Assembly: GCA_044222185.1 (NCBI GenBank) | Contig: JBGANV010000007.1 | Coordinates: forward strand, 192,001-256,000 | Source: Planctomycetota bacterium | Lineage (GTDB): Bacteria; Planctomycetota; GCA-002687715; CAIWVZ01 | Length of the DNA: 64,000 bases | Direction: 5' to 3' | Shown here: piece after piece, positions 1-64,000 of the stretch | How the letters are laid out: each line of letters opens with the position of its first letter | How positions within the stretch are numbered: position 1 is the first letter of the stretch | Notes under the pieces: generated by a model | What the model was told of the DNA's origin: nothing | What the model saw: the letters and a program-made list of their open reading frames with translations, nothing else | Databases searched by the model: none | Translations under genes and position numbers: made by a program

Positions 1-78
1 TCGTGGCGGTCTCACGAGAGTCGCGGGCTCATGAGACTGCCACGCGACTCCCCCGAAGTGGCGTCGTTCGAGGCGGCC

Positions 79-3000
79 TCAAGGCCGGATGATCGCCCGA
101 TAGAGATTCGTGGTGCTGCCGAGAGTCGGGTTCGATGCAGTGACCGTCAGCGTCTGGATTCCTGCTGCGAACCCGAGCAGCGCGGGGTTCTGTGGAATCG
201 TGATCGCGAGCGGTGTCCCAGTCGGCAGCACCGCGAGCGCGATGGGAGAGAGTCCGACGAGCGCCATGCCGAACGTCGAGATCGGAAACTCTCCGTCGAG
301 CGCACCGAGCACGTACACGGACGTGCCAGGAACACCGTTGATGACGTTGAACGTCAGCGTTGCGCCCGGGCGCGGCGCTCCCGTGACGGTCATGAACCAG
401 ATGGGACGCTCGAACGCGCCCATCTCCGGCGAAGCAGTCCCACCGAGAGTCGAGTCGATCATGCGCGACTGTTCGTCCCAGTCCTTTGCGACGACCGACG
501 CGACGGCGAAGTCCGCGGTGCCGATGCACGGCGACGTGGCGTCGAGGTGCAGATTGCCGAGCGATGCCGCGAGGAACTGCGGGTCCGAGTCGATGTTCCC
601 GTTGACGCCAGGATAGGCGCCATCGGAATGGAACACTCGATTGCCCGGAACGCTGTCGAGATTCGTGACGTTGCCCCAGACGATCGAGTTTCGAACGGAG
701 CCCGACCAACCGTTGCCCGCCAGGCCGACGTGGCACCCCGTGACGGTCGCGTGCGCGACGTCGAAGGTCCCGGCAGAGAGCCGGATGCCGTGGCTCGCGC
801 AGGCCCGCGCGACCCAGTTCACCCCGGCGCCGGCCAATGCCGTGGCGCCGATGCCTCCAGCGAACGAGCGCTCCACGCGGACCGCTCGGGCGGAGACCTG
901 TGGCGATTGGATCGAAAGCCCGTCCACGAGGCCGCCGCCGCAGTTTCGGACGATGACGTTCTCGATCGACGAAGCCGCCGCGCCGGCGTGGTAGACGATT
1001 CCGCTCCATTGACCGGCGATGCCGGTCGTCGGCCCACCACCTTCGGAGTCGCCCCCGAACGTGTCGTCGTCGTGCGACGTGAACACGACGGGCTCGTATC
1101 CCGTCCCGCGGATGTCGAGGGAGCCGTCGACGGTCACGCTCTGCGACCAGTCCCTGAACTTGATCACCGTGCCGGGGAGGATGTCGACGCTTCGCCCCGC
1201 CGGCACGACGAACGACGTGAAGAACGTGATCGCCATCCCGGCCTGGGGGCCGATGACGAGGTCCGTCGACGCCGTCCCCGCGACCACGCGAATCGTGTCT
1301 GAGTGATTCCCCGAGGCGTAGGTGTTTGCGATGCCTGGCAGGGCGTCGACGGGCACTTCGTCGACTGCGTATCCGCCGTTGTCGGTGATGTGGCACTCGA
1401 CGACCTGGGGCCGCGAGTTCGGGTTCGTGAACTTCAGTCCCGCGGAGTAGCCGTCGCGAAAGGTGCTCGCATACAACGTCGGGTTGCTTCCGTCGAAGGC
1501 GACGCACGGCTCGAGGCCGTAGCCGGTGAAACGCACCGTCGTCTCCGTGATCAGGCTCGCGGATGCGCCGGCTCCGAGGACGAGACCGCGCCAGTCGCCG
1601 GATTGCCCGACCGTGGGGCCATTGCCGTTCGTATCGCCGCCGACGGAGTCGTCCCGGTACGACGTGAAGCACACCGGGGCGGCACCAGTCCCCTGAGACA
1701 TCAGCGTCCCTGAGACCTGAACGCTCGAGGCGCTCCCGAGCTTGACGACCGTTCCCGCGTGGAGTGTGAGGGTCTTGCCGGTTGGAACCGTGAGCGTGCC
1801 GTTCACGAGGATCGCACCACTGATCCCGTTGGCGGGATCGAGCGTGAGGGCCGTCGCCGCGACGGTGCCGTTCGTGACGCGGACGGCGTTGAAGCCGCAA
1901 CCGGACGCAATGTTGCCGTTCAGCGACGCACAGGCATCGATGCTCGCGTTGTTGATCGCCGTGCCCCCGCAACCCACGATCTGGCACCCGGTGATCGTCG
2001 CGCCGCTCGTCGGAGACAGGCCGGTGGCGTTGAGGTTGATCCCGTCATAGGCGGCGCTGACGACTCGGCACCCATCGAGCGTGATGTTCGCCGCTTGGAG
2101 ATCGAGCGCCGCGAGGCCGGTTCCGCCCGCGAATCGGATCTCGAGTCCGTGGACGACGCTCGCCGCGGAAGTCGGCAGGAAGGTGACGCCGCTCCAACGA
2201 CCTTGCGCACCGGTCGACGGCCCGTTGTTGTTGGTGTCCCCAAAGGCCGAGTCGTCCTGGATGCTCGTGAGAATCGCAGGCGATCCGCTCGAGCCGTTGA
2301 CCAGCAGCGTCCCGAAGCACTGGAACGCGCTTCCCGGTTGGAACTTGATGCACGTTCCCGCAGCGAGCGTGAGCGCCACGCCCGCGGGAATGGCGAGGTT
2401 CGTCGCGGCGACGAGCGCGCCGTTGAGGCAGTTCGCCGGTGTGATCACCCTGCTGGCGGGCAGCGTGTTCGTCGTGATCCGGACGTAGTTGCCCGTGTTC
2501 CCCGTGGCCGTGTTGTTCGAGAGCCCGCTTACGGCACCGAGCGCCACGCCATGGATGGCCGTCCCACCGCAACTCGTGATCGTGCACCCCGTGATGGTCG
2601 GGAAGCTCGTCCCCGAGAGGTCGATGCCGTTGCTGTACGAGGATTCGACGCGGCAGGAGGAGAGTGTGGGATTGCAGCCGGAGAGCGAGATCCCCGCCGT
2701 GAGCGAACCTCCCGAGTATCGGACGACGAGCCCGGTGAGACTGCTCGCCGACGCGTTGGTGCTCAGGTTGACGCCCACCCATTGACCCGGTGTCCCGCTC
2801 GACGGGCCGTTGTTGTTCGTGTCTCCGGCGACGGCGTCGTCGGTGAGCGACGTGAATACGACCGGGGCTGCGGTCGTTCCGTTGGTGACGAGTGCGCCAT
2901 CGACGTTGACGGCAGAGCTGGGTGCCATCTTCAGGATCGTGCCGGCTTGCAACGTGAGGGAACGGGCCGCGGGGACCGTCATGGTGCCAGCGACGACGAG

Positions 3001-3762
3001 CGCGCCGCCCATGCAGTTCGCCGGTGCGATGATGCGGTTCGCCGCGAGGGTCCCGCTCACGACCTGGATCGCGTTGAATCCGTTGCCCGTCGCCGTGTTG
3101 CCGCTGAACGTCGGGATCTGGTCGAGTGCCGCGCCCGTCACGGCCCAGTTCCCGTTGTTGGTGAACGCGCTGTTCGCGACCGTGACGGCGGAGCCGCCGC
3201 CATTCAGATGAAGTCCGACGTGGAGCGCATTCGCGATCGACACGTTCGAGAGCGTGACGGTCGCGCCATTGACGCTGAAGGCCGGGGCGAACCCGCCGCC
3301 GGCGAATCGGACGGAGGCCTGGGTCATCGAGACGGTCGCGGAGACGGCGGCGTTGATTCCGGCCCATTGCCCCGGCGCGCCGTTCGACGGGCCGTTGTTG
3401 TTCGTGTCACCGCCGACCGAATCGTCGCTCGACGACGTGAATCGGACCGGAGCTGCCCCGGTGCCCGTGACGTTCAGCGTTCCGCCAACCGTCAGCCCAG
3501 CGCCTGCGCTGAATTTGATCGCGGCGCCTGCCGGGATCGTGAGCGTCTGCCCCGCGGGCACGATCACGGACCCCGTCGCGACGTAGACGGTGTTCGCGAG
3601 AAGCGGGCCGCCGCTCCCGTCGAAGATGTTCCCAGAGATCGGCGTGAAGGCCTGCGCGTGAGCTCGCGTCGCGAGCAGCGTCATCGCACTCGCGATGAAT
3701 GCGAGCGAGACGATGGCGGACCGGTAGCGGACGACATCGGACGTCGAGTGTTGGGTCGACAA
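79..3762 (-). CDS. Large secreted right-handed parallel beta-helix repeat protein with a C-terminal beta-sandwich-like domain
   Basis: Signal peptide ending ATRAHA-Q. Five ~200 aa repeats, each containing a motif like PVxFTSxxDDxxGGDTNNNGPxxGxxGQWxG. Gly/Asn/Thr-rich beta-helix pattern. TTG start at 3762 is preceded by GAGGG; the ORF track extends to 3837. Confidence 0.85.
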   Translation of the reverse strand: MSTQHSTSDVVRYRSAIVSLAFIASAMTLLATRAHAQAFTPISGNIFDGSGGPLLANTVYVATGSVIVPAGQTLTIPAGAAIKFSAGAGLTVGGTLNVTGTGAAPVRFTSSSDDSVGGDTNNNGPSNGAPGQWAGINAAVSATVSMTQASVRFAGGGFAPAFSVNGATVTLSNVSIANALHVGLHLNGGGSAVTVANSAFTNNGNWAVTGAALDQIPTFSGNTATGNGFNAIQVVSGTLAANRIIAPANCMGGALVVAGTMTVPAARSLTLQAGTILKMAPSSAVNVDGALVTNGTTAAPVVFTSLTDDAVAGDTNNNGPSSGTPGQWVGVNLSTNASASSLTGLVVRYSGGSLTAGISLSGCNPTLSSCRVESSYSNGIDLSGTSFPTITGCTITSCGGTAIHGVALGAVSGLSNNTATGNTGNYVRITTNTLPASRVITPANCLNGALVAATNLAIPAGVALTLAAGTCIKFQPGSAFQCFGTLLVNGSSGSPAILTSIQDDSAFGDTNNNGPSTGAQGRWSGVTFLPTSAASVVHGLEIRFAGGTGLAALDLQAANITLDGCRVVSAAYDGINLNATGLSPTSGATITGCQIVGCGGTAINNASIDACASLNGNIASGCGFNAVRVTNGTVAATALTLDPANGISGAILVNGTLTVPTGKTLTLHAGTVVKLGSASSVQVSGTLMSQGTGAAPVCFTSYRDDSVGGDTNGNGPTVGQSGDWRGLVLGAGASASLITETTVRFTGYGLEPCVAFDGSNPTLYASTFRDGYSAGLKFTNPNSRPQVVECHITDNGGYAVDEVPVDALPGIANTYASGNHSDTIRVVAGTASTDLVIGPQAGMAITFFTSFVVPAGRSVDILPGTVIKFRDWSQSVTVDGSLDIRGTGYEPVVFTSHDDDTFGGDSEGGGPTTGIAGQWSGIVYHAGAAASSIENVIVRNCGGGLVDGLSIQSPQVSARAVRVERSFAGGIGATALAGAGVNWVARACASHGIRLSAGTFDVAHATVTGCHVGLAGNGWSGSVRNSIVWGNVTNLDSVPGNRVFHSDGAYPGVNGNIDSDPQFLAASLGNLHLDATSPCIGTADFAVASVVAKDWDEQSRMIDSTLGGTASPEMGAFERPIWFMTVTGAPRPGATLTFNVINGVPGTSVYVLGALDGEFPISTFGMALVGLSPIALAVLPTGTPLAITIPQNPALLGFAAGIQTLTVTASNPTLGSTTNLYRAIIRP

Positions 3763-3943
3763 GGTGTTTCCCTCGGTGAAAGTGGGGCGAGCGTCCATAT
3801 CGGGGTGGAAGCGTCGCCCGCCGAGGGGAAGTGACACGGGTCATCCGCCAGCACGCGGATTCTGCGCGACTACACCAAGTCTCGGTTGCGGCGAGAGTTG
3901 CAGCAGCGCGCCGAGCCAGGCCAAGCCCGCGCGAACCCCCACA

Positions 3944-5047
3944 TCACATCTTCAGGTGCGCCCGCCACCGCGCCAGGTCGCTGCCGAAGTCCTGGTGGGT
4001 GATCCGGCGCAGCGCGCCCCAGTACACGTGGCGCTCGATGTTGATCGCGACGACGGCGACGTCGAGGATCGTGCCGTCTTGAACGACGTCCACGATCGGA
4101 TCGGCGATCACGGCGCCCTGGGCGACCTGGACGTCGAAGTCCTTCACGTACGCGGTCTGGGTGGTCACGGCGATGTTGTTGCGCGGCGCCACGGGCGGAT
4201 CGCCGGCGAGTGCTCGCAGGAGCGGCGCAGCGCCTTCGGGCATCTCGAGCTCGCCGAGTGCCTCAGCTGCCGTCATGCGGAGCGCCTGCTGGCCGTTGGC
4301 GAGGTTGATGGCATAGAGCCGGGCGAACACCGGGTCGTTCGTGACCTTCAACGCCCGAACACATTCGCGGCGCACGACCGCGCTCTGATCGAGGAGCCCG
4401 CGGCGGAACAGCGGCTTGATGCGCTCGGGCTCGTCGCGGCGGATCGACAGCACGCGCGCGGCGCACCAGCGCGCCGACGACTTCTCGCTCTTCAACGCCT
4501 TGAGCGCCGGGTGGAGGATCTCGCCCGTGAGCAGCGGCCTGGCTTTCTCCTCGACCATGACGGCGCCGACCCAATCCGCCGCGCCACGCTCGAACCAGTC
4601 CTTCACTGCCCGATTGACGTTGGGCGACGATCCCAGCTCGGCCGGAGTCACGGCGAACTGGTGTGCCAGGGCTCTGGCCAGCGTCAGTGCATCGGCGTTG
4701 TCAGGGTCGATCTCGAGCACCCGGTTGAGGTGGCGGCGCGCCGCGCTCCACACTCCGCGACCGGCCGCGAGCCGGGCAACGGCCAGGTGTCCCGCCGCAT
4801 TGTCCTTGTGCAGGCCGTCCTCGGCCTCACCGATGAGCTCGAGCTCGGCGCGAAGGTTGCCCGGCTCGACGAAGGTTGCGGTCGGGATGGCCATGCTTCC
4901 CATGGCCGTCGTCAGCCGCTTCTGACCTTCGCTGACCTCGATCGAGCCTTCGTGAGATTGACCGGATCCCAGGCGCAGGTACGCCTGGGCGCCCGCGGCC
5001 GACGACAACGTGACGATCGAGACGGTGAGGAGGATGGACGCGCGCAT
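3944..5047 (-). CDS. Exported TPR/HEAT-repeat protein
   Basis: Signal peptide, a TPR-like segment (VLEIDPDNADA) and HEAT-like repeats (VVRRECVRALK, LRMTAAEALGEL). Confidence 0.75.
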   Translation of the reverse strand: MRASILLTVSIVTLSSAAGAQAYLRLGSGQSHEGSIEVSEGQKRLTTAMGSMAIPTATFVEPGNLRAELELIGEAEDGLHKDNAAGHLAVARLAAGRGVWSAARRHLNRVLEIDPDNADALTLARALAHQFAVTPAELGSSPNVNRAVKDWFERGAADWVGAVMVEEKARPLLTGEILHPALKALKSEKSSARWCAARVLSIRRDEPERIKPLFRRGLLDQSAVVRRECVRALKVTNDPVFARLYAINLANGQQALRMTAAEALGELEMPEGAAPLLRALAGDPPVAPRNNIAVTTQTAYVKDFDVQVAQGAVIADPIVDVVQDGTILDVAVVAINIERHVYWGALRRITHQDFGSDLARWRAHLKM

Positions 5048-5172
5048 CGAGGTCTCCGGGGGGGCGACGGGGGTGGTCAGTTCCCCATCGCGTCTGAGGT
5101 AGTGGAGTTCGGATGGTCGGAGAAGCTATCACAGGCCCTGCCACGGAGTCTGCAGTCTCCGGCACACCTGAG

Positions 5173-6060
5173 ATGGGCTCGACAGACAATGACGGCCACG
5201 ACGCGCGCGAGGTAACACCACCGAATTCCGGCGGAGTTCGGCGGCGGGGCGCAGGGCAGCGCGCCGCGCCGGGCCGCTCAGCCGGGAAACCCGACGCCTT
5301 GACGCGGATTCGTGTCGTTCTGGTCCAACCTACGGGTCCCCGCAACGTCGGCTCGACGGCGCGGGCCATGAAGAACTTCGGCCTGAACCGCCTCGTCCTC
5401 GTCGACCCGCCGCCCCTCGACCATCCCGAGTGCCTCGAGATGGGGGTGAACGCGCACGACGTTCTGCGGGATGCCAAGATCGTCGATTCCGTCGAGGAGG
5501 CGGTGCGCGACGTGAGCCTCGTCGTCGGCACCACGGCGCGGCGGCGCCACCGCCTCGCGACGCTCACCCCCGCCGAGATCGCTCCGCGCATCCTCGAGGT
5601 CGCCGAGCGCGAGGAGGTCGCGATCCTCTTCGGCACCGAGCGAACCGGTCTCACCGAGGCGCAGATGGCGGCGTGCCAGGTCGTGATCTCGGCGCGCACG
5701 CACGACGAGCACGTGGCGCTGAACTTGGGACAGGCCGTGCTCCTCGTCGCGCACCACCTCTTCGAGGCGTCCGGGGCGAGCGGCGCCACGGCTGCAGGCG
5801 ACACGGGTCGCCTCCTCACGACGCATACGCGCCACATCCTCGAGGACGAACTCTTTCTCGCGCTGGAGAAGACCGGCGTCGTGAAGGACGAGACGCGCGT
5901 CACGTATCGCGCGAGCCTGCGGCGCATCCTCGCCGCGGGGCCGATCCAGACACGCGACGCCCGAGTGTTGTTCGCGCTGGCGCGCCACGCACAGAAGCTC
6001 GCCGATCCCAAGAACCCCGGCCGCCGGCCTCCACGATCACCGCGTCCGAGGGACACCTGA
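5173..6060 (+). CDS. trmJ: tRNA/rRNA methyltransferase, SpoU TrmJ/LasT family
   Basis: IRVVLVQPTGPRNVGSTARAMKNFG, VGTTAR, ILFGTERTGL and ALNLGQAV motifs. Start is uncertain (5113, 5173 or 5299). Confidence 0.85.
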   Translation: MGSTDNDGHDAREVTPPNSGGVRRRGAGQRAAPGRSAGKPDALTRIRVVLVQPTGPRNVGSTARAMKNFGLNRLVLVDPPPLDHPECLEMGVNAHDVLRDAKIVDSVEEAVRDVSLVVGTTARRRHRLATLTPAEIAPRILEVAEREEVAILFGTERTGLTEAQMAACQVVISARTHDEHVALNLGQAVLLVAHHLFEASGASGATAAGDTGRLLTTHTRHILEDELFLALEKTGVVKDETRVTYRASLRRILAAGPIQTRDARVLFALARHAQKLADPKNPGRRPPRSPRPRDT

Positions 6061-6129
6061 CGGCCTGCGCCACGCCGAAACGTCGGGCGTCCCGCGACGC
6101 ACGCAATAGAATTCCGCGCGAGAACCAAC

Positions 6130-7233
6130 ATGAGCGAACGCCGCATCCCGACGTACGGCACGTACCTTCAGCTGCAGAAACTCCTCTCGGCGCAGCGTCC
6201 GCCAGACTACGCCAGGCTCGCCCCGGGCGACCCGGCCGACACGGCGACACGTGACCTGCTCCACCACGACGAGCACCTGTTCATCGTCGTCCACCAGGTC
6301 TTCGAGCTGTGGTTCAACCTGATCCTCCACGAGCTCGACTTCGCGCGTGACCTTCTGGGACGTACGCAGGTCGCGAGCCGCACGGAGACCGTCGCGGAGC
6401 GCGACATCCCCAACATCGTCGCGACCGTCGAACGTGTGAACGAGATCCTCCGCATCGGAGCCACGAACTTCCGGGTGATCGAGACCATGCACCCGATCAA
6501 CTTCCTCCACTTCCGCGATGCCATCAGCCCGGCCAGCGGATTCCAGTCGTTCCAGTTCCGTGAACTGGAGATCCTCGCAGGGTTGCCCGAGGCCCACCGG
6601 GAGCGAGCAGGCGGCGGGTCGTACTCGCTCTACCTCAACGCGGAGGATCGCGCTCGTCTCGAGCGCCGCCTGAAGGAGATGACGCTGAAGGACGCCCTCC
6701 TCGATTGGCTGCGGCGCACCCCGATCGAAAAGGCCTATCCGAACTTCGCACCGGACTTCATCGCCGCGTTCGATCGCTATGCGGACGAGCAGATCGCCGT
6801 CCAGGAGGGCAATCCGCACCTGACCCCCGGCGAGCACGCGCTCGCGACCCGTCGCTCGGAAGAGCTCAAGAAATCCGTTCGCGAGTACTTCAACGGCCAC
6901 GACGACGGGCTGAACAGTGCCCATCGTGCCTTCGTGTTCATCGCAACCTACCGCGACGAGCCGCTGCTGCGCTGGCCGAGCGTGTTGCTCGACCGCCTCG
7001 TCGAGTTCGAGCAGAGCTTCCGCGAATTTCGCTTCCGCCACGCGCGGATGGTCGAGCGCATGATCGGCCTCCGCGTGGGCACCGGCGGATCCCCCGGCCT
7101 CTCGTATCTCGAACAGACGGCCAACTATCGGATCTTCGGTCAGCTTCTCGAGGCGCGAAACTTCCTCATCGCGCGCCGCTACCTGAAGGATGTGCCTCGC
7201 CCGGAGGTCCTGCGCTTCCGCTTCGGCGAGTGA
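6130..7233 (+). CDS. kynA: Tryptophan 2,3-dioxygenase
   Basis: YGTYLQLQKLLSAQ, HDEHLFIVVHQVFELWF, PASGFQSFQFRELE and RHARMVERMIGLRVGTGGSPG motifs. Confidence 0.95.
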   Translation: MSERRIPTYGTYLQLQKLLSAQRPPDYARLAPGDPADTATRDLLHHDEHLFIVVHQVFELWFNLILHELDFARDLLGRTQVASRTETVAERDIPNIVATVERVNEILRIGATNFRVIETMHPINFLHFRDAISPASGFQSFQFRELEILAGLPEAHRERAGGGSYSLYLNAEDRARLERRLKEMTLKDALLDWLRRTPIEKAYPNFAPDFIAAFDRYADEQIAVQEGNPHLTPGEHALATRRSEELKKSVREYFNGHDDGLNSAHRAFVFIATYRDEPLLRWPSVLLDRLVEFEQSFREFRFRHARMVERMIGLRVGTGGSPGLSYLEQTANYRIFGQLLEARNFLIARRYLKDVPRPEVLRFRFGE

Positions 7234-7411
7234 GGCGGGACGCGACGCTCGACCGTCGCACGATCGCACGCTGCGTCGAGCGCGTTCGCGCGATGACCAT
7301 GCGCGTTCGTGCGATGTTGCAACGTCGCGACCTCCTTCTCGCAGCCGGCTGAAAGATCGATAGTCGACCCACGTTCGACGAGAGCACCTGCTGCAACCGG
7401 AGGAGGCATTC

Positions 7412-8917
7412 ATGACCTCGCGCATTCGCATCGTGTTCGTCGTCGTTCTCAGCGTCGTGGTGTTCGTGTCCTGCGGAGGTGGGGGAGGCGGGTCGTCCGG
7501 AAATGCGGGCACGATCGGTTTCGGAAGCGCGTCGTTCGCCGCGCGTGAAAACGGGGACGTGGTGACGCCGATCACGCTTCGACGAACCGGCGGTTCCAAG
7601 GGGCGCGTCTCGGTGGTCGTCACGTCCCACGACGGTTCCGCGTCGAGTGACCCAAGCTCGCTCGTGGAGCCCGTCGACTACGCGGCGGTGACGACGATCG
7701 TGACGTTCGAGGATGGCGACTCGGCGGACAAAGTCGTCGAGTTCCCGGCGATCGTCCATGACGGGCTCCCCGAACAGGACGAAGGCTTCGAAGTCCAGCT
7801 CTCGGACGCCACGGGGGGTGCAGCGATCGATGGTGCGAGAGCCACGGCGGCGGTTGCGCTGCTCGATGACGACGACGTGTTGTGCCTCACGGCACAGACA
7901 CCGGCTGGGGGCGAGCTCTTCGGCAGGGTCGTCGTCAGGGCCGGGCAACGCCTCGCTGTGACGGCGCCGGCGCGCGGATCGGGAACGGGCGCTGTCGACG
8001 TCTTCGACCTGACCAGCGGAGCCCGCGTCGCCGAGTTGACCAATCCCACCCCGGTCGCCCCCGGGCCATGGCCGTTCGGCGCGGCGTTGGCCGCCGATGG
8101 GAACAGCCTCGCCGTCTCCTCCGTCGGCGCGGTGCACCTCTTCGACGTCACGAACATCGCCCTCGTTGCCACGCTGCCCGGTGCCCCCGCGACAGGGCGT
8201 GCGATCGGGTTGCTCGCGGACGGCGTCGTTTCGCCGGACTTGAGCCCGACGGTCCTGAAGCTCATCGATCGCGCGACTGGGGCCGTCAGTCAGTCCCTTC
8301 CGGTCGTCGGGAACGTGATCTCGGCGCTGACCTGCAGCCTCGCGACGAACGGTTCCACCATGCTGCTCGGGTTGCCGCATGGCGGCGCCCAGGTGACTTC
8401 GCCTGGACTCGTTCGAGTCCTTGCTGCGACGCCCATCGCCGTGACGATGCAGATCGATGACCCGGCGCAGCAGCCCGGAAGCCGTTTCGGCTGGACCGTC
8501 GCCTACTACGGCGAATTCCTCGTCGTCGGCGCGAACGGTGACTCGGGGGTCGCGCCGCAGGCGGGAGCCATCCACGTGTTCGATGCCACGACGGGAGCCC
8601 TCGTCCGCACGGTGACATCGCCGGCGCCGGTGACGGACGGGAAGTTCGGGAACGCCCTCGCGACCGTGGGCCCCTACCTGGCCGTTCAGGAGGCGGGCGG
8701 TGGCCCGTCGGCTACGGGCCGCGTCTACGTCTTCGACGGGTCGTTCGACGTCGTGAAGACGATCGACGATCCGGCTCCGGCTTCGACGGTTGCATCGCCG
8801 GGCTCGTTCGGGAAGGCCCTGGCAGAGTTGGACGGCACGCTGTGCATCGGCGCCATGGCGACCACGGTCGATGGCCACGCCGACGCTGGCGCCGTCTACC
8901 TGGTCCGCCCCAACTGA
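7412..8917 (+). CDS. Lipoprotein with a Calx-beta domain and an FG-GAP (integrin-alpha-like) beta-propeller
   Basis: Lipobox FVS-C followed by a Gly linker. Calx-beta-like segment (DYAAVTTIVTFEDGD...EGFEVQLS). Repeated FGxxxA...VVGA...AGAVY motifs. Confidence 0.8.
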   Translation: MTSRIRIVFVVVLSVVVFVSCGGGGGGSSGNAGTIGFGSASFAARENGDVVTPITLRRTGGSKGRVSVVVTSHDGSASSDPSSLVEPVDYAAVTTIVTFEDGDSADKVVEFPAIVHDGLPEQDEGFEVQLSDATGGAAIDGARATAAVALLDDDDVLCLTAQTPAGGELFGRVVVRAGQRLAVTAPARGSGTGAVDVFDLTSGARVAELTNPTPVAPGPWPFGAALAADGNSLAVSSVGAVHLFDVTNIALVATLPGAPATGRAIGLLADGVVSPDLSPTVLKLIDRATGAVSQSLPVVGNVISALTCSLATNGSTMLLGLPHGGAQVTSPGLVRVLAATPIAVTMQIDDPAQQPGSRFGWTVAYYGEFLVVGANGDSGVAPQAGAIHVFDATTGALVRTVTSPAPVTDGKFGNALATVGPYLAVQEAGGGPSATGRVYVFDGSFDVVKTIDDPAPASTVASPGSFGKALAELDGTLCIGAMATTVDGHADAGAVYLVRPN

Positions 8918-8953
8918 CGTCGGCGCGGTGACCCGGCGCGGGAAGCGTGCTCG

Positions 8954-9559
8954 TCACCCGCGCGGGATCAGCACCGTTGCGGGCACTTCGATGTACTTCA
9001 CGAGGATGGCGACCTTCGCGTGTTCGCCCTCGACGACGGCGGTGAAGACGATGCGCCACACCTGCTTCGATTTGTCGAGCACGCGGGCGACGTACTTGTC
9101 GACGGGGTGCCAGGGGCCATCCGGCGTGTCCCCGTGCTGCATCTGCTCGATCTCGATGATCTTCGGGTAGCCCTGATCCGCGAGGGCCTTCTGGATCGCC
9201 GGGCTCGGGTGGATCGGGATCGACGTGCACCCGACGCGTTGGTTGTTGGCGTCGTAGTACTCGGTGAACGGGCGGAAGCCGGATCGCGAGTACGTGATGC
9301 GCCACGAGCCGGGCCCGCAGCCGGGCGCGCTCTCGCAAGTGAAGTTCCAGCCCGGGTGCTTGTCCCGCGCGATCTCCGCCAGCTTCTCCGGGCAGTCGCT
9401 CACGGGATCGACGATGCCGCTGATTCGTCCCATGGAGTCGGCCCAGATCTCGGTCCGCATGGCCTCGCGGTCACCGGAGCCATGTCCGCCCTGGTGGGAC
9501 CCATCGGCGCAGCACCCACCAAGCACCAGGAGCCCGATGACGCAACAGATTGTCTTCAC
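8954..9559 (-). CDS. Hypothetical lipoprotein
   Basis: GGAGG RBS upstream of a GTG at 9559, lipobox LGG-C, and coding-like composition. No family recognised. Confidence 0.65.
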   Translation of the reverse strand: MKTICCVIGLLVLGGCCADGSHQGGHGSGDREAMRTEIWADSMGRISGIVDPVSDCPEKLAEIARDKHPGWNFTCESAPGCGPGSWRITYSRSGFRPFTEYYDANNQRVGCTSIPIHPSPAIQKALADQGYPKIIEIEQMQHGDTPDGPWHPVDKYVARVLDKSKQVWRIVFTAVVEGEHAKVAILVKYIEVPATVLIPRG

Positions 9560-9666
9560 GACGAGTCCTCCGAGCGGGATTCCACGTTCGAACCACTCCA
9601 TTCCCGGCCCGCATGATCGCGGTCAGGGAGATCGCCTTCAACGCCTCTCGTGCCGTCCGGACCGAG

Positions 9667-12600
9667 CTACTCCTCGAGACCGAACTGCTGACGTTCGTCC
9701 GGGCGGAGCGCGCGGGGCAGTGCCTTCGTGGCCGCGGAGACCGCGTCCAACGGCCAGCTTCTCACGCGTCCGGAGGCATCGAGCACGAACGCCCGCGCGT
9801 CATCCGGTGCGATGGCGACGCGGATCGGACGCGCCGCCGAGTCGAGTCGGATGCTCCCGACCACCGCACCGGTCTCCGCCATCCACAGGCGAAGCGTCAT
9901 GTCCTCGCCGACGGTGACGAGGATTCGGCCGTCCGACGTGAAAGCGGCGGCTGTCGCCGTTCGGGCGTGCCCCAGGTAGGACCGCAGGGACTGGTATGGC
10001 GGGCGCGTGGAGAACAGCTCGGCTGCGCCGTCTCCGCAAAGCACCAGGATCGCCGCTCCGTCCGGCGTGAAGACCGCATCGACCGCTGGCGCCGCCGACC
10101 TGGGTACGAGCTCCGCGAGGAGGGCGCCCGTGTGTCCGTCGTGCAGGAGTGCGGAGCCCCGGTGTTGCGGGAGTGCGAGCGTGGCCGCGTGTCGCCCACG
10201 AGGGCCGACGGCGACGAAGAACCGCTGCGCCCTCGGATCGAGCAGCTGCACCACCTGTCCCGTGTCCAGGTGGAGGACCCGTTTTCCGTGAGGCGGCGCG
10301 TCGAAGCCCACTGCGGTCGCGTCGTCGGAGAACGTCAGGAACGGCACGTCCGGGTGTTCCACGTTCGCAGAGGCGAGCCGCGTCCCGGACCGGATGTCGT
10401 CGACCACCACGTGCTGCTCGCCGTCGAAGTACCCGACGAGGCCTTCCTTCGGGCCATGGACTGCGTTGCCGGATTCGAAGAGGGTGCCGAGCGGGTGGGT
10501 CGACCGCGCGTCGATCTCCCGCGCACGGCGTTTGAACCACGCTGGTGTGTCGACCGGCGAGTCCACGGGTCTGCCGTCGTGTACGGTGACGCGTGCGCCG
10601 CCCCTGGGGTCGAGGTCGGGGCACAGCCGATGAGCCGTGACGGGATCGGGGGGCGTCTGGTCCGGGCGACCGACGAGGCTCCATAGACGGACGGTGTGGT
10701 CCTTCGACGACGAGGTGGCGAGGACGTCGCCGCGTGCGCTGAAGGCGGCGCCGTCCACCAGGTCGACGTGACCAAGGAGCTCGGTGCGCGTCACCGCGGG
10801 CGGCGGCCCCGTGACGACCGGTCTCGAGCCGTTGAGACTCAACGTGAATCGTCCGTCTCGAGAGTGGGTGGCGACGCGATCCGCTTGGATGTCGACGCTC
10901 CCCGTGGGCGGCGGCACGACCTCCCAGGTCGAAGGGTCATAGACCGTGACGTTGTTCCCGTTTCGCCGAACGACGAGGCGGTCCGGTCCCTGAATCATCC
11001 CGATGGCACCGTCGAAGTCGGGACGCGATCCTTCGGGGACGAGGATCGTCGTCCGGGTGCCATCGACCGGGTTCCAGATCTCCACGCCTCCGCGCGCGAG
11101 GACCACGCCGACCTGCGTGTCGGACCCGGCGAAGAGCACTTGCCTCAGGGAGGACTCCCGGGTGATGACTGTCGTCTTGATCTGACGACCGTCGGCGGCG
11201 GACCACAGGCCGATGCCGTGTCCCGTCGACGTGAGGATCAGTCCGTCCTTCGGCCGAACGACGACGTCGGTCACGAGCTCGGCATGTTCGAGCCGCTTGA
11301 TGAGCGTGGCCGACTCCAGATCCCACAAGGCGGCATTCGCGGTTCGCCCCATGGCGAAGATGACGAGGCGCTTCGTTCGACCGTCGACTGCCAGCTTCGA
11401 TGGATCGACGACGCCCGTCTCGATGGTGCGCCGCACGATGCCGTCGAACCCGAGGACGCGGACGATTCCCCGCGGGTTGGCCACGGCGATCGTCTCGCCA
11501 TCGGCATCCCAGGCGGCGACCGCGACGTCTTCGAGCGTCGCGATCTCGTGCAGCGAATCGAGCGCGCGGTAGATCGCCTCGGTCGCGAACACGTCGTGGC
11601 CCATGCGTGCGCTCTCGAGCGCGAGGTGAAGCGCCCGCGCCGGGTCGTGAGCGACTTCCGAATCCGACTGGAGGCGGAACAGCAGCGCCTTCTGTTTTCG
11701 GAACGCCAGCTCCTGGCTGCGCAGCATGGCGAGCGTCGTCCCGAGGGCGATCACGAGCAGCACGAAGACGAGCGATGCAAGCGTGGCCGTGAGCGGGTTC
11801 CGGCGCGCCCACCGGGCGGCACGGACCGCGGGCGTGATGGGGCGTGCGAGGATCGGCTCGTGCACCCGCACGCGGCGGAGATCCTCGGCAAACGCAGCCG
11901 CCGACCGGTACCGCCGCTCGCGGTCCTTCTGCAGCGCCGTCTCGATGACCGTCCGCAGATCGTGTGAGATCACGGGGTTCAATCGACGCGGATCCGCCGG
12001 CTCTCGGGCACGGATTTCGTCGAAGAGGGCTTCATCGGTCTGGCCCTCGAACGGTCGATGCAGCGTCAGGGCCTCGTACAGCGTCACGCCGAGCGACCAG
12101 ACGTCGGTTCTGTGATCGACGGGGGGGCCGGATTTCGCCAGCTGCTCCGGCGACATGTAGTGGAAGGTCCCGAGCAGGCAACCCTCGGAGAGGCTGCTCG
12201 CCTCTGCCGAGAGACTGCGCGCGAGCCCGAAATCCACGATCACCGGCTGGCCCTGCGGCGTGACGATGATGTTGCCCGGCTTCACGTCGCGGTGGATGAC
12301 CGCGGCTTCGTGCGCGGCCTGGAGGGCGCGAGCGCATTGCTCGATCATCTCGAGAGTCTGGGCGATCTCGGTCCGGGTAGGGAGAGCCGACCGCGGCGGC
12401 TCGGGCACGGCCGACGGCGTCGCGCGGCGGGGTGTGCTCGGGTGAACGTCGACGAAGGTCGAGGCCAGGCCAGCCTCGCGTGCGTCACGAATGCGCGACG
12501 CGAGGGTCGTGCCCTCCACGTAGCGCATCGCGATGAACGGGCGACCGTCGTCGACGCCCACGTCGTAGACGGTACAGATGCCCGGATGATCGAGGCAGGA

Positions 12601-13002
12601 CGCCAGCTCTCCTTCGCGCTGGAACCGCTTGAACACGTCGTCGCTCTGCAGGCTCCGCCACCGGAGCACCTTCAACGCCACGAAGCGATGGAGAACGGTG
12701 TCGCGCGCAAGGTAGACCACCCCCTGCCCGCCGGAACCGAGTGCGCGGATGACCTCGTAGTGGCCAATGGTCTCCGGCTGTGGAGCCGCGACGTGCGCGC
12801 GCGGCGCGGAAGGGTCCACGTCGCAGGACGTGGGACTCAGTCGCTCGAACGCCGCGAACTCCTCGTGGATCTGCTGCTCGAGCTCCGGGAATCTGCGGAC
12901 GTAGTGCGATGCAGGGAACACGCGCCCGTGATCCCGGTCATCGAAAAACTCGGCCAGAAAGAGGTCCAGGCCGGTCGGCTGATAAGGGGTGGAATGCGAC
13001 AT
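9667..13002 (-). CDS. Ser/Thr protein kinase with a TM helix and WD40 repeats
   Basis: LGSGGQGVVY, VALK, HRDVKPGN, DFGLA, YMSPEQ and DVWSLG kinase motifs. ARWARRNP precedes the TM helix. GH...D..VRLW WD40 repeats. Confidence 0.93.
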   Translation of the reverse strand: MSHSTPYQPTGLDLFLAEFFDDRDHGRVFPASHYVRRFPELEQQIHEEFAAFERLSPTSCDVDPSAPRAHVAAPQPETIGHYEVIRALGSGGQGVVYLARDTVLHRFVALKVLRWRSLQSDDVFKRFQREGELASCLDHPGICTVYDVGVDDGRPFIAMRYVEGTTLASRIRDAREAGLASTFVDVHPSTPRRATPSAVPEPPRSALPTRTEIAQTLEMIEQCARALQAAHEAAVIHRDVKPGNIIVTPQGQPVIVDFGLARSLSAEASSLSEGCLLGTFHYMSPEQLAKSGPPVDHRTDVWSLGVTLYEALTLHRPFEGQTDEALFDEIRAREPADPRRLNPVISHDLRTVIETALQKDRERRYRSAAAFAEDLRRVRVHEPILARPITPAVRAARWARRNPLTATLASLVFVLLVIALGTTLAMLRSQELAFRKQKALLFRLQSDSEVAHDPARALHLALESARMGHDVFATEAIYRALDSLHEIATLEDVAVAAWDADGETIAVANPRGIVRVLGFDGIVRRTIETGVVDPSKLAVDGRTKRLVIFAMGRTANAALWDLESATLIKRLEHAELVTDVVVRPKDGLILTSTGHGIGLWSAADGRQIKTTVITRESSLRQVLFAGSDTQVGVVLARGGVEIWNPVDGTRTTILVPEGSRPDFDGAIGMIQGPDRLVVRRNGNNVTVYDPSTWEVVPPPTGSVDIQADRVATHSRDGRFTLSLNGSRPVVTGPPPAVTRTELLGHVDLVDGAAFSARGDVLATSSSKDHTVRLWSLVGRPDQTPPDPVTAHRLCPDLDPRGGARVTVHDGRPVDSPVDTPAWFKRRAREIDARSTHPLGTLFESGNAVHGPKEGLVGYFDGEQHVVVDDIRSGTRLASANVEHPDVPFLTFSDDATAVGFDAPPHGKRVLHLDTGQVVQLLDPRAQRFFVAVGPRGRHAATLALPQHRGSALLHDGHTGALLAELVPRSAAPAVDAVFTPDGAAILVLCGDGAAELFSTRPPYQSLRSYLGHARTATAAAFTSDGRILVTVGEDMTLRLWMAETGAVVGSIRLDSAARPIRVAIAPDDARAFVLDASGRVRSWPLDAVSAATKALPRALRPDERQQFGLEE

Positions 13003-13077
13003 GGGCCGACGGAGGTTGAAGCGTCGTCGGCGGCAGAAAAGTGACAGGGCGCCGAGGCCTGGCCCGGCGGCGGCAAA

Positions 13078-14244
13078 TCACGCGGGGGGCGAAGGTTCGG
13101 AAGGCGGGCCAGGTGGCCTGTCGTGGATCTCGTACCGAAGGAGCCTGCACTCGATCGGGCCGACCATCACCGGGAATCTGCGAGCCGCTTTCATGCCCAG
13201 ATGCCGGGTGACTTCCGAGTTGCCCGACAGCACGCAAGCGTTCGCGCCGGGGGCGTGACGCTTCAGGAATGCGCCGAGCGCGCGCCAGGAGATGATGAGG
13301 TCGTCTCCCTCGCCCAGGCGCTCGCCCCAAGGCGGGTTCGTGTAGACCCAGGCGGGCTTGGACGGGGGCACCCAGTCGTCCAGGTCGGCGTTCGTGAAGG
13401 TGACGATGTCGGCGACACCGGCGGCGACGGCGCCGCGCTGAGCGAGAGCGAGGGCGCCGGGGTGACGATCGGCACCGGCGATCATGAACGGCAACGTCGA
13501 TCGCGCGCGGGAGCGGGCGTCCGCCACGAGGCCAGCCCAGCCGACTGCGTCGAAATCGGGCCAGCGGTGGAACGCGAACGTGCGATCGATGCCCGGCGCC
13601 CGATCGGCGGCCATCATCGCCGCTTCGATGACGAACGTCCCCGAGCCGCACATGGGATCGATGAGCGGCGACTTCCGATCCCACCCGCCGACCATGAGGA
13701 GGCCCGCGGCCGTCGCCTCGTTGAGCGGGCTCTTGACCTGGATCGGGCGCCAGCCGCGCTTGTGCAAGCTGTCGCCGGAAAGATCCCGGTACACCGTGGC
13801 CACGTCGCGGTTCAGGACGAGCTTCAGGGGAACGTGCGGGTTCTCGGTGTCGACGCTCGGGCGTCGGCCTGCGACCTTGCGGAACCTGTCGACGACGGCG
13901 TCTTTCACCGTCAGCGCGGCGAAGCCCGAGTGCGTCACCTCGGAGTCGCGCACCGACGCGTCGACGGCGAGCGTCTGGTCGACGCTCATCATCTGCTCCC
14001 ACGGCAGCTCGGTGACGAGGGCATGCAGCGCCTCGCGGCCACGTGCCTTTCCGCGGACGAGCATCTCCTGCAACCGGACGGCAGTTCGGAGCCACAACGC
14101 GGCGCGATATCCGCCCAGGCGATCGGTCGTGAACGACACGCCGCCCCGTTTGGGCTCGATCTGCGTGGCGCCCAGTGCTTCGAGTTCGGACTGGAGGGCG
14201 GTTTCGAGGCCGAGGGAACAGGCTGCGAAGTACTCGGATGACAT
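13078..14244 (-). CDS. THUMP-domain class I SAM-dependent RNA methyltransferase (RlmL-like)
   Basis: SGDSLHKRGWR, PLNEATAAGLL, DPMCGSGT and TNPPWGER motifs. ATG at 14244. Confidence 0.9.
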   Translation of the reverse strand: MSSEYFAACSLGLETALQSELEALGATQIEPKRGGVSFTTDRLGGYRAALWLRTAVRLQEMLVRGKARGREALHALVTELPWEQMMSVDQTLAVDASVRDSEVTHSGFAALTVKDAVVDRFRKVAGRRPSVDTENPHVPLKLVLNRDVATVYRDLSGDSLHKRGWRPIQVKSPLNEATAAGLLMVGGWDRKSPLIDPMCGSGTFVIEAAMMAADRAPGIDRTFAFHRWPDFDAVGWAGLVADARSRARSTLPFMIAGADRHPGALALAQRGAVAAGVADIVTFTNADLDDWVPPSKPAWVYTNPPWGERLGEGDDLIISWRALGAFLKRHAPGANACVLSGNSEVTRHLGMKAARRFPVMVGPIECRLLRYEIHDRPPGPPSEPSPPA

Positions 14245-14403
14245 CGTGGATGCTGCGGCGGGTCGAGGCCCCGCGCGCGCCAAGACCATTCCGAGGTGCC
14301 CGGCTTCGCAGGGAGGCGCGGGATTCTGCCGATCAACACCGGGGGAGGGAAGCGCGGGCCGATTCCGGGGTTCCGGATTGCCGTTGCGCTTGCAGGCCGC
14401 TCG

Positions 14404-15597
14404 ATGCTGATTGCCACATGGATTTGCTGCGTTGCCGCCGTGGCCGTCGTCTGTGCCGAATGGGGCGCACGACTGTGGCTGCGTCATCGCGACGCCTGGT
14501 TCGTCTGGCGGCCCGGTTCCCGGATCCACATGAAGACCGACCCGACGGTCCTGCCCGACATGGAACGCCTGGTGCGGTTCGAGGTGAACTCGCAGGGGGA
14601 ACGGGGGAGCGAGCCGCCAGCGGATCCGGCGGGGACGTACCGCATCCTCGTAGCCGGTGGGAGCGCGGCCGAGTGCTACTTCCTCGATCAGCCGTCGACG
14701 TGGCCCGAGGTCATGCGGGCGGCGCTGGAACGCGCGCTGCCGCGGCGTGACGCATCCATCCGACACGTGCACGTGGGCAACATCGGCAAGTCGCTCGTCT
14801 CGACGGAGCACGTGGATGAGGTGCTTCGTCGGATCCGTCGTGATCGCCCCAAGCTCGACCTGCTGATCCTCATGACGGGCGCGAGCAACGTGGCGAACTG
14901 GCTGGGCAAGGGAGCGCCGACCGAGATCGCCGAGCTCAGCGCCGTTCCGCACGGTGTGTTCGAGGTGCGGCCCGACGGACCCTTCGGCTGGCGGCGTGAG
15001 ACCTGTGCTCTGGCGGAGGTGTGGCGGAGTTGGCGCGCCGCGCACCTGCGGCCGATCGCCGTCCGCGAGCGCGCCGGCGAGCGCCTGGGCCGTGCCCGCG
15101 CGATGCGCCGCCGCGCTCGTGACATCCGCACCGATGTGCCCTCGCCGGAGGTGATGGTCGCCCATTTCGAGCGTCGGTTTCGCGACCTCCTCCGCCAAAG
15201 CCGCGAGGTTGCCGAGCGCGTACTCGTCGTGCGCCAGCCGTGGTTCAAGAAGGATGCGTACTCGGCCGAGGAGATCGCCGCGTTCTGGCACGGCGCTGCC
15301 GGCAATCCCTACGTCGGCGACGTCACCACCTACTACTCCGTCGAGCGCGTCGAACAGCTCGTGTCGATGGTCGATGCCCGCGTCGAGGCCGTGAGTCGCG
15401 AGCAGGGCGTCGAGCAGGTGGATCTCATGCCGCACCTCTCCCACACCCTCGAGACCTTCTACGACTTCTGGCACTTCACCCCGCAGGGCGCCGCCGTCGT
15501 CGGTCAGGTCGTGGCAGATGCGGTGGTGTCGCGTGTGCCGAGCCCGGCTCCACCGCGCGAGCCACGCGATCGGCCGGTGGAAGTCGCGAGTCGATAG
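14404..15597 (+). CDS. SGNH/GDSL hydrolase family protein, membrane anchored
   Basis: N-terminal TM helix, then ILVAGGSA (block I), GNIG (II), TGASN (III) and DFWH (V). Confidence 0.75.
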   Translation: MLIATWICCVAAVAVVCAEWGARLWLRHRDAWFVWRPGSRIHMKTDPTVLPDMERLVRFEVNSQGERGSEPPADPAGTYRILVAGGSAAECYFLDQPSTWPEVMRAALERALPRRDASIRHVHVGNIGKSLVSTEHVDEVLRRIRRDRPKLDLLILMTGASNVANWLGKGAPTEIAELSAVPHGVFEVRPDGPFGWRRETCALAEVWRSWRAAHLRPIAVRERAGERLGRARAMRRRARDIRTDVPSPEVMVAHFERRFRDLLRQSREVAERVLVVRQPWFKKDAYSAEEIAAFWHGAAGNPYVGDVTTYYSVERVEQLVSMVDARVEAVSREQGVEQVDLMPHLSHTLETFYDFWHFTPQGAAVVGQVVADAVVSRVPSPAPPREPRDRPVEVASR

Positions 15598-15715
15598 GCA
15601 CTCGGAAGCATTGGCGGCCGGGCGACCGCTCCCCTGCCCGTGGTGAATCACGTCGTTCTTGCGTCACTCGATCTGATCGCGACCACGCATCCACTCGACT
15701 CTCGCACCCAGCACA

Positions 15716-16414
15716 TTGTCTCCGTACGACGAATTCGTCGGCGCGCAGGCGCAGAACAGATGCGGCTGGATCCTCGCAGTCGAGGGAAGTCCGAGGATCG
15801 CCCTCGAGATGCAGCCACCCTTCCACGAGCTCCACTTCATCGACCTGAACGAGGACAAGACCGAGGCGCTCGAGAAGCTCTGCGAGGGGAAGCCGGCGAG
15901 CGTGTATGCCGACGATGCGAATCACGTCCTGCCCAACGTGATCTTCCCCACGTGTCGTTTCGATCAGTTCGTTCGCGCTCTCTGCCTTCTTGATCCATGC
16001 GGACTACACGTCAACTGGAACGTGCTCATGGCGGCTGCTGCGACCAAGGTCGTCGAGGTCGTCTACCACCTCTCGATCGTGGACATCAGCCGGAACGTCC
16101 GTAGAGGATCATCGGATTCGATCGCTCCCGATGACGCCGCGCGAATGACCGCCGCGTGGGGGGATGAGTCTTGGAAGACAGGAGTCTTCGAGACCACACC
16201 GGGCCTCTTCGGCGAAGTGGAGGAACGGCGTGAGTACAACGAGGTCGCGAAGGCGTTCAAGAAACGACTCGAGAGCGTTGCGGGGTTCCCGCACGTCGTC
16301 GAACCGCTTCTGCTGAGGAATCGCCAAAACGCACCCCTCTATTGGCTCTTCTTCGCGGGCCCGAACGAAACCGGCGCGAAGATCGTGCGGGACATCTTCA
16401 ACACATACAGATGA
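15716..16414 (+). pseudogene. tcmP: Three-Cys-motif partner protein TcmP (methyltransferase-like); N-terminal motif I missing, possibly a pseudogene
   Basis: GSPRIAL..PPF..HFIDL, CLLDPCG, WGDESW, LRN..NAPLYWLFFA and KIVRDIF match TcmP. The usual N-terminal IDAFAG segment is absent. It lies directly upstream of DUF5131. Confidence 0.7.
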
Positions 16415-16435
16415 AGTAGACTCGGCAGGACGAAC

Positions 16436-17224
16436 ATGTCGCAGCAATCATCGATCGAGTGGACGGACGCCACGTGGAATCCCGTTCGTGGATGCACGAA
16501 GATCAGCCCCGGCTGTGCGCACTGCTACGCCGAGACGTTCGCCGAGCGATTTCGCGGCGTGCCTGGGCACCCCTACGAGCAGGGTTTCGACCTCCGGCTC
16601 GTGCCCGAGCTGCTTTCGTACCCTCTTCGGTGGCCACGTTCATCGATGATCTTCGTCAACTCGATGAGTGACCTCTTCCATGAAGTGGTCCCCACGCCGT
16701 ACATCCGGGAGGTCGCAACCGTGATGCAGCGTGCCGACTGGCATGTCTATCAGGTCTTGACGAAACGCTCCGAGCGAATGCTCGAACTCCTGAACGGCGA
16801 GCTCGCGTTTGCGGCGGCGCTTCCGCACATCTGGTGGGGAGTCAGCGTCGAGGATCGCAAGCACGGCATCCCGAGGATCGAGCACTTGCTGCGGTCACCT
16901 GCACAGGTGAAGTTCCTGTCTATCGAGCCACTGATCGAGGACCTCGGGTCGATCGCACTTCGAGGGATCGACTGGGTCATCGCTGGAGGCGAGAGCGGGC
17001 CCCGAGCGAGGCCGATGCATGTCGAGTGGGTGCGGGGGATCCGGGACCAATGCCGGGAAGCGGGCGTGCCCTTCTTCTTCAAGCAATGGGGTGGTGTCCG
17101 AAAGGTCCGGGCCGGGCGGGTCCTTGATGGGCGCACTCACGATGAATTCCCGCCGATCGTGCGCCGGCCGGCGCCGCAGTCCGGTGGGCGACGGGGACTC
17201 CTCGCGGATCTCTCGATCGGCTGA
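16436..17224 (+). CDS. DUF5131 / phage Gp37-Gp68 family three-Cys (radical-SAM-like) protein
   Basis: IEWTDATWNPVRGCTKISPGCAHCYA, FVNSMSDLFH, QVLTKR, FLSIEPL, WVIAGGESG and PFFFKQWGG motifs. Confidence 0.95.
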   Translation: MSQQSSIEWTDATWNPVRGCTKISPGCAHCYAETFAERFRGVPGHPYEQGFDLRLVPELLSYPLRWPRSSMIFVNSMSDLFHEVVPTPYIREVATVMQRADWHVYQVLTKRSERMLELLNGELAFAAALPHIWWGVSVEDRKHGIPRIEHLLRSPAQVKFLSIEPLIEDLGSIALRGIDWVIAGGESGPRARPMHVEWVRGIRDQCREAGVPFFFKQWGGVRKVRAGRVLDGRTHDEFPPIVRRPAPQSGGRRGLLADLSIG

Positions 17225-17342
17225 GTCACCCGTGGTCGTCCAGCCGCGGACGATCCTGCCGAGTGGCGGACGTGTCGAGCGCGGGAACCCGGCCAGGTTT
17301 CGTGCGCGGCGTCCGGGCACGCGACGTTCACCTTCGCGTCGA

Positions 17343-17377
17343 CGTGCAACTTTCACGTTGCGCGTGAAAGTTGCACG
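17343..17377. repeat. Perfect 15 bp inverted repeat
   Basis: CGTGCAACTTTCACG-ttgcg-CGTGAAAGTTGCACG. Confidence 0.9.
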
Positions 17378-17626
17378 AGATGGCGCAGGTTGAATGCCGG
17401 CGAGCTCTTATGCAGTCGCGCGCGGCATGCCGGCTGCGCTAAGTCGTGTTTCGGGGGTTCAGGCCAGATCCCGAGGCTTGCCGTTTCGTCGGGCGGGGGC
17501 GGCTCGCCAGATGCCCGACGGCCGCCCAGTTCCGCTTCGCGCCGCCGCCCGAATCACGACCCCACGTACTGCCGTGCCATCTGGCGCACGTCCTGATGCG
17601 AGTCGCTCCTGGCGATCACTCGACGC

Positions 17627-17746
17627 GGCGCGCGCCTGGGGAAGACGGCCAACGCCGTGAACCTCATCCTGTTCAAGGCGCGGCAGGCCCTGCGGGCCCA
17701 ACTCGGCGAGTCGTTCCTGGACGACCTTGCCGACGTGTCGCCGTGA
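17627..17746 (+). pseudogene. 3' remnant of an ECF sigma factor (region 4 HTH)
   Basis: Frame reads GARLGKTANAVNLILFKARQALRAQLGESFLDDLADVSP*. There is an in-frame stop shortly upstream and no 5' half. Confidence 0.6.
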
Positions 17747-17788
17747 CCAATCCTGCGGGCGCCGCGAGCTGACGCGGATCCCGCCCCC

Positions 17789-18391
17789 TCACCCTCCCGC
17801 CGCCTCGAAGCGGTCGAGGACGCGTTCTTCGAGGCTGAAGGGGACGCGCACGCGGGAGGCGCGGTTGTCGAGCATGTCGCGGAGGGCGTCCTTCGGGAGG
17901 TGGCTCGGAACCGCCGCCAGTGCGCGGTCGGCGGCGGCGAGCGCGTGATCGACGGGGACCTCGAGGGCGTGGGCGAGGTCGGAGGGTTCGAGATCCATGG
18001 CGAGGCCGAGGATGATCGCGATGCGATCACTCGCGGGCAGTTTGCCCAGGTCGAATCGACGCGGGTCGTTCGGCGGGCAGTTGGCGAAGGCCATGTCGTC
18101 AGGCTCGAGACCCGAGGCGAACGGCTCGGACTTCGCGGCACGGGCGGCGCGGACGACGGCGCGACCGGTGAAGCGGAGCGTGTCTCCGCCGCGGAACGCC
18201 CCGCTCTTCACGGCTTGGAGCAGCTCGAAGAGCGACTCTTCCGTGACACGCGCGGCCGCATCCGCATCGCCGAGGATGAGCCAGGCTGCATCGAACGTCG
18301 GCGCGATCGTCGCGGAGACGATCTCTTCGTAGGCCTCCCAGTCGCCCGAGCGCGCGCGCTCGAAGGGCGAGGGACGTGGGTAGTCGGACAT
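17789..18391 (-). CDS. Degenerate ECF sigma-70-like protein
   Basis: RARSGDWEAYEEIV...ILGDADAAARVTEES resembles region 2. LGKLPASDRIAIIL...LAHALEVP resembles region 4. The ATG overlaps the transaldolase stop (TGATG). Confidence 0.65.
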   Translation of the reverse strand: MSDYPRPSPFERARSGDWEAYEEIVSATIAPTFDAAWLILGDADAAARVTEESLFELLQAVKSGAFRGGDTLRFTGRAVVRAARAAKSEPFASGLEPDDMAFANCPPNDPRRFDLGKLPASDRIAIILGLAMDLEPSDLAHALEVPVDHALAAADRALAAVPSHLPKDALRDMLDNRASRVRVPFSLEERVLDRFEAAGG

Positions 18392-19221
18392 CAACGCGCT
18401 TTCTTGAACAGGTCGGCGTACTCGGGAACCACGTCGGCGACGAAGGCCTTCATGCCTTCGACCGTCTTGTGATGTTCGAGCATGAGTTGGAGGACCTCGA
18501 ACGGGATCGTGGAGACGTCGGCGCCGGCGATGGCGCACTCGCGTGCCTGCCGCGGGTTGCGGATGCTGGCCGCGAGGACTTCGCACTCGAAGTGATGGTT
18601 GGCGAAGAGTGCCACGATCTCCTCGATGAGCTGCACGCCGGAGACGATGCCGTTGTCGTCGACGACCCGCCCGTCCTTCTCGAGCCCGGTGACGGGGAAG
18701 TAGTCGAGCTTGCCCGCGGTGACGCCCGCGCGCTTGCGCATGTCGTCATCGATTCGGCCGGCAAAGGGGGAGACGTAGGCGGCCCCGGCCTTCGCCGCGA
18801 GCATCGCCTGCTCGGGCGTGAAGATGAGCGTCGTGTTGATCGGGATCCCGCCGGACGCGAGGGCGCGAATCGTCTTCAATCCGTCGTAGCGGCGGGCCGA
18901 GTTGGCCTCGACACCCGGATTGACGGGCACCTTCACGACGACGTTGTGGGCCACGGGATTGAACCGCTGATACAGCCAGTGCCCCTGGGCGGTCATCTCC
19001 TCTTCGGTCGTGCCGATGACTTCCAGGCTGACGGGCGAATCGCCCGCCGTCTCGAGCATCTTCGAGATGTAGTCCTCGAGCGAAACGCGCTCGCCCTTCG
19101 ACTTGACCTTCTCCACCGCCTTCTTGATGAGTGACGGGTTGGTCGTGATGCCGTCGACGATGCCCCACGTGTAGGCTTCGCGAATCTGGTCGATGTCCGC
19201 CGAGTCGATGAAGATCTTCAT
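18391..19221 (-). CDS. tal: Transaldolase / fructose-6-phosphate aldolase family protein
   Basis: MKIFIDSA, GITTNPSLI, VVKVP (Schiff-base Lys), YVSPFAGRIDD and LAASIR motifs. Confidence 0.92.
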   Translation of the reverse strand: MKIFIDSADIDQIREAYTWGIVDGITTNPSLIKKAVEKVKSKGERVSLEDYISKMLETAGDSPVSLEVIGTTEEEMTAQGHWLYQRFNPVAHNVVVKVPVNPGVEANSARRYDGLKTIRALASGGIPINTTLIFTPEQAMLAAKAGAAYVSPFAGRIDDDMRKRAGVTAGKLDYFPVTGLEKDGRVVDDNGIVSGVQLIEEIVALFANHHFECEVLAASIRNPRQARECAIAGADVSTIPFEVLQLMLEHHKTVEGMKAFVADVVPEYADLFKKAR

Positions 19222-19290
19222 GGCTACCCCACTCGGCCGAGGCGGCTCGCGCGCGATCGCGCGCCAAAGCGGCCGGCCGAGGCGCGGACC

Positions 19291-19617
19291 TTATACCGCG
19301 ATTTCCACCCGACCCGCATGGACGCGTGCCGCATGCATGTGGAGCCCGGACTGGGGCGCGCCGGCCACGCACCGCCCGTCGCGGCAATCGAATCCCCAAC
19401 CGTGGGCTCGACACCACAGCGTGCCGTCGCGGAACGCGCCGAAGGAGAGGGGCTCACCCTTGTGAGGACAGCGGTCGACGGCCGCGATGGCCGAATCGCC
19501 CGATCTCACGACGACGAACGCGCGCCCGGCACAGGTCACGCCGCGCGGAATTCCCTCGGGAAAAGCGTCCCGTTCCCCGGCGTCCACCCACTGCGCGCCG
19601 TCGCCGGGCGCCGTCAT
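19291..19617 (-). CDS. Rieske [2Fe-2S] ferredoxin
   Basis: CPH...CRAHGWGFD motif. The ATG overlaps the upstream stop. Confidence 0.88.
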   Translation of the reverse strand: MTAPGDGAQWVDAGERDAFPEGIPRGVTCAGRAFVVVRSGDSAIAAVDRCPHKGEPLSFGAFRDGTLWCRAHGWGFDCRDGRCVAGAPQSGLHMHAARVHAGRVEIAV

Positions 19618-20342
19618 GTCACACGCACGACGAGGCTTCGGTCCAGCAAGCCGAGCAGGGTGTCGACGGCCTGATCGACCACGGCGCGATCCTTGGCCTC
19701 GAGGGTGATGTGGACGGCGTGATCCGGGTTCGCATACGTCGGATAGCTCCCGATGGTCACGGCGGGAAGCAATGCGTGCAGGCGATCGAGGGCGGGCGCC
19801 AGCAGTCCTTCTTCCTGATGCGTGTCGATGCTCCGCAGATGGAACGGCGTCGAGCGGAACGTCTCGCGGATCGCCAGGAACTTCTTCTGCAGGATCTCGG
19901 GAGACCCTGGCAGGACGTAGACGTTGCGCACGCGCACCACGGGGAAGACGAGGTTGGGACTGAAGACGAGTTCGCTCTCGCCGGGGAGGTCCGCCATCCG
20001 CAGGTGCGCCGGGGTCGCCTGACCGTGGAAGTACTGCTGGATCACGCGAGTCATCTCGGGGAACGGGCGGAGCGGGCACCCGAATCCAGCGGCGATTCCC
20101 GCGAACGTCAGGTCGTCGAGCGTCGGCCCCACACCGCCGGTGGTGATGACGAACGCCGCGCGCTCGGAGGCCTCCACGACGATCTTCGCGATCACGTCGA
20201 TCTGGTCGTGAATCGTGGTCACCCGATCGACGGTGACGCCCAGCTCGCGAAGCTGGCCGATGAGCCAGGGACTGTTGGTGTCGCGGATCTTGGCGCTCAA
20301 GATCTCGCTGCCGACGACGACGATTTCCGCGCCGCGATTCAT
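19614..20342 (-). CDS. CinA-like molybdopterin-binding domain protein
   Basis: VVGSEILSAKIRDTN, TTGGVGPTLDDLT, LPGSP and IGSYP motifs. Confidence 0.88.
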   Translation of the reverse strand: MNRGAEIVVVGSEILSAKIRDTNSPWLIGQLRELGVTVDRVTTIHDQIDVIAKIVVEASERAAFVITTGGVGPTLDDLTFAGIAAGFGCPLRPFPEMTRVIQQYFHGQATPAHLRMADLPGESELVFSPNLVFPVVRVRNVYVLPGSPEILQKKFLAIRETFRSTPFHLRSIDTHQEEGLLAPALDRLHALLPAVTIGSYPTYANPDHAVHITLEAKDRAVVDQAVDTLLGLLDRSLVVRVT

Positions 20343-20380
20343 GGCTGCACTGTAGCGGAGGCCAGCGTCCCCGTCGCGTC

Positions 20381-20836
20381 TCAGCGGGCGTCGGTGATCA
20401 CGGCCTGACGGACTGCGACGTAGAGGGCGGCCGACGCCGGCACGAGCAGGAGCGCCTGGACGGCGAACCAACCACCGATGTCATTCGACGCGACGAACCA
20501 GAGCAACGTCACGGCGGCCGTTCCCGCCCACGCAAGGACGAGCCGCAGCGACCGCGACACGGCGAGCCGGCTCCGGGTCAGGATTCCGCGAATGAGCCGC
20601 AGCGGAGTGATCAGCTGCGTCCAAGCGCCCCAGGCGAACAGGCCGAAGATCACGGCGCCGCTCAACGCGGGACGCGGGAAGAACGCGCGGCGCATCTCGT
20701 CGGAGAATGCGATCGTGCCCCAGAAGGCCGAGCACCCGAGGACGACCAGACCAAGCGTCACGATCGCGAGTCGGAGCGCTCCGGCTGGATGGTCGGGCAC
20801 GGGCTGTGGACGAACGATCTCGCGCGGCGCCGACAC
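20381..20836 (-). CDS. Hypothetical membrane protein (about 4 TM helices)
   Basis: Four hydrophobic segments, co-oriented with neighbouring genes. Start is uncertain. Confidence 0.6.
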   Translation of the reverse strand: MSAPREIVRPQPVPDHPAGALRLAIVTLGLVVLGCSAFWGTIAFSDEMRRAFFPRPALSGAVIFGLFAWGAWTQLITPLRLIRGILTRSRLAVSRSLRLVLAWAGTAAVTLLWFVASNDIGGWFAVQALLLVPASAALYVAVRQAVITDAR

Positions 20837-20979
20837 TCCCCGTCGTTCTCGTGGGAAGACGTGATGAAGTTCGACTGACGGGCGGGTCCGAAGCGGGGCG
20901 TGTGGCACGTGAGGTCGCAATCCTGAGGCGGCATCCTACACGAAGGGAGGACGCGGCGACGAATCGCGCCGCGACGGCG

Positions 20980-22797
20980 TCAGCGGGCGAGCGCGTCGCC
21001 GAGCACCGGATGGTCGCACGCCGCCGGTGGAGTGATCCCCAACGCTTCCGCCAGGGTGACCACGCCCGAGCCCGGCCCGGCGACGATCGGGCTCGAGTAG
21101 CCGCGGCGGATCCCCGGTCCCATGAGCATCAGCGGAACGCGGCGGTCGTAGGCGTAGGGCGTGCCGTGCGACGCCACCGTCGAGGTCCCGATGAGGTGGT
21201 GCGGCTTGGGCACGAGGTACACGTCCGGTCGGCGCGGGGTCCAGCGCGCCAGTCGGATCGCACGCAGCATGGGATCGGTCGACGCACCGGCCTCGACTCG
21301 ATGCCATGGAAACGCCGCGTACATCCCCGAGACGGTCGACGCTGCGGCGGCAGCGACGTCGGCAGCCGCGTCGACGGAGATGTTGCGGGGCTCCAACGTG
21401 GACTTGTCGAGAAAGACATCGGTGCCGTCGAGCGCCGCGAGCCACTTGTTTGGCGCTGGCGATCCGAAGGCTTTCGTCAACGAGTCGTCGATCGCCGCGC
21501 GGAGCTTCTCGATGCGGACACGGCCCGCCGGCAGGCCCTGCTGGGCTGCGAACTCCGGTGCGAGACCGACGCCGTGATCCGAGGACAGCTCGACGACGTA
21601 ACGATCCGGACCGACGAGTTCATCGAGGGTCTTCAGGAGCTCGGCGATGTGTCGATCGACGCGGATCAACATGTCGCGGACCTCCTGGCTCGCCGGCCCG
21701 CAGGCGTGGCCCACCAGGTCGTTGGATGAGAAGCTGACGGCGAACAGGTCGGGCACGTCGTCTCGTCCGAGATTCAGTTCGGCCAGGGCCTTCCTTGCCG
21801 CCGACATCACCATCTCGTTGCCCGCCGGCGACGTGACGATCGCTTCGATCATGATCTTCGGATCGACGAGGGTGGCATCCGGGAGGCGATGAGGGAACTT
21901 GCGTGACCCACCGAGCGAGCGCTCGACCGCGTTGTTGTCGTCCAGTTCGGCGTAGAGCGACTTGGGACCCACGCGTTCCCAGACCCAGTTCGAATACCGG
22001 GCGGCGCCAGCCGTGGCGTTCAGCTCCTGGACGAATGGCGGCTCCGTCGCCGCGAACGCCGTGCTCGTCGTGAAGCGGCCGTTGATCAAGTCGATCCAGA
22101 CCGCGAGGTCGGCGCCGACACCGGAGAGAAAGATGGCCGATCGGTCCTTCACCGAGACCGCCACGACCTTGGCCCGCGCGCCGAATGCGGCCTTCAGCGC
22201 GTTGCCGAACGTCGGCGCCATGAGACGTGCCGCGCTCGAACCCGCCGGGCGCGATTCGGCGCCGAAGGTGCGGACGTTCGTGTCCTCGCAGCAGTTCACG
22301 TATCGACGCGACTCGGGCTCGAACCAATCGTTCGCCGTGATGCCATGCCGGATCGGGGAGGCGCCGGTCGAGATGGTCGCGTGTCCGGGGCCGGTGAGCG
22401 TGGATGCGTGCTCGTAGGTCGCGAGCGGGTACGACGACCCGTCACGCTCGATGCGCTTGATCCCGTCGTCTCCGAGCGCGGCCCATCCGGAACGGAGCAC
22501 GTCCGTCGAGAGCTGGTCGACGACGATCAGGACGGCGAGCCGTGCGCCGTTCTTCGCGACCGAGAAGGGGCCTTTGATCGACGTCTTGCGCGACGTGGGC
22601 TGGGAGGCGGGCTCGTCGCCTTGCGTGCCGGCGCGGAGGAGTGGTGTGCTGAGGGCGAGGGCGACGGCCACGGCGAGGAAGGCGAGGCGCTTACGTCGGG
22701 GTCGGAGCGCTCGCGGCTCGGCATTGGCTGCGAACTGGCAGGGAGGGAGCCCTGCCGGCCGGTCAGGCGGAGCCTGGCGCTCCTGCGCTGCGAACAT
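20980..22797 (-). CDS. Alkaline phosphatase superfamily protein (PafA/NPP-like)
   Basis: VVDQL, TGPGHATISTG (Thr nucleophile), SVKDRSA, DLVGH, SSDHG and SHG motifs, plus a signal-like segment. Confidence 0.88.
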   Translation of the reverse strand: MFAAQERQAPPDRPAGLPPCQFAANAEPRALRPRRKRLAFLAVAVALALSTPLLRAGTQGDEPASQPTSRKTSIKGPFSVAKNGARLAVLIVVDQLSTDVLRSGWAALGDDGIKRIERDGSSYPLATYEHASTLTGPGHATISTGASPIRHGITANDWFEPESRRYVNCCEDTNVRTFGAESRPAGSSAARLMAPTFGNALKAAFGARAKVVAVSVKDRSAIFLSGVGADLAVWIDLINGRFTTSTAFAATEPPFVQELNATAGAARYSNWVWERVGPKSLYAELDDNNAVERSLGGSRKFPHRLPDATLVDPKIMIEAIVTSPAGNEMVMSAARKALAELNLGRDDVPDLFAVSFSSNDLVGHACGPASQEVRDMLIRVDRHIAELLKTLDELVGPDRYVVELSSDHGVGLAPEFAAQQGLPAGRVRIEKLRAAIDDSLTKAFGSPAPNKWLAALDGTDVFLDKSTLEPRNISVDAAADVAAAAASTVSGMYAAFPWHRVEAGASTDPMLRAIRLARWTPRRPDVYLVPKPHHLIGTSTVASHGTPYAYDRRVPLMLMGPGIRRGYSSPIVAGPGSGVVTLAEALGITPPAACDHPVLGDALAR

Positions 22798-23211
22798 TCA
22801 GTGCTTCGCGGCCGCGTGCTCGTCGGCCGTCGCGAGGAGTTTCTTCAACGTGGCTTCGTTGACGCCGTCCCGACGGTTCACCGGAATGAGGCGGTCGGAG
22901 CAACGCTCGTCCGCGAGGCGCAGGAGGTCGGAGGGCGCCGGATCGTCGTCGATCCAGTAGAAGCTCTCCTTGAAGTCGATGGCGGAGGCCTTGCCGAGGG
23001 CCCGCCGGTAGGCGACGTAACGGACGTCCACACCAAAGCCCTTGGCGACGGCGTGGGCGTGATGCTCCTCGAGCGAGGTGAGGAAGCGGATGTCGAAGCG
23101 GCCACGGACGGCTTCGATGAATCGCGACGCGTAGTCGGCGCGGATGAGCTCACCGTTGCGATCGATGAGAAGCGTGCCGACGATGTCCAGGTACAGGGCG
23201 GGCTTTTGCAT
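22798..23211 (-). CDS. Small HAD-like domain protein
   Basis: LYLDIVGTL (motif I variant), FLTS, K and WIDDD motifs. Confidence 0.6.
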   Translation of the reverse strand: MQKPALYLDIVGTLLIDRNGELIRADYASRFIEAVRGRFDIRFLTSLEEHHAHAVAKGFGVDVRYVAYRRALGKASAIDFKESFYWIDDDPAPSDLLRLADERCSDRLIPVNRRDGVNEATLKKLLATADEHAAAKH

Positions 23212-23284
23212 GCTCGGACCGCGTTTCGGGTCCGATTCTAATGCACGGGGGCGCGAGGGGAAGGAGCTTCCGCCGGCGTCCTCG

Positions 23285-24022
23285 TCACACGGTCCGCACG
23301 GCGGGCATCGTCTTGCCGTAGATCGGGAGCAACGCTCCGGTGATCGCCCGCGCGCTTGGCGATGCCAGGAAAACCACCGCGTCGGCGACTTCGTCCGCGA
23401 GCAGCGGCCGGGAGGGTGGCCATTCGTTCGCCGTGGCCTCGGCCTTCTTCGGGTCCTTTTCCACGGCACCCGGGCAGACGGCGTTGACCCGGATCCGGTG
23501 GTCCTTCAGGTCCTGGGCGAGCGCGAGGGTGAGCCCGTTCAGGCCGAATTTCGTAGCCACGTGCGGGGCCACGTTCCGGTCGCCCACCATTCCGTGGATC
23601 GAGGAGACGTTGACGATCGACCCGCCCCCGCGCGCGTGCATGGGGTCGATGACCGCACGGCAGCCGTACATGGCCGAAAGCAGGTTGCTTCGCAACACGT
23701 CTTCGAACGCGTTGGGATCCCAGTCGCGGAATGCCCGCCAGACGAATCGGGCGGCGTTGTTGACGAGGATCGAGACCGGCGCGCCGGCGCGGCGGTGCAC
23801 CTCCTCGACGAGACGTTCCCACTCCTCGACCTTCGTCACGTCGGCCGCGACGAGATCCGCGTTGCCGCCGCGCTTGGAGATCTCGGCAACGGTCTGCTCG
23901 AGGGTCGCTTTCGTGCGGCCGCAGACGATGACCGTGGCACCTGAGTCGGCGAGTTTTCGGGCGATCGCCGAGCCGATCGTGCCGCCGCCGCCGGTCACGA
24001 GAGCCACTTCGTTATTGAGCAT
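23285..24022 (-). CDS. SDR family oxidoreductase with an atypical HxxxK motif
   Basis: ALVTGGGGTIG, LVNNAA, IVNVSS, HVATK and VNAVCPG motifs. Confidence 0.88.
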   Translation of the reverse strand: MLNNEVALVTGGGGTIGSAIARKLADSGATVIVCGRTKATLEQTVAEISKRGGNADLVAADVTKVEEWERLVEEVHRRAGAPVSILVNNAARFVWRAFRDWDPNAFEDVLRSNLLSAMYGCRAVIDPMHARGGGSIVNVSSIHGMVGDRNVAPHVATKFGLNGLTLALAQDLKDHRIRVNAVCPGAVEKDPKKAEATANEWPPSRPLLADEVADAVVFLASPSARAITGALLPIYGKTMPAVRTV

Positions 24023-24165
24023 CGAGCGTCTCCAGGAGCGCGTTCATGAGCGAGGCGCCATGTTTGCTCCGGGCGCCGGAAACCGCAAGCGGCGTCTGCG
24101 CAAGGTCCCGGACGAAACCAGCCTCTTCGTGCCGCGTTGCGCTGCATCCGAGTGCGACACGAGAT

Positions 24166-24194
24166 TTGACCCGGGCGAAAACGCGGGGTAGTCT
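24166..24194 (+). promoter_or_regulatory. Sigma70-type promoter
   Basis: TTGACC-N17-TAGTCT. Confidence 0.65.
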
Positions 24195-24200
24195 CCCGGT

Positions 24201-24358
24201 GTCCTGCTCGCGTGGTGCGAGTCGCACGAGCGGACGAGCAAGCTTCGGCGCGCGAAAGCCTCCCGGCTCCAGACGGTCGACTTCGCGCCAGTGAGAACTC
24301 GGGTTCTCACGACACCCGGGTGGGATGGTGACGCATCCCACGCGGGTGTGCTCATTTT
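24201..24358 (+). ncRNA. Candidate structured small RNA of unknown family
   Basis: Begins just after the promoter. Four consecutive stem-loops, the last followed by a T-run. No credible ORF. Confidence 0.5.
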
Positions 24359-24395
24359 CGCGGCGCCCGTCCTGATCCGACGGCGAACCGCCCCT

Positions 24396-25316
24396 TCACC
24401 GCGCCAGCCGTTCGGCGAGCGCCGCGTGGATGTCTACGAGATCTTCCGTGTCGCGCGCGTACCCGCCCGCGAGCGTGGCGACGAGCGGTACCCCCAGTCG
24501 CTCGGCCGTGCCGACGAGCAACTCGTCTCGGCGCTGGAATCCCGCCTTGCTCAGCGCGAGACCGCCGAGCTGATCCTCCTTCCACGGGTCACCTCCGGCG
24601 ACGTAGTGGATGAAGTCGGGCCGATGGGCGCTGACGGCCTTCGCGAGCGCGGGTTCGAGCGCCGCCAGGTAGCCATCGTCATCGCACCCCGTCTCCAGGC
24701 CCACGTTCAGCGACGCGGCTTCCTTCGGCGGGTAGTTGTCGTGCTGATGGATGTCGAGCGTGTAGACGCGCACGTCGTTTCGGAAGATGTGACACGTCCC
24801 GTTGCCTTGGTGCACGTCCGTGTCGACGACGAGTGGCCTCTCGATGCGGCCGTCGTCGAGGGCGAGGCGGATCGACAGCGCGATGTCGTTGAAGAGGCAG
24901 AACCCGGCCCCGCGGTGCGCGAACGCGTGATGGAATCCGCCGCCGACGTTCATGGCACGCCGCGCAACGCCGCGTTCCGCGAGTGCCCAGTCGGTCAGCA
25001 GGACCGTGCCGCGCGCCATGATTGCCTGCGCCCGCACGACGCCGGGCAGGCAGGGCACTTCGAACTCCGCGAGTCCCGCCAGGGGGTCTTCGTCGGACAG
25101 TTCGTGGACGCGGGCGATGTAGTCGGCGCGGTGCACGACGGCGAGCGTCTCGTCGTCGAGCGGTGCCGATGGTTCGATCAAGGTCACGCGGTCGAGGACT
25201 CCGAGCTCGCGGCAGCGGCGGAAGGTCCGCTCGTACTTGTCCGCCGGGAACACGTGCACGCCGAGCGGCATCTTGTACGAGGCGTGGAACGCGAGCGCGG
25301 TCGTGGCGGACGTCAC
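24396..25316 (-). CDS. Histone deacetylase family protein
   Basis: HVFPADKY, GGGFHHA, GFCLFND, DTDVHQGNGT, DQLGGL and LAGGY motifs. The GTG overlaps the dedA stop. Confidence 0.92.
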   Translation of the reverse strand: MTSATTALAFHASYKMPLGVHVFPADKYERTFRRCRELGVLDRVTLIEPSAPLDDETLAVVHRADYIARVHELSDEDPLAGLAEFEVPCLPGVVRAQAIMARGTVLLTDWALAERGVARRAMNVGGGFHHAFAHRGAGFCLFNDIALSIRLALDDGRIERPLVVDTDVHQGNGTCHIFRNDVRVYTLDIHQHDNYPPKEAASLNVGLETGCDDDGYLAALEPALAKAVSAHRPDFIHYVAGGDPWKEDQLGGLALSKAGFQRRDELLVGTAERLGVPLVATLAGGYARDTEDLVDIHAALAERLAR

Positions 25317-25972
25317 GGCGCCGGCTTGTCGTGGGAGAGGCTCGCCGTTGCGTCCGTCGGCGTCGGCTTCGCCATCCGCTTCCTCAGGTGCGGCCACGCC
25401 TTCCAGATCACGATCGCGGCAATCACCCCCGCGAGGACCCAGGCCACCCAGCCGGAAATGCGGTCGTGGATGGCCTTCCAGTTCTCCGACGCGGCGTAGC
25501 CGATCCAGATCCACAGGGGCACGCTGATGAAGGCCGCGAGTCCGTCCCAGAAGAAGAACTTCCCGAAGCCGATCCGGCTGACCCCCGCGAGGAGGAACGT
25601 GGGAAATCGGATCCCGGCCACGTGGCGGGCGAGGAAGACCGTGAGGGCGCCGTACTTGGCGTAGTACCCCTTGACCCTCTCGACGCGGGCGGGCGTCATC
25701 AAGCGGGCGATGAAGCGCCGCTTCAGGACGGCCTCGCCGTAATGCGAGCCCAGGTAATAGACGATCGAGTCGCCGACCATCACGCCTGAGTAGAGAACGG
25801 CGAACGTGAACAGCACGGAGCCCTGGCCCCGGTGCGTGATCACGCCGCCCGTGATCAGGAATACGTCCTCGGGGATCGGAAGCCCCAGGCCCGCGACGAA
25901 GAGCCCACACCAAAGGACGGGCAGACCATAGACGGTCGCCAGTTCGAGCACGTGATTGATGACGCTTTCCAC
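25313..25972 (-). CDS. dedA: DedA family membrane protein
   Basis: GLGLPIPED, GDSIVYYLG and VFLARHVAGIR motifs. Confidence 0.9.
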   Translation of the reverse strand: MESVINHVLELATVYGLPVLWCGLFVAGLGLPIPEDVFLITGGVITHRGQGSVLFTFAVLYSGVMVGDSIVYYLGSHYGEAVLKRRFIARLMTPARVERVKGYYAKYGALTVFLARHVAGIRFPTFLLAGVSRIGFGKFFFWDGLAAFISVPLWIWIGYAASENWKAIHDRISGWVAWVLAGVIAAIVIWKAWPHLRKRMAKPTPTDATASLSHDKPAP

Positions 25973-26277
25973 TGGTTGTTCCGTTGCGCGTCGGCGCCGC
26001 GCGCACCGTCGCGGACGACGGGCACCGGGGCCGAAAGGTCGCGGACTGTAACAGAACGTCTCAGACGACGATCTTCATCGAGTCCGTCCGCGGTGTGGTG
26101 AGTTTTCGTCACGCGCGTGAGTCCGCGCGGGATCGGGCGATCGCGCGACAAGCTGAGATCGTGCGCGCGCCAGTTGTCGCGGAATTGTGAATTCCGTGTC
26201 AACCGTGAAACGGGAACAGGAGATCGACCGTAGGCGTCGAATAGATCTCGCATCAGTTTCGATCCGAGGAGGAACGT

Positions 26278-27555
26278 ATGAGGAACGTGACGCTCGCGTG
26301 TTGTCTGCTCGCGCTGTTCGCGTCCGCTCTTCGCGGTCAATCCCAAGGGATTCACTGGGAAGCGGACTGGGGCAGCGGGCTGAAGCGCGCTCAGGCGGAG
26401 GGGAAGCCTCTCATGGTCGCGTTCATCATGGACGCCGAGCCGGCAAATGACGAGGTCGCGCGCCTGCACTTCCACGACGAGAAGGTGGTGGCGGCGTCGA
26501 AGGACTTCGTGTGCATGATCGCGGCGCTCGGCACGCACGACCCGGTCACTGGCGGATCGGAGATCTGCTCACGGTTCGGATGCGTGAAGTGCACCGAACA
26601 CCGTGCAATGCACATCAGGGCGCAGGAGGCCCTCCTGCGTAGCGATCAGGTTTCGGCGCCCCAGTTCGTCTTCGTGAAGCCGGACGGCAAGAGCGTGATC
26701 CTGCGCCACGTCTGGATGCTGGCGCCGCAACAGCTCGTGAAGAAGATGAACGTTGCGCTTGCCCTCCACGATCCGTCGAAGGGTGGCGAGCTCCTGAAGG
26801 AGATGCGCGCCGACGTCGAATCCAAGATCGCCGCGGCGGCTGACAACAATGCGTCCAAGCGTCAGGCGGCACTCGACGAGCTGCTCGCGCTCGATGACCC
26901 GCGAATCGACGAGTTCCTCGTCCGCCAGACGGCCGAGACGGTCGACGAGCAGAAGCGCCTCGAGGCCATCGATGCCATGGGCGGTGCTCGCTCGAATGGC
27001 ACCATCGCCGCCGTGCTGCACAAGTTGCTCGAGTCCAAATCCAGCCAGGTTCGGGCGCACGCCGCCGTCGCGGTCGAGCGTCTGGGACAGGCGGAGAGTG
27101 GCCCCGCGCTTGCCGCCGCACTCAAGCGTGAATCGAAGGAGCGCGTGCGCTCCGACCTGATCCGCGCCCTCGCCGTGTGCGACCCGATCACGCCGGCGTA
27201 CCGCAAGGCGGTCATCTCGGCCATCGGTCAGGGCTCTCAGTCGGAGCGGATCGCGGCGATCCGCGCCGTGATCCCGTTCCGCGGGGACGATGGCGTCAAC
27301 AAGGCGCTCCTGGCGGCTGCCAAGGACTCGGCGGCGCAGGTCCGCGCCGCAGCCTATTCCGCGCTCGCTCGGCGGGACGTACGGGATGCCGTCGGGCTCC
27401 TTCGCTCCGCGGTGAAGACCGAGAAGCTCCTGGATGTCCGGAACCTGGCGAATGCGTCGCTGGCCCGGATCACGGGAGAGAGCTGGCCCGGCCCCGATGG
27501 CGAGTCTGCCGTCAGCGTGAACCTGATCGACGAGGATCTTCGCTCGAAGAAGTGA
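26278..27555 (+). CDS. Exported thioredoxin-like fold plus HEAT-repeat protein
   Basis: GAGGAGG RBS, signal peptide, IHWEADW..GLKRAQAEGKPLMV (thioredoxin-like start) and multiple HEAT repeats. Confidence 0.75.
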   Translation: MRNVTLACCLLALFASALRGQSQGIHWEADWGSGLKRAQAEGKPLMVAFIMDAEPANDEVARLHFHDEKVVAASKDFVCMIAALGTHDPVTGGSEICSRFGCVKCTEHRAMHIRAQEALLRSDQVSAPQFVFVKPDGKSVILRHVWMLAPQQLVKKMNVALALHDPSKGGELLKEMRADVESKIAAAADNNASKRQAALDELLALDDPRIDEFLVRQTAETVDEQKRLEAIDAMGGARSNGTIAAVLHKLLESKSSQVRAHAAVAVERLGQAESGPALAAALKRESKERVRSDLIRALAVCDPITPAYRKAVISAIGQGSQSERIAAIRAVIPFRGDDGVNKALLAAAKDSAAQVRAAAYSALARRDVRDAVGLLRSAVKTEKLLDVRNLANASLARITGESWPGPDGESAVSVNLIDEDLRSKK

Positions 27556-27565
27556 GCGCCGCAGG

Positions 27566-28723
27566 TCAGCGCACGGGCGCGTAGGCGTCGCGCAGCACGG
27601 CTTCGGCCTCGCGACCCTGCGGACTGTAGTCCCACTCGGGCACGGACGCGGCGTCGGTGTAGAAGCGCCACATACAGAGGCCGCGCCACCAGTCCTCACC
27701 GGCGAACGCGCGGATGAGGGCCCGGTAGCAGAGTGCCTGCTGGCGTGCGTTCAACGGGCGGGCCTGCTTGGGTGGAGGGGCCGGCGCCGCGGGCGCGGAG
27801 GCCGTCGCACCGGGAACGGGGGGGCCGAAGTCGGCCGCCGCGGGCGCATCGAGTACCGGTTGCCATCGCCACGGGTAGTACCCGCAGTCGGCGAACGGCG
27901 CGTAACCGACTTCGGTGAAGAACACGGGCCGTCCGTACTGCATGGAGAGTTCCCGCAGGCGCTGGCGGATCGGCTCCCAACCCTCCAACAGCGTTCCGAG
28001 GGTGGCGGGCGGAAGCTCTCGCTTCGGATCGAACGAGTCCTTCGGCAGGCCATCGTCGAGAAGCTCGAAATAGGCGCCGATCCCGATGTAGTCGACGGCA
28101 TCCCACCACGTGATCTGGTCGAAGTCGTCCCAGTTCGCCGAGTACGTCACCGGGCCACCGAAGGCCGCGCGTGCCTTGCGTGCGACCTCGCGCCACTTGT
28201 CCGGGTCGCGTTTGACCGCGGTCCGGTACTCGAGGCCGAGGCCGAGCACGGCGACTCCCTCTTCGCGGGCCAGCGTCGCGAACTGGACGAGGACCTCCGT
28301 GAATCGTTCGAAGAACCGACTCCAATCCTCTTCGGACTTCATGGCGATGTCGGCGCGCCATGGAAATGGAGGCTGAAAGAAGGCGGGACTCTCGATGCGC
28401 GGCAACAGGAACACGCGGAGCCCGGCGGCCCGCGCCGAGCGCAGGAACGCCCTCAGTTTCGCCTCGTCGCCGTCGATGTGCATCTGTGGCGCGTTGATGT
28501 CCGGCATGACGATCTCGGGGCCGATCGCCACGGTGTCGCAGCCCAGTTCGCGCAAATGGCGAAGCGCCGCCAGCCCCTGCGGGGAATCCAACGTCGCGGC
28601 CCCGACCGGCGCGAGCCATGCCCCTTTCATCTGCCCGGCCGAGAACGTCGGCCGCTCATGGGGCCACGCGGCGAGGATGGCCATCGCGAGCGCGGCGAGC
28701 GTGAAGGCGAGGAGAGGACGCAT
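27566..28723 (-). CDS. Glycoside hydrolase family 113-like TIM barrel
   Basis: WRADI, GLEY, TYSANWD, IGIGAYFEL and FFTEVGY motifs. Confidence 0.8.
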   Translation of the reverse strand: MRPLLAFTLAALAMAILAAWPHERPTFSAGQMKGAWLAPVGAATLDSPQGLAALRHLRELGCDTVAIGPEIVMPDINAPQMHIDGDEAKLRAFLRSARAAGLRVFLLPRIESPAFFQPPFPWRADIAMKSEEDWSRFFERFTEVLVQFATLAREEGVAVLGLGLEYRTAVKRDPDKWREVARKARAAFGGPVTYSANWDDFDQITWWDAVDYIGIGAYFELLDDGLPKDSFDPKRELPPATLGTLLEGWEPIRQRLRELSMQYGRPVFFTEVGYAPFADCGYYPWRWQPVLDAPAAADFGPPVPGATASAPAAPAPPPKQARPLNARQQALCYRALIRAFAGEDWWRGLCMWRFYTDAASVPEWDYSPQGREAEAVLRDAYAPVR

Positions 28724-28795
28724 GGCAGCTGGTTTCGGATCGGCGGCAGGCGGACCCGCGTCACGAGGGCCGTGAGTCTACACCCGGCGTTCCCG

Positions 28796-29581
28796 TCACG
28801 CCCAGTTGTGCAGGTCCTGCACGACGACCGAACGCCCCCCATCGACCACGAGCGTGGCGCCCGTGATGAAGGACGAGTCGGGCGATGCGAGGAACACCGC
28901 CGCCTTCGCCGCTTCCATCGGGGTTCCAACCCGACCCAAGGGGTGCACGGAGAGGATCCTGCGGAAGTCCTCCTCCGGGTCCGCCGAGCCCTGAAGGCGC
29001 CGTTCCTTGTGATCGGCCTGGATGTAGCCCAGCAGAAGCGTGTTCACGCGGATGTTGTGGGGCCCGAAGTCGATCGCGAGGCTTCTCCCCATGGCCGCGA
29101 CGGCGGCGCGCGAGGTCGAGTGGAGGAATCGCTTGGGCATGGTCCGCTCGGCGTGCGTCGACGAGATGTTCACGATCGCCCCGGACTTGGCCGCCTTCAT
29201 GAACGGGATCGAGTAGCGCGCGCACAGCCATGCGGCTTCCAGGTTGATGGCGATGACGTTGCGCCAATCGTCGCGCGTGACCGTGAGGGCGTCGCCTGGC
29301 ACGCGCAAGGTGGCTGCGTTGACGAGAACGTCGATGGCGCCGAACGCCATGATCGCATCGCCCACCATCGCCTGGATCTGCTCTTCGTCAGCGAGGTCGC
29401 AGACCGCGAAGTGGACGTCGCCGCCTGCGGCGCGGATGGTCTCCGAGAGCTCGTTGCCCGTGTTCTCATCCCGGTCCGTCGCGACGATGCGTGCCCCGTC
29501 GCGGGCCAGTTCGAGGCAGATCGCGCGCCCGACCGTCGACGTCGCCCCGGTCACGATGGCGACCTTGTCCTTCAACCGCAT
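28796..29581 (-). CDS. SDR family protein with degenerate catalytic motifs
   Basis: KVAIVTGATSTVG, LVNAA, IVNISS, HSTSR in place of YxxxK, and FITGATLVVDGG. Confidence 0.85.
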   Translation of the reverse strand: MRLKDKVAIVTGATSTVGRAICLELARDGARIVATDRDENTGNELSETIRAAGGDVHFAVCDLADEEQIQAMVGDAIMAFGAIDVLVNAATLRVPGDALTVTRDDWRNVIAINLEAAWLCARYSIPFMKAAKSGAIVNISSTHAERTMPKRFLHSTSRAAVAAMGRSLAIDFGPHNIRVNTLLLGYIQADHKERRLQGSADPEEDFRRILSVHPLGRVGTPMEAAKAAVFLASPDSSFITGATLVVDGGRSVVVQDLHNWA

Positions 29582-29583
29582 GC

Positions 29584-30789
29584 CTATCCTTTCTTGCGGC
29601 GCACGGGGAGCTGGAGCTGCGTGATGTCCGCGGACCACAACACGATCCGGCACGGCCCGGCGATCTCGACGCCATCGGCTTTCGCCTTCTCCGTGAGACG
29701 TTTTCGTGCGGCCGCTCGCTTGGATTCATCGCGTCCCAGCACCGCAGTCGTGTACACGTCCTGCTCCGTGAACGTCGAGATCCGCGGGTCGTCGCTGCCG
29801 CGGGTCGTCGGGCGAGTTTCGGCCGGCGGCGGGATGATGGGAACGGCTACCGCTGGAACGTGGCCCTCGGCCACCGGTTCGAGGTAGAAGACGGGCCCGT
29901 TTCTCTTCAGGGAGTAGCGGTCGATCCACTTCTGGAGGTCGTGCTCGGCGCGCTCGAGCGCGCTCGTACCGGAGTCCACGTGCTCGAGTAGCGCCACGGT
30001 CAGTGCGGCCGCGGTGCGGGTCCGGATCGGCGGGTCGGTCTTGGGATCCGGTTCTTGGAAGCACGAGTCCTCGATGGGCGAGTTGAACGTGATCGCATCG
30101 ACGCGGTCCTCGGCGATGAACTGGCCGTCGAGGAGGAAGCGGGAGCGTGTCGTCACGAGGAGGCCGTCGATCGTCTTGTGGTCGAGGAGGTCCAGGCGGA
30201 GCACGTGCGTGCCGCGCTCCCCGTAGATCTCGGCCGTCCATTCCACGCGGCGCGGCCAATACGACTTCGAATCGAACCAGACCTTGAACGGACCCCTGGG
30301 TTCGTCGGGGAACGTCACTTCGAGGACTTCCAGCTCGCCGTCGCGGCCGGATTCTCGGATCGTGACGTCCTTCGTCGTCTCGAGGGGGACGAGGAGAGAG
30401 AGGTGCAGCAGCCGCCAGTTCTGGCGGAGTGGCTTCAGCTCCTCGGGTTTCACCGGGTAGGAGAGGTCCTCGAACATCTCCCAGGCCTTTGGTCCGGCCT
30501 GCGCCATGACGAGGTCGGCGTCCGAGGCTTCCTTGTCGATCCGGATGTGGTCCGGGAGCTTCACTCGGACCCGTGCCCGGTACGGGCGCTCGTCCTCGTC
30601 ACCGTGAGTGCGGATCTCGATCGACCGGATCGAGGAGAGCCGCGTCCGACCGCCCAATGCGGCGATGGCGCGCTCGAACGTGCCGGGTGTCGGGGGAGGC
30701 GGGGGCGGCTTGTCGCCGCCTCCGCATCCGGCTGCGACCACGGACACTGCGATCAGGGCAAGGATCGAGGCAGATCTTTTCGACACCAC
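29584..30789 (-). CDS. Lipoprotein with a LolA-like beta-rich N-domain and a GyrI-like C-domain
   Basis: Lipobox AAG-C, Pro linker and AIAALGG start. The domain assignment is tentative. Confidence 0.6.
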   Translation of the reverse strand: MVSKRSASILALIAVSVVAAGCGGGDKPPPPPPTPGTFERAIAALGGRTRLSSIRSIEIRTHGDEDERPYRARVRVKLPDHIRIDKEASDADLVMAQAGPKAWEMFEDLSYPVKPEELKPLRQNWRLLHLSLLVPLETTKDVTIRESGRDGELEVLEVTFPDEPRGPFKVWFDSKSYWPRRVEWTAEIYGERGTHVLRLDLLDHKTIDGLLVTTRSRFLLDGQFIAEDRVDAITFNSPIEDSCFQEPDPKTDPPIRTRTAAALTVALLEHVDSGTSALERAEHDLQKWIDRYSLKRNGPVFYLEPVAEGHVPAVAVPIIPPPAETRPTTRGSDDPRISTFTEQDVYTTAVLGRDESKRAAARKRLTEKAKADGVEIAGPCRIVLWSADITQLQLPVRRKKG

Positions 30790-30861
30790 CGACTCGGAAA
30801 GTGAGGCCGGACGGTACTAAGAACTGCGGGGCTGCCACAGTGGCGCACGGGCGGCGCCGTT

Positions 30862-31590
30862 TCACCGCCCGAGCTTCGTCCTCGCGAACTGCCACGCCTC
30901 TGCGGGCGCGATCACGGAACATTCCGACCGGGAACCCTCGGGCGGCGTGGTGAAAGCGCTGCCGTGCCGATGCGCGACGAACGCGTCGATGCGATCCAGG
31001 ATGACGCGGGCACTGGTCTTCAGCTCGCCACCGCGGGTGAGCGCCATCAGAGTCACGTCCGCGGACGCGTAATCGCGAAACGAATTGCCCTCGGCCACCA
31101 GCGTGGATCCGGGCGGGACCTGCCTCAGAGCCGCGTTCAGGCCGGCGGGGAGCGCCCGAGGGCTCACGACCAGCCAGATGACGTCGTGGGCACCGGCGGC
31201 GTAGTACCGGCCCGTGTCCTTCCGTGGCACGTCCAGACTTGCTCGATCGGTGATCACCCGGAAGTCGCCGGAGAGGGAATCGCACGTGTGACAGGTGTCG
31301 ACGCCTCGTGGGCAATCTCCCGAGTGTGTCCGCGTGACCTTCAGCGCGCAGACGGCCCGGCCGAGACCTGCAAGCCCCCGGATGATCGTCTCGCACAGCC
31401 AGGTCTTGCCCGTGTTGCTCGCTCCGCCGGTCACGGAGACGGTCGCGGCGATCCCAGGGAACGCAGCCCTCACGTCCAACCGCTCTCGGACCGTGGACGG
31501 AATGGGCTCCGCGAACGGCGACCCGCGTGATGTCGCCGTGCCCGGGCGGCTTGGGGCGGCGCGGCCGAGTCGGGTGTCGTCGCCGGACAC
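30862..31590 (-). CDS. P-loop NTPase, MobB-like, with a Cys cluster
   Basis: VTGGASNTGKT, CPRGVDTCHTC, KDTGRYYAAGA and AEGNS motifs. The true start is probably downstream of 31590. Confidence 0.65.
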   Translation of the reverse strand: MSGDDTRLGRAAPSRPGTATSRGSPFAEPIPSTVRERLDVRAAFPGIAATVSVTGGASNTGKTWLCETIIRGLAGLGRAVCALKVTRTHSGDCPRGVDTCHTCDSLSGDFRVITDRASLDVPRKDTGRYYAAGAHDVIWLVVSPRALPAGLNAALRQVPPGSTLVAEGNSFRDYASADVTLMALTRGGELKTSARVILDRIDAFVAHRHGSAFTTPPEGSRSECSVIAPAEAWQFARTKLGR

Positions 31591-31598
31591 GGGGACCG

Positions 31599-31856
31599 CT
31601 ACTTCCCGTCCTTGAAGGCTTCAGGGTCCATCGTGAGGCGGATGGCACAGCCCTGCGAGCAGACCCTGCGGACCTTTCCGTCGATCCGGACTTCCACCCC
31701 GCGATCGGCGGGGAAGCGCGTGCCCTCCACCGGGCATGCGATCGTCGCCGCTGGAGCCGGCGCTGGTGCAGGCGGGGGTGGCTTCGGCTCGTCGCCGCAA
31801 CCGCCGAGGGTCAGGCCGACGGTGAACACGAGCCCGATGATGAAGCGGCGCGTCAT
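31599..31856 (-). CDS. Small lipoprotein with a YHS/TRASH-like metal-binding domain
   Basis: Lipobox LGG-C and CPVEG...DGK...CSQGC...DPE motif. Confidence 0.75.
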   Translation of the reverse strand: MTRRFIIGLVFTVGLTLGGCGDEPKPPPPAPAPAPAATIACPVEGTRFPADRGVEVRIDGKVRRVCSQGCAIRLTMDPEAFKDGK

Positions 31857-31950
31857 GGAAGTGTCGCGATGATAGATCGCGCCGAGGGTGCTCGCTACCA
31901 TCGCCGCTCGATCCGCGACGACGTCTTCCGTCGCGTTCGACCTGAGCGAC

Positions 31951-34014
31951 ATGCCCGATCACCTCGACGGCCTCAACCCGCAGCAGTTCGATGCCGTAGA
32001 TCACACCGAAGGCCCGCTCCTGGTGCTCGCCGGCGCCGGGACGGGCAAGACGCGAGTGGTCACCGCGCGCATTGCGGAGATCATCCGCCGTGGGGCCGAT
32101 CCCGCTTCGGTGTGTGCCGTCACGTTCACGAACAAGGCTGCTCGCGAGATGCGCGAGCGCGTCGGCAAGCTCGTTTCCGGCCGCGCGAAGGACGGCCTCG
32201 TCGTCAGCACGTTCCACAGCCTGGGGGCGCGGATCCTGCGGGACGAGGGTCTCGCCATCGGCATCCCCCGCAACTTCACGATCGCCGACTCCTCCGACCA
32301 GGAAGGCCTCGTCGCGGACGCGCTCCGCGATTTCGGCATGGGTCGCGACCAGATCCAGCCGAAGGACGCGCACCATCGGATCTCCATGTGGAAGAACGCG
32401 GGGCTGACGCCCGAGCAGGCCCTGACGCGAACGAACTCGGTCGAGGAGGAGAAGCTCGCGCACGTGTTCGCACGCTACGAGGAGGCGCTCGCACATCGCG
32501 GGTTGGTCGACTTCGACGACCTGATCCAGAAGGCGCTCCTCCTGCTGGAGAAGCACCGCCACGTGGCCGAGAGGCTTCAGGATCGATGGCGGTATCACCT
32601 CGTCGACGAGTATCAGGACACGAACGACGCGCAGTACCGGTTGATGCAACTTCTGTGCGGAGAGCGCGCGAACGTCTGTGTCGTGGGCGATGACGACCAG
32701 TCGATCTACGGCTGGCGCGGAGCCGACCCCAGTCGCATCCTCCGCTTCACCCGCGATTTCCACCGGGCGAAGGTCGTGACGCTCGTGCAGAACTATCGGT
32801 CCACGATGAACATCCTTCGGGCGGCCAATCGCGTCATCGTCAACAACGGGTCGCGCCGCGAGAAGGAGCTGTGGTCCGCGCTGGGCGACGGGGATCCTGT
32901 CAAGCTCTACGTCGCGACCGACGAGAAGGACGAGATGGACTGGGTCGGCCGCAACGTCGAACGCCTCGTGCGCGGCGGGACGCCGCTGAAGGAGATCTCG
33001 ATCCTCTTTCGGACGAACCGCCAATGCCGCCCGCTCGAGCAGACGCTGCGCGCGCGCCAGGTGCCGTATCGCGTGCTCGGCACGTTCTCGTTCTTCGATC
33101 GACGCGAGGTCCGCGATCTGCTTGCGTTCCTGCGCGTGACGCACAACCCCCGCGACGACGCCGCCTTCCTGCGGATCGTCAACACGCCGCCGCGGGGCAT
33201 CGGCAAGGGGACGGTCGACGTCCTGAAGAAGCGAAGCGGCGAACTGCGCGACGGACTGAAGAGGGCGTGCGACGTCACGGTGGAATCCGGTGTGGCGAGC
33301 GGCATCCAGGCGAAGGCCCAGGACGGCATCAAGGTCCTGCTCGATACGTTCACGCTCCTCGAGAACGAGTCGAAGACCGTGGGCGTCGCTCAGGCGATCG
33401 AGAATCTCGTCGAGCGAATCCAATACCGCGACTTTCTCAAGATGGACGTGAAGGAGCCCCTGGACCTCACCATGCGTCTCGCGACGGTCGACGAACTGAT
33501 CCAGACGGCTCGCGAGTGGGAGCAGCGCGCGCCCGCCAAGGGAATCGGTCCGTTCATCGAGAGTCTCTCGCTTCGCGAGGAGGATCGCCGCGACGACGAG
33601 AAGGAGAAGCCCGCGGTGTCACTCCTGACGGTGCACGCGGCCAAGGGGCTCGAATTCAACCACGTCTACGTCGTCGGCGTCGAAGAGGGGATCCTCCCTC
33701 ACAAGGGGAGCGTGACGGACGAGGAGGACGGCGAGGCCGCCGCGACCGATCACGGACTCGAAGAGGAGCGCCGGCTCTTCTACGTCGCCGTGACACGAGC
33801 CCGCCGGAAGCTGGCGATCTCGTACACGACCAAGCGCATGAAGTATGGCAAGGAAGAGCTCCGAGTGCCGTCGCGGTTCCTCGACGAGATGGGACGCCAG
33901 GGTGTCGAGGTCGAGGACGGCGCGAGCCAGGAGCCCGTCACCGCCGAGGAAGGCAAGCAGGCCATGAACGACCTGCTGGCGAGGCTCCGGAGCGCCAAGC
34001 CACGCACGCCCTGA
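31951..34014 (+). CDS. ATP-dependent DNA helicase, UvrD/Rep/PcrA family
   Basis: AGAGTGKT, TFTNKAAREM, VDEYQDTN, VGDDDQSIYGWRGA, QNYRS, TVHAAKGLEF and EERRLFYVAVTRAR motifs. Confidence 0.97.
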   Translation: MPDHLDGLNPQQFDAVDHTEGPLLVLAGAGTGKTRVVTARIAEIIRRGADPASVCAVTFTNKAAREMRERVGKLVSGRAKDGLVVSTFHSLGARILRDEGLAIGIPRNFTIADSSDQEGLVADALRDFGMGRDQIQPKDAHHRISMWKNAGLTPEQALTRTNSVEEEKLAHVFARYEEALAHRGLVDFDDLIQKALLLLEKHRHVAERLQDRWRYHLVDEYQDTNDAQYRLMQLLCGERANVCVVGDDDQSIYGWRGADPSRILRFTRDFHRAKVVTLVQNYRSTMNILRAANRVIVNNGSRREKELWSALGDGDPVKLYVATDEKDEMDWVGRNVERLVRGGTPLKEISILFRTNRQCRPLEQTLRARQVPYRVLGTFSFFDRREVRDLLAFLRVTHNPRDDAAFLRIVNTPPRGIGKGTVDVLKKRSGELRDGLKRACDVTVESGVASGIQAKAQDGIKVLLDTFTLLENESKTVGVAQAIENLVERIQYRDFLKMDVKEPLDLTMRLATVDELIQTAREWEQRAPAKGIGPFIESLSLREEDRRDDEKEKPAVSLLTVHAAKGLEFNHVYVVGVEEGILPHKGSVTDEEDGEAAATDHGLEEERRLFYVAVTRARRKLAISYTTKRMKYGKEELRVPSRFLDEMGRQGVEVEDGASQEPVTAEEGKQAMNDLLARLRSAKPRTP

Positions 34015-34015
34015 A

Positions 34016-36811
34016 TCAGGGCCGTCCGCGCGTCGCGAACGCGGCCCCGACGGCGGGACGACTGCGGGCCCCCGTGACGACGAGCGTCACCGGGTGCGGC
34101 TCCTGTCGCAACGTCGCGCACGCGACGGCCTCGAAGCGATACACGCTCACGGGCGGCTCCGGCGCTCGGCCGACGGCCCGGACCGAGATTTCCTCGCGGG
34201 ATGCATCACCGGCGAGGAGGAATGCGACCCAGATGCGGTCGGTCGCCGCTTCCGCGTGCGCACCCGCCGGCACCTGGATGGAGATGTCGAATCTCCCGGA
34301 CGATCCCAGCACGACCTCGCTCGCCGTCACGACGGGCGCGCCCGCGCGCTTCGTTCCGTCGGGAGCGACCCAGCGTTTGAACAGCTCGAATGCCGCCACG
34401 GCACCGGCCGGGTCGTCGTAACCCGCGTGCTTCTGAAGCTGCTCGTCGCTGGGCATGCCCGGTGTCCGTATCAGCGCGCGGATCATCTCGCGACAAACGG
34501 CGCGATCGCTCTCGGCGTCGAGGGCGTGCGCCAAGGGTTCTGCCGGCCAGGCCGTGCGCCATTCGGCCATGGCGGCGGCGGCGGCGAGTCGGACGCGCGC
34601 TTGTCGTGACTGGAGATCCTCGATGCGCGGCCGCCGGTTCACGACGCGCAGCGCCCGCTGCCGCTCGTCTTCCGTGGCGGGGCCGTCCTCCGCCGCGAAC
34701 AGGCGCAGGAGGGCCTCGCGTTGCGGCTCGTCGACTCGGCTGAGGGCGTCGACGGCTGCACCGCGCACGGCACTGGAGGAATCGGAGAGAAACGGCCACC
34801 AGATCTCGTACGCCGTCGTTTCGGACGCGCACGCAGTGCGAACGGCGTCGAGCCTCGACGCCACGGCGGATGCATCCGGTCGGGGAGCGGAAAGCGCGAG
34901 TTCCAGGAGTTCGCGCCGAAGATCGGCGTGCTCGTCCGCCCGGTTCGTCCGCTCGCCAGGGTCCGCGGCGAGGTCGAAGAGCTCGATCGTTCCCGCGGTC
35001 GCGTTGCGGATGAGCTTCCACGGCCAGCGGATCACCGCGCGCAGCGAAATCTCGTGGTCAGGGCGCTCCTGGATCGTGAGGACGATTCGATCCCGGCCGA
35101 TCCTCGGATCGAAACAGAGCGGCAGTACGGAGCGTCCGCTGGTCCCCGGTTCGGGAGCCACCGCGACCATGTGCGCGACCGTCGGCCGCAGGTCCAGGAG
35201 GGTCACGGGCGCGTCGACCCTCGCCACCGGCACCCCCGGTCCGTGGATCACGAGCGGCACGTGCGTGGCCGCCTCGTAGACGGTGGAGCCGTGGAAGAAG
35301 CTCCCGTGTTCACCCAGATCCTCGCCGTGATCCGCCGTGACGATGACGATCGTGTTCTTGTCGACCTTCGCCTCTGCGAGGATCTCGAGGATCCGGCCCA
35401 CGTCGCGGTCGGCGTCACGGACCTCGCCGTCGTATCGCGCCTCGGCGTCGCCACAGGCGTCGGCCGCATCCCGAGGCTCGTAGGGTGCATGGGGGGCCAT
35501 CAGGTGCAGCCATGCGACGAAGGGCCGATCGGCGTGCGCTCGCGCGAACTCGCCGAAGCGGGTGACGCGTTCCTGATCCGTCGCGGGCTCCTGGTCGACG
35601 TGTTCGAACCCGAGGTCCCAGCGCGTGAACACGACGTCGGCGGGCAGCGTGGCCTTGATTCCCCACAGTGGGAAGCCGGCGTAAGTCGTGTAGTTCGCCG
35701 ACCGCGCCATGTCGGCGAGCGTATGGACGGTGTCGGGCGCCGGATGCCGCGCGAACCGGTCGGGACGGCGCGCCGTCATCATCGCCGTCAGCGCCTGGAA
35801 CGTGCTGGTCGCCGGCGCATGGGCTTGCGTGAAGACGGCCCCGCGTTCACCCAATCGATCGATGGTGGGCGTGAGTCCCGGCTTGCCGCCCGCGCAGCCC
35901 ACGCGGTCGGCGCGCAGCGCATCGATGGTCACGACGACGACGTTCGGGCGGGCCGGGAGGCCGGCGGCGACGAGGCGACCCCGCGTGGTTGCGAGGACCT
36001 CATCCGGCCACTCCGCGGTCGGGAGCGACGGGAAGTCGCCGGGTTGGAGCTGGAGGGTGGCGACCCGGAGCCAGGGGCGGGTCACCACGCCGAGAGTGGG
36101 GAACGAACTCGTCGCCGCGACCCGCACGTCCTCGCGGGTGGCGAGGAGCATCGCCGAAGGGACCGCGGCAACCGCCGCGGCGATCACCCCGAAGCGGACG
36201 CGGGCGCCCGAGCACGGGCCGATCGCGAGCGCAGCATGCAGCGCCCCCAAAGCGGCGAGGGCGACGAGGACCTCGTGCGCCGCCGGGTAGAGGTTGGGGA
36301 ACGCGATCGCGTTCGTGGTCGCGCACGCGGCCATGAAGCCCAGCCCTTCGAGGGCGCGGCGCCTGCGGGGACTGCCCGAGAATCGGCTCAGCATCACGAC
36401 GGCGACGCCGACGCCCACCGCGGTGACGACGCTCCCGGCGATCCAGGGCAAGGCGCCCGCCAGAGGGAGGGCGGACGCTCGCGGCCCGTCGAACAACGTC
36501 CGCCCGCAGCGGATCGCGAGCCAGAGGAAGCCGGCGAGCGCAACGCCGACGAAGCGCGCCCCCGGTCGCGACGTCCGCGCCCCGACGACGGCGGCGACGC
36601 CTGCGGCGATGAGGCCTGCGCCGAGCCACGCACCCGATGCGGCCAGAAGCGTCATTCCGGGCGGGGTGCCGCCCGTCGCTCCGACGACGAGTCGCAGGGC
36701 CCAGTCACAGCACCAAAGGACGGATGCGCCGACGATGGCGCACGTGGCGGGGGACGGGTTGGTGGATTCCCGAGTCGCCGACACGTGCTTCGGCATTTCG
36801 AATTCGGACAT
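34016..36811 (-). CDS. Membrane-anchored sulfatase-like hydrolase/transferase with C-terminal HEAT-like repeats
   Basis: Multiple TM helices, then TIDALRAD, TPTID, HLMAPHAPY, TADHGE and HGSTVYE motifs. Confidence 0.82.
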   Translation of the reverse strand: MSEFEMPKHVSATRESTNPSPATCAIVGASVLWCCDWALRLVVGATGGTPPGMTLLAASGAWLGAGLIAAGVAAVVGARTSRPGARFVGVALAGFLWLAIRCGRTLFDGPRASALPLAGALPWIAGSVVTAVGVGVAVVMLSRFSGSPRRRRALEGLGFMAACATTNAIAFPNLYPAAHEVLVALAALGALHAALAIGPCSGARVRFGVIAAAVAAVPSAMLLATREDVRVAATSSFPTLGVVTRPWLRVATLQLQPGDFPSLPTAEWPDEVLATTRGRLVAAGLPARPNVVVVTIDALRADRVGCAGGKPGLTPTIDRLGERGAVFTQAHAPATSTFQALTAMMTARRPDRFARHPAPDTVHTLADMARSANYTTYAGFPLWGIKATLPADVVFTRWDLGFEHVDQEPATDQERVTRFGEFARAHADRPFVAWLHLMAPHAPYEPRDAADACGDAEARYDGEVRDADRDVGRILEILAEAKVDKNTIVIVTADHGEDLGEHGSFFHGSTVYEAATHVPLVIHGPGVPVARVDAPVTLLDLRPTVAHMVAVAPEPGTSGRSVLPLCFDPRIGRDRIVLTIQERPDHEISLRAVIRWPWKLIRNATAGTIELFDLAADPGERTNRADEHADLRRELLELALSAPRPDASAVASRLDAVRTACASETTAYEIWWPFLSDSSSAVRGAAVDALSRVDEPQREALLRLFAAEDGPATEDERQRALRVVNRRPRIEDLQSRQARVRLAAAAAMAEWRTAWPAEPLAHALDAESDRAVCREMIRALIRTPGMPSDEQLQKHAGYDDPAGAVAAFELFKRWVAPDGTKRAGAPVVTASEVVLGSSGRFDISIQVPAGAHAEAATDRIWVAFLLAGDASREEISVRAVGRAPEPPVSVYRFEAVACATLRQEPHPVTLVVTGARSRPAVGAAFATRGRP

Positions 36812-36971
36812 CTCTCGCTCGCGCGACGCTTCTCTTGGCCCGGCCCGGGGAGGCGGGCGACCGGCGGCGCAGGCGCTCGCCGGTGCAGGGCAAGTGGGGT
36901 GGGGTCGAGTCTACGCGAGGTGGCGCGCGTTGCGAGTGCCGGTCCGTGGCCGGGGCCCCGGGGCGAGGGGG

Positions 36972-37187
36972 TCAGCCGCGCCGCTTCGAGCCGTCGGCGG
37001 AGGGCGCGTCGCCCTTCCGCCGGCGGACGGCGTCGCGGAGGAGGAACTCGATGTGGGCATTCAGGCTGCGCAGATCCTGCGCGGCCCAGCCGCGCAGCTC
37101 GGTCATCAGGTCGGGCGAAATGCGGAGCAGGAACGCCTTGCGGTCGGCCGGCTCCTCCCCTGATCCTTCCGTGGCGCGTCGAGACAT
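36972..37187 (-). CDS. Arc/ribbon-helix-helix DNA-binding protein
   Basis: RKAFLLRI...WAAQDLRSLNAHIEFLL, the typical partner of SPFH genes. Confidence 0.85.
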   Translation of the reverse strand: MSRRATEGSGEEPADRKAFLLRISPDLMTELRGWAAQDLRSLNAHIEFLLRDAVRRRKGDAPSADGSKRRG

Positions 37188-37194
37188 GAGCGTT

Positions 37195-38085
37195 TCAGCT
37201 GTAGAGGGTTCCCGTGTTCAGCACAGGGGTTGGGGCTCCGTGTCCGCAAAGGACGACGAGGAGGTTGCCGACGAGCGTCGCACGTCGTTCGTCATCGAGC
37301 TCGACGACGCGCTTGTCTCCCAGGTGGTGCAGTGCCATCTCGACCATCCCGACGGCACCTTCGACCATCAGTTTGCGGGCCGCGATGATGGCCGAGGCCT
37401 GCTGCCTCTGGAGCATGGCGGCGGCGATCTCCGGCGCGTACGCCAGGTGGCTCAGTCGCGCCTCGACCACGTCGATACCAGCACGGGCGAGCCGAGACTG
37501 CAGTTCCTCACGAAGTTCGTTGGCGACGATGTCCGCCGAGCCCCGAAGCGTCGTGTGAACCTCCGTCGTCTGTCCGTCGTCGTACGGGTGGCGGCTGGCG
37601 ACGAGCCGCAAGGCCGACTCGCTTTGGACGGTGACGTAGTGCTGGAAGTCCTGCACGTCGAATGCGGCCTGCGCCGTGTCCTCGACCTGCCACACGACGA
37701 CCGCAGCGATCTCGATGGGATTGCCGAGGAGGTCGTTCACCTTCAGCCGATCACCGTTCAAGTTGTGGGCGCGAAGCGAGATCTTCCGCTTGGTCATGAA
37801 CGGGTTCGTCCAGTGGAATCCGGCGGCACGAACGGTGCCCCGGTATCGCCCGAACAGGATCAGCACGCGCGCCAGGTTGGGGTCGACGACGAAGAAGCCG
37901 GGCATCATTAGAACGGACGTGAGGATCCCGAGCACCGCGAGGAACACGAGGAGGCCATTCCGCATGACGCCCCCGCCGATCGCGCAGGCGATCGAGACGG
38001 CGATGGTGAAGATCAGGTACGTCAGCATCGTCGCTCCGGGCATGGTGCTGACGGTGTGCTCTTTCGATTGGGCTTGAGTTGTCAC
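37195..38085 (-). CDS. SPFH/band 7 domain membrane protein
   Basis: Two TM helices, FGRYRGT, KVNDLLGNPIEIA, QSESALR and HLAYAPEIAAAMLQRQQA motifs. Confidence 0.93.
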   Translation of the reverse strand: MTTQAQSKEHTVSTMPGATMLTYLIFTIAVSIACAIGGGVMRNGLLVFLAVLGILTSVLMMPGFFVVDPNLARVLILFGRYRGTVRAAGFHWTNPFMTKRKISLRAHNLNGDRLKVNDLLGNPIEIAAVVVWQVEDTAQAAFDVQDFQHYVTVQSESALRLVASRHPYDDGQTTEVHTTLRGSADIVANELREELQSRLARAGIDVVEARLSHLAYAPEIAAAMLQRQQASAIIAARKLMVEGAVGMVEMALHHLGDKRVVELDDERRATLVGNLLVVLCGHGAPTPVLNTGTLYS

Positions 38086-38108
38086 GGTGAGATCCCCTTG
38101 AGGTTCAT

Positions 38109-38139
38109 CGACATCACTTCGATGTCAATGTGATATCAC
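38109..38139. promoter_or_regulatory. Putative RHH operator: three YGAYRTCA boxes at 11 bp spacing
   Basis: cgacatca (38109), cgatgtca (38120) and tgatatca (38131, inside the perfect palindrome GTGATATCAC), upstream of the SPFH-RHH operon. Confidence 0.65.
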
Positions 38140-38199
38140 CGAGCTATACGGGCCTCAACCACCGGGATTCCCGAGGCCTGGCGCCCCGCAAAGTTGCCG

Positions 38200-39105
38200 T
38201 CAGAGGGTGAAAAGGTCCCCCGCGACGCGGGGACCCGGTGGGCCGAGTCGGAATCCTGCGGCCGCCTCCGTCGCCTCGAATCCCAGTCGCATGATCGTGC
38301 GCAGCGCACGCGGCGCCGGCCCCGTGGATTCGAGGATCAGTTCCTTCGCGCCCGCGTCTGCCGCGCGCTGCGTCAGGCGGGCGAGCGCGTGTTCCGCGTG
38401 GCCATGATCGCGCACCGACGGTCCCGAAAAGAGGTGGGTGATGTTCCAACGCCGGCCGGCCGCGTGCCCGGCGGCGACGACCTTGGCGTCGTTGCCTGCG
38501 AATCCCACGAGGACCGCGCCGTCGCGGTGCGACGTCAGAGCCTCGAGGGCCGGCAGGACGTTCGTGTCCGCGGGATTCGCGGCGGCGGCCGGCGCGAGGA
38601 GCCGGGGGATGCGATCGGCGCTTTCGCCCTCGATCCACAGCCATCGGAGATTCGGCGCGGGAAGCTCGGTCGTGAGCGGGTCCGTCTTGCGGACGAAGCG
38701 CACGACTCCGCGGGATGGATCCAGTCCGGCCCGGAGGATGAGGCCCGCGCCGCCCTTCACGCCATGCCAGACGGAGGCCGTCACGCGGTTGTTCGAGCTC
38801 GCTGCCACGTGCGGTCGGACGAGGGCCTGGAGCAGCTTCTGCCCCAGTCCCTGACCGCGGGCGGCGAACTGAACCGTCACGACGAACACCTCGCGCTCGA
38901 TCCCGCGGTCGAACGCGATCGCCAGTCCGCGGACCCGTTCGCCGTCGGCGACGCGGGCGACGACACACGACGGGGAGAGACACGCCGCCGCAAACGGCAG
39001 ATGCCCGAGCTGCTCCCCCGTCGAGAGGGCCAGGTCGCGGCAGTGATCCACGACGAATGCGAGGTCCTGGGGCGAAAGCCCGCGCGTGATGGCCGGTTCG
39101 TTCAT
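38200..39105 (-). CDS. Tandem GNAT-fold acetyltransferase-like protein
   Basis: ARGQGLGQKLL and VRDHGHAEHAL acetyl-CoA-binding-like motifs, plus RLGF. Confidence 0.65.
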   Translation of the reverse strand: MNEPAITRGLSPQDLAFVVDHCRDLALSTGEQLGHLPFAAACLSPSCVVARVADGERVRGLAIAFDRGIEREVFVVTVQFAARGQGLGQKLLQALVRPHVAASSNNRVTASVWHGVKGGAGLILRAGLDPSRGVVRFVRKTDPLTTELPAPNLRWLWIEGESADRIPRLLAPAAAANPADTNVLPALEALTSHRDGAVLVGFAGNDAKVVAAGHAAGRRWNITHLFSGPSVRDHGHAEHALARLTQRAADAGAKELILESTGPAPRALRTIMRLGFEATEAAAGFRLGPPGPRVAGDLFTL

Positions 39106-39215
39106 CGCGCGAAATCCTAACCCTGCGGCCGTCAAAGCCGAGCCTTGCCCCCACCCATCTTGCGCCATCGCTGTTCTTCTTCGGCCGCTACGGACGAAGA
39201 ACACGAGCGCGACGC

Positions 39216-42200
39216 ATGAAGGTCCGAGAGTCCCAAATCCCGCTCCGTCCCGAGGACGCCACCGAGCTGTTGAAGCTCGTGAGCGAGCGGGTCGAGCAAC
39301 GCCTCGTCGGCCGCAAGGCCGCCGCGGACGGAGTCCTGGCCGAGATCATCGAGCCTCTGGGGACGTCGCTCGACGATGCGGGATGGCACGTCGTCCACGT
39401 TGCACACCTCGTGCGTGCACGGTGCTACCTGGCGAGCCGCACCGGCGCGGTCCTCGACGCGGCGGCGGCCTACCTGGCCGCGGCGGACGCGGCGGCGAAC
39501 CTGTCGGAGCGCCTTCACGCCAACGACGACCTCGTCGCCATCGGCGCCGACCTCGTTGCCGCCCTCGTCAAGCTCGAGTCGCGGCGACGGGCCATCCGCG
39601 TCTTCTCGGTCTACGTGCGGGCCCTGAGCATGATCGGCGCGACCGCGGAGGCCCTCGATGGGGCTTTCGCAGCCGCACCGAACATGGCCCGCAAGGCCGT
39701 CCTCGGCGGGCTCCTGCCGGAGCTCCGGCAGATCGGAGCGGCGCTCGCGCGGCTTCACGACTCCTGCGTGACGCTCGACCAGGACGTTCGCGACAAGCGT
39801 CGGGACATACTCTTCCGCATCGGCGTTCTCGGCGCGGACGACGAAGCGACGCTGCGATTCCGGCCGTCGCTCTCGGCGATCTCGCCAGAGGACGGCGAGG
39901 CTCTCGCGTCGGCCATCATTCGCACGCGTGCGGCGGATTCGGAGTCCGTGGAGTTCCTCGTCCGACTCGCCGACGCGCAGCCGAGCGCATTTGCGGCGCT
40001 CGGCGACAGCACACGACGATGGCTTCGCCCCCGATCGCGCACGCATTCTTCCGAACTTCCGTGCCTCGAGCGCGGCAACCTGTGGGCGCGTGGCGTCTGG
40101 CCGGGGGAGGGCTGGCCCGTCCAGCACCTCATTCGCATCGCCGCACGGCAGCGTCAGCCCGTGGCCGCGGTTGCGTGGTTCGCCGGACTCGCGGACCGCA
40201 ACATGCCGACGGGCGGCAGCCCCTACCTCGTCGGACCGCTCCTGTTTCGCCTGGGCTTCGACCGGACGGCAGCGCGAATCGGCGGTCCGACGCTGAAGCT
40301 GCTCGTTCGCGCCGAGGATCTCCTGTCGAGCGGCGCCGGCATCCGAGTCCTCGAGGACTTCGTAGGCGGGGTCCAGCGCGTGCTGGACGAGCGCAGCATT
40401 CCCGACTCGCTTCGCGCGGCGGCCCTCCGCATCGAGGGGCGACTGCTGGCGGCGACGGGTCGCTTCGACGAGGCCGCGCGCGTTCTCGAGTGCGCCATGG
40501 CGCGTGACGACCAGTCGTCCGCGGTCGCCGTCGACCTCGCCGAGGTTCTCGTGGCGAAGGGTGACAGGCGTCGCGCGCGAGCGTTCGTCGACGTCGCGGA
40601 GGCCGGCCGCCGTTCCATCCGCCTCGGCGAGATCAAAGCTGCATTGCTCGAGCAGGACGGGAATTTCGTGGAGGCGGCCGCGGCGCTCCTCGAGGTCCTC
40701 GACCGTCACGGGAAGCCCAGGGGCGAGCCCGATGCCTGGGTTGCGGCGCAACTCGAGAAAGTCGAGGAGAGCTTCCGCGCACTGTGGGGCGCCGCGCCCG
40801 AATCGTCGCTCTTCCTCGCCGAGCTTCGGGGCGAACTCGAAGAGTGTCAGGGCAACGAAGAGCGGCCGCTGTCTACCCCCGACGTCATCCGAAGACGCGC
40901 GTTGATCCTCGCGGATCGCGGCGGAGACGGACCTCTCGCACTTCGCCTCGCCGAGCCGTGGATCGACCGGATCCTTCACGAACCGACCTTGGCCTCGATC
41001 GTCGCCCGCGCGCGGCTCCGGTGCGGCGACGCGTCGGCGGCCCTCGCCACTCTCGATCCTCACGGCGCGGACGCGGAAGGAGCGACGGGGGTCCGAGCGC
41101 TCGCCCTCTGGCAGCTCGAACGGCAGGAGGATGCGTTGGCGTTGCTGCGGGCGTCCGATTGCGCATCCGTCGGGGCGATGCTTGCCCACGCCGCCATGCT
41201 CGCCGCCTACGATCGAGTCCCCGAGGCCATGTCGGTCCTCGAGCGCGCCGTCGACGAGGGTCTGGGAACCCAAGAGGCCCAGGCGCGCCTTCTGTCGCTG
41301 CTCGGCCTTCTGCAGGAGCGCAGCGGAGAGGATCTGGCCGCGATCGATTCGTACGCGCGCTCGCTGGAACTCTGCGAGCGGATCGCCACGCGCCGCGACT
41401 ACGTCCGCATGACGGCCGTCCTCGGATTGCGCGAGCCGCCGCGGTCCGCGTTGGCGCGCGAACTCTTCGAGAATACGCACGCGGCGATCGAGGCGGCGCC
41501 CGAGGGGCAGGACGACGTCTGGGGCGCCATCGCGCTGACGGCGTTGGGGCGCACGGGCCCGTTCTCGCCCGAGGATCTCGAGAAGGCGATCCTCGCATCG
41601 GCACACGAAGCGTCGGAGACCGACGTCGAACGGCGGCGCCTGGGGTTGTGGATCGCGCACCTGGAGGCCGCGGGCGACTGGCGCCGCGCAGCCCGCGTGG
41701 CGCGTGCGGCGGAATCGTTGCTCGGACGGGCGGTCCACGCCGGGATCAGCTGGCGAGCCATGCTGCGCATCGCGGCGGACGACGAGTCCCCGCCCGATGC
41801 GAGGGGACGGTTCGATCCCGGCGGTGTGGCGGCCGCCGGAGCCAACGGGCGCGCGCTCGTCGCCATCAACGGTGTCCTTTCGGGAGTGCCGGTCCCGTTC
41901 CCCGAACCGGATGATGCCCTCTCCATCGAGTTGCAGCGGGGACTGGCCTGGGCCAGCGTACTCGGTACCGACCCGGCCCCGGTTCACGTCCACGTTGCGG
42001 CCCTCGCAGCGCGGGGGCACGAGATCGAGGCGTCGCTTGCCGAGCGAACGCACGCCAGAGATTTCGCACAGGATCTCACCGTCCTGATCGCACAGCTCCG
42101 CGAGGCCGGGAACCCGCTTCCGTTCGAGTTCGCGACCTGCCGCCTGGCGGCGCTGCGACTGGCAGCGCTCGAGGGCGAGGGCCGCGAGGTCACGATCCAC

Positions 42201-42404
42201 GACGATGATCGCGGTCACGTCGTGACGCGTCTTGCCGAGGGACTCGCCGAGCTCAGGCGGGCGCGGGCGGCCACGACGCCGGAGGACCTGCGATCGCTCG
42301 CCGAGCGGGCCTGCGACCACTTGGAAGGCTTCCCCGACCTGAAGGCCGAGCTCATTTCCGCCGTCGATGCCGCAACCGCGCCCGCCGTGGAGTCCCCACC
42401 ATGA
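39216..42404 (+). CDS. Large alpha-helical TPR-like hypothetical protein
   Basis: 1062 aa, Ala/Leu-rich, with TPR-like segments (GRFDEAARVLE, AAIDSYARSLEL). Confidence 0.65.
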   Translation: MKVRESQIPLRPEDATELLKLVSERVEQRLVGRKAAADGVLAEIIEPLGTSLDDAGWHVVHVAHLVRARCYLASRTGAVLDAAAAYLAAADAAANLSERLHANDDLVAIGADLVAALVKLESRRRAIRVFSVYVRALSMIGATAEALDGAFAAAPNMARKAVLGGLLPELRQIGAALARLHDSCVTLDQDVRDKRRDILFRIGVLGADDEATLRFRPSLSAISPEDGEALASAIIRTRAADSESVEFLVRLADAQPSAFAALGDSTRRWLRPRSRTHSSELPCLERGNLWARGVWPGEGWPVQHLIRIAARQRQPVAAVAWFAGLADRNMPTGGSPYLVGPLLFRLGFDRTAARIGGPTLKLLVRAEDLLSSGAGIRVLEDFVGGVQRVLDERSIPDSLRAAALRIEGRLLAATGRFDEAARVLECAMARDDQSSAVAVDLAEVLVAKGDRRRARAFVDVAEAGRRSIRLGEIKAALLEQDGNFVEAAAALLEVLDRHGKPRGEPDAWVAAQLEKVEESFRALWGAAPESSLFLAELRGELEECQGNEERPLSTPDVIRRRALILADRGGDGPLALRLAEPWIDRILHEPTLASIVARARLRCGDASAALATLDPHGADAEGATGVRALALWQLERQEDALALLRASDCASVGAMLAHAAMLAAYDRVPEAMSVLERAVDEGLGTQEAQARLLSLLGLLQERSGEDLAAIDSYARSLELCERIATRRDYVRMTAVLGLREPPRSALARELFENTHAAIEAAPEGQDDVWGAIALTALGRTGPFSPEDLEKAILASAHEASETDVERRRLGLWIAHLEAAGDWRRAARVARAAESLLGRAVHAGISWRAMLRIAADDESPPDARGRFDPGGVAAAGANGRALVAINGVLSGVPVPFPEPDDALSIELQRGLAWASVLGTDPAPVHVHVAALAARGHEIEASLAERTHARDFAQDLTVLIAQLREAGNPLPFEFATCRLAALRLAALEGEGREVTIHDDDRGHVVTRLAEGLAELRRARAATTPEDLRSLAERACDHLEGFPDLKAELISAVDAATAPAVESPP

Positions 42405-43198
42405 AGTCGAAGTCCGATGACAGCGTCGCGACCTCGAAGCGCCGTCCGTCGGTTCGTCCGGCACCGGCGCCCGTGACGCCGTTCAGCGATCGCGTCGCGG
42501 ACGTCCACAAAAAAGCGGCAGGCGGCCGGATCCGCACGGCACGCGAGCGCCTCGAGTCGCTCTACCGCGAGGCCCTGGCGAACGGGCGGACGACGGACGT
42601 CCGGCAGGTCGTCGATGCGCTCGACGAGATGAATCGCAACGAGGACGTCGCGCGCCTCTCCCGCGTGCGACAGGCAGTCGAGGACCACCTGGCACGGGGC
42701 GAAGTCCGGCTCGCGCTCCAGCTCCTCGGCGGACATGCCGATCCAACCGTCAGCGCCGAGCCCGAGCTGCTCCTCGTCCGACTTCTCACGCACGTGACGC
42801 TCGGACGGTACGAGGACGCGGATCGGGACTACGTGCTCCTGCGGGGCCCGCTGGATCGCGGCGAAGTCACGGTTCCCGACCGTGCGGCGCTCGAAGCCAA
42901 GCTCGCGGAGGAGCGCGCGAAGAGGCTTGCGTTGGAGATTCCGCCGTCCGGGCAGACCATCCAGGAGACGCCGCCGCCGTTCTCGCCAGCGGCCCTGGAC
43001 TCGGTCATCGCGGCGACGGAGGCCCATCTGCGGGCCGAGGATCCCCTCGCTCCCGCGATCCGCGCCGCCATTCGTGGCGCACTCCGCCGTCAGCTCGCGC
43101 GCGATTGCGAGGTCGCGCGCGCCGAAGCCGTTCCGCTCCCGATGGCGTTCGACGCGAGACCGTGGCTTGACGAGGCTCTGCGTCTCGATTCGCCATGA
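42401..43198 (+). CDS. Alpha-helical TPR-like hypothetical protein
   Basis: ATGA overlap with the upstream gene and an LGRYEDA TPR-like segment. Confidence 0.6.
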   Translation: MKSKSDDSVATSKRRPSVRPAPAPVTPFSDRVADVHKKAAGGRIRTARERLESLYREALANGRTTDVRQVVDALDEMNRNEDVARLSRVRQAVEDHLARGEVRLALQLLGGHADPTVSAEPELLLVRLLTHVTLGRYEDADRDYVLLRGPLDRGEVTVPDRAALEAKLAEERAKRLALEIPPSGQTIQETPPPFSPAALDSVIAATEAHLRAEDPLAPAIRAAIRGALRRQLARDCEVARAEAVPLPMAFDARPWLDEALRLDSP

Positions 43199-43243
43199 CG
43201 GGTGACTTCGGGTTGCGCGTCGCGCCGGTATCATCCGCGCCTC

Positions 43244-44017
43244 ATGCGGATCTCCACCCTCGTTCTCGCCAGCGTTGCGGTCGCTCTCGCGATGTCCGGT
43301 TGTGCCGTGGATGACTCGGGGCGCGCAGCGGACGGGGACGGCGGCACGAAGGTCCGCACGACCGGTGGTCGCGAAGGGCCGAGCGTCGGGGTCAGGCGCG
43401 CGACTTCGGTCGAGGGCCGGCCGATCGAGGCCCGGATCGTCGGGACCGGAGCCCAGACCGTGCTTCTGATCGGCGTGATTCACGGAAACGAGGCCATCGG
43501 GAGCGGTCTCATCGCGCGCCTGCTGGAGGACATCGATCTCGATCCGTCCCTGGCCGAAGGGCTGAGGATCGTCGCCGTTCCCGTCGCCAATCCGGATGGG
43601 TATGCGAAGGGCACGCGGACGAACGCCCGCAACGTCGACCTGAACCGCAACTTCCCGGCTGCAAACTTCGTGGCGTCGGACCGGCGCGGCGCCGAGCCCG
43701 TCTCCGAGCCGGAGTCGCGTTTCCTCGCCGATCTCATCCTCGAGGAGAAGCCGGTCCGGATCCTCTCGATCCACCAGCCGTTGCAGTGCGTCAACTACGA
43801 CGGACCCGCGGCGGACCTCGCGGCACGGATGGCCGAGGCGAACACGTACGAGGTGAAGGCCGACATCGGGTACGCCACGCCTGGTTCGCTGGGGTCCTGG
43901 GCCGGTCGCGACCTCGGGATACCGATCGTGACTTTGGAGACCGGGCGGTCGGGGGACGTGTCGACGTCATACCTCCGCCACCGCGAGGCATTGCTCGTGT
44001 TCCTCCGCGGGAGCTGA
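43244..44017 (+). CDS. mpaA: M14 zinc carboxypeptidase, murein peptide amidase MpaA-like, lipoprotein
   Basis: Lipobox MSG-C, IHGNE, NPDG, RTNARNVDLNRNF, SEPES, SIH and TPGSLGSW motifs. Confidence 0.85.
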   Translation: MRISTLVLASVAVALAMSGCAVDDSGRAADGDGGTKVRTTGGREGPSVGVRRATSVEGRPIEARIVGTGAQTVLLIGVIHGNEAIGSGLIARLLEDIDLDPSLAEGLRIVAVPVANPDGYAKGTRTNARNVDLNRNFPAANFVASDRRGAEPVSEPESRFLADLILEEKPVRILSIHQPLQCVNYDGPAADLAARMAEANTYEVKADIGYATPGSLGSWAGRDLGIPIVTLETGRSGDVSTSYLRHREALLVFLRGS

Positions 44018-44156
44018 GGCCGTCGATTCCTTACGGCGGACCCCTGAGTCGGGCCGATAAGTTCCTCAGAAGTGCAGCCTGGCGGCGCCGCTTTGTCGGG
44101 TGTCGTCGGAAGCGCGCTTCGTGTCGACCCCTGATGAACATGCAGAAGGCAGCCGC

Positions 44157-45779
44157 ATGAGGGTTCTGGTCGCGGAGGACGTTCCGGCGCAGCGCATGAT
44201 CCTCGCCCGCCTCATCAAGAGTGCGGGCCACGAGGTCGCGCAGGCCGAGAACGGCGAAGTCGCACTTCGGCTCTTCTCCGAGTCGGAGTTCGAGTGCGTC
44301 GTCACCGACTGGCAGATGCCCGTGATCGACGGCATCGAACTATGCCGGCGCATCCGCGAGATCCCCAAGAACCATCACGTCCACCTCATGATGGTCACCG
44401 GCGCCGACGGAAACGAAGACGTGCTCCAGGCGCTCGCCGCTGGGGCGGACGACTTCATCCGCAAACCGATCAACTACGCCGAGATCGCCGCGCGTCTGAA
44501 GAACGCCCAGCGCCAGCAGGAGATCTACGCGACCCTGGCGCGCAACTTCGCCGAACAGCTCGCACTGAAAGAGAGCCTGGGTTCGAAGGACGCCGTCTAC
44601 CGCGACCTGTTCGCCAAGACCCCCGATCCCATGTTGAGCCTGGACGATGCCTGGCAGATCCAGGAGGCGAACGAGGCGTGGTGCCGCTCGTTCGGCTGGA
44701 GGCCGGACGACGTCCGAGGGCGTGCGCTCGATCAGTTCGTCGTCGAGGCGTCGAAGAAAGACCTCTCGATCTTCCAGCAGCGCATGACGGCCGGACCCGA
44801 TGCGCCCGAAGTGGCGCTCAACCTGAAACACCGGCAAAGCGAGGTGCGCGAAGTCCAGGTCAGCGGTTCCCGCATGATCGGGACGGCCGACGTTCCGACG
44901 CGCGTGATCCTCCGCATGCTCGACGTGACCGAGTCGCGTCGCGTCCAGGCGCAGGTTCTCGAGCACGAGAAGATGGCCATGGTGGGCGGGCTCGTGAACG
45001 GCGTGGTGCAGGAGGTCAACGGGCCGTTGTCCATGGTCTGGTCCACGCTCGGCGCGCTCGACAAGTACGGCGCCCGGCTCATCGAGACGTTGAACGGCTA
45101 TCAGCCGCTCGAGGAGATCGTGGCGCAGGCGGACGTCGAGGGTGCGGCCGACGCGCTCGAGGCCGTGCGCCGTCGCCACCGCTCCCTGAAGATCGACTTC
45201 ATCGCGACGGACTTTTCCCACCTCATCAGTCGGGGGCGCGAGCTCACCGATCGTGCCCGCAGGATCATCTCCGACATCGGGACCGTGACCCGGTCGGACG
45301 ACGAGATGGCGGAAACGGATCTCGTGGACGCGATCCAATCTGCCGTGGGCCTGTCGCAAGCGATCCTGCGCGACCGGATCGAACTGGTGCGGGAGCTTCC
45401 AGCTTCGGCGAAGATTCGCGGCAACCACGCCCGTCTCACGCAGGTCTTCACGAATCTCATCAAGAACGCGGTCGATGCCATCCCGGCCGGCCGTGCGGGA
45501 CGCGTGAAGGTCGCCGTCACGATCGACGACACCCGAGCCCACGCAACCGTTGCCGACGACGGCGCCGGCATCGCGCCGGAGAACATGAGCCGCATCTTCG
45601 ACCCGTTCTTCACGACGAAGAAGTCGGGCGAAGGCGTCGGCCTGGGACTCACGGTCGCCTTCAGCATCGTGAAGTCGCACAACGGAACGATCTTCGCTGA
45701 AAGCCCGCCGGGCCTCGGCACCACGTTCCACGTGGAGTTCCCCGCGCTCGCTCCCGTTCCGGCGGTCGCGGCGACGTAG
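44157..45779 (+). CDS. Receiver-PAS-histidine kinase-like protein lacking the phosphoacceptor His
   Basis: REC domain (AED, TDWQMP, KP), PAS domain, H-box read as GVVQEVNGPL, and intact N/G1/F/G2 boxes. Confidence 0.9.
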   Translation: MRVLVAEDVPAQRMILARLIKSAGHEVAQAENGEVALRLFSESEFECVVTDWQMPVIDGIELCRRIREIPKNHHVHLMMVTGADGNEDVLQALAAGADDFIRKPINYAEIAARLKNAQRQQEIYATLARNFAEQLALKESLGSKDAVYRDLFAKTPDPMLSLDDAWQIQEANEAWCRSFGWRPDDVRGRALDQFVVEASKKDLSIFQQRMTAGPDAPEVALNLKHRQSEVREVQVSGSRMIGTADVPTRVILRMLDVTESRRVQAQVLEHEKMAMVGGLVNGVVQEVNGPLSMVWSTLGALDKYGARLIETLNGYQPLEEIVAQADVEGAADALEAVRRRHRSLKIDFIATDFSHLISRGRELTDRARRIISDIGTVTRSDDEMAETDLVDAIQSAVGLSQAILRDRIELVRELPASAKIRGNHARLTQVFTNLIKNAVDAIPAGRAGRVKVAVTIDDTRAHATVADDGAGIAPENMSRIFDPFFTTKKSGEGVGLGLTVAFSIVKSHNGTIFAESPPGLGTTFHVEFPALAPVPAVAAT

Positions 45780-45789
45780 AGACGGCGCT

Positions 45790-47490
45790 TCACACCTTCC
45801 GCGACACGTCGAAGCGCGCGACGGCGACTCCGCCGGCGAAGAGAAGGCCCAGATCCAGGGCGGCGAATGCGGCCAGGCTCGCGGCGGTCGCCACGGCCCG
45901 GGCGAACGACACCGACGCGTCGGGATTCGACGGCTTCGCCAGGTGGAAGGTCAGGTAGTAGGTCGACGCCACGACGCCGGCGGCGATGCCGATGGCGATC
46001 ACGCGCAGGAACAACAGCAGCAACGATCGCCCCGCGACGTTCAATCCAGCTTCGGATCCGGGAGTGATGCGGATCGGCATGAACAAGAAGACGATGTTGT
46101 CGACGGCCATGACGCAGAACGTGAATGCAGGGACCGCGAGGGCGATGGGGATTCCCTGATCGAGCGGCAGGTTGCCGAGAAGCAGCAGGCCCACCAGTCC
46201 CACGAGGAGGATCCCGGAGATCACGATCCACTCCGGAGCCAGGATCGCTGCGAAGACGGTTCGCGCCGTCACGGGCCACGTCTTGATCCGCTCCATGCGG
46301 TCCAGCTCTTCGCGGAAATCGAACCGCATTCCGAACGAGAGGTAGAGCGTCCCGAGCAGGACGAAGATCAACGCGCGGGCGAGGGAGCTTTGCTCCTTGT
46401 GGGAATCGAGTCCGTTCGTGATCAGCGTGATCACGACCATGATCATGCAGGTGAACACGAGCGTTCGACGGGACTTCCGCACGAGAGACGCGATCTTCGT
46501 CCATGCGATCGCGCCGAAGGGGCCGCGCCCCGCGAGCCACGGCACGCGCCAGCGCGCGCTTCCGGCGGATGCCTGAGCACCGGCCGCGCCGCCACCGGAC
46601 TTCTGTGCGCGGCGGATCCGTTCGGCGATGTTCGCTGCCGTTTCCAGCGAGAGCTCCCGATAGTCGATCGGAAGGCGCGCGGTCAGCTCCGCGAGCGCCA
46701 CGCCGATCGCGATCGCGATGGCGAACCACACGCCGAATTCCGCCAGGGTCGTGGCGGTCATGGCTCGGATCCACGGCTCGAAGGGGAGCGTCAGCGCGCG
46801 GATCACCGGGTGGTCCGCGTATTGGAACACGTCCGGCGCCGGCGCGGCGCCCGGATCGGCGACGGGAGCGATTGGGCGACCCGTGAACGACTGGAAGGCC
46901 AGGCGCAGCAACGCCAGGATCGCGAGGAGCGACACGATCTGCAGGACCCGCTTGGTCCACCCTTCGAATCGCTTCTTCTCGAGGGATCCGAGGACGATGG
47001 CCAGCGTCTGGCCGAAGATGCCGAGCGTCTGCATCGCGGCGAAGGCACCCAGGAATCCGAAGGCGACGACCGGTGCCCGTTGCGCGGCCATCATGCCGAA
47101 GATCAGCCCGCCGACGATCCCGCGGCCGAACGCGGCCATGAGGCGATAGCGGACGATGTCGCTGCGGTCGACGGGCGCCGCGAACAACACCTCGATCTCC
47201 TCCTTCGGCAGGTAGAGACCACGAAACCCGGTGGCACCGATCACGCTGAGCACCGTGAGTGCGAGGCCGCCGATGCGGGCCATCGCAGAAAGATCGTTGG
47301 GGCTGTATTGGAACTTGCCCCGAACGCAGGATCCGACGGCGACGGACGTCACCCAGAGACCGAATGCGATCAGACCCAGAATCGTGAACGCCGCGCCCGA
47401 CGGCGTCTTGGCGCGGCGCCATTGCCGGCGAAATCGACCGCGGAGCTTCAGGCGTGCGAGTCGGCGGAGTGCGGGCGTCGGGAGGATCAC
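45790..47490 (-). CDS. Putative ABC exporter permease
   Basis: About 12 TM helices, EIEVLFAAPV motif, and GTG overlapping the stop of the ABC ATPase gene. Confidence 0.82.
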   Translation of the reverse strand: MILPTPALRRLARLKLRGRFRRQWRRAKTPSGAAFTILGLIAFGLWVTSVAVGSCVRGKFQYSPNDLSAMARIGGLALTVLSVIGATGFRGLYLPKEEIEVLFAAPVDRSDIVRYRLMAAFGRGIVGGLIFGMMAAQRAPVVAFGFLGAFAAMQTLGIFGQTLAIVLGSLEKKRFEGWTKRVLQIVSLLAILALLRLAFQSFTGRPIAPVADPGAAPAPDVFQYADHPVIRALTLPFEPWIRAMTATTLAEFGVWFAIAIAIGVALAELTARLPIDYRELSLETAANIAERIRRAQKSGGGAAGAQASAGSARWRVPWLAGRGPFGAIAWTKIASLVRKSRRTLVFTCMIMVVITLITNGLDSHKEQSSLARALIFVLLGTLYLSFGMRFDFREELDRMERIKTWPVTARTVFAAILAPEWIVISGILLVGLVGLLLLGNLPLDQGIPIALAVPAFTFCVMAVDNIVFLFMPIRITPGSEAGLNVAGRSLLLLFLRVIAIGIAAGVVASTYYLTFHLAKPSNPDASVSFARAVATAASLAAFAALDLGLLFAGGVAVARFDVSRKV

Positions 47491-48320
47491 GAGCCTGGAG
47501 CTCCATCGCTCGGGGGCACTGCGGCCGCGGGCTGCGGCGGCGCCACATCGGCCCGGTTCCCGTTGGACGTTGCCGCGAAGAAGATCTCGTTCAGGCTGGA
47601 CCCCGGAGCGGCCGTGATCGTGCGGCGGGCGTCGTCGAGCGTACCCGCGAACACCTTGCGGCCTCGATCGAGGATCACGATCTCGTGGCAGAGCTCCTGG
47701 ACCAGATCCAGGAGGTGTGACGAGAGGATGATCGCCGCGCCCGTGGCGCAGAGAGCTCGCAGGGCGTCCTTTGCCCGCACGATGCCGAGCGGATCGAGGC
47801 CCGTGAGCGGCTCGTCGAGCAGCACGAGCTTGGGGTGCGTGATGAAGGCGCAGCACAACGCGAGCTTCTGGCGCATGCCTCGGCTCAGTTCTCCGCCGAG
47901 TGCATCCTTCTTCTCGACGAGCTCGAACGTTCGCAGGAGTTCGTCGGCGCGCGTCCTCCAATCCGCTACGCCGTAGAGGTGCGCGGTGAACTCCATGTGC
48001 TCGAGGACCGTCAACGTGTCGAACGGTTGGGGGTCGTCGGGAACCCAGGCCAGGCACGATTTCGCCTGACGATCCTGGTGGGCGATGTCGAAGCCGCCGA
48101 CGAGGATCCGGCCTTGCTTGATCGGGAGGATGCCGCAGATGGACCGCAGGGTCGTCGTCTTGCCGGCGCCGTTCGGGCCGACCAGGCCGACGATCGTGCC
48201 CGGTCTGACGACGAACGAGAGGTCCCGGACGGCCTCCGCGTTGTCGTAGGCCTTCGAGAATGCCTCGACGACGAGGACCGGCGCCGCGCCCGGTGGAACT
48301 CCTGGGGACACTGGATCCAT
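47487..48320 (-). CDS. ABC transporter ATP-binding protein
   Basis: GPNGAGKTT, LSRGMRQKL, LLDEPLTGLDP and SSH motifs. Confidence 0.95.
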   Translation of the reverse strand: MDPVSPGVPPGAAPVLVVEAFSKAYDNAEAVRDLSFVVRPGTIVGLVGPNGAGKTTTLRSICGILPIKQGRILVGGFDIAHQDRQAKSCLAWVPDDPQPFDTLTVLEHMEFTAHLYGVADWRTRADELLRTFELVEKKDALGGELSRGMRQKLALCCAFITHPKLVLLDEPLTGLDPLGIVRAKDALRALCATGAAIILSSHLLDLVQELCHEIVILDRGRKVFAGTLDDARRTITAAPGSSLNEIFFAATSNGNRADVAPPQPAAAVPPSDGAPGS

Positions 48321-48395
48321 GATGGTGCCTCTGTGAGCGGGCAGTCTATCGAGTCTCGCGTATGAGACCGCCCCGTCGATCTCACCGAACGGCTT

Positions 48396-49607
48396 TCAGC
48401 CTCGGATCCACTTCGTGACCGGCTGGGCGAGGAATTGATCGAGCGGAACCCCCTCGCTTCCGACCTGGAGGGCGCGCGTGGTCTTGAACGCTGCGCGGAA
48501 TGCCGCGGTTCCACGGTGCGAACGCAGGGGGCGGCGGCTCTTCACTTCGATGGCGACCACCCGCGGCCCGGCCTTCGCGATGAAGTCGACTTCGTCGTTG
48601 CCGTCGCGCCAGTAGAAGAGTTCGATGTCGCCCGAGGCTGCGGCATTCGCGAGATGGGCTCCTACGGCCGATTCCACGAGGTGACCCCAGAACTCGTGAT
48701 CAGCGCGCGCCTCCTGAAATTGCAGGTGCGAGGCGGCCGTCACGAGGGCTGTGTTGTACACCTGAAGCTTGGGGCTCGAGGCCCGCTGCCGGGCCGCATC
48801 GCCGGCGTACTTGTGCAGACCACAGACCATCCCGGCGGCGGAGAGCAGCTCCAGGTAATGGGCGAGGGTCGTGGTGTTGCCGGCGTCGACGAGTTGGCCC
48901 AGCATCTTCGTGTACGAGAGGATCTGGCCCGAATATCGACAGGCAAGGTCGAGCAGGCGCCGCAGCAAGGCCGGCTTGTCCACGCGAGTCAGAAGCAGGA
49001 CGTCGCGCGCGACGGAGGTCTCGATCAGCGAATCGGCGATGTACCGCGCCCAGCGCGCCGGTTCGCGAATGAGCGGGGCGGCCCCCGGGTAGCCGCCGAA
49101 GAACACGTACTCATCCAAGGACCACCCGAAAGCTGCGGCCATCTCACTGAACGACCAGTGCGGGAAATGGACGAGTTCGAACCGGCCCGCCAGGCTCTCG
49201 CTGAGTCCGCTCGCGATGAGGAGGGGCGCCGAACCGAGCAGGACGACCTTGATCCGTCGCCCCTCGCGCGTGTCTTCATCCCAAAGGCGCTTCGTCGTCT
49301 CGGACCAACCGGGCACTTTCTGGATCTCATCGAGGACGAGGATCGACATCTTGCGGGGGGCATCGGCGGCTTGCGCTCTTGCGGCCTCCCATTGCGTCGA
49401 AATCCAATCCGCACCGCGGAGTGTCGGTTCATCGGCGCTGGCGAACCGGGCTGGGAGGCGGCTTGCACGGACGACGGACTGCACCGCGGTCGTCTTGCCG
49501 ACCTGTCGCGGCCCGACGACGGCCTGGATGAACCGACGGGGTTCGCGGAGGCGTTTCGCCAGAATGCTGGCGTACGGTCGCTGGAAATCGGCGGATCGTT
49601 TACTCAT
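48396..49607 (-). CDS. AAA_14 ATPase with a DUF4143 / PD-(D/E)xK-like C-terminus
   Basis: GPRQVGKTT, LDEIQ, LLGS, ESLAGR, GGYP, ESAV and YWRD...EVDF...IEVK motifs. Confidence 0.92.
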   Translation of the reverse strand: MSKRSADFQRPYASILAKRLREPRRFIQAVVGPRQVGKTTAVQSVVRASRLPARFASADEPTLRGADWISTQWEAARAQAADAPRKMSILVLDEIQKVPGWSETTKRLWDEDTREGRRIKVVLLGSAPLLIASGLSESLAGRFELVHFPHWSFSEMAAAFGWSLDEYVFFGGYPGAAPLIREPARWARYIADSLIETSVARDVLLLTRVDKPALLRRLLDLACRYSGQILSYTKMLGQLVDAGNTTTLAHYLELLSAAGMVCGLHKYAGDAARQRASSPKLQVYNTALVTAASHLQFQEARADHEFWGHLVESAVGAHLANAAASGDIELFYWRDGNDEVDFIAKAGPRVVAIEVKSRRPLRSHRGTAAFRAAFKTTRALQVGSEGVPLDQFLAQPVTKWIRG

Positions 49608-49642
49608 TGCGTTGAGTAATTTTACTCAACGTCTTGAGTTGT
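49599..49642. promoter_or_regulatory. Two tandem 22 bp palindromic boxes (ACTCA-N6-TGAGT) overlapping the ATPase start codon
   Basis: tttACTCAttgcgtTGAGTaat followed by tttACTCAacgtctTGAGTtgt. They also form a perfect 10 bp inverted repeat at 49610-49631. Confidence 0.7.
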
Positions 49643-49706
49643 TGGAAGGGACCGGTCTCGAGGCCGCCGGTGCGGACCGGCGGCCGTTCGGATGTCGCCG
49701 CGCTCT

Positions 49707-50768
49707 CTACGGCCTGCGGCGCGCCAGGATGTCGGGGCGCTTGCAGACGGTCGGCCAGTCGGGGATCGCCGTCAGCACCTCACCCGTCGAGAGGATCGTG
49801 TCTTCCGACTTGGTCCCCGCGATCGACGGGTTCCACGCCACGAGCTGGTTCTCGACGACGACGCCCTGCGTCGACGGCGTGACGCAGAAGTCGCGGCACT
49901 CGTACCCCAGCGGACCCCCCTGGTGGTGGAGACGCCACTCGGCGCCGAATCCCTCGGTGCGATAGATGCGCATGCCGACGGAGAGGATCTCGGACCACTT
50001 GGCGCCGGGCTTCGTCGCACCGATGAGCGTGGAGTCGACGGCGCACACGGCCTCGTGCTTGCGCTTCAGCGCGGCCGGCAGCTTGCCGAAGAACACGAGC
50101 CGTGTCATCGCCACGATCAACCCATGACGCTGGGCGCAGACGACCAGCATCAGCATGCGGTCCACCTTGTTCTGGGTGGGAATCGGATGGCGGAACTTCA
50201 CGATGCGATCGTCGGCGGCGACGAGCAAGACGGGCGCGTGGATGGCACGCGCGCGGAGCTTGGCGGAGAAGCTGGCCGCGACTTCGTGCTCGGTCAGTCC
50301 AGGCTTCAGCTCCTTGAGCTCTTTCTCCATCAGCTCGGCGCAGTCCCGGCCGAGTGCGCGCGCCCGTTCGATCTCCAGCGGCGTCAACGAAGCGCGGAGC
50401 GCGGTGATGGCGGCAGAGTCGTCGAGCCCGGGTCGGGTCTTGCTGGGCTTGCGGTCGACGTCCGGAAAGTCCGTCGCGTACTCGTGCGGCTGTGGCTTTC
50501 GGTCGTGCCACCATTCGGCGGCTTCGAACGTCCAGCCGTCCTTGAACTCCTCCGCTTCGAGCCGCGGCGCCTCGATCACGTTGGTGATGACGACGCGCTT
50601 GCGTGGAGTCCACAACACGGACGCGATTCCGGTCGCCTGGGTCGTGTCGCAGTGGACGTCGGCTCCGTCCGCGATCCACGCGATGTTCGACCGTCGCCGC
50701 AGGAGAACGCCGTCGACACCGAGGTCTCGGCACAACTTGCGAAGTCTCTTCTCCTTCTCGACGTCCAT
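49707..50768 (-). CDS. M24 (Xaa-Pro peptidase fold) protein with a degenerate metal site
   Basis: Creatinase-like N-terminus, TEHEVAA, FRHPIPT, HHQGGPLGY, WNPS and KSEDT motifs. Confidence 0.8.
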   Translation of the reverse strand: MDVEKEKRLRKLCRDLGVDGVLLRRRSNIAWIADGADVHCDTTQATGIASVLWTPRKRVVITNVIEAPRLEAEEFKDGWTFEAAEWWHDRKPQPHEYATDFPDVDRKPSKTRPGLDDSAAITALRASLTPLEIERARALGRDCAELMEKELKELKPGLTEHEVAASFSAKLRARAIHAPVLLVAADDRIVKFRHPIPTQNKVDRMLMLVVCAQRHGLIVAMTRLVFFGKLPAALKRKHEAVCAVDSTLIGATKPGAKWSEILSVGMRIYRTEGFGAEWRLHHQGGPLGYECRDFCVTPSTQGVVVENQLVAWNPSIAGTKSEDTILSTGEVLTAIPDWPTVCKRPDILARRRP

Positions 50769-50775
50769 GCTCACC

Positions 50776-52113
50776 TCAGACGAGCGACCGCGCGGCGGAA
50801 TAGAGCCGGCGAAAGCGCTCGTATTCCGCATCGTAGCTGCGCCGAGGCTGCGTGACTTCGGTCTCCTTCACGAGCCGGTCCGTCGCTTCCTCGATGGAAG
50901 GGAAGATTCCGGCCCCGACCGCGGCCAGGATCGCCGACCCGAAAGCGGCACCTTCGTCACTCGTGTTGACGGAAATCACGGGGACTCCCAGCACATCCGC
51001 CACGATCTGGCGCCACTGCGGGTTCTTCATGCCGCCGCCGGTCACGCGCACCGAATCACCCCCGGCGATCTGGTGCGCGTCGCGGAGGGCGAACGCCGTC
51101 CCTTCGAGAACGGCTCGGATGAAGTGCGATCGGTCGTGGTCCGTGGAAATCCCGGCGAACATCCCCCGGACCGCCGTGTCGGCGTGGGGCGTTCGTTCAC
51201 CGACGAGGTAGGGCGCAAACAGGAGCCCCTTGGATGACTCGGCGATCGGCGCATCTGCGACGGCGACGCCGAAGAGTCGGGCCACCCAGTCGAACGCCCG
51301 GGTGCCCGTCAGCATGCAACCGATCTGGTAGAAGCGATTCGGAACGGCGTGACTGAACGTGTGGACGCGCATGTCGAAGTCGACGACGGGTCGGTCGTGC
51401 ACGACGACGAGGACGTTCGAGGTGCCCATGCTCACCATGGCTTGCCCGTTGCGCACGACACCGATGCCGACGGCCGCGGCGGCGTTGTCGGCGGCACCGC
51501 CGACGATGGGGATGCCCTTCCATCGTCCCGCGACCTCGATCGACGTGCAGGGGGGAGGAAAGAGGTCCCGGGCCAGTCCGACCTTCGCGATGACCGTGTC
51601 GGACCAGGCGCCCCGCCCGACGTCCCAGCAGAGCGTGCTCGCGGCGTCGCTGATCTCCTGGCGCATCTCACCCGTCAGACGCCAGCGGACGTAGTCCTTG
51701 CAGATGAGGATCGGGCCGAGTGACTTCCGCCACAGGAGGTGGGGTAGCGTGAAACCGGCGAACGGTCGATTCGCGACGGTCGTACGCAACGTGTCGAGGC
51801 CCACGCGCTGGACGATCTCATCGCACTCGGCCTCGGCTCGACCGTCACACCAAAGGATGGCGCGATCACCCGTGCCGACGCACACCTCCGAGTGCATCAT
51901 TCCGTCGAGCCCGATGGCGTCCGCTGGCCCGAGTTCCTCCAGGATCGCGAGCGTCGCCGCAACCCAGTCCTCCGGGTCCTGTTCGGCATGGACGCCCTCG
52001 CCGTACAGCGGATAGGAGCGCCGCGCCGATTTCAGGATCCGCCCGTCGGGGAACGAGACGAGCACGCCCTTCGCACCGGAAGTTCCCAGATCGATGCCGA
52101 TCGTCTTCGACAT
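50776..52113 (-). CDS. xylB: FGGY carbohydrate kinase, xylulokinase-like
   Basis: IGIDLGTSGAK, EQDPEDW, GMMHS, ILWCDGR, SDAAST, PYLVGERTPH, RAVLEG and TGGG motifs. Confidence 0.85.
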   Translation of the reverse strand: MSKTIGIDLGTSGAKGVLVSFPDGRILKSARRSYPLYGEGVHAEQDPEDWVAATLAILEELGPADAIGLDGMMHSEVCVGTGDRAILWCDGRAEAECDEIVQRVGLDTLRTTVANRPFAGFTLPHLLWRKSLGPILICKDYVRWRLTGEMRQEISDAASTLCWDVGRGAWSDTVIAKVGLARDLFPPPCTSIEVAGRWKGIPIVGGAADNAAAAVGIGVVRNGQAMVSMGTSNVLVVVHDRPVVDFDMRVHTFSHAVPNRFYQIGCMLTGTRAFDWVARLFGVAVADAPIAESSKGLLFAPYLVGERTPHADTAVRGMFAGISTDHDRSHFIRAVLEGTAFALRDAHQIAGGDSVRVTGGGMKNPQWRQIVADVLGVPVISVNTSDEGAAFGSAILAAVGAGIFPSIEEATDRLVKETEVTQPRRSYDAEYERFRRLYSAARSLV

Positions 52114-52125
52114 GCGAGCACTTTC

Positions 52126-53949
52126 TCAGAGCTCGTGGATCACGCCAGAGCAGCGGGGGACGTCGACGTGAATCACGCGGTGGTCGACTTCGATCTTCGC
52201 GGTGACCGGTGCGCCGGGATTCGTCACGATCAGCGCGGTGCCCCGCCGGCTCACCTGGACGCCGGCCGTGAGCGAGAGCGCAGGGATCGTCATGCGATGA
52301 AATCGGTGGACCGCGAGGATCGCATCCCGGTTCGGGCGGCATCCCAGCACGAGCAATGAGCCTTGGCCCCGTCGCTCGAAGTAGCCCGTGACGTACCGCC
52401 GCCCCACGGCGACGTGCATGAGTCGCTCCATGTCGGCGTCGGTTCTCCACGCGAGCTGCGTGGCGACGACGGGGGACCCGGGGGGCGAGCGATGGTCGAA
52501 GACGGGGCCGTTCGCGATGAACGCCTCGGTCGAGCCGGGTAGCACGACCTTCAGGTTCTCGGCGCCCGGGTGGCTCGTTCCATCCGGCGTCGCGCACCCG
52601 GCCGGAAGTCGTTGGAACGCGACGACGTGCCCGCCAGCTTCCGCGTACCGCCAGAGGTGGGACGCGTCCGCGAGCTCTCCAGCGACGAACAGCAACGGTG
52701 GCGCGCTGCCACCGATCGGTTCATCCACATCCACGAAGTCGTATTCGACGCCCATCTCCTGGAGCGTTTCGAAGAGGGGGTCGTCCGCGGGGCGCTTCTC
52801 GATCTGCGCGACCTGGTGCCAGTGCCAGGACCACGTCACACCAAACGAGACTTGGGGCGGCGGCGCGTCGCGGAGTTCGCGGAACGCTGCCGAGGCCTCG
52901 CGGAACGCGTCACCGAGTTCGGGGTGGATCACGCCGCGCTCGTTGATCGGCGCGCCGGTCCAGTTGTCGCGGTTCGCGAGCATGTACCAGTTCCACCCGC
53001 GCACGCCGCTCTGCAGCGCCGTCATCGCCGTCAAGCGGTAATGGTCAGGCGAATACTCGGGGGGCGCGCCGTGCCACACTCCCGCGCCGAACTCGGCGAT
53101 GTAGGGGAAGTCGGTGACGCACCGGAGCAGCCGGAGGCGCTCGCGGAAGTAGCGCAGGTCCGTGCGACACTCGTTCGAGGGGTACGGGTCGATGCCGTAG
53201 AAGTCGGCGATCGATGCGAGGTCCCGCCAGTGCTGTGCGTCGACGCCCGGCCACGTGTTCAGGAGGATGGGCACCGTGCAGCCATTCGCGCGGAATGCCT
53301 CGACGACCCAGCGCGCATAGTCCGTGGCGAGGTCGTAGCGGTACCGGCAACCGTCGCGCAGGCGTGGATCGTCGCGAAGCGGTCCGATGGGAGCGAGCGC
53401 GGGGATCGCCTCGGCGAACGCGGCGTAGTTCGTGTTCCATGCGGCGTTCATCGCTGCCGGTGTCCCGTACCTCCGCTCGAGCCATGCGGCGAACCCCTGG
53501 TCTTCGCCGTAGATGTACGGCATGGGGTCGATCTCGTTGTCGGCCTGGACGGCGACGATGAGCGAGCCGAGGTGTGGCCGCAGGACTTCCATGACGGCGT
53601 CGATCCACGCGGCGGCCTTGCGGCGGAACTCGGGATGGTGCTTGCCGAACGGGACCGCGTGATCGGGGATGCCCAGGTTGCGCCACTCGGCGTAGAAGAA
53701 CGGCCCCGGGCGCGCGAGCACGCGAAGTCGTCTCGCACGGATCTCGGCCAGGAACGCCTGGAGGAGCGCGAAGTCGAAGACGCCTTCACGAACCTCGTGC
53801 AGGTCCCACATGACGTACATCCCGATGACCTCGGCACCGAGCGTCCGTGCCGAATCGAGGATTGCGCCCCAGTGCTTCGCCTGAACGCGACCGTAGTGGA
53901 TCTCGCCGCCGACCATGGGCGGGAGCGACGCGACGTTGGCTTTCTTCAT
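52126..53949 (-). CDS. Glycoside hydrolase family 35 (beta-galactosidase-like)
   Basis: GGEIHY, YVMWDLHE..EGVFDF, RPGPF..AEW..LGIP, QADNE and AEFGAG motifs. Confidence 0.85.
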   Translation of the reverse strand: MKKANVASLPPMVGGEIHYGRVQAKHWGAILDSARTLGAEVIGMYVMWDLHEVREGVFDFALLQAFLAEIRARRLRVLARPGPFFYAEWRNLGIPDHAVPFGKHHPEFRRKAAAWIDAVMEVLRPHLGSLIVAVQADNEIDPMPYIYGEDQGFAAWLERRYGTPAAMNAAWNTNYAAFAEAIPALAPIGPLRDDPRLRDGCRYRYDLATDYARWVVEAFRANGCTVPILLNTWPGVDAQHWRDLASIADFYGIDPYPSNECRTDLRYFRERLRLLRCVTDFPYIAEFGAGVWHGAPPEYSPDHYRLTAMTALQSGVRGWNWYMLANRDNWTGAPINERGVIHPELGDAFREASAAFRELRDAPPPQVSFGVTWSWHWHQVAQIEKRPADDPLFETLQEMGVEYDFVDVDEPIGGSAPPLLFVAGELADASHLWRYAEAGGHVVAFQRLPAGCATPDGTSHPGAENLKVVLPGSTEAFIANGPVFDHRSPPGSPVVATQLAWRTDADMERLMHVAVGRRYVTGYFERRGQGSLLVLGCRPNRDAILAVHRFHRMTIPALSLTAGVQVSRRGTALIVTNPGAPVTAKIEVDHRVIHVDVPRCSGVIHEL

Positions 53950-54457
53950 GGGGTTTCCGCGCGGCGCGTTCTACGCGAGGGGCACGGAAGCGAAAGCGGG
54001 GTGCCGGAGAAGACGGGGCGTGAAAAAAGTCGCGCCTGGCCGTCGGTCGCATGATCTGCACGACATCATGGTCGTGCTGCGAGACGTCGGATGCGCCGGG
54101 TGCCGGAGCTGCTTCACGGTCGTCGCGGGCGTGTTGGACGGGCCAGGAGGGCGCGTCGCGCAAATCGGGGCAAGGGCTCCGACCGTCCGCGGATCGAACG
54201 GTGACGTGTCATACGTGTCAGGCTCGGACCGGGCGCATGGTCGACGTCACTTCGCGTGATCGGCCACCGGCAAGGCCGGCAGTCGCGGCGACGGCCAAGC
54301 GCACGGCAGGATTCTAATCGCGTTCATCGCGTGACGCGAAAAAAAACTCGGGTGGATCTGTGCGAAGGCGAGGCGAACGAGGCTCAGCTCGAACTGGCGT
54401 CGGCAAACTACGCATCGCGCGGTCGACAACGTGCGCACCTGTGCGGAGAATGCCGCC

Positions 54458-56113
54458 ATGCTCAAGACCTTCACGGCATCGATGGTTGCGTTCCTGTGCC
54501 TCGTCGGCGATCTGCTCGGGCAGCAAGAACGCCCGACTGACGCACTTCTTACACGCGAGATGATCGCGGCGCCGCTGCGGTTCCTCTCCCACGATCTGCT
54601 CGAAGGCCGAGGCGTCGCCAGCCGCGGCGACGAGTTGGCGCGGCTCTACATCGCGACGCAGCTCGAGTCGTGGGGCTATCAGCCAGGCGCGGGCTCGGAT
54701 TTCGTCGTGGCCGCCAGCGGCGCGCAGGCGGACCTCGGATACGTGCAGCCCGTGCCGATCATCGGGATCACGTCCGTGATCGATGCCGGCCTCACGGCGA
54801 ATGGTCCCAACGGCAAGCTCGAGTTCGCCGCGCCCTCGGACTACACGGGGTACGCGTGGCAGCCGAAGGCGGTCACTTCCTGGAGTGACGCCGAACTCGT
54901 TTTCGTCGGGTACGGCATCACCGCGCCCGAGCAGAAATGGGACGATTTCAAGGACGTGGACGTGAAGGGGAAGGTCCTGGTCGTGATGAACAACGACCCG
55001 TCGTCGGACCCCGCGCTCTTCGCGGGCAAGACGCGCCTCTACTACGGTCGCTGGTCGTATAAATACGAGGAAGCGTCCCGCCGCGGCGCCCTCGGCGCGA
55101 TCATCATCCACACGGAGCCCTCCGCGGGGTATCCGTTCCAGGTGATCCAGTCGAAGCACGGCACGGAGTACTTCTGGCTGCCGTTCGAGAAGGACGAGTC
55201 GCTCCAGATCGCGGCGTGGATGGCGGACGATGCCGTCAAACGCATGGTGCAGCTCGCGGGTCACGATCTGGACGCCCTGCGCGCGAAGGCCGAGTCGCGC
55301 GACTTCCGTCCCGTGCCGCTCGGGATCAAGGCGACGTTGGGACTCAAGAACGCCGTGCGTGAACTGCGATCCGGGAACGTCGTCGCACAGATGACGGGGA
55401 GCGATCCCAAGCTCAAGGACGAATACGTCGTCGTCACTGCGCACCACGACCATCTGGGGCTCGGGCCGAAGAAGAACAACGACGCGATCTACAACGGCGC
55501 GCTCGACAACGCGTCGGGGTGCTCCATGATGCTCGCCCTGGCGCGAGCCATGACCACACCGACGCTGCGTCCCAAGCGGTCGATCATTTTCGCGTCGGTG
55601 ACGGGGGAGGAGTCCGGCCTCCTCGGTTCGGATTACTTCGCGCGGCATCCCACGGTTCCCGTCAAGCAGATCGTCGCCAATCTGAACATCGACGGGATCA
55701 ACATCTGGGGGCGGACGAAGGATCTTCAACTCGTCGGGTACGGGAAGAGCAGCCTCGCGAAGGTCGCGGCCGAGGTGGCAGCAGCCCGAGGGCGCACGGT
55801 CGTCCCCGACAGCGAGCCCGAGAAGGGGCTCTTCTATCGGTCCGACCATTTCTCGTTGGCGAAGGTCGGGATCCCCTCCGTGTACTTCAAGGCGGGGCAG
55901 GACTTCCTCGAAGATGCGGACGTGAAGCGGCGGGTGCAGCTCGCTTACACGGCAACGCACTATCACCAACCGAGCGATGAGTTCGATCGGAGGTGGCGAT
56001 TGGACGGCGCCGTCGAGGACGCGCGACTGATGCTCGATCTGCTCGTCCGCATGGCGAACGATGCGACGGCGCCGGCGTGGACTCCCGGTGACGAGTTCGA
56101 GAAAGCCCGTTGA
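54458..56113 (+). CDS. M28 family metallopeptidase with a PA domain, exported
   Basis: Signal peptide, LEGRG, VFVGYGI, TAHHDHLG, NGALDNASG, GEESGLLGS, RSDH and YHQPSD motifs. Confidence 0.93.
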   Translation: MLKTFTASMVAFLCLVGDLLGQQERPTDALLTREMIAAPLRFLSHDLLEGRGVASRGDELARLYIATQLESWGYQPGAGSDFVVAASGAQADLGYVQPVPIIGITSVIDAGLTANGPNGKLEFAAPSDYTGYAWQPKAVTSWSDAELVFVGYGITAPEQKWDDFKDVDVKGKVLVVMNNDPSSDPALFAGKTRLYYGRWSYKYEEASRRGALGAIIIHTEPSAGYPFQVIQSKHGTEYFWLPFEKDESLQIAAWMADDAVKRMVQLAGHDLDALRAKAESRDFRPVPLGIKATLGLKNAVRELRSGNVVAQMTGSDPKLKDEYVVVTAHHDHLGLGPKKNNDAIYNGALDNASGCSMMLALARAMTTPTLRPKRSIIFASVTGEESGLLGSDYFARHPTVPVKQIVANLNIDGINIWGRTKDLQLVGYGKSSLAKVAAEVAAARGRTVVPDSEPEKGLFYRSDHFSLAKVGIPSVYFKAGQDFLEDADVKRRVQLAYTATHYHQPSDEFDRRWRLDGAVEDARLMLDLLVRMANDATAPAWTPGDEFEKAR

Positions 56114-56263
56114 GAAAGGTGCCGAGCGCGGCGATCCCTAAGTCGCTGGCCGATGGGGGGCTGTGCCGTCGGTCGCGGGAAGTCGCCGATCCGCGCATGG
56201 ACAACTCCGCTAATTCGAAACGCGTTCGACCGCCCAGCTTTCTCGAGGTTCGCCGGCAGAACT

Positions 56264-56292
56264 TTGACAAACACGTAGGCCGTCCCTAACTT
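56264..56292 (+). promoter_or_regulatory. Sigma70-type promoter of the lamin-tail protein gene
   Basis: TTGACA-N17-TAACTT, with an AAGGAG RBS before the GTG at 56370. Confidence 0.7.
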
Positions 56293-56369
56293 GCTGGGAC
56301 TTCCGGGCCGCCGAGAGTTCGGTCCGGCTGCTCATCTCCCAGTCAAGGAATCAAGAAAAGGAGTGCCGA

Positions 56370-58133
56370 GTGAAGACCTTCCGTCTCATGTTCTGCATGG
56401 CCGCCTTCGTTGGCGCCATGCTCGCGCAAGGCCCGACGATCGCGACGCACGTCGTGATCAACGAGTTCTCATACGACGATGAGGGCACGGACGATCGCGA
56501 GTTCGTCGAGCTCTACAACCCGCTTGCGACGCCGGTCGACATCTCGGGGTGGGTGCTCCAATCGGTCGATGAGGCGTACCCGACCGACAACAACGCCGAC
56601 TACACCGTTCCGGGCGCACCAGGCAGCAACACCACGGTGATTCCGCCGTTCGGCTACTACACCTTCGGCTCCGGCACGGTCACGCCGGCCGTGAACCAGG
56701 TCGTCGGCGCGACGAACCTCTGGGAGAACGACGCCGAGGCGATGATCCTCCGCGACGGCGCGAACAACATCGTCGACACGGTCACCTACGAAGGGAACAA
56801 GATCGGCCAGGGTCAGTGGGCCACGTTCCCGACGCAGTTCATCGAAGGCCAGGCGATCTGGGGGAACAGCACGTTCAACATCACCCCCACGCCCCAATCC
56901 TGGTCGCGGTGGAACGATGGCTACGACACCGACAACAACGGGAACGACTTCGGCGGCATGGCGATGACGCCGGGTACCTCGAACCACCTCGCCATTCCGA
57001 ATGCTCTGCCGTTCTTCAACAACTTCGATGCGCTCGCACCCGAGACGGCCGTCCCAGGCTTCATCGACTCGTTCGTGAACGCGCGCGCGATCGATCCGAC
57101 CGTGACGTCGGCGACGAACCCGAACGTCATCGCGGCCTCGCCGGCTGGCGGCTACGCCATGACGGTTTACGACCCGACAGGCGGCGGCAACACGGCGACG
57201 TTGAACACGACGCCGGCCCTCGACTTCCGGCTCGAGTGCTACGTCTACGTCTACGCGACGGGCACGGCGCGCATCGCGACCGACCAGGAGTATTGGGGCA
57301 TCGGAGTCCGCGGCACGGTCGACCCGACGTTCTACAACTTCCCGATCATCGGGCAGACGGGCCAGAACAACGCCAGCAGCAACACGGGCATCGCGTGGGA
57401 GTACGCGTACGTGAATAGCCAGGCGACCATGCGCCTCGTCGACGAGAACGACGGTGGTGACGACGAGACCGTGCTCCTCACGATCCCGATCACGGCCGGC
57501 GTGAACGACGGCTGGCAGCGCCTGCGCCTCGAAGTGACCGGCAACCAGATCGACGCGGTCTTCGGCGGCACCTACGGGTCGATCCTCGACGGCACGCGCT
57601 TCACGGGCTTCACGTCGACGAACGGTCTGGGCATGGCGTACCTCGGCTACCGCGAGGCCATCGCGACGAATGCGTTCAACCGCGCCGTCACCGTCGACAA
57701 CCTCAGCGTCATCGTTTCGCCGCTCACGACGGACGTCGATTTCATCAGCGTCGCGACCGGCGGCACGGTGAACTTCGGCCTCCACGGCGGGGCGGCGAAT
57801 GCGGGTCTCGCGTACATCCTCCTCGCCTCGGCGACGGGCGGCACGCCGGGCTTCGTCCTCGATGCGTCCCAGAACTTCACGGTCGTCCCGGTCGTTCCGG
57901 ACGCCGTGACGGACCTGGGCCTCCAGCTTGCGAACGTCAGCCCGCTCTTCGGCAACTTCATCTCGAACCTGGATGCGTCGGGTGAAGGCTCGGCGTTCAG
58001 CGCGCTGCCGCCGCTGCCGAGTGGCCTCGCCGGCCTCACGATTCACTTCGGCTACGTGGTGCTCAGCACGTTCTCGCCGTTCCAGTTGAATGGCTTCTCG
58101 AGCAACTCGCGCGCGATCACGCTCACGCCTTGA
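56370..58133 (+). CDS. Secreted lamin-tail-domain protein with a lectin-like middle and C-terminal beta domain
   Basis: Signal peptide and VVINEF...DREFVELYN...VDISGW (lamin tail domain). Strongly biased codon usage. Confidence 0.85.
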   Translation: MKTFRLMFCMAAFVGAMLAQGPTIATHVVINEFSYDDEGTDDREFVELYNPLATPVDISGWVLQSVDEAYPTDNNADYTVPGAPGSNTTVIPPFGYYTFGSGTVTPAVNQVVGATNLWENDAEAMILRDGANNIVDTVTYEGNKIGQGQWATFPTQFIEGQAIWGNSTFNITPTPQSWSRWNDGYDTDNNGNDFGGMAMTPGTSNHLAIPNALPFFNNFDALAPETAVPGFIDSFVNARAIDPTVTSATNPNVIAASPAGGYAMTVYDPTGGGNTATLNTTPALDFRLECYVYVYATGTARIATDQEYWGIGVRGTVDPTFYNFPIIGQTGQNNASSNTGIAWEYAYVNSQATMRLVDENDGGDDETVLLTIPITAGVNDGWQRLRLEVTGNQIDAVFGGTYGSILDGTRFTGFTSTNGLGMAYLGYREAIATNAFNRAVTVDNLSVIVSPLTTDVDFISVATGGTVNFGLHGGAANAGLAYILLASATGGTPGFVLDASQNFTVVPVVPDAVTDLGLQLANVSPLFGNFISNLDASGEGSAFSALPPLPSGLAGLTIHFGYVVLSTFSPFQLNGFSSNSRAITLTP

Positions 58134-58176
58134 TCGTCGCGTGATGCGACACCTTCTCGGGGTGTCGTGACTGCAT

Positions 58177-58216
58177 GAAAGGCCCGTTGCGGAAACGCAG
58201 CGGGCCTTTCGGCTTT
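58177..58216 (+). terminator. Rho-independent terminator
   Basis: GAAAGGCCCGTTGC-ggaaac-GCAGCGGGCCTTTC followed by ggcttt. Confidence 0.8.
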
Positions 58217-58510
58217 GATGGGGACCGGAGTTCGGCGCGATCCGCCCGTGCCCCAATGGCGAAAAGAAAAACGGCGCACCGGAGGTGTCGCCCGTGCGCA
58301 GCATTTCTCTTCCATCGCTGCCTCACGCCTGCGATCGCGCGCAGGCCGACCACGTCAGCCGCGCGCGCATTCGACGCGACCACAGAACTTCTCATGCGCT
58401 CTCCCGTCGGCGCACCGCGTGCGAGCTTGCCGCGCCCGCGTTTCCCTCCATGATGCCGCGCGACGCCCAGGGTCATGTGGTCGATCACGAACGTGGTCGG
58501 CCGTGGGAGG

Positions 58511-59257
58511 ATGATCATGAGAAGCAGTTGGAGCGTGTTGGTGACCGTGGCCATGCTGACGTTGCTCACGACGAGTGGGCGATCGCAGTGGATCCTCGAG
58601 TACGAGTACATGTCCGCGGCACCCGCGTCGAAGATGACGAGCTACTGCGGTCTCGAGCTGAGCGAGGCGTCGGCGCGCGCGCTGCCGTCGTCGATCTATG
58701 GATTCGGGCACGCGTTCGACGACACGCTGATGTGCAGCGGCCAGGCCGCGGCCGCTCACGAGGTCGTCCAGGTCGGGCAGAGTCGGTACGTGGGCGTCGA
58801 GCGGCCGACCATCGAGGTGACCGTGCACGCCCAGATGCAGGGTGAGGTCGACCTGCTGAATGCGCCGTGTGGTGCTGCTGCCGTCGGATTCGCGTCGTAC
58901 ACCTCGAACCTGTCGGCGAGTGGCGTGGTGGCGCGGCTCACTGAGTCGGCCGCTCAGACGGATGGCGTCCAGATCGGGGCCATCAACCTGAATCTCCCGG
59001 GAATGGGAGCGAGCATCGCCGTGCGGTCCGGGGTGGGAGAGGGCGTCTACCCCGACTTCGCCCTGGATTCCGGCTACTACGAAACCTGCGGAGTCGGAGT
59101 CTACGGCTACCGGCTTCGGGGCCGGGCGTACGTGAAGGTGATGGCCAACGGCGGCTGGTTCACGTTCGACGTCGCCGAGTGCTGCGCGCGCATCTTCGCG
59201 AACGCGAGCTACGTCGCGCACTTTGCGTATCTCGCCCAGGTTCCGATCTGTCCGTGA
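58511..59257 (+). CDS. Secreted beta-rich, Cys-containing hypothetical protein
   Basis: GGGAGG RBS near the ATGs at 58511/58517, signal peptide, and several Cys residues. Confidence 0.7.
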   Translation: MIMRSSWSVLVTVAMLTLLTTSGRSQWILEYEYMSAAPASKMTSYCGLELSEASARALPSSIYGFGHAFDDTLMCSGQAAAAHEVVQVGQSRYVGVERPTIEVTVHAQMQGEVDLLNAPCGAAAVGFASYTSNLSASGVVARLTESAAQTDGVQIGAINLNLPGMGASIAVRSGVGEGVYPDFALDSGYYETCGVGVYGYRLRGRAYVKVMANGGWFTFDVAECCARIFANASYVAHFAYLAQVPICP

Positions 59258-59277
59258 TGAGGTGAGGGAGGCTCTCC

Positions 59278-61380
59278 ATGCGCGCATGGCACATCTGCCT
59301 GGTGGCACTCATCGTCTTCGTGGTTGCGTGGTGGCCCGGTGCACGACCGGACGATCACGCGCGTGTACCACGTGAGGTATTGGCGCGCGTGGAGGGCCAG
59401 GCCCCACTCGATTCGCGGCCAGGACGCGCCCGCACGGGCGTCGAGGCGGCGCTCCGCATACGTGATGAAGACGGCGCGCCGATCTCGGACGCGTCAGTCG
59501 TCGCGCGGTCCGAGTACCTCGAGTTTGCGCGGGCTCGTTCGGATCCTGATGGTCGCGCCCGCCTGCCCTGGGGCGGACTTGCGTTGATCCGCGTCGAGCG
59601 GGAAGGCTTCGTTCCCTGGACCGGCATCGTCAAGAACGACGATGACAGCGCAGTCGTCGCGTTGCGCCGACCGGCGTCGCTGCAGATCGATTTCGTGAGC
59701 GAAGCGGGAGAGCCCGTGGGCGGCATCGGCACCGAGCTCCTCGTCGACGGACAGGAGCATCCAGGGCCCGAAGCTCCTTCGTTGCCGCGGTCGTTCGCCC
59801 CGCTCGTTCAGACCCTGCTGGACCCCGCGCCCGTTCCGCCGTCGGATGAGGGCAGCGCTGTCGTGCGGCTCGCTCGCATCCTGTGCCGGAGGGAGAACGC
59901 CGACGCGCGGGTCGTCGAGATCTCGCCGTTCCTGGCGATCGACCCGGCTCAGATCTCCACGACGAACGGGTCCGTGAGCTGGAGCGTGCTGCCGTCGCGC
60001 TCGTCCATGCGGTGGGGCGTCACGTCTGGCCACGGAGTCGAGGTCGAGCCGCGCGCTCCGGCCGATGCACGCGGCGGGACCGAGACCGGACGATTCATGA
60101 GTGGGGCGCCGGGAACCGTGTCAGCGGCCTTCACGCTCGAACCGGGGGAACGGCGCCGCTACCTCTGCCTTGCCCATACCGCCACGCGCGTCCTTGGGCG
60201 GGTTCTCAGCCATGGGCAACCGCCGAGCCGCGCGTGTGTCGTGAAGCTGTTCGACGTGGAGAAACAGACGGCTCCCGATGGCACCTGGATCTTGGACGTA
60301 CGCCAGGAAGCCGAGCGCGGAACGGATGCTGACGGCTCTTTCGTCTTCGTAGGCGTGCGGCCCGGGCGCAAGGTCCTCCGCGGATGGTGGCGCGACGGTG
60401 ACGATCTGAACTTCGTCGGCACGGGCTTCACGCTCGAGCCGACCGAAACCAAGGACCTGGGCGTGCTCGAGGTCGGAGAGAGCGCCGTCGTGGAGTGTGA
60501 GGTCCGGCTGCGCGATCTTGCTGGTGGTGATGTACCGCGGGCGCTCGTCGCCAACTCGGATGTCGGCGCTCTCGTGGCGTTGAGTGGGATGGGCGACGAC
60601 GTGAGCCCCGTGGGCGCGGCGTTCCATGTGGAGGTCGAACGCGTCGTTCGACTTCACGGCCTTTCGCCTGGGAAGTGGCGTCTCAGTGCCGGCCCGCCCG
60701 TCACGTGGCCCGATCTCAAAGACACATGGCGTGGCGTCGAGCGCGACTCCGAGTCCACGTTCGTGACTCCCGGGGCGGGTACGCAGCGACTCGTGCTCAC
60801 GGTGTGCAAGGCGGGGTGGCTCAAGCTGCGTTGTCACTTCCCGGTGGATACTCGTTTCGCCGCGACGGCGACACTGATCCCGTCGACCGGAGGCCTGTCG
60901 AGCCGTTTCAACATCCCGCGGCGAGACGCCGCGGAGGCCGTGATCGAGCAAGAGGTGTTCGCGGGTCCATACACGATCCTGATTTCTCCGGCGCAGATCG
61001 ACCCGGCGACGGCCGATGTGAACTGGTTCGCGCTGCGTGACGTCGTCGTGGCACCGGGCGGGCGGACGGAGTGTGACACGGTCTTCGAGCGTGGCGTCGA
61101 GGTGACGGGCGTCGTGCGGACGACGGACGATCGGCCGGCTGCGCGATCGATCGTCGCACTTTCGGCAGTCGGCTTCGACGAAGCGGCGCGGCCGACGTGG
61201 CCTTATCAGGTGTTGACCGACGGCGAGGGTCGCTATCGGATCGCGGGGTTGATCCCGCACGCCACGTTCCGCGTGCGCACGAGCGAGCAGGTGATCTCCA
61301 CGGGTGCGGCGGGAGGCGCGCAATCGATCGATCTGCGGCTCCGCCCACGGGGAATCGTCCCGGTGGGGAACCGGCGATGA
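59278..61380 (+). CDS. Membrane-anchored protein with carboxypeptidase-regulatory-like (prealbumin/Cna-B-like) beta domains
   Basis: GGGAGG RBS, N-terminal TM helix, and repeated DEDGAPI..A.V, TDADGSFVFVGVRPG and TDGEGRYRIAGL motifs. Confidence 0.78.
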   Translation: MRAWHICLVALIVFVVAWWPGARPDDHARVPREVLARVEGQAPLDSRPGRARTGVEAALRIRDEDGAPISDASVVARSEYLEFARARSDPDGRARLPWGGLALIRVEREGFVPWTGIVKNDDDSAVVALRRPASLQIDFVSEAGEPVGGIGTELLVDGQEHPGPEAPSLPRSFAPLVQTLLDPAPVPPSDEGSAVVRLARILCRRENADARVVEISPFLAIDPAQISTTNGSVSWSVLPSRSSMRWGVTSGHGVEVEPRAPADARGGTETGRFMSGAPGTVSAAFTLEPGERRRYLCLAHTATRVLGRVLSHGQPPSRACVVKLFDVEKQTAPDGTWILDVRQEAERGTDADGSFVFVGVRPGRKVLRGWWRDGDDLNFVGTGFTLEPTETKDLGVLEVGESAVVECEVRLRDLAGGDVPRALVANSDVGALVALSGMGDDVSPVGAAFHVEVERVVRLHGLSPGKWRLSAGPPVTWPDLKDTWRGVERDSESTFVTPGAGTQRLVLTVCKAGWLKLRCHFPVDTRFAATATLIPSTGGLSSRFNIPRRDAAEAVIEQEVFAGPYTILISPAQIDPATADVNWFALRDVVVAPGGRTECDTVFERGVEVTGVVRTTDDRPAARSIVALSAVGFDEAARPTWPYQVLTDGEGRYRIAGLIPHATFRVRTSEQVISTGAAGGAQSIDLRLRPRGIVPVGNRR

Positions 61381-61381
61381 C

Positions 61382-62434
61382 CTACCGAGTGGCGGTCGGG
61401 GCCGACTCGACGACGTCGGTGTACTCGGCGCCGTCCACATCCTTGCGGAAGATCATGAACATCGCGGTGAAAGCGCCGGAAATCCACGAGAGGACGGCGC
61501 CGTCGACGACGACGTTCAGGATCCAGTACATGGCCGAGTGGAGCTTTGCGCAGAGCCAGGCGAAGCCTGACAGGTCGGACCCGTCGCCGCGGACGATCTT
61601 CTCGAGCGTCGCGCTGGCCCAGGGTGGCGTCACGAGCCGCGCAACGTGCTGACGGAGCGCGTCCGCGTCGAACACGATGTTCTCGACGATGTGGACGAAG
61701 GCCGCAAGCAACAGCAGGTAGAAGATCACGACGAATGGCCGTGCGAAGAAGTAGTTGTAGGCCTTGCCGATCGCGTCGTAGGTCCCACGACGCTCGGTGG
61801 CGATGGCGGCCGGTGTCAGTCCCAGGCTCAGGATGCCCGTGATGCCGATGAGCTTGAAAACGATCGTGAACAGGAACGTGACGGGAAGGAGGAGGAAGCT
61901 CGCGATCCATCCGATCCAGGGGACCGACGCGACGAGCCCGATGATCGCGACCACCAACCAGATCACGGCCATCGGCGCGATCACGCACGGGGCGTGAAGC
62001 AGGCTCGTGAAGCGCGTCCCCCAGGCGAAGGTGAACGCTTCGCGCAGGGAGATGTACTGGTCGCGGGCGATGCGCACGGCCATGATCCGCGCGAGCGCGA
62101 CGGAGCTGATCGACCAGATGAGGTAGGCGCCCACGCACTGAAGCGAAAAGACCAGCGCGTAGTGGTCACGGAGCGCGACCTGGGCGTCTGCGGGCACGGC
62201 GGGAGCGACGTCCGCCCAGGCGCCGGTCAGGACCCAGCGGACGATGGATGTCTGGAAACCTCGCACGCAGGCTTCGGCGACCGTGAGGTCGCCGGCGCCG
62301 GTCAGCAGGGCGACGATCCACGTCCAGGCGTGGAACGTGGCCACGGCGGCCGCTCCGATGCCGATGGCGTAGACCGACACCGGAAACCAGAGCACGCGGC
62401 TGAACTTGAAGACCTGATTCGCGTCGCTTTCCAC
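61382..62434 (-). CDS. Hypothetical polytopic membrane protein
   Basis: Multiple hydrophobic helices with a GTG start. Confidence 0.7.
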   Translation of the reverse strand: MESDANQVFKFSRVLWFPVSVYAIGIGAAAVATFHAWTWIVALLTGAGDLTVAEACVRGFQTSIVRWVLTGAWADVAPAVPADAQVALRDHYALVFSLQCVGAYLIWSISSVALARIMAVRIARDQYISLREAFTFAWGTRFTSLLHAPCVIAPMAVIWLVVAIIGLVASVPWIGWIASFLLLPVTFLFTIVFKLIGITGILSLGLTPAAIATERRGTYDAIGKAYNYFFARPFVVIFYLLLLAAFVHIVENIVFDADALRQHVARLVTPPWASATLEKIVRGDGSDLSGFAWLCAKLHSAMYWILNVVVDGAVLSWISGAFTAMFMIFRKDVDGAEYTDVVESAPTATR

Positions 62435-62580
62435 GCAGAGTCTCGGGTGACCGTCGCCTTCGGTCAGGATGGCACGAGTGAAGATCGGGTCACGCGGTCA
62501 GTGGGGCCGCCGCGTACGGGGCCCATCGTATGGACCGCGACTTTGGCGAACAAGCCGCACCGCACTGGTATAAGCAGGCC

Positions 62581-63621
62581 ATGAATGACGATCGGGCCCG
62601 TGCACCGCGATACGCGCGCCAGACCGCGTTCCCCCCAATCGGAATCGAAGGTCAGCGCCGGCTCCTGGAATCGCGCGTGGTCGTCGTCGGAGCGGGTGCG
62701 CTCGGGGCGTCGATCGGTGAGCAGCTCGCGCGTAGCGGAATCGGGTTCATCCGCATTCTCGATCGAGACATCCTCGAGGAGTCGAATCTCGGGCGCCAGT
62801 CGCTCTACACGGCGGACGACGTGCGTCGCCGCATGCCGAAGGCCGCCGCGCTCGCGTCTCATTTGAAGGAGTTCAACCCGCAGATCGAGATCGAGGCGCG
62901 GGTCGCCGATCTCGCGCCGGACAACGTGACCGACCATTTCGCCGACGCTCACCTGATCATCGACGGTGCGGACAACCTGGAGACGCGGTACCTCATCAAC
63001 GATTTCGCGGTGCGTGGCGGAACACCGTGGATCTACGGCGGGTGCGTCGGGAGTCGCGGGTTGACGGCGACGGTCCTTCCGGGCGTAACCCCCTGCCTGC
63101 GCTGCCTCTTTCCCGAGGCGCCACCTGCGGGCACGGTCGAGACCTGCGAGACATCGGGGATCATCGCGCCGGCAGCGACCTTGATCGCGAGCCTCGAGGT
63201 CGCCGAGGCTCTGAAAGTCCTCGTCGGCACCACAGACCGCGTGCGTCGCGGCTGGCTCTCCGTGGACCTCTGGTCTTTCCGGATCGTCGAGCTGGGAGCC
63301 GACACGACACCCGATCCCGAGTGCCCCTGTTGTGGTCGGCGCGAGTTCCCTCATCTCGACGGAGTCAACCGGTCGCGCGCGGTCACGTTCTGCGGGCGGG
63401 ACTCCGTGCAGATCGTCCCGGCAAAGCGGGCACCCGTCGAACTCGCCCAGTTCGAGATGCGCTGGCGCGCACTCGGTGCCGTCGACCGCAACGAGTTCCT
63501 CGTCGTCCTGACGCTCCCCGAACATGCCATCACGCTTTTCGCCGACGGTCGCGCCCTGATCCGCGGCACCCGCGATCCCGGGATCGCACGCTCGATCTTC
63601 GACCGCTACGTCGGTTCCTGA
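62581..63621 (+). CDS. moeB: ThiF/MoeB family adenylyltransferase
   Basis: RYARQ, VVGAGALG, DRDILEESNLGRQ, DNLETRYLIND, PCLRCL and CPCC motifs. Confidence 0.9.
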   Translation: MNDDRARAPRYARQTAFPPIGIEGQRRLLESRVVVVGAGALGASIGEQLARSGIGFIRILDRDILEESNLGRQSLYTADDVRRRMPKAAALASHLKEFNPQIEIEARVADLAPDNVTDHFADAHLIIDGADNLETRYLINDFAVRGGTPWIYGGCVGSRGLTATVLPGVTPCLRCLFPEAPPAGTVETCETSGIIAPAATLIASLEVAEALKVLVGTTDRVRRGWLSVDLWSFRIVELGADTTPDPECPCCGRREFPHLDGVNRSRAVTFCGRDSVQIVPAKRAPVELAQFEMRWRALGAVDRNEFLVVLTLPEHAITLFADGRALIRGTRDPGIARSIFDRYVGS

Positions 63622-64000
63622 ACCCGCCGAAGCGTTCGTGTTCACGTCGCCGGGCTTGGAGCGACAGGCTCGGCCTGGCCGGAGCGCTCGGGCTTTGCGC
63701 GACGCCGCGAACGTCGACCAGCGGTTCTGCCCGAGGCACGCGTCGACGGCCATCGCCGGCAGCACCGCGGGCCTGAGAGCGGCGGGAGGAACCGGCACGG
63801 CAGAGCCCTCCCGTTCACCCATGCAGCGAGCGCCGCACGCTGCCGTTTTCGGTGACCTCCTCTACCGCGCTCGATCGCCGCGCTCTGCGGGTTTCACTGC
63901 CCGCGCTCCTTCGCTTTCGACCCCCGCGCCGTTTCGTTTTCGGTGATGCGTTCACGGCCGCAAGCGTCGAGCGACCGGTTACCACTCCTGCGACGCCGCG

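What the first reader, a model, noticed from the sequence alone, without database searches (positions are those of the whole stretch)
24166..24358. Stand-alone structured small RNA with its own promoter and terminator, between two minus-strand genes
Seen in sequence: a near-consensus sigma70 promoter (TTGACC 24166-24171, 17 bp spacer, TAGTCT 24189-24194) points into a gap with no credible + strand ORF. From the expected start (~24201) there are four back-to-back stem-loops: GTCC/GCTCG..GTGCG-agt-CGCAC..GAGC/GGAC; GCGCGAA..TTCGCGC; GTGAGAAC-tcgg-GTTCTCAC; and ACACCCG-GTGGGATG..CATCCCAC-CGGGTGT followed by a TTTT run. I do not see tRNA, SRP, RNase P, tmRNA or 6S hallmarks. A cis riboswitch is unlikely because no + strand gene follows. 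Inference: an unclassified ~160 nt ncRNA, convergent on the HDAC gene.
Basis: partly seen in the sequence, partly recalled or inferred. Interest (0 to 1): 0.75.

Follow-up and report, generated by a model that had tools for sequence, protein, structure and literature searches.

The report
Candidate species-specific small antisense RNA gene
A 150-base cluster of four hairpins behind a deacetylase gene in an uncultured sludge bacterium probably marks a small RNA with its own promoter on the opposite strand, but no relative carries it, so its function cannot yet be shown.

Summary
The -35/-10 hexamers, four hairpins and T-run are at the stated coordinates, with no Rfam match and no coding signal.

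The structure alone is ordinary for this 68% GC genome: 18 of 134 sampled intergenic gaps fold as well relative to shuffles. Hairpins without a U-tract after stop codons are common.

What stands out is the promoter. TTGACC-17-TAGTCT fits the organism's own grammar (TTGACN-16/18-TANNNT), which is about 50-fold enriched in intergenic DNA. Of 8 such sites that point at a gene's 3' end, 5 drive tRNA genes, 1 probably drives a transposase, and this site is the only other high-scoring one. A hairpin followed by TTTT is also rare here.

No homolog was found in 60 relatives. The locus is a lineage-specific insertion of the HDAC-like gene plus this gap between a DedA-like gene and an SDR gene. One metatranscriptome contig (24239-24468, strand unknown) crosses the proposed terminator.

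Best reading (about 0.5): a young plus-strand RNA of about 155 nt, weakly terminated and antisense to the DedA-HDAC transcript. Main rival (about 0.3): minus-strand 3'-end or intercistronic hairpins with a chance promoter.

This is a new member of a known kind, of modest interest.

The parts
24166..24171 (+). -35 hexamer TTGACC
   Evidence: TTGACC is the commonest -35 variant among 109 strict-motif sites upstream of CDS in this genome (25 of 109).
24189..24194 (+). -10 hexamer TAGTCT after a 17-nt spacer, followed by a GC-rich discriminator (CCCGG)
   Evidence: TAGTCT occurs in 3 of the 109 CDS-proximal sites. CC directly after the -10 occurs in 33 of 109 such sites, against a background of about 0.095. 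PWM score is 11.1.
24201..24235 (+). Hairpin H1. The inferred transcription start is at about 24201.
   Evidence: -15.8 kcal/mol on the plus strand, -14.6 on the minus strand. The start site is inferred, not mapped.
24236..24354 (+). Multibranch domain closed by GAGC (24236-24239) and GCUC (24351-24354). It contains a 2-bp cUUCGg mini-hairpin (24242-24249), H2 (24250-24288), H3 (24291-24310) and H4 (24312-24349).
   Evidence: MFE and centroid structures. H4 is -30.5 (plus) / -26.3 (minus). H3 is -9.7 on both strands. H2 is -15.2 (plus) / -20.1 (minus).
24355..24358 (+). TTTT run 5 nt after H4; a weak candidate terminator
   Evidence: The tool flagged one terminator-like site at 24332-24350 plus tail, where shuffles give 0.6 +/- 0.8. 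TTTT within 12 nt of a hairpin of 8 bp or more occurs at 7 of 2202 hairpin sides in coding DNA and 9 of 273 'anti' sides in gaps, this one included.
24239..24468 (.). Stretch covered by one 230-nt contig of a metatranscriptome run (X19); strand unknown
   Evidence: table 8: 1 differing letter, word depth 2.2. It bridges the T-run and the HDAC stop. DNA carry-over is not excluded.
24396..25316 (-). HDAC-like deacetylase gene. Its stop is 47 nt from H4. The GTG start at 25316 overlaps the stop of the upstream gene (GTGA).
   Evidence: Pfam Hist_deacetyl, E 3e-54. Relatives align from residues 5-8 of this 306-aa form. Start candidates listed.
25313..25972 (-). DedA/VTT-family membrane protein gene, upstream of HDAC
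   Evidence: Pfam VTT_dom, E 4.5e-16. 48% identical to the gene directly upstream of SDR in relative G001.
23285..24022 (-). Short-chain dehydrogenase (SDR) gene, downstream of the gap on the minus strand
   Evidence: Pfam adh_short, E 1e-50. Orthologs at 74-77% identity in 4 of 4 family genomes.

Best explanation
This is a lineage-specific small RNA gene on the plus strand.

- A sigma70-type promoter (TTGACC-17-TAGTCT with a GC-rich discriminator) starts transcription at about 24201.
- The RNA folds at once into H1 plus a three-hairpin junction (H2-H4).
- Part of it ends at the weak terminator formed by H4 and AUUUU, giving about 155 nt. The rest reads on into the 3' end of the HDAC-like gene.
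- Any such transcript is perfectly complementary to the minus-strand DedA-HDAC transcript. It is also complementary to any read-through from that transcript into the SDR operon.
- The most likely mode of action is therefore cis-antisense control or transcriptional interference at the HDAC/SDR junction, not a conserved trans-acting function.

What is shown: the motifs, the fold, the genome-wide behaviour of the motif class, and the locus history. What is inferred: promoter activity, the 5' and 3' ends, the strand of the observed RNA, and any regulatory effect.
For: Promoter class:
- TTGACA (5 of 6 or better), N16-18, TANNNT occurs 145 times in the genome: 19 in 6.29 Mb of called CDS and 126 in 0.79 Mb of gaps. 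109 of these lie within 300 nt upstream of a co-directional CDS.
- Dinucleotide shuffles of the gaps give 15.8 +/- 3.6 sites, against 120 observed.
- Of the 8 sites that point at a gene's 3' end, 5 are followed by tRNA genes, starting 12-57 nt after the -10. One is followed by an uncalled ORF with a transposase HTH domain (E 8e-5, just under Pfam's cut-off). That leaves this site (PWM 11.1) and one weak site (7.1).
- Shuffles predict only 0.9 convergent sites per genome at 11.1 or above. They also over-predict low-scoring sites: 1 observed against 3.5 expected.
- This is the only strong promoter candidate in 23990-24440 on either strand. The 99th percentile of the best score in 451-nt coding chunks is 5.8.

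Placement: the -10 ends 6 nt before H1.

Terminator: the hairpin plus TTTT arrangement is rare here. It has the same stem, short spacer and T-run layout as the ends of the tRNA-Pro gene and the 6S-like gene.

Strain variation: in a second strain (DNA run X2) the three listed differences in contig 24049-24379 lie at 24097, 24172 and 24184. All are outside the two hexamers and the hairpins.

RNA: in RNA run X19 the only near-identical contig on the 3.4 kb laid is 24239-24468.
Against: - No homolog was found anywhere, so there is no covariation and no evidence of selection beyond one strain comparison.
- The fold is no better than in about 13% of this genome's gaps. It is at least as good on the minus strand and has no strand-specific G-U pattern, apart from one extra G-U in H2 that favours the minus strand.
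- The hairpins sit where gene-end hairpins normally sit: 390 of 710 hairpin/gene-end pairs are within 100 nt after a stop, and only 15 of those 390 have a T-run.
- The PWM score is in the lower third of bona fide sites. 70% of them score higher on leave-one-out, and 18% of chance sites score as high (density ratio 1.5).
- The U-tract has only 4 U and is offset by 5 nt.
- The RNA contig runs 110 nt past the T-run and lacks 24201-24238. It has depth 2.2 and no strand, and could be HDAC mRNA or DNA.
- A second RNA run (X18) covered only the SDR gene.
Confidence: 0.5

Rival explanations
1. The element works on the minus strand only. The hairpins are the 3'-end or intercistronic structure of the DedA-HDAC transcript. 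They act as U-less terminator-like hairpins or exonuclease barriers, which may also set the ratio of HDAC to downstream SDR-operon expression. The plus-strand hexamers and TTTT are chance matches.
For: - H4 starts 47 nt after the HDAC stop. This genome has 390 perfect hairpins of 8 bp or more within 100 nt after stops, and only 15 of them carry a T-run.
- 16 of the 18 gaps with an equal or better fold z-score contain a gene 3' end.
- The minus-strand fold has the better z-score (-4.6), and H2 is 5 kcal/mol more stable on that strand.
- No sigma70-like promoter for SDR lies in the gap.
- In 3 relatives (G001, G003, G004) DedA and SDR are about 50 nt apart, so read-through across the hairpins is plausible.
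- The RNA contig joins the HDAC 3' end to H4-H2.
Against: - It needs two coincidences on the other strand. The first is a high-scoring site of a motif class for which only about 0.3-0.9 convergent chance sites are expected per genome, abutting H1. The second is a TTTT after the strongest hairpin, seen at 0.3% of hairpin sides in coding DNA.
- Four hairpins over 150 nt are more than a 3' end needs.
- Mycobacterial RNA polymerase did not terminate at hairpins lacking U-tracts in vitro (PMC3993855, abstract read). A 'terminator' role for U-less hairpins is therefore itself uncertain.
Confidence: 0.3
2. The element is a relic without function. It is a palindromic scar or leftover regulatory DNA, such as the promoter and terminator of a lost gene, brought in or created when the HDAC gene was inserted between DedA and SDR. 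Any transcription is noise.
For: - The HDAC gene plus gap is absent from the DedA-SDR junction in 3 relatives, and the fourth has a different neighbour.
- The element is unique in its genome.
- All stems are perfect Watson-Crick on both strands, as in young palindromes.
- There is no conservation beyond the species.
Against: - In the X2 strain the hairpin body carries at most 1 of the contig's 4 differences, while the adjacent 152 nt carries 3. The numbers are small.
- The promoter fits the host's own grammar, including the discriminator.
- The region is represented in one RNA library.
Confidence: 0.15
3. The gap encodes a small protein, or is a riboswitch-like 5' leader of the SDR operon.
For: - ORFs of 103 and 109 aa (minus strand) and 82 aa (plus strand) span the gap.
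- The SDR start lies 180 nt beyond H1 on the minus strand.
Against: - The ORFs lack the genome's codon-position GC pattern. They have no Pfam hit, and the 103-aa ORF has no homolog (only that frame and lengths of 56-181 aa were searched).
- No Rfam cis-regulatory family matches. The best hit is nhaA-II at 20.5 bits against a cut-off of 70.4, E 0.92.
- SDR orthologs in relatives have only about 50 nt upstream, or a different unaligned upstream region.
Confidence: 0.03

Closest known systems
Chromosomal cis-antisense / convergent small RNAs with their own promoter (a general class, named from my own knowledge, not from a call)
   Same: - A stand-alone promoter faces the 3' end of a gene.
- The transcript is fully complementary to the opposite-strand mRNA 3' region.
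- The RNA is short and structured, with a hairpin and U-run near its end.
   Different: No expression, strand or effect has been shown here. The element is not conserved beyond one species, and termination looks leaky.
Gene-end hairpins of GC-rich bacteria that lack U-tracts (the 'I-shaped' putative terminators discussed for mycobacteria; PMC3993855, abstract read)
   Same: GC-rich perfect hairpins lie within 100 nt after a stop codon with no U-tract on the gene's strand. This is the pattern of 375 of 390 such hairpins in this genome.
   Different: Here there are four hairpins in a row, a strong promoter-like site abutting them on the other strand, and a T-run on that other strand.
Bidirectional intrinsic terminators between convergent transcription units (recalled; no paper read)
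   Same: One palindromic hairpin (H4) could end both the HDAC mRNA and the plus-strand RNA.
   Different: Only one side has a U-run, and it is short. Termination was not measured, and one RNA-library contig crosses H4.
The housekeeping small RNA genes of this genome: a 6S-like RNA and the tRNA operons
   Same: - The promoter grammar matches (TTGACN, TANNNT or close, CC discriminator).
- The 6S-like gene and tRNA-Pro end with a stem, a 3-5 nt spacer and TTTTT.
   Different: There is no sequence or structure match to 6S, SRP, RNase P, tmRNA or tRNA. Those genes lie elsewhere in the genome.

Membership tests
Any Rfam 15 family | Covariance-model score at or above the family's gathering cut-off | tested here: not met
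   0 matches in the whole window. In 23950-24450 at E up to 10 the only matches were nhaA-II (20.5 of 70.4 bits) and Hammerhead_II (14.2 of 37 bits).
Sigma70-type promoter | -35 and -10 hexamers with 16-18 nt spacing that match the consensus | tested here: inconclusive
   The match is 5/6 + 3/6 with a 17-nt spacer. It fails the tool's E. coli-type threshold (0 sites). It does fit the organism's own TTGACN/TANNNT class, which is about 50-fold enriched in gaps.
Sigma70-type promoter | A transcript 5' end about 7 nt downstream of the -10 | not testable with these tools
   Only unstranded contigs of RNA libraries were available. The one contig begins at 24239.
Intrinsic (Rho-independent) terminator, plus strand | A GC-rich hairpin followed immediately by a 7-9 nt U-rich tract | tested here: inconclusive
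   H4 is a 15-bp hairpin at -30.5 kcal/mol, but only UUUU follows, after a 5-nt spacer. The tool's one hit is within shuffle expectation. The arrangement is rare genome-wide. One RNA-library contig reads through it.
Conserved structured ncRNA (a class in the riboswitch/ribozyme/OLE sense) | Homologs in other genomes with compensatory base changes | tested here: not met
   BLAST found 0 of 40 relatives. The covariance model found 1 hit among 60 relatives at E 0.037, as expected by chance. The best hit in 35 related loci was E 0.44. The collections hold no genome of the same genus, so absence is weakly informative.
Repeat element / MITE / REP | Multiple copies in the genome | tested here: not met
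   Only a self-hit by BLAST. The covariance model's other hits have E of 0.13 or worse.
Gene-end (3' UTR) hairpin of this genome | A strong hairpin within about 100 nt downstream of a stop codon on the gene's strand | tested here: met
   The core stems of H4 and H3 lie 54 and 85 nt from the HDAC gene end. The genome-wide distribution peaks at 0-60 nt.
Small protein-coding gene | Codon-position composition of the host, and homologs | tested here: not met
   GC3/GC2 pattern absent, no Pfam hit, and no homolog for the 103-aa ORF.
Cis-antisense RNA | Transcripts from both strands overlapping at the locus | not testable with these tools
   One unstranded contig spans 24239-24468.

The most novel reading that the evidence does not exclude
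The element is the founding member of a new structured RNA: H1 plus a three-hairpin junction of about 155 nt, with its own stringent-type promoter. On this reading it acquired a specific function in this sludge lineage, for example gating read-through from a newly inserted deacetylase gene into the ancestral SDR operon, or binding a protein. It would be neither a by-product of gene-end palindromes nor a simple antisense RNA.
Probability: 0.1. Interest if true: 0.5.

Novelty: new member of a known kind. Interest (0 to 1): 0.3.

Why it matters
If real, this is a young, species-specific small or antisense RNA that arose at the junction of a recent gene insertion in an uncultured activated-sludge bacterium. 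It would be a small case study of how new regulatory RNAs appear. It opens no long-standing question.

The more reusable result is methodological. In this genome the organism's own promoter grammar (TTGACN-16/18-TANNNT with a GC-rich discriminator) is predictive enough to recover tRNA promoters. It also singles out this locus as the one remaining unexplained high-scoring site that points at a gene's 3' end.

Tried and rejected
- **Rfam:** nothing at gathering score or at E up to 10.
- **DNA BLAST** of 24160-24365: a self-hit only in the own genome, and no match in any of the 40 relatives.
- **Covariance model R1**, built from a single sequence: the own genome gave no paralog, with other hits at E 0.13 or worse. 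60 relatives gave one hit at E 0.037, which I treat as chance. 35 loci around HDAC relatives, SDR orthologs and orphan promoters gave a best E of 0.44.
- **Synteny through the HDAC gene:** the best relatives are only 45% identical in genome contigs, 43% or less in metagenome contigs, and 37-38% in the same order. No alignable downstream region resulted.
- **Small-ORF reading:** rejected. Only the 103-aa frame was searched for homologs.
- **Riboswitch or leader of SDR:** rejected. The upstream regions of the SDR orthologs do not align beyond the start codon.
- **Repeat, MITE or integron attC:** the element is single-copy. I saw no attC core motif by eye; no attC model was available, so this was not formally tested.
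- **RNA runs:** X18 covered only 23408-23724 in the SDR gene, and X19 left most of the stretch uncovered. Lack of cover is not used as evidence.
- **DNA run X3:** it gave mostly partial, divergent pieces from other organisms and was not used.
- **Strand assignment from thermodynamics or G-U pairs:** inconclusive.
- **Taxonomy:** the organism's phylum could not be named with the tools left.
- **Papers:** only the abstract of PMC3993855 was read. The other papers were seen as a listing only. No supplements were opened.

Full report
**1. What is there**

The gap 24023-24395 (373 nt) lies between two minus-strand genes.
- A short-chain dehydrogenase (SDR) gene at 23285-24022, with its start at 24022 (Pfam adh_short, E 1e-50).
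- An HDAC-like deacetylase gene, with its stop at 24396 (Hist_deacetyl, E 3e-54).

- TTGACC at 24166-24171, a 17-nt spacer, then TAGTCT at 24189-24194.
- H1 at 24201-24235, H2 at 24250-24288, H3 at 24291-24310, H4 at 24312-24349.
- TTTT at 24355-24358.

RNAfold reproduces the hairpins and adds a 4-bp helix that closes H2-H4.

**2. Is the structure more than chance?**

Against shuffles of the same sequence, yes.
- Plus strand: z -3.2, with 1 of 200 shuffles as good.
- Minus strand: z -4.6, with 0 of 200.

Against the rest of this 7.08-Mb, roughly 68% GC genome, only moderately. I laid the genome and used a crude codon-usage gene caller of my own (4951 genes, 89% coverage).
- The gap's best 166-nt window ranks 99 of 281 sampled gaps by raw MFE, and 37 of 281 after regression on GC.
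- 18 of 134 gaps have an equal or better z-score, and 16 of those 18 contain a gene 3' end.
- Perfect hairpins of 8 bp or more occur at 0.245 per kb in coding DNA and 0.81 per kb in gaps. 94 of 4061 gaps have two or more.
- 390 of 710 hairpin/gene-end pairs lie within 100 nt after a stop, and only 15 of those 390 have a T-run of 4 or more.

Gene-end hairpins without U-tracts are therefore the norm here. H4 and H3 sit 54 and 85 nt from the HDAC gene end, exactly in that zone.

All stems are Watson-Crick on both strands. The per-hairpin energies do not pick a strand: H4 and H1 slightly favour plus, and H2 favours minus by 5 kcal/mol.

**3. Known families, coding potential, repeats**

- Rfam: 0 matches at gathering score, only noise below it.
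- ORFs in the gap lack the host's GC3/GC2 signature and have no Pfam hit. The 103-aa ORF has no homolog.
- The element is single-copy.

**4. Relatives and locus history**

The genome is the only member of its genus in the collection.
- BLAST found the element in 0 of 40 relatives.
- A covariance model built from the single sequence gave one hit at E 0.037 in 60 relatives. I read this as chance.
- The same model found nothing in 35 related loci.
- HDAC relatives are at most 45% identical, so they give no usable synteny.

The SDR gene does have orthologs at 74-77% identity in 4 of 4 family genomes.
- In G001, G004 and G003 a DedA/VTT-family gene ends about 50 nt upstream of SDR.
- G002 has a different, divergent neighbour.
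- In the window, the DedA homolog (48% identical by tblastn; VTT_dom) is at 25313-25972 on the minus strand. Its stop overlaps the HDAC GTG start (GTGA).

Relative to its family, this lineage therefore carries HDAC plus the 373-nt gap inserted between DedA and SDR. The hairpin element is lineage-specific. That explains the lack of homologs and makes covariation analysis impossible for now.

**5. The promoter, judged by the organism's own grammar**

The tool's E. coli-type scan finds nothing, because TAGTCT matches TATAAT at only 3 of 6 positions. The genome's own statistics tell a different story.

The pattern TTGACA (5 of 6 or better), N16-18, TANNNT occurs 145 times:
- 19 in 6.29 Mb of called CDS.
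- 126 in 0.79 Mb of gaps. Of these, 109 lie within 300 nt upstream of a co-directional CDS.

Dinucleotide shuffles of the gaps give 15.8 +/- 3.6 sites against 120 observed.

The target's own features fit this class:
- TTGACC is the commonest -35 variant (25 of 109).
- TAGTCT occurs 3 times among the 109.
- CC after the -10 occurs in 33 of 109, against a background of about 0.095.

Eight sites point at a gene's 3' end.
- Five are followed by tRNA genes that start 12-57 nt after the -10: Phe, His+Lys, Arg+Arg, Glu and Pro.
- One is followed by an uncalled ORF with a transposase HTH domain (E 8e-5, below Pfam's cut-off).
- The remaining two are the target and one weak site.

A position weight matrix from the CDS-proximal sites scores the target at 11.1. 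That is below 70% of bona fide sites (leave-one-out) and above 82% of chance sites, a local density ratio of 1.5.

By class, shuffles predict 0.9 convergent chance sites per genome at 11.1 or above. Observed are 5, of which 4 are explained as above. Shuffles also over-predict low-scoring convergent sites: 3.5 expected against 1 observed.

Within 23990-24440 this is the only candidate on either strand. The next best scores are 0.98 on the plus strand and -0.07 on the minus strand. The 99th percentile of the best score in 451-nt coding chunks is 5.8.

I put the probability that this promoter is active at roughly 0.55-0.65.

**6. The terminator**

H4 (15 bp, -30.5 kcal/mol) is followed by GCUCA and then UUUU. 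This is weak by textbook standards.

In this genome, TTTT within 12 nt of a hairpin of 8 bp or more is rare:
- 7 of 2202 hairpin sides in coding DNA.
- 18 of 359 sides downstream of a co-directional gene.
- 9 of 273 'anti' sides, this one included. Five of these 9 have runs of T5-T8 and sit in large gaps that probably hold uncalled genes.

The ends of tRNA-Pro and of a 6S-like RNA show the same layout of stem, 3-5 nt spacer and TTTTT.

Of the four housekeeping RNAs located, none has a promoter score as high as the target's. The 6S-like gene scores 7.7, tmRNA 3.4, SRP 3.1 and RNase P has none.

**7. RNA and strain data**

The stretch occurs in sludge and bioreactor metagenomes. I laid two RNA and two DNA runs, all as unstranded contigs.
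- RNA run X19 has one near-identical 230-nt contig at 24239-24468, with 1 difference and depth 2.2. It covers H2-H4, crosses the T-run by 110 nt and enters the HDAC 3' end. No other part of the 3.4-kb stretch has a near-identical contig in that run.
- This fits three scenarios: a plus-strand RNA that reads through, a stable 3' fragment of HDAC mRNA, or DNA carry-over. It argues against efficient termination at the T-run.
- RNA run X18 covered only part of the SDR gene.
- DNA run X2 (another study) has a contig at 24049-24379 with 4 differences. The three listed are at 24097, 24172 and 24184. These lie upstream of the promoter and in its spacer, not in the hexamers or hairpins. The numbers are too small for a test.

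**8. Reading**

The hairpin cluster alone would be filed as ordinary gene-end structure. Three things on the other strand lift it above that:
- a promoter of a highly predictive class that abuts H1;
- a rare hairpin plus T-run at the far end;
- no alternative promoter in the gap.

I therefore rank a plus-strand, promoter-driven RNA of about 155 nt, leaky at its 3' end, first at about 0.5.

No sigma70-like promoter for SDR lies in the gap, and DedA-SDR is a tight pair in relatives. The SDR operon is therefore probably fed by read-through from DedA-HDAC (an inference). The plus-strand RNA would then be antisense to that obligatory read-through segment. That makes cis-antisense control or transcriptional interference the most economical mechanism, though it is untested.

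The other readings are:
- Minus strand only (about 0.3): the hairpins are 3'-end or intercistronic structure. In mycobacteria such U-less hairpins did not terminate in vitro (PMC3993855, abstract), so they are more likely stabilisers than terminators.
- A functionless relic of the insertion (about 0.15).
- A small ORF or leader (about 0.03).

**9. Verdict**

At best this is a new member of a known kind, a species-specific small or antisense RNA. It has no conservation evidence and only one unstranded RNA contig behind it. Interest is modest. Strand-specific 5'/3'-end mapping would settle it.

Noticed in passing
window 25313-25972 (-) and 24396-25316 (-): A DedA/VTT-family gene overlaps the HDAC-like gene's GTG start by GTGA. 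In 3 of 4 family relatives the DedA gene sits about 50 nt upstream of the SDR gene. HDAC plus the 373-nt gap therefore looks like a lineage-specific insertion into a DedA-SDR operon.
   Followed up: yes
window 25973-26412: About 440 nt lie between the DedA gene start and the divergent HEAT-repeat gene (26413-27555, plus strand), with no gene called by my crude caller. This is presumably a divergent promoter region; I did not examine it.
   Followed up: no
genome-wide (G000); e.g. L049, L050, L053, L059, L061, L062: The organism's promoter grammar is TTGACN-16/18-TANNNT with a GC-rich discriminator. It is about 50-fold enriched in gaps. It precedes six tRNA genes or operons: Phe, His-Lys, Arg-Arg, Glu, Pro and Thr-Tyr-Gly.
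   Followed up: yes
L065 (G000:C1:77549-77724, +): A 6S-like RNA scores 42.1 bits, just under Rfam's cut-off of 46.4. It has a TTGACG-18-CATACT promoter ending 4 nt before the match, and a hairpin plus TTTTT after it. It is probably the genuine 6S RNA of this organism.
   Followed up: partly
L063 / L076 (G000:C15, about 102480-103117, -): A strong orphan promoter-like site (PWM 13.3) is followed by two direct copies and one inverted copy of a 24-nt GC-rich unit. After that comes an uncalled 198-aa ORF with a transposase HTH domain (E 8e-5). This is likely an insertion-sequence end.
   Followed up: partly
G000:C6:883428 (-), L056/L077: This is the only other unexplained promoter-like site that points at a gene's 3' end (TTGCCA-17-TATCGT, PWM 7.1). 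It has no Rfam or tRNA hit and is probably a chance match.
   Followed up: partly
G000, several gaps (not in the window): A few intergenic gaps hold 5-13 perfect hairpins of 8 bp or more. They could be repeat arrays such as CRISPR or REP-like clusters. I did not look at them.
   Followed up: no
G000: C1:111129, C7:216424, C7:297561, C7:755014, C16:163820: Canonical hairpin plus T5-T8 terminators point away from the neighbouring called gene, inside large gaps. They probably mark genes or RNAs missed by my crude gene caller.
   Followed up: no
L068 (G000:C1, downstream of tmRNA 1034119-1034473, -): A run of 13 G lies about 20 nt after the tmRNA match. It may be an assembly artefact or a homopolymer tract.
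   Followed up: no

Follow-up and report, generated by a model that had tools for sequence, protein, structure and literature searches.

A planctomycete M24-fold protein that has lost peptidase metal ligands, encoded behind a xylulokinase gene, and its possible part in sugar catabolism

The window analysed here, a stretch of 64,000 nucleotides of planctomycete DNA, contains a glycosidase gene, a sugar kinase gene and, directly behind them, a gene for a protein of the M24 peptidase fold. This arrangement raises the question of what a peptidase-like protein does in a sugar locus, and in particular whether it supplies the aldose isomerase that the kinase seems to lack. The latter was the proposal of a sequence-only reading, in which the M24 protein, repurposed for carbohydrate chemistry, links the glycosidase product to the kinase. 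The three genes and the region upstream of them are as follows.

52126..53949, minus strand: GH35/GH42-like clan GH-A glycosidase (P0001, 607 aa), first gene of the unit
50776..52113, minus strand: FGGY kinase of the xylulokinase type (P0002, 445 aa), middle gene
49707..50768, minus strand: metal-ligand-free, apparently M24B-derived protein (P0004, 353 aa), third gene
53950..54430, minus strand: upstream intergenic region, presumed to hold the promoter of the three genes, which also borders a divergent M28 peptidase gene

The longest open reading frame of the M24 gene (P0003) covers 49707-50831 and encodes 374 aa; its true start is likely M22, at position 50768, which gives the 353-aa P0004, a protein 100% identical to an entry in the protein collection. 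With this start the glycosidase and kinase genes are separated by 12 nt (52114-52125) and the kinase and M24 genes by 7 nt (50769-50775), so that the three co-oriented genes with gaps of 7 and 12 nt described from the sequence alone are found again, and Pfam and NCBIfam scans agree with their assignment to a GH35 glycosidase, an FGGY xylulokinase-like kinase and an M24 protein. GC3 is of the coding type (0.84-0.88) in all three open reading frames. The gene order is not an assembly artefact, because contigs assembled from runs of another study span both junctions: X2 record 1 (49765-50838) and X4 record 17 (50606-51076) that of the kinase and M24 genes, X2 record 4 (52074-53040) and X4 record 19 (52001-52238) that of the glycosidase and kinase genes. 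A consensus scan of 53950-54430 found no promoter-like site on the minus strand, and the promoter of the unit is therefore only presumed.

The glycosidase matches the GH35 model of Pfam with 81.3 bits over residues 12-170 only and the GH42 model with 56 bits over residues 23-360, hence the name GH35/42-like. Its top PDB match is the beta-galactosidase 8fa5 (2.4e-17), its NEID motif aligns with the NEYG region of 8fa5, NE(I/Y) being the acid/base region, and no obvious signal peptide was found in it. Genes of this type are uncommon in the phylum (2/200 other genomes). The kinase has FGGY_N and FGGY_C domains, scores 377.7 bits against the XylB model TIGR01312, slightly below the cut-off of 380.25, and is the top XylB-like gene of its genome. 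Its orthologues (63-74% identity) lie directly behind xylA in 9/10 loci; tblastn places xylA upstream in 8/9 loci of the planctomycete family f73, and in the three genomes scanned with TIGR02631 (G085, G388 and G255) the xylA upstream of the kinase orthologue scores 492-530 bits for a cut-off of 447. There is no isomerase gene within the operon, as had been observed from the sequence alone, and the whole window genome, which is 93.8% complete, has no match to TIGR02630, TIGR02631 or a planctomycete XylA protein. That TIGR02631 is suited to this phylum is seen from the xylA genes it finds in 37/200 other genomes.

The third protein has the M24 fold: P0003 matches Peptidase_M24 (PF00557) with 46.7 bits (cut-off 23), with a weak Creatinase_N match, and the top Foldseek matches of the AF2 model of P0004 (pLDDT 95.3) are small prolidases, with probability 1.00 and TM 0.73-0.78. 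A working prolidase or aminopeptidase P needs Asp, Asp, His, Glu and Glu as metal ligands, and the alignment to solved prolidases shows that only one of the five is kept. The first Asp falls in a gap beside a Cys, the second is replaced by Ala, the metal His of GHGVG by Gly and the EPG Glu by Asn; the final Glu is retained. The strings VVCAQRHGLIVAMTR, HHQGG, WNPS and KSEDT quoted in the sequence-only reading are all present in the translation, and its statement that both Asp ligands and the EPG Glu are gone is correct. It had counted HHQGG and KSEDT as retaining ligands, which is true of the last Glu but one too many for the His, as the HH of HHQGG pairs with a non-ligand His four residues upstream of the GHGVG metal His. 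Because this protein has swapped four of its five metal ligands, it cannot, to judge from its sequence, be a classical dinuclear metallopeptidase. Weak pairwise alignments also pair the conserved H194 and H281 of P0004 with the first two auxiliary active-site His of E. coli aminopeptidase P, which we take to be H243, H350 and H361, and the invariant R292 with the third. In sequence the protein is no nearer to creatinase or ectoine hydrolase than to the peptidases: in a profile search of the PDB with the family, prolidases are closer (1e-17 to 1e-8) than DoeA (0.12), and creatinase gives no match at E<=10.

These exchanges are a property of a whole family, of 1016 representative clusters (50% identity) at E<=1e-30, for which no NCBIfam model was found. 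In an alignment of 42 members, the first Asp position is Cys in 41, the second is Ala, Ser, Cys or Asn in all, the metal His is Gly and the EPG Glu is Asn in all 42, and the last Glu is retained in all 42. Over the family alignments as a whole, the Cys is exchanged in three members, for Gly (Pantoea), Thr (Natrinema) or Val (L001). The family has invariant motifs of its own (RHPxPT, HHQGG, WNPS and GxKxED) and new invariant residues (R69, E73, E160, R188, H194, R223, Y269, Q283, R292, N313, K320 and E322), to which W31, W86 and W312 are to be added. Among members with 30-40% overall identity, bacterial and archaeal alike, about 20 polar or aromatic residues in or near the former active site do not vary. 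A decayed peptidase copy is ruled out by the same ligand swaps and new motifs throughout the family. With four Arg and one Lys among its fixed residues, the family would seem better suited to an anionic substrate than to a neutral sugar, a counterpoint to the reading preferred below.

A sugar-locus context recurs around the relatives. The M24 gene lies 0-7 nt behind the kinase gene in G388 and G255, and downstream of it in 6/8 assessable f73 loci. On plasmid pVV8 of Thermus thermophilus HB8 the order is xylF-permease-ATPase-ROK-xylA-xylB-M24-Gfo/Idh/MocA-SDR, with a 4-nt overlap at the M24 gene, and pTB1 of T. brockianus has the same order through Gfo/Idh/MocA, the SDR gene not being listed. 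Of 20 places fetched from Acidobacteriota, the gene adjoins a GH63/MGH1-like glycosidase cluster in 10, a cluster of Na:solute symporters in 9 (the layout being GH63-like-M24-symporter) and a galactokinase cluster in 4; a second layout, SDR-M24-MFS, lies near KduI, a GD_AH dehydratase, GH43 and regulators. Other arrangements are LacI-GH4-M24-GH4-ROK-sugar ABC in the planctomycete G188, MFS-GMC oxidoreductase-M24-SDR in Pantoea, aldehyde dehydrogenase-M24 near a sugar ABC transporter, fucose isomerase and PfkB kinase in Deinococcus, malQ-M24 with overlapping ends in Nostoc, and M24 amid arabinofuranosidases and sugar ABC genes in two haloarchaea. Tight or overlapping junctions with sugar genes occur in at least five phyla, and one member is a GH116-M24 fusion with the family motifs intact. 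In a tree, the xylB-linked members fall into two distant clades, Thermus and Planctomycetota, and the remaining contexts are clade-specific.

These counts exceed the number of separate observations, because they include related, non-independent genomes. Neighbours were scanned with Pfam for one member per BLAST cluster. In an unbiased planctomycete sample, one locus of 15, that of G188, clearly belongs to sugar metabolism, four lie behind gap-pgk-rpe-histidine phosphatase-accD, and the rest adjoin FKBP, methyltransferase, M14, ATP synthase delta, sulfatase, EPSP synthase or FxsA genes; many members thus have uninformative or non-sugar neighbours, which is a counterpoint to a sugar role. Adjacency to sugar kinases, expected from the sequence-only reading, does recur, but in a minority of places: among loci not picked via the kinase, a sugar kinase identified by scan or annotation is present in 1/15 planctomycete loci, in 4/21 acidobacterial places (as the galactokinase cluster) and in 3/9 plasmid regions.

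Because the metal ligands are lost and relatives lie in sugar-breakdown clusters, the M24 protein is probably an uncharacterised sugar-pathway enzyme; for the family as a whole, we give about even chances to a non-peptidase enzyme of sugar catabolism. The family, which has exchanged four of five metal ligands for another set of fixed residues, would derive from small two-domain prolidases (M24B) and would assist in the breakdown of sugars and glycosides in the cytoplasm, as an accessory enzyme. In the window, the M24 and xylulokinase genes form a tight pair, probably co-translated, and this pair would be the local form of a conserved xylA-xylB-M24 unit, with the GH35/GH42-like glycosidase in the place of xylA. 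As to the chemistry, which we infer, a mutarotase type is possible, though our preference for it is tentative. It is suggested by contexts that span many sugars and first-step enzymes (isomerase, kinases, dehydrogenases, glycosidases and transporters) and by the fixed residues (His, Glu, Arg, Lys, Asn, Gln, several Trp and Tyr). The protein would then use metal-free general acid/base catalysis on the hemiacetal or carbonyl of a free sugar, as a mutarotase-like anomerase (a ring-opening enzyme) that supplies the enzyme after it with the sugar in its proper form. If the M24 protein is only a mutarotase, then, as no xylA was found, the kinase here has no visible source of xylulose, which is a counterpoint to this chemistry.

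A metal-free aldose-ketose isomerase or epimerase that feeds a ketose to the kinase, in replacement of XylA, would make glycosidase, kinase and M24 protein a complete short pathway in a genome with a kinase and no detectable xylA. It would also fit the acidobacterial SDR-M24-MFS genomes: UxaC uronate isomerase was found in none of the five acidobacterial genomes searched, four of which carry SDR-M24-MFS by a GD_AH-type dehydratase cluster and the fifth no such cluster within the fetched stretch, so that an isomerase would be the missing step there too if an isomerase route is used. However, these loci also fit an oxidative uronate route that needs no UxaC, and in Thermus as well as the nearest orthologues linked to the kinase, the gene stands directly behind a real xylA (xylA-xylB-M24), so that it is no substitute for xylA in those places. 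Family carriage is unrelated to xylA, found in 3/15 family-positive and 34/185 family-negative genomes, contrary to the co-occurrence with xylA absence that the sequence-only reading had proposed to look for; the galactokinase, MalQ and arabinofuranosidase contexts require no new isomerase, and free-sugar isomerases are for the most part metal-dependent. An isomerase role is unlikely, though it stays conceivable in the window genome, which has no detectable xylA. Of the idea that the protein was repurposed for carbohydrate chemistry, what stands is a conserved non-peptidase in sugar loci; a general replacement of XylA is not supported. A metal-free hydrolase or lyase acting on an oxidised or modified sugar, in partnership with neighbouring oxidoreductases, is also rather unlikely, as are its particular forms (sugar lactonase, deglycase, deacylase, or an enzyme that cleaves or hydrates 3-keto-glycosides in an oxidative glycoside-cleavage route). 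Gfo/Idh/MocA and SDR genes in T. thermophilus, Gfo/Idh/MocA in T. brockianus, GMC and SDR in Pantoea, SDR in Acidobacteriota and aldehyde dehydrogenase in Deinococcus speak for it, as do the GH4 genes flanking M24 in G188, since GH4 enzymes act via a transient keto intermediate; creatinase and ectoine hydrolase, the known non-peptidase M24 enzymes, are hydrolases and both are among the structural neighbours. Yet there is no oxidoreductase in the planctomycete xylA-xylB-M24, GH63-M24-symporter and malQ-M24 arrangements, the Haloprofundus locus already encodes an SMP-30 lactonase and two other loci pgl-like genes, and the candidate nucleophile Cys is not invariant, as seen in Pantoea, Natrinema and L001.

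That the protein is a non-catalytic pseudo-enzyme with a binding or regulatory role, as in Ebp1 and Spt16, or that its adjacency to sugar genes is meaningless, we consider quite improbable. Pseudo-peptidases of the M24 fold are known, Spt16 itself came up in the structural search, planctomycete neighbourhoods are heterogeneous, and one representative is fused to a prephenate dehydratase and one, in an oomycete, to ankyrin. Against this stand the residues fixed around the former active site in bacteria and archaea, the recurrent tight junctions in at least five phyla and the GH116 fusion. Persistence of an Xaa-Pro type peptidase, with a single metal or another metal site, is hardly credible: prolidases are the closest solved relatives in sequence and fold, the last Glu is kept and so, it appears, are the equivalents of two active-site His, but four of the five ligands have become non-binding residues (Gly, Ala) or poor metal binders in all 42 members, and the context is sugar rather than peptide catabolism.

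Among known systems, the small M24B prolidases (5giu and 5cdl of Deinococcus radiodurans, 1wy2 of Pyrococcus horikoshii, 1pv9 of P. furiosus and 5cnx, E. coli YpdF) are the best match in sequence (profile E 1.5e-17) and in fold (TM about 0.75). They have the same length and the same Creatinase_N/pita-bread two-domain architecture, and the M24 family retains their TR motif, their closing Glu-Asp and, as it appears, a His that corresponds to MetAP H79; the family has 15-20% identity to them and differs by the four swapped ligands, the new RHPxPT, HHQGG, WNPS and GxKxED motifs and the sugar context. Creatinase and the ectoine hydrolase DoeA/EutD are a precedent for the use of the pita-bread fold on small non-peptide molecules and figure among the Foldseek matches (6yo9, 6twk, 7yto, 1kp0, 1chm), but they are about 50 residues longer, remoter in sequence, act on other substrates (guanidino or amidine) and have other gene contexts. 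Ebp1/PA2G4 and the N-terminal domain of Spt16, like the window protein, combine the M24 fold with a metal site that is no longer functional; these eukaryotic proteins are not enzymes and are MetAP-like or larger, whereas the M24 family is prokaryotic and prolidase-like, with a highly conserved polar pocket.

A known parallel in gene order is the Thermus pVV8/pTB1 homologue (31-33% identity, motifs intact; WP_014677649.1 in T. thermophilus), directly behind xylB as in the window. In the Thermus clusters, xylA and genes for a xylose ABC transporter come before it and oxidoreductase genes after it, while in the window a GH35/42-like glycosidase lies upstream, in a genome with no detected xylA. 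In the part of the pTB1 description that lists the xyl genes, the M24 gene goes unmentioned (PMC5292009). For function, the aldose 1-epimerases (GalM/XylM, PF01263) have a comparable role, as accessory genes beside isomerases, kinases, dehydrogenases, glycosidases and transporters of many sugars. The two families are unrelated in fold and sequence, and no phyletic complementarity between them was seen in 15 positive and 185 negative genomes: PF01263 is carried by 6/15 family-positive and 51/185 family-negative genomes, and G255 has both. Mutarotases perform acid/base chemistry without a metal; that the M24 family resembles them in function is a hypothesis only.

Three genes on the minus strand of the window form the unit considered here, and we list them with their neighbours on both sides:

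44100-45779, plus strand: hybrid receiver-PAS-histidine kinase, downstream of the unit
45790-48320, minus strand: putative ABC exporter pair, downstream of the unit
48396-49607, minus strand: AAA_14/DUF4143 ATPase, downstream border of the unit
49707-50831, minus strand: M24-fold ORF P0003 (likeliest start Met22 at 50768, giving the 353-aa form P0004)
50776-52113, minus strand: FGGY kinase P0002, 445 aa
52126-53949, minus strand: GH35/42-like glycosidase P0001, 607 aa
54431-56113, plus strand: M28 peptidase, divergent, upstream of the unit
56370-58133, plus strand: lamin-tail-domain protein, divergent, upstream of the unit
59278-61380, plus strand: CarboxypepD_reg-domain protein, divergent, upstream of the unit

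The gaps of 12 and 7 nt between the co-oriented genes, reported earlier from the sequence alone, were borne out. A 480-nt spacer separates the unit from the divergent M28 peptidase gene, and we saw no tie between the three upstream genes and the M24 or sugar finding. All three ORFs of the unit have a GC3 of 0.84–0.88 and a coding-type codon bias, P0004 is matched at 100% identity in a protein collection, and a promoter and terminator scan of the operon gave no informative site. Activated-sludge, bioreactor and wastewater metagenome runs from several studies contain DNA nearly identical to this stretch, and four runs from two of these studies were compared along it. Both gene junctions are spanned by contigs from another study's runs, and the gene order therefore represents real DNA and no chimera.

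The Pfam GH35 match of P0001 is confined to residues 12–170 (81 bits) and a GH42 match covers residues 23–360 (56 bits); its closest solved structure is a beta-galactosidase, with which the NE acid/base region aligns, and on these matches we call the protein GH35/42-like. P0002 carries both FGGY domains, scores 377.7 bits against the XylB model TIGR01312 (cut-off 380.25) and ranks first among the XylB-like genes of the genome. P0003 matches Peptidase_M24 with 46.7 bits and Creatinase_N weakly.

M24 peptidases hold their metals through five ligands, most of which are replaced in P0003. In an alignment with solved prolidases the first ligand Asp falls in a gap beside a Cys, the second Asp is an Ala, the His of GHGVG is a Gly and the Glu of EPG is an Asn (WNPS), while the last Glu is retained (KSED). 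The HH of the HHQGG motif aligns with a non-ligand His four residues upstream of the ligand His, so that only one of the five ligands is left; the losses described in the sequence-only reading are thus confirmed, with one ligand fewer remaining than it had assumed. The same states recur in 42 aligned family members (31–70% identity): Cys at the first Asp position in 41, and in all 42 Ala, Ser, Cys or Asn at the second, Gly for the metal His, Asn for the EPG Glu and the last Glu kept. By this alignment the ligand loss is family-wide and not a local decay. Besides the ligand positions R69, E73, E160, R188, H194, R223, Y269, Q283, R292, N313, K320, E322 and several Trp are invariant, and the same motifs are found in homologues from Thermus, Pantoea, Deinococcus, two cyanobacteria (Gloeothece alone being in the alignment), haloarchaea and Acidobacteriota. 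A catalytic role for the Cys at the first Asp position was rejected because this Cys varies among members.

The family is large, with 1016 representative clusters (50% identity) at E<=1e-30 in a family profile search, and no NCBIfam model names it; annotation pipelines call its members 'M24 family metallopeptidase' or 'aminopeptidase P family protein'. Several JGI records of members (e.g. P0006, P0009, P0012) bear the name 'antitoxin VapB', which looks like a propagated mis-annotation. The AF2 model (pLDDT 95.3) has small prolidases as nearest solved structures (TM about 0.75), which are also closest by sequence, with ectoine hydrolase, creatinase and Spt16 further down the structural ranking; the ESM Atlas gave generic M24 clusters only. 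The closest relatives of the window protein, P0005–P0011, are 63–70% identical to it, and single-protein scans of genome contigs and of metagenome contigs returned one distant locus each.

Some members are fusions. One protein consists of GH116 domains fused to a family member whose motifs are intact. In P0264, a representative of 666 aa, a prephenate dehydratase (PDT and ACT) is joined to a full family member (residues 304–660), and in genome G200 (locus L032) the family gene lies directly downstream of an EPSP synthase; these two cases may point to aromatic amino acids as a second context, or to a fusion made in gene calling. In P0394 of Phytophthora fragariae (963 aa) ankyrin repeats accompany a family-like M24 domain, which is 38% identical to the window protein and places the family in a eukaryote as well.

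The glycosidase–kinase–M24 trio as such is not conserved. The glycosidase is rare, occurring in two of the 200 other genomes searched from this phylum, and neither a kinase nor an M24 gene follows its GH35-like orthologues in those two genomes, G177 and G088. It is absent from all 16 loci that carry an M24 homologue, of which 15 are in planctomycete genomes (an even sample of 200) and one in a Terriglobia MAG; one of the 16 has a weak FGGY match. The kinase clade is also rare (3/400 other genomes) and is well conserved, with 68–74% identity in 11 loci and 63% in one. In these genomes the gene upstream of the kinase is a xylose isomerase, which in the three scanned scores 492–530 bits against TIGR02631 (cut-off 447). 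In the planctomycete family f73, to which they belong, the kinase is present in nine of 20 genomes, and tblastn placed xylA upstream of it in eight of the nine loci. Directly downstream of the kinase is an M24 homologue (51–55% identity) in six of eight assessable f73 loci; two have no M24 gene within 1.5 kb, and a ninth locus stops at a contig edge. The conserved unit is therefore xylA–xylB–M24, and in the window the glycosidase occupies the place of xylA, which was not found in the window's genome (93.8% complete) by a search that was positive in control genomes of the phylum. Ten longest-contig sizes (e.g. 4699, 12148, 12696 and 13758 bp) are common to the lists of M24 and kinase homologues, which is only indirect evidence that the two lie on the same contigs.

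Between the window's genome and genomes of other families the kinase keeps a higher identity than the adjacent M24 protein, and same-family relatives of the window's genome lack this kinase. Both observations hint that the xylB–M24 pair was transferred laterally or that its two genes evolved at very uneven rates. One kinase-clade genome, G085, has no M24 gene, and its slot after xylB holds a 505-aa ORF (L043:9399-10916) with only a weak HEAT-repeat match. A close kinase homologue, P0125 (77% identity), has 691 aa, about 245 more than the others; an extension, a fusion or a wrongly called start could account for this.

The family's tie to sugars extends well beyond xylose. Among 37 annotated plasmid records retrieved by tblastn, pVV8 of T. 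thermophilus HB8 carries xylF–permease–ATPase–ROK regulator–xylA–xylB–M24 (4-nt overlap)–Gfo/Idh/MocA–SDR with IS elements at both ends, and pTB1 of T. brockianus has a similar layout. Pantoea megaplasmids have MFS–GMC oxidoreductase–M24–SDR; Deinococcus peraridilitoris has GntR–aldehyde dehydrogenase–M24 adjoining a sugar ABC transporter, a fucose isomerase and a PfkB kinase; in Nostoc the ends of malQ and M24 overlap; and in two haloarchaea the gene lies amid arabinofuranosidases and sugar ABC genes. The Gloeothece and Natrinema neighbourhoods were uninformative. The low-GC planctomycete G188 has LacI–GH4–M24–GH4–ROK kinase–sugar ABC, but most planctomycete loci are uninformative, which counts against the sugar link; in three to four of them the gene follows gap–pgk–rpe–histidine phosphatase–accD. 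The family occurs in 19 of 250 other Acidobacteriota genomes (even sample), where, by Pfam scan of one member of each neighbour cluster, it adjoins a GH63/mannosylglycerate-hydrolase-like glycosidase cluster in 10 of 20 places, a Na:solute symporter cluster in nine and a galactokinase in four; in four to five places SDR–M24–MFS lies by KduI, a galactarate/altronate-type dehydratase, GH43 and regulators. A COX15/CtaA-type cytochrome oxidase assembly gene adjoins the family gene in an acidobacterium (L071:5911-6924) and in Natrinema (L079, 5970-6848), which may be a coincidence. In a tree of 49 members the xylB-linked genes hold two distant positions, the Thermus pair and a planctomycete clade that also contains members with no adjoining xylB, and the GH63, symporter, SDR–MFS and accD contexts are each clade-specific, as would be expected for an enzyme family with subfamilies per sugar.

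What the protein does can be narrowed from these data. A classical peptidase is excluded because of the ligand states: judged by its sequence the protein cannot be a classical metallopeptidase, despite its annotation. A pseudo-enzyme is unlikely, as about 20 polar and aromatic residues are fixed across two domains of life. The sequence-only reading had proposed a sugar isomerase as one option, which suits a genome with the kinase and no detectable xylA. This idea does not suit the xylA–xylB–M24 order elsewhere, in which a real xylA lies directly ahead, nor the phyletic data, as xylA occurs in 3 of 15 family-positive and 34 of 185 family-negative genomes, with no enrichment. The isomerase idea also suits the acidobacterial uronate loci, as UxaC was not found in any of five acidobacterial genomes searched, but this absence does not help to choose among the hypotheses. 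Where oxidoreductases flank the gene, a hydrolase or lyase of oxidised sugars would fit, but many loci have none. A pentose-phosphate role, prompted by nearby rpe and pgl, was dropped because, in two phyla, no more than about 8% of genomes carry the family.

We tentatively propose, as plausible rather than probable, that the M24 fold was co-opted in a metal-free form to convert carbohydrates (as a new mutarotase, isomerase or keto-glycoside-processing class, in bacteria and archaea, with subfamilies per sugar), which in this genome, without XylA, may link the glycosidase product to the xylulokinase. The leading mechanism, itself rather doubtful, is anomer interconversion by ring opening, of the mutarotase type, because, of the accessory functions, it alone would suit neighbourhoods as varied as those with isomerases, kinases, dehydrogenases, glycosidases and transporters for many sugars; the protein would open the sugar ring or interconvert anomers as an accessory to varied pathways. 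Known mutarotases use metal-free His/Glu catalysis. Against anomer interconversion, the fixed residues include four Arg and one Lys, a hint that the ligand is anionic, a mutarotase-only role would leave the kinase of this genome with no visible xylulose source, and there is no complementarity with the GalM-family mutarotase, carried by 6/15 family-positive and 51/185 family-negative genomes.

We rate the family as a probable metal-free M24 branch tied to carbohydrate catabolism, its chemistry being proposed. If it is a sugar-pathway enzyme, more than 1000 protein clusters carry a wrong description, several phyla have an overlooked step in their use of xylose, uronates, arabinan and glucosides, and the M24 fold has a new kind of chemistry. 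Searches of a library of full-text papers turned up nothing about the family or about M24 genes in xyl operons or clusters. Passages describing the T. brockianus xyl cluster (PMC5292009) name xylF, xylH, xylR, xylA and xylB, and not the M24 gene. A homologue lies in the xylose island of T. thermophilus HB8, a tractable model, so the proposal is directly testable there.
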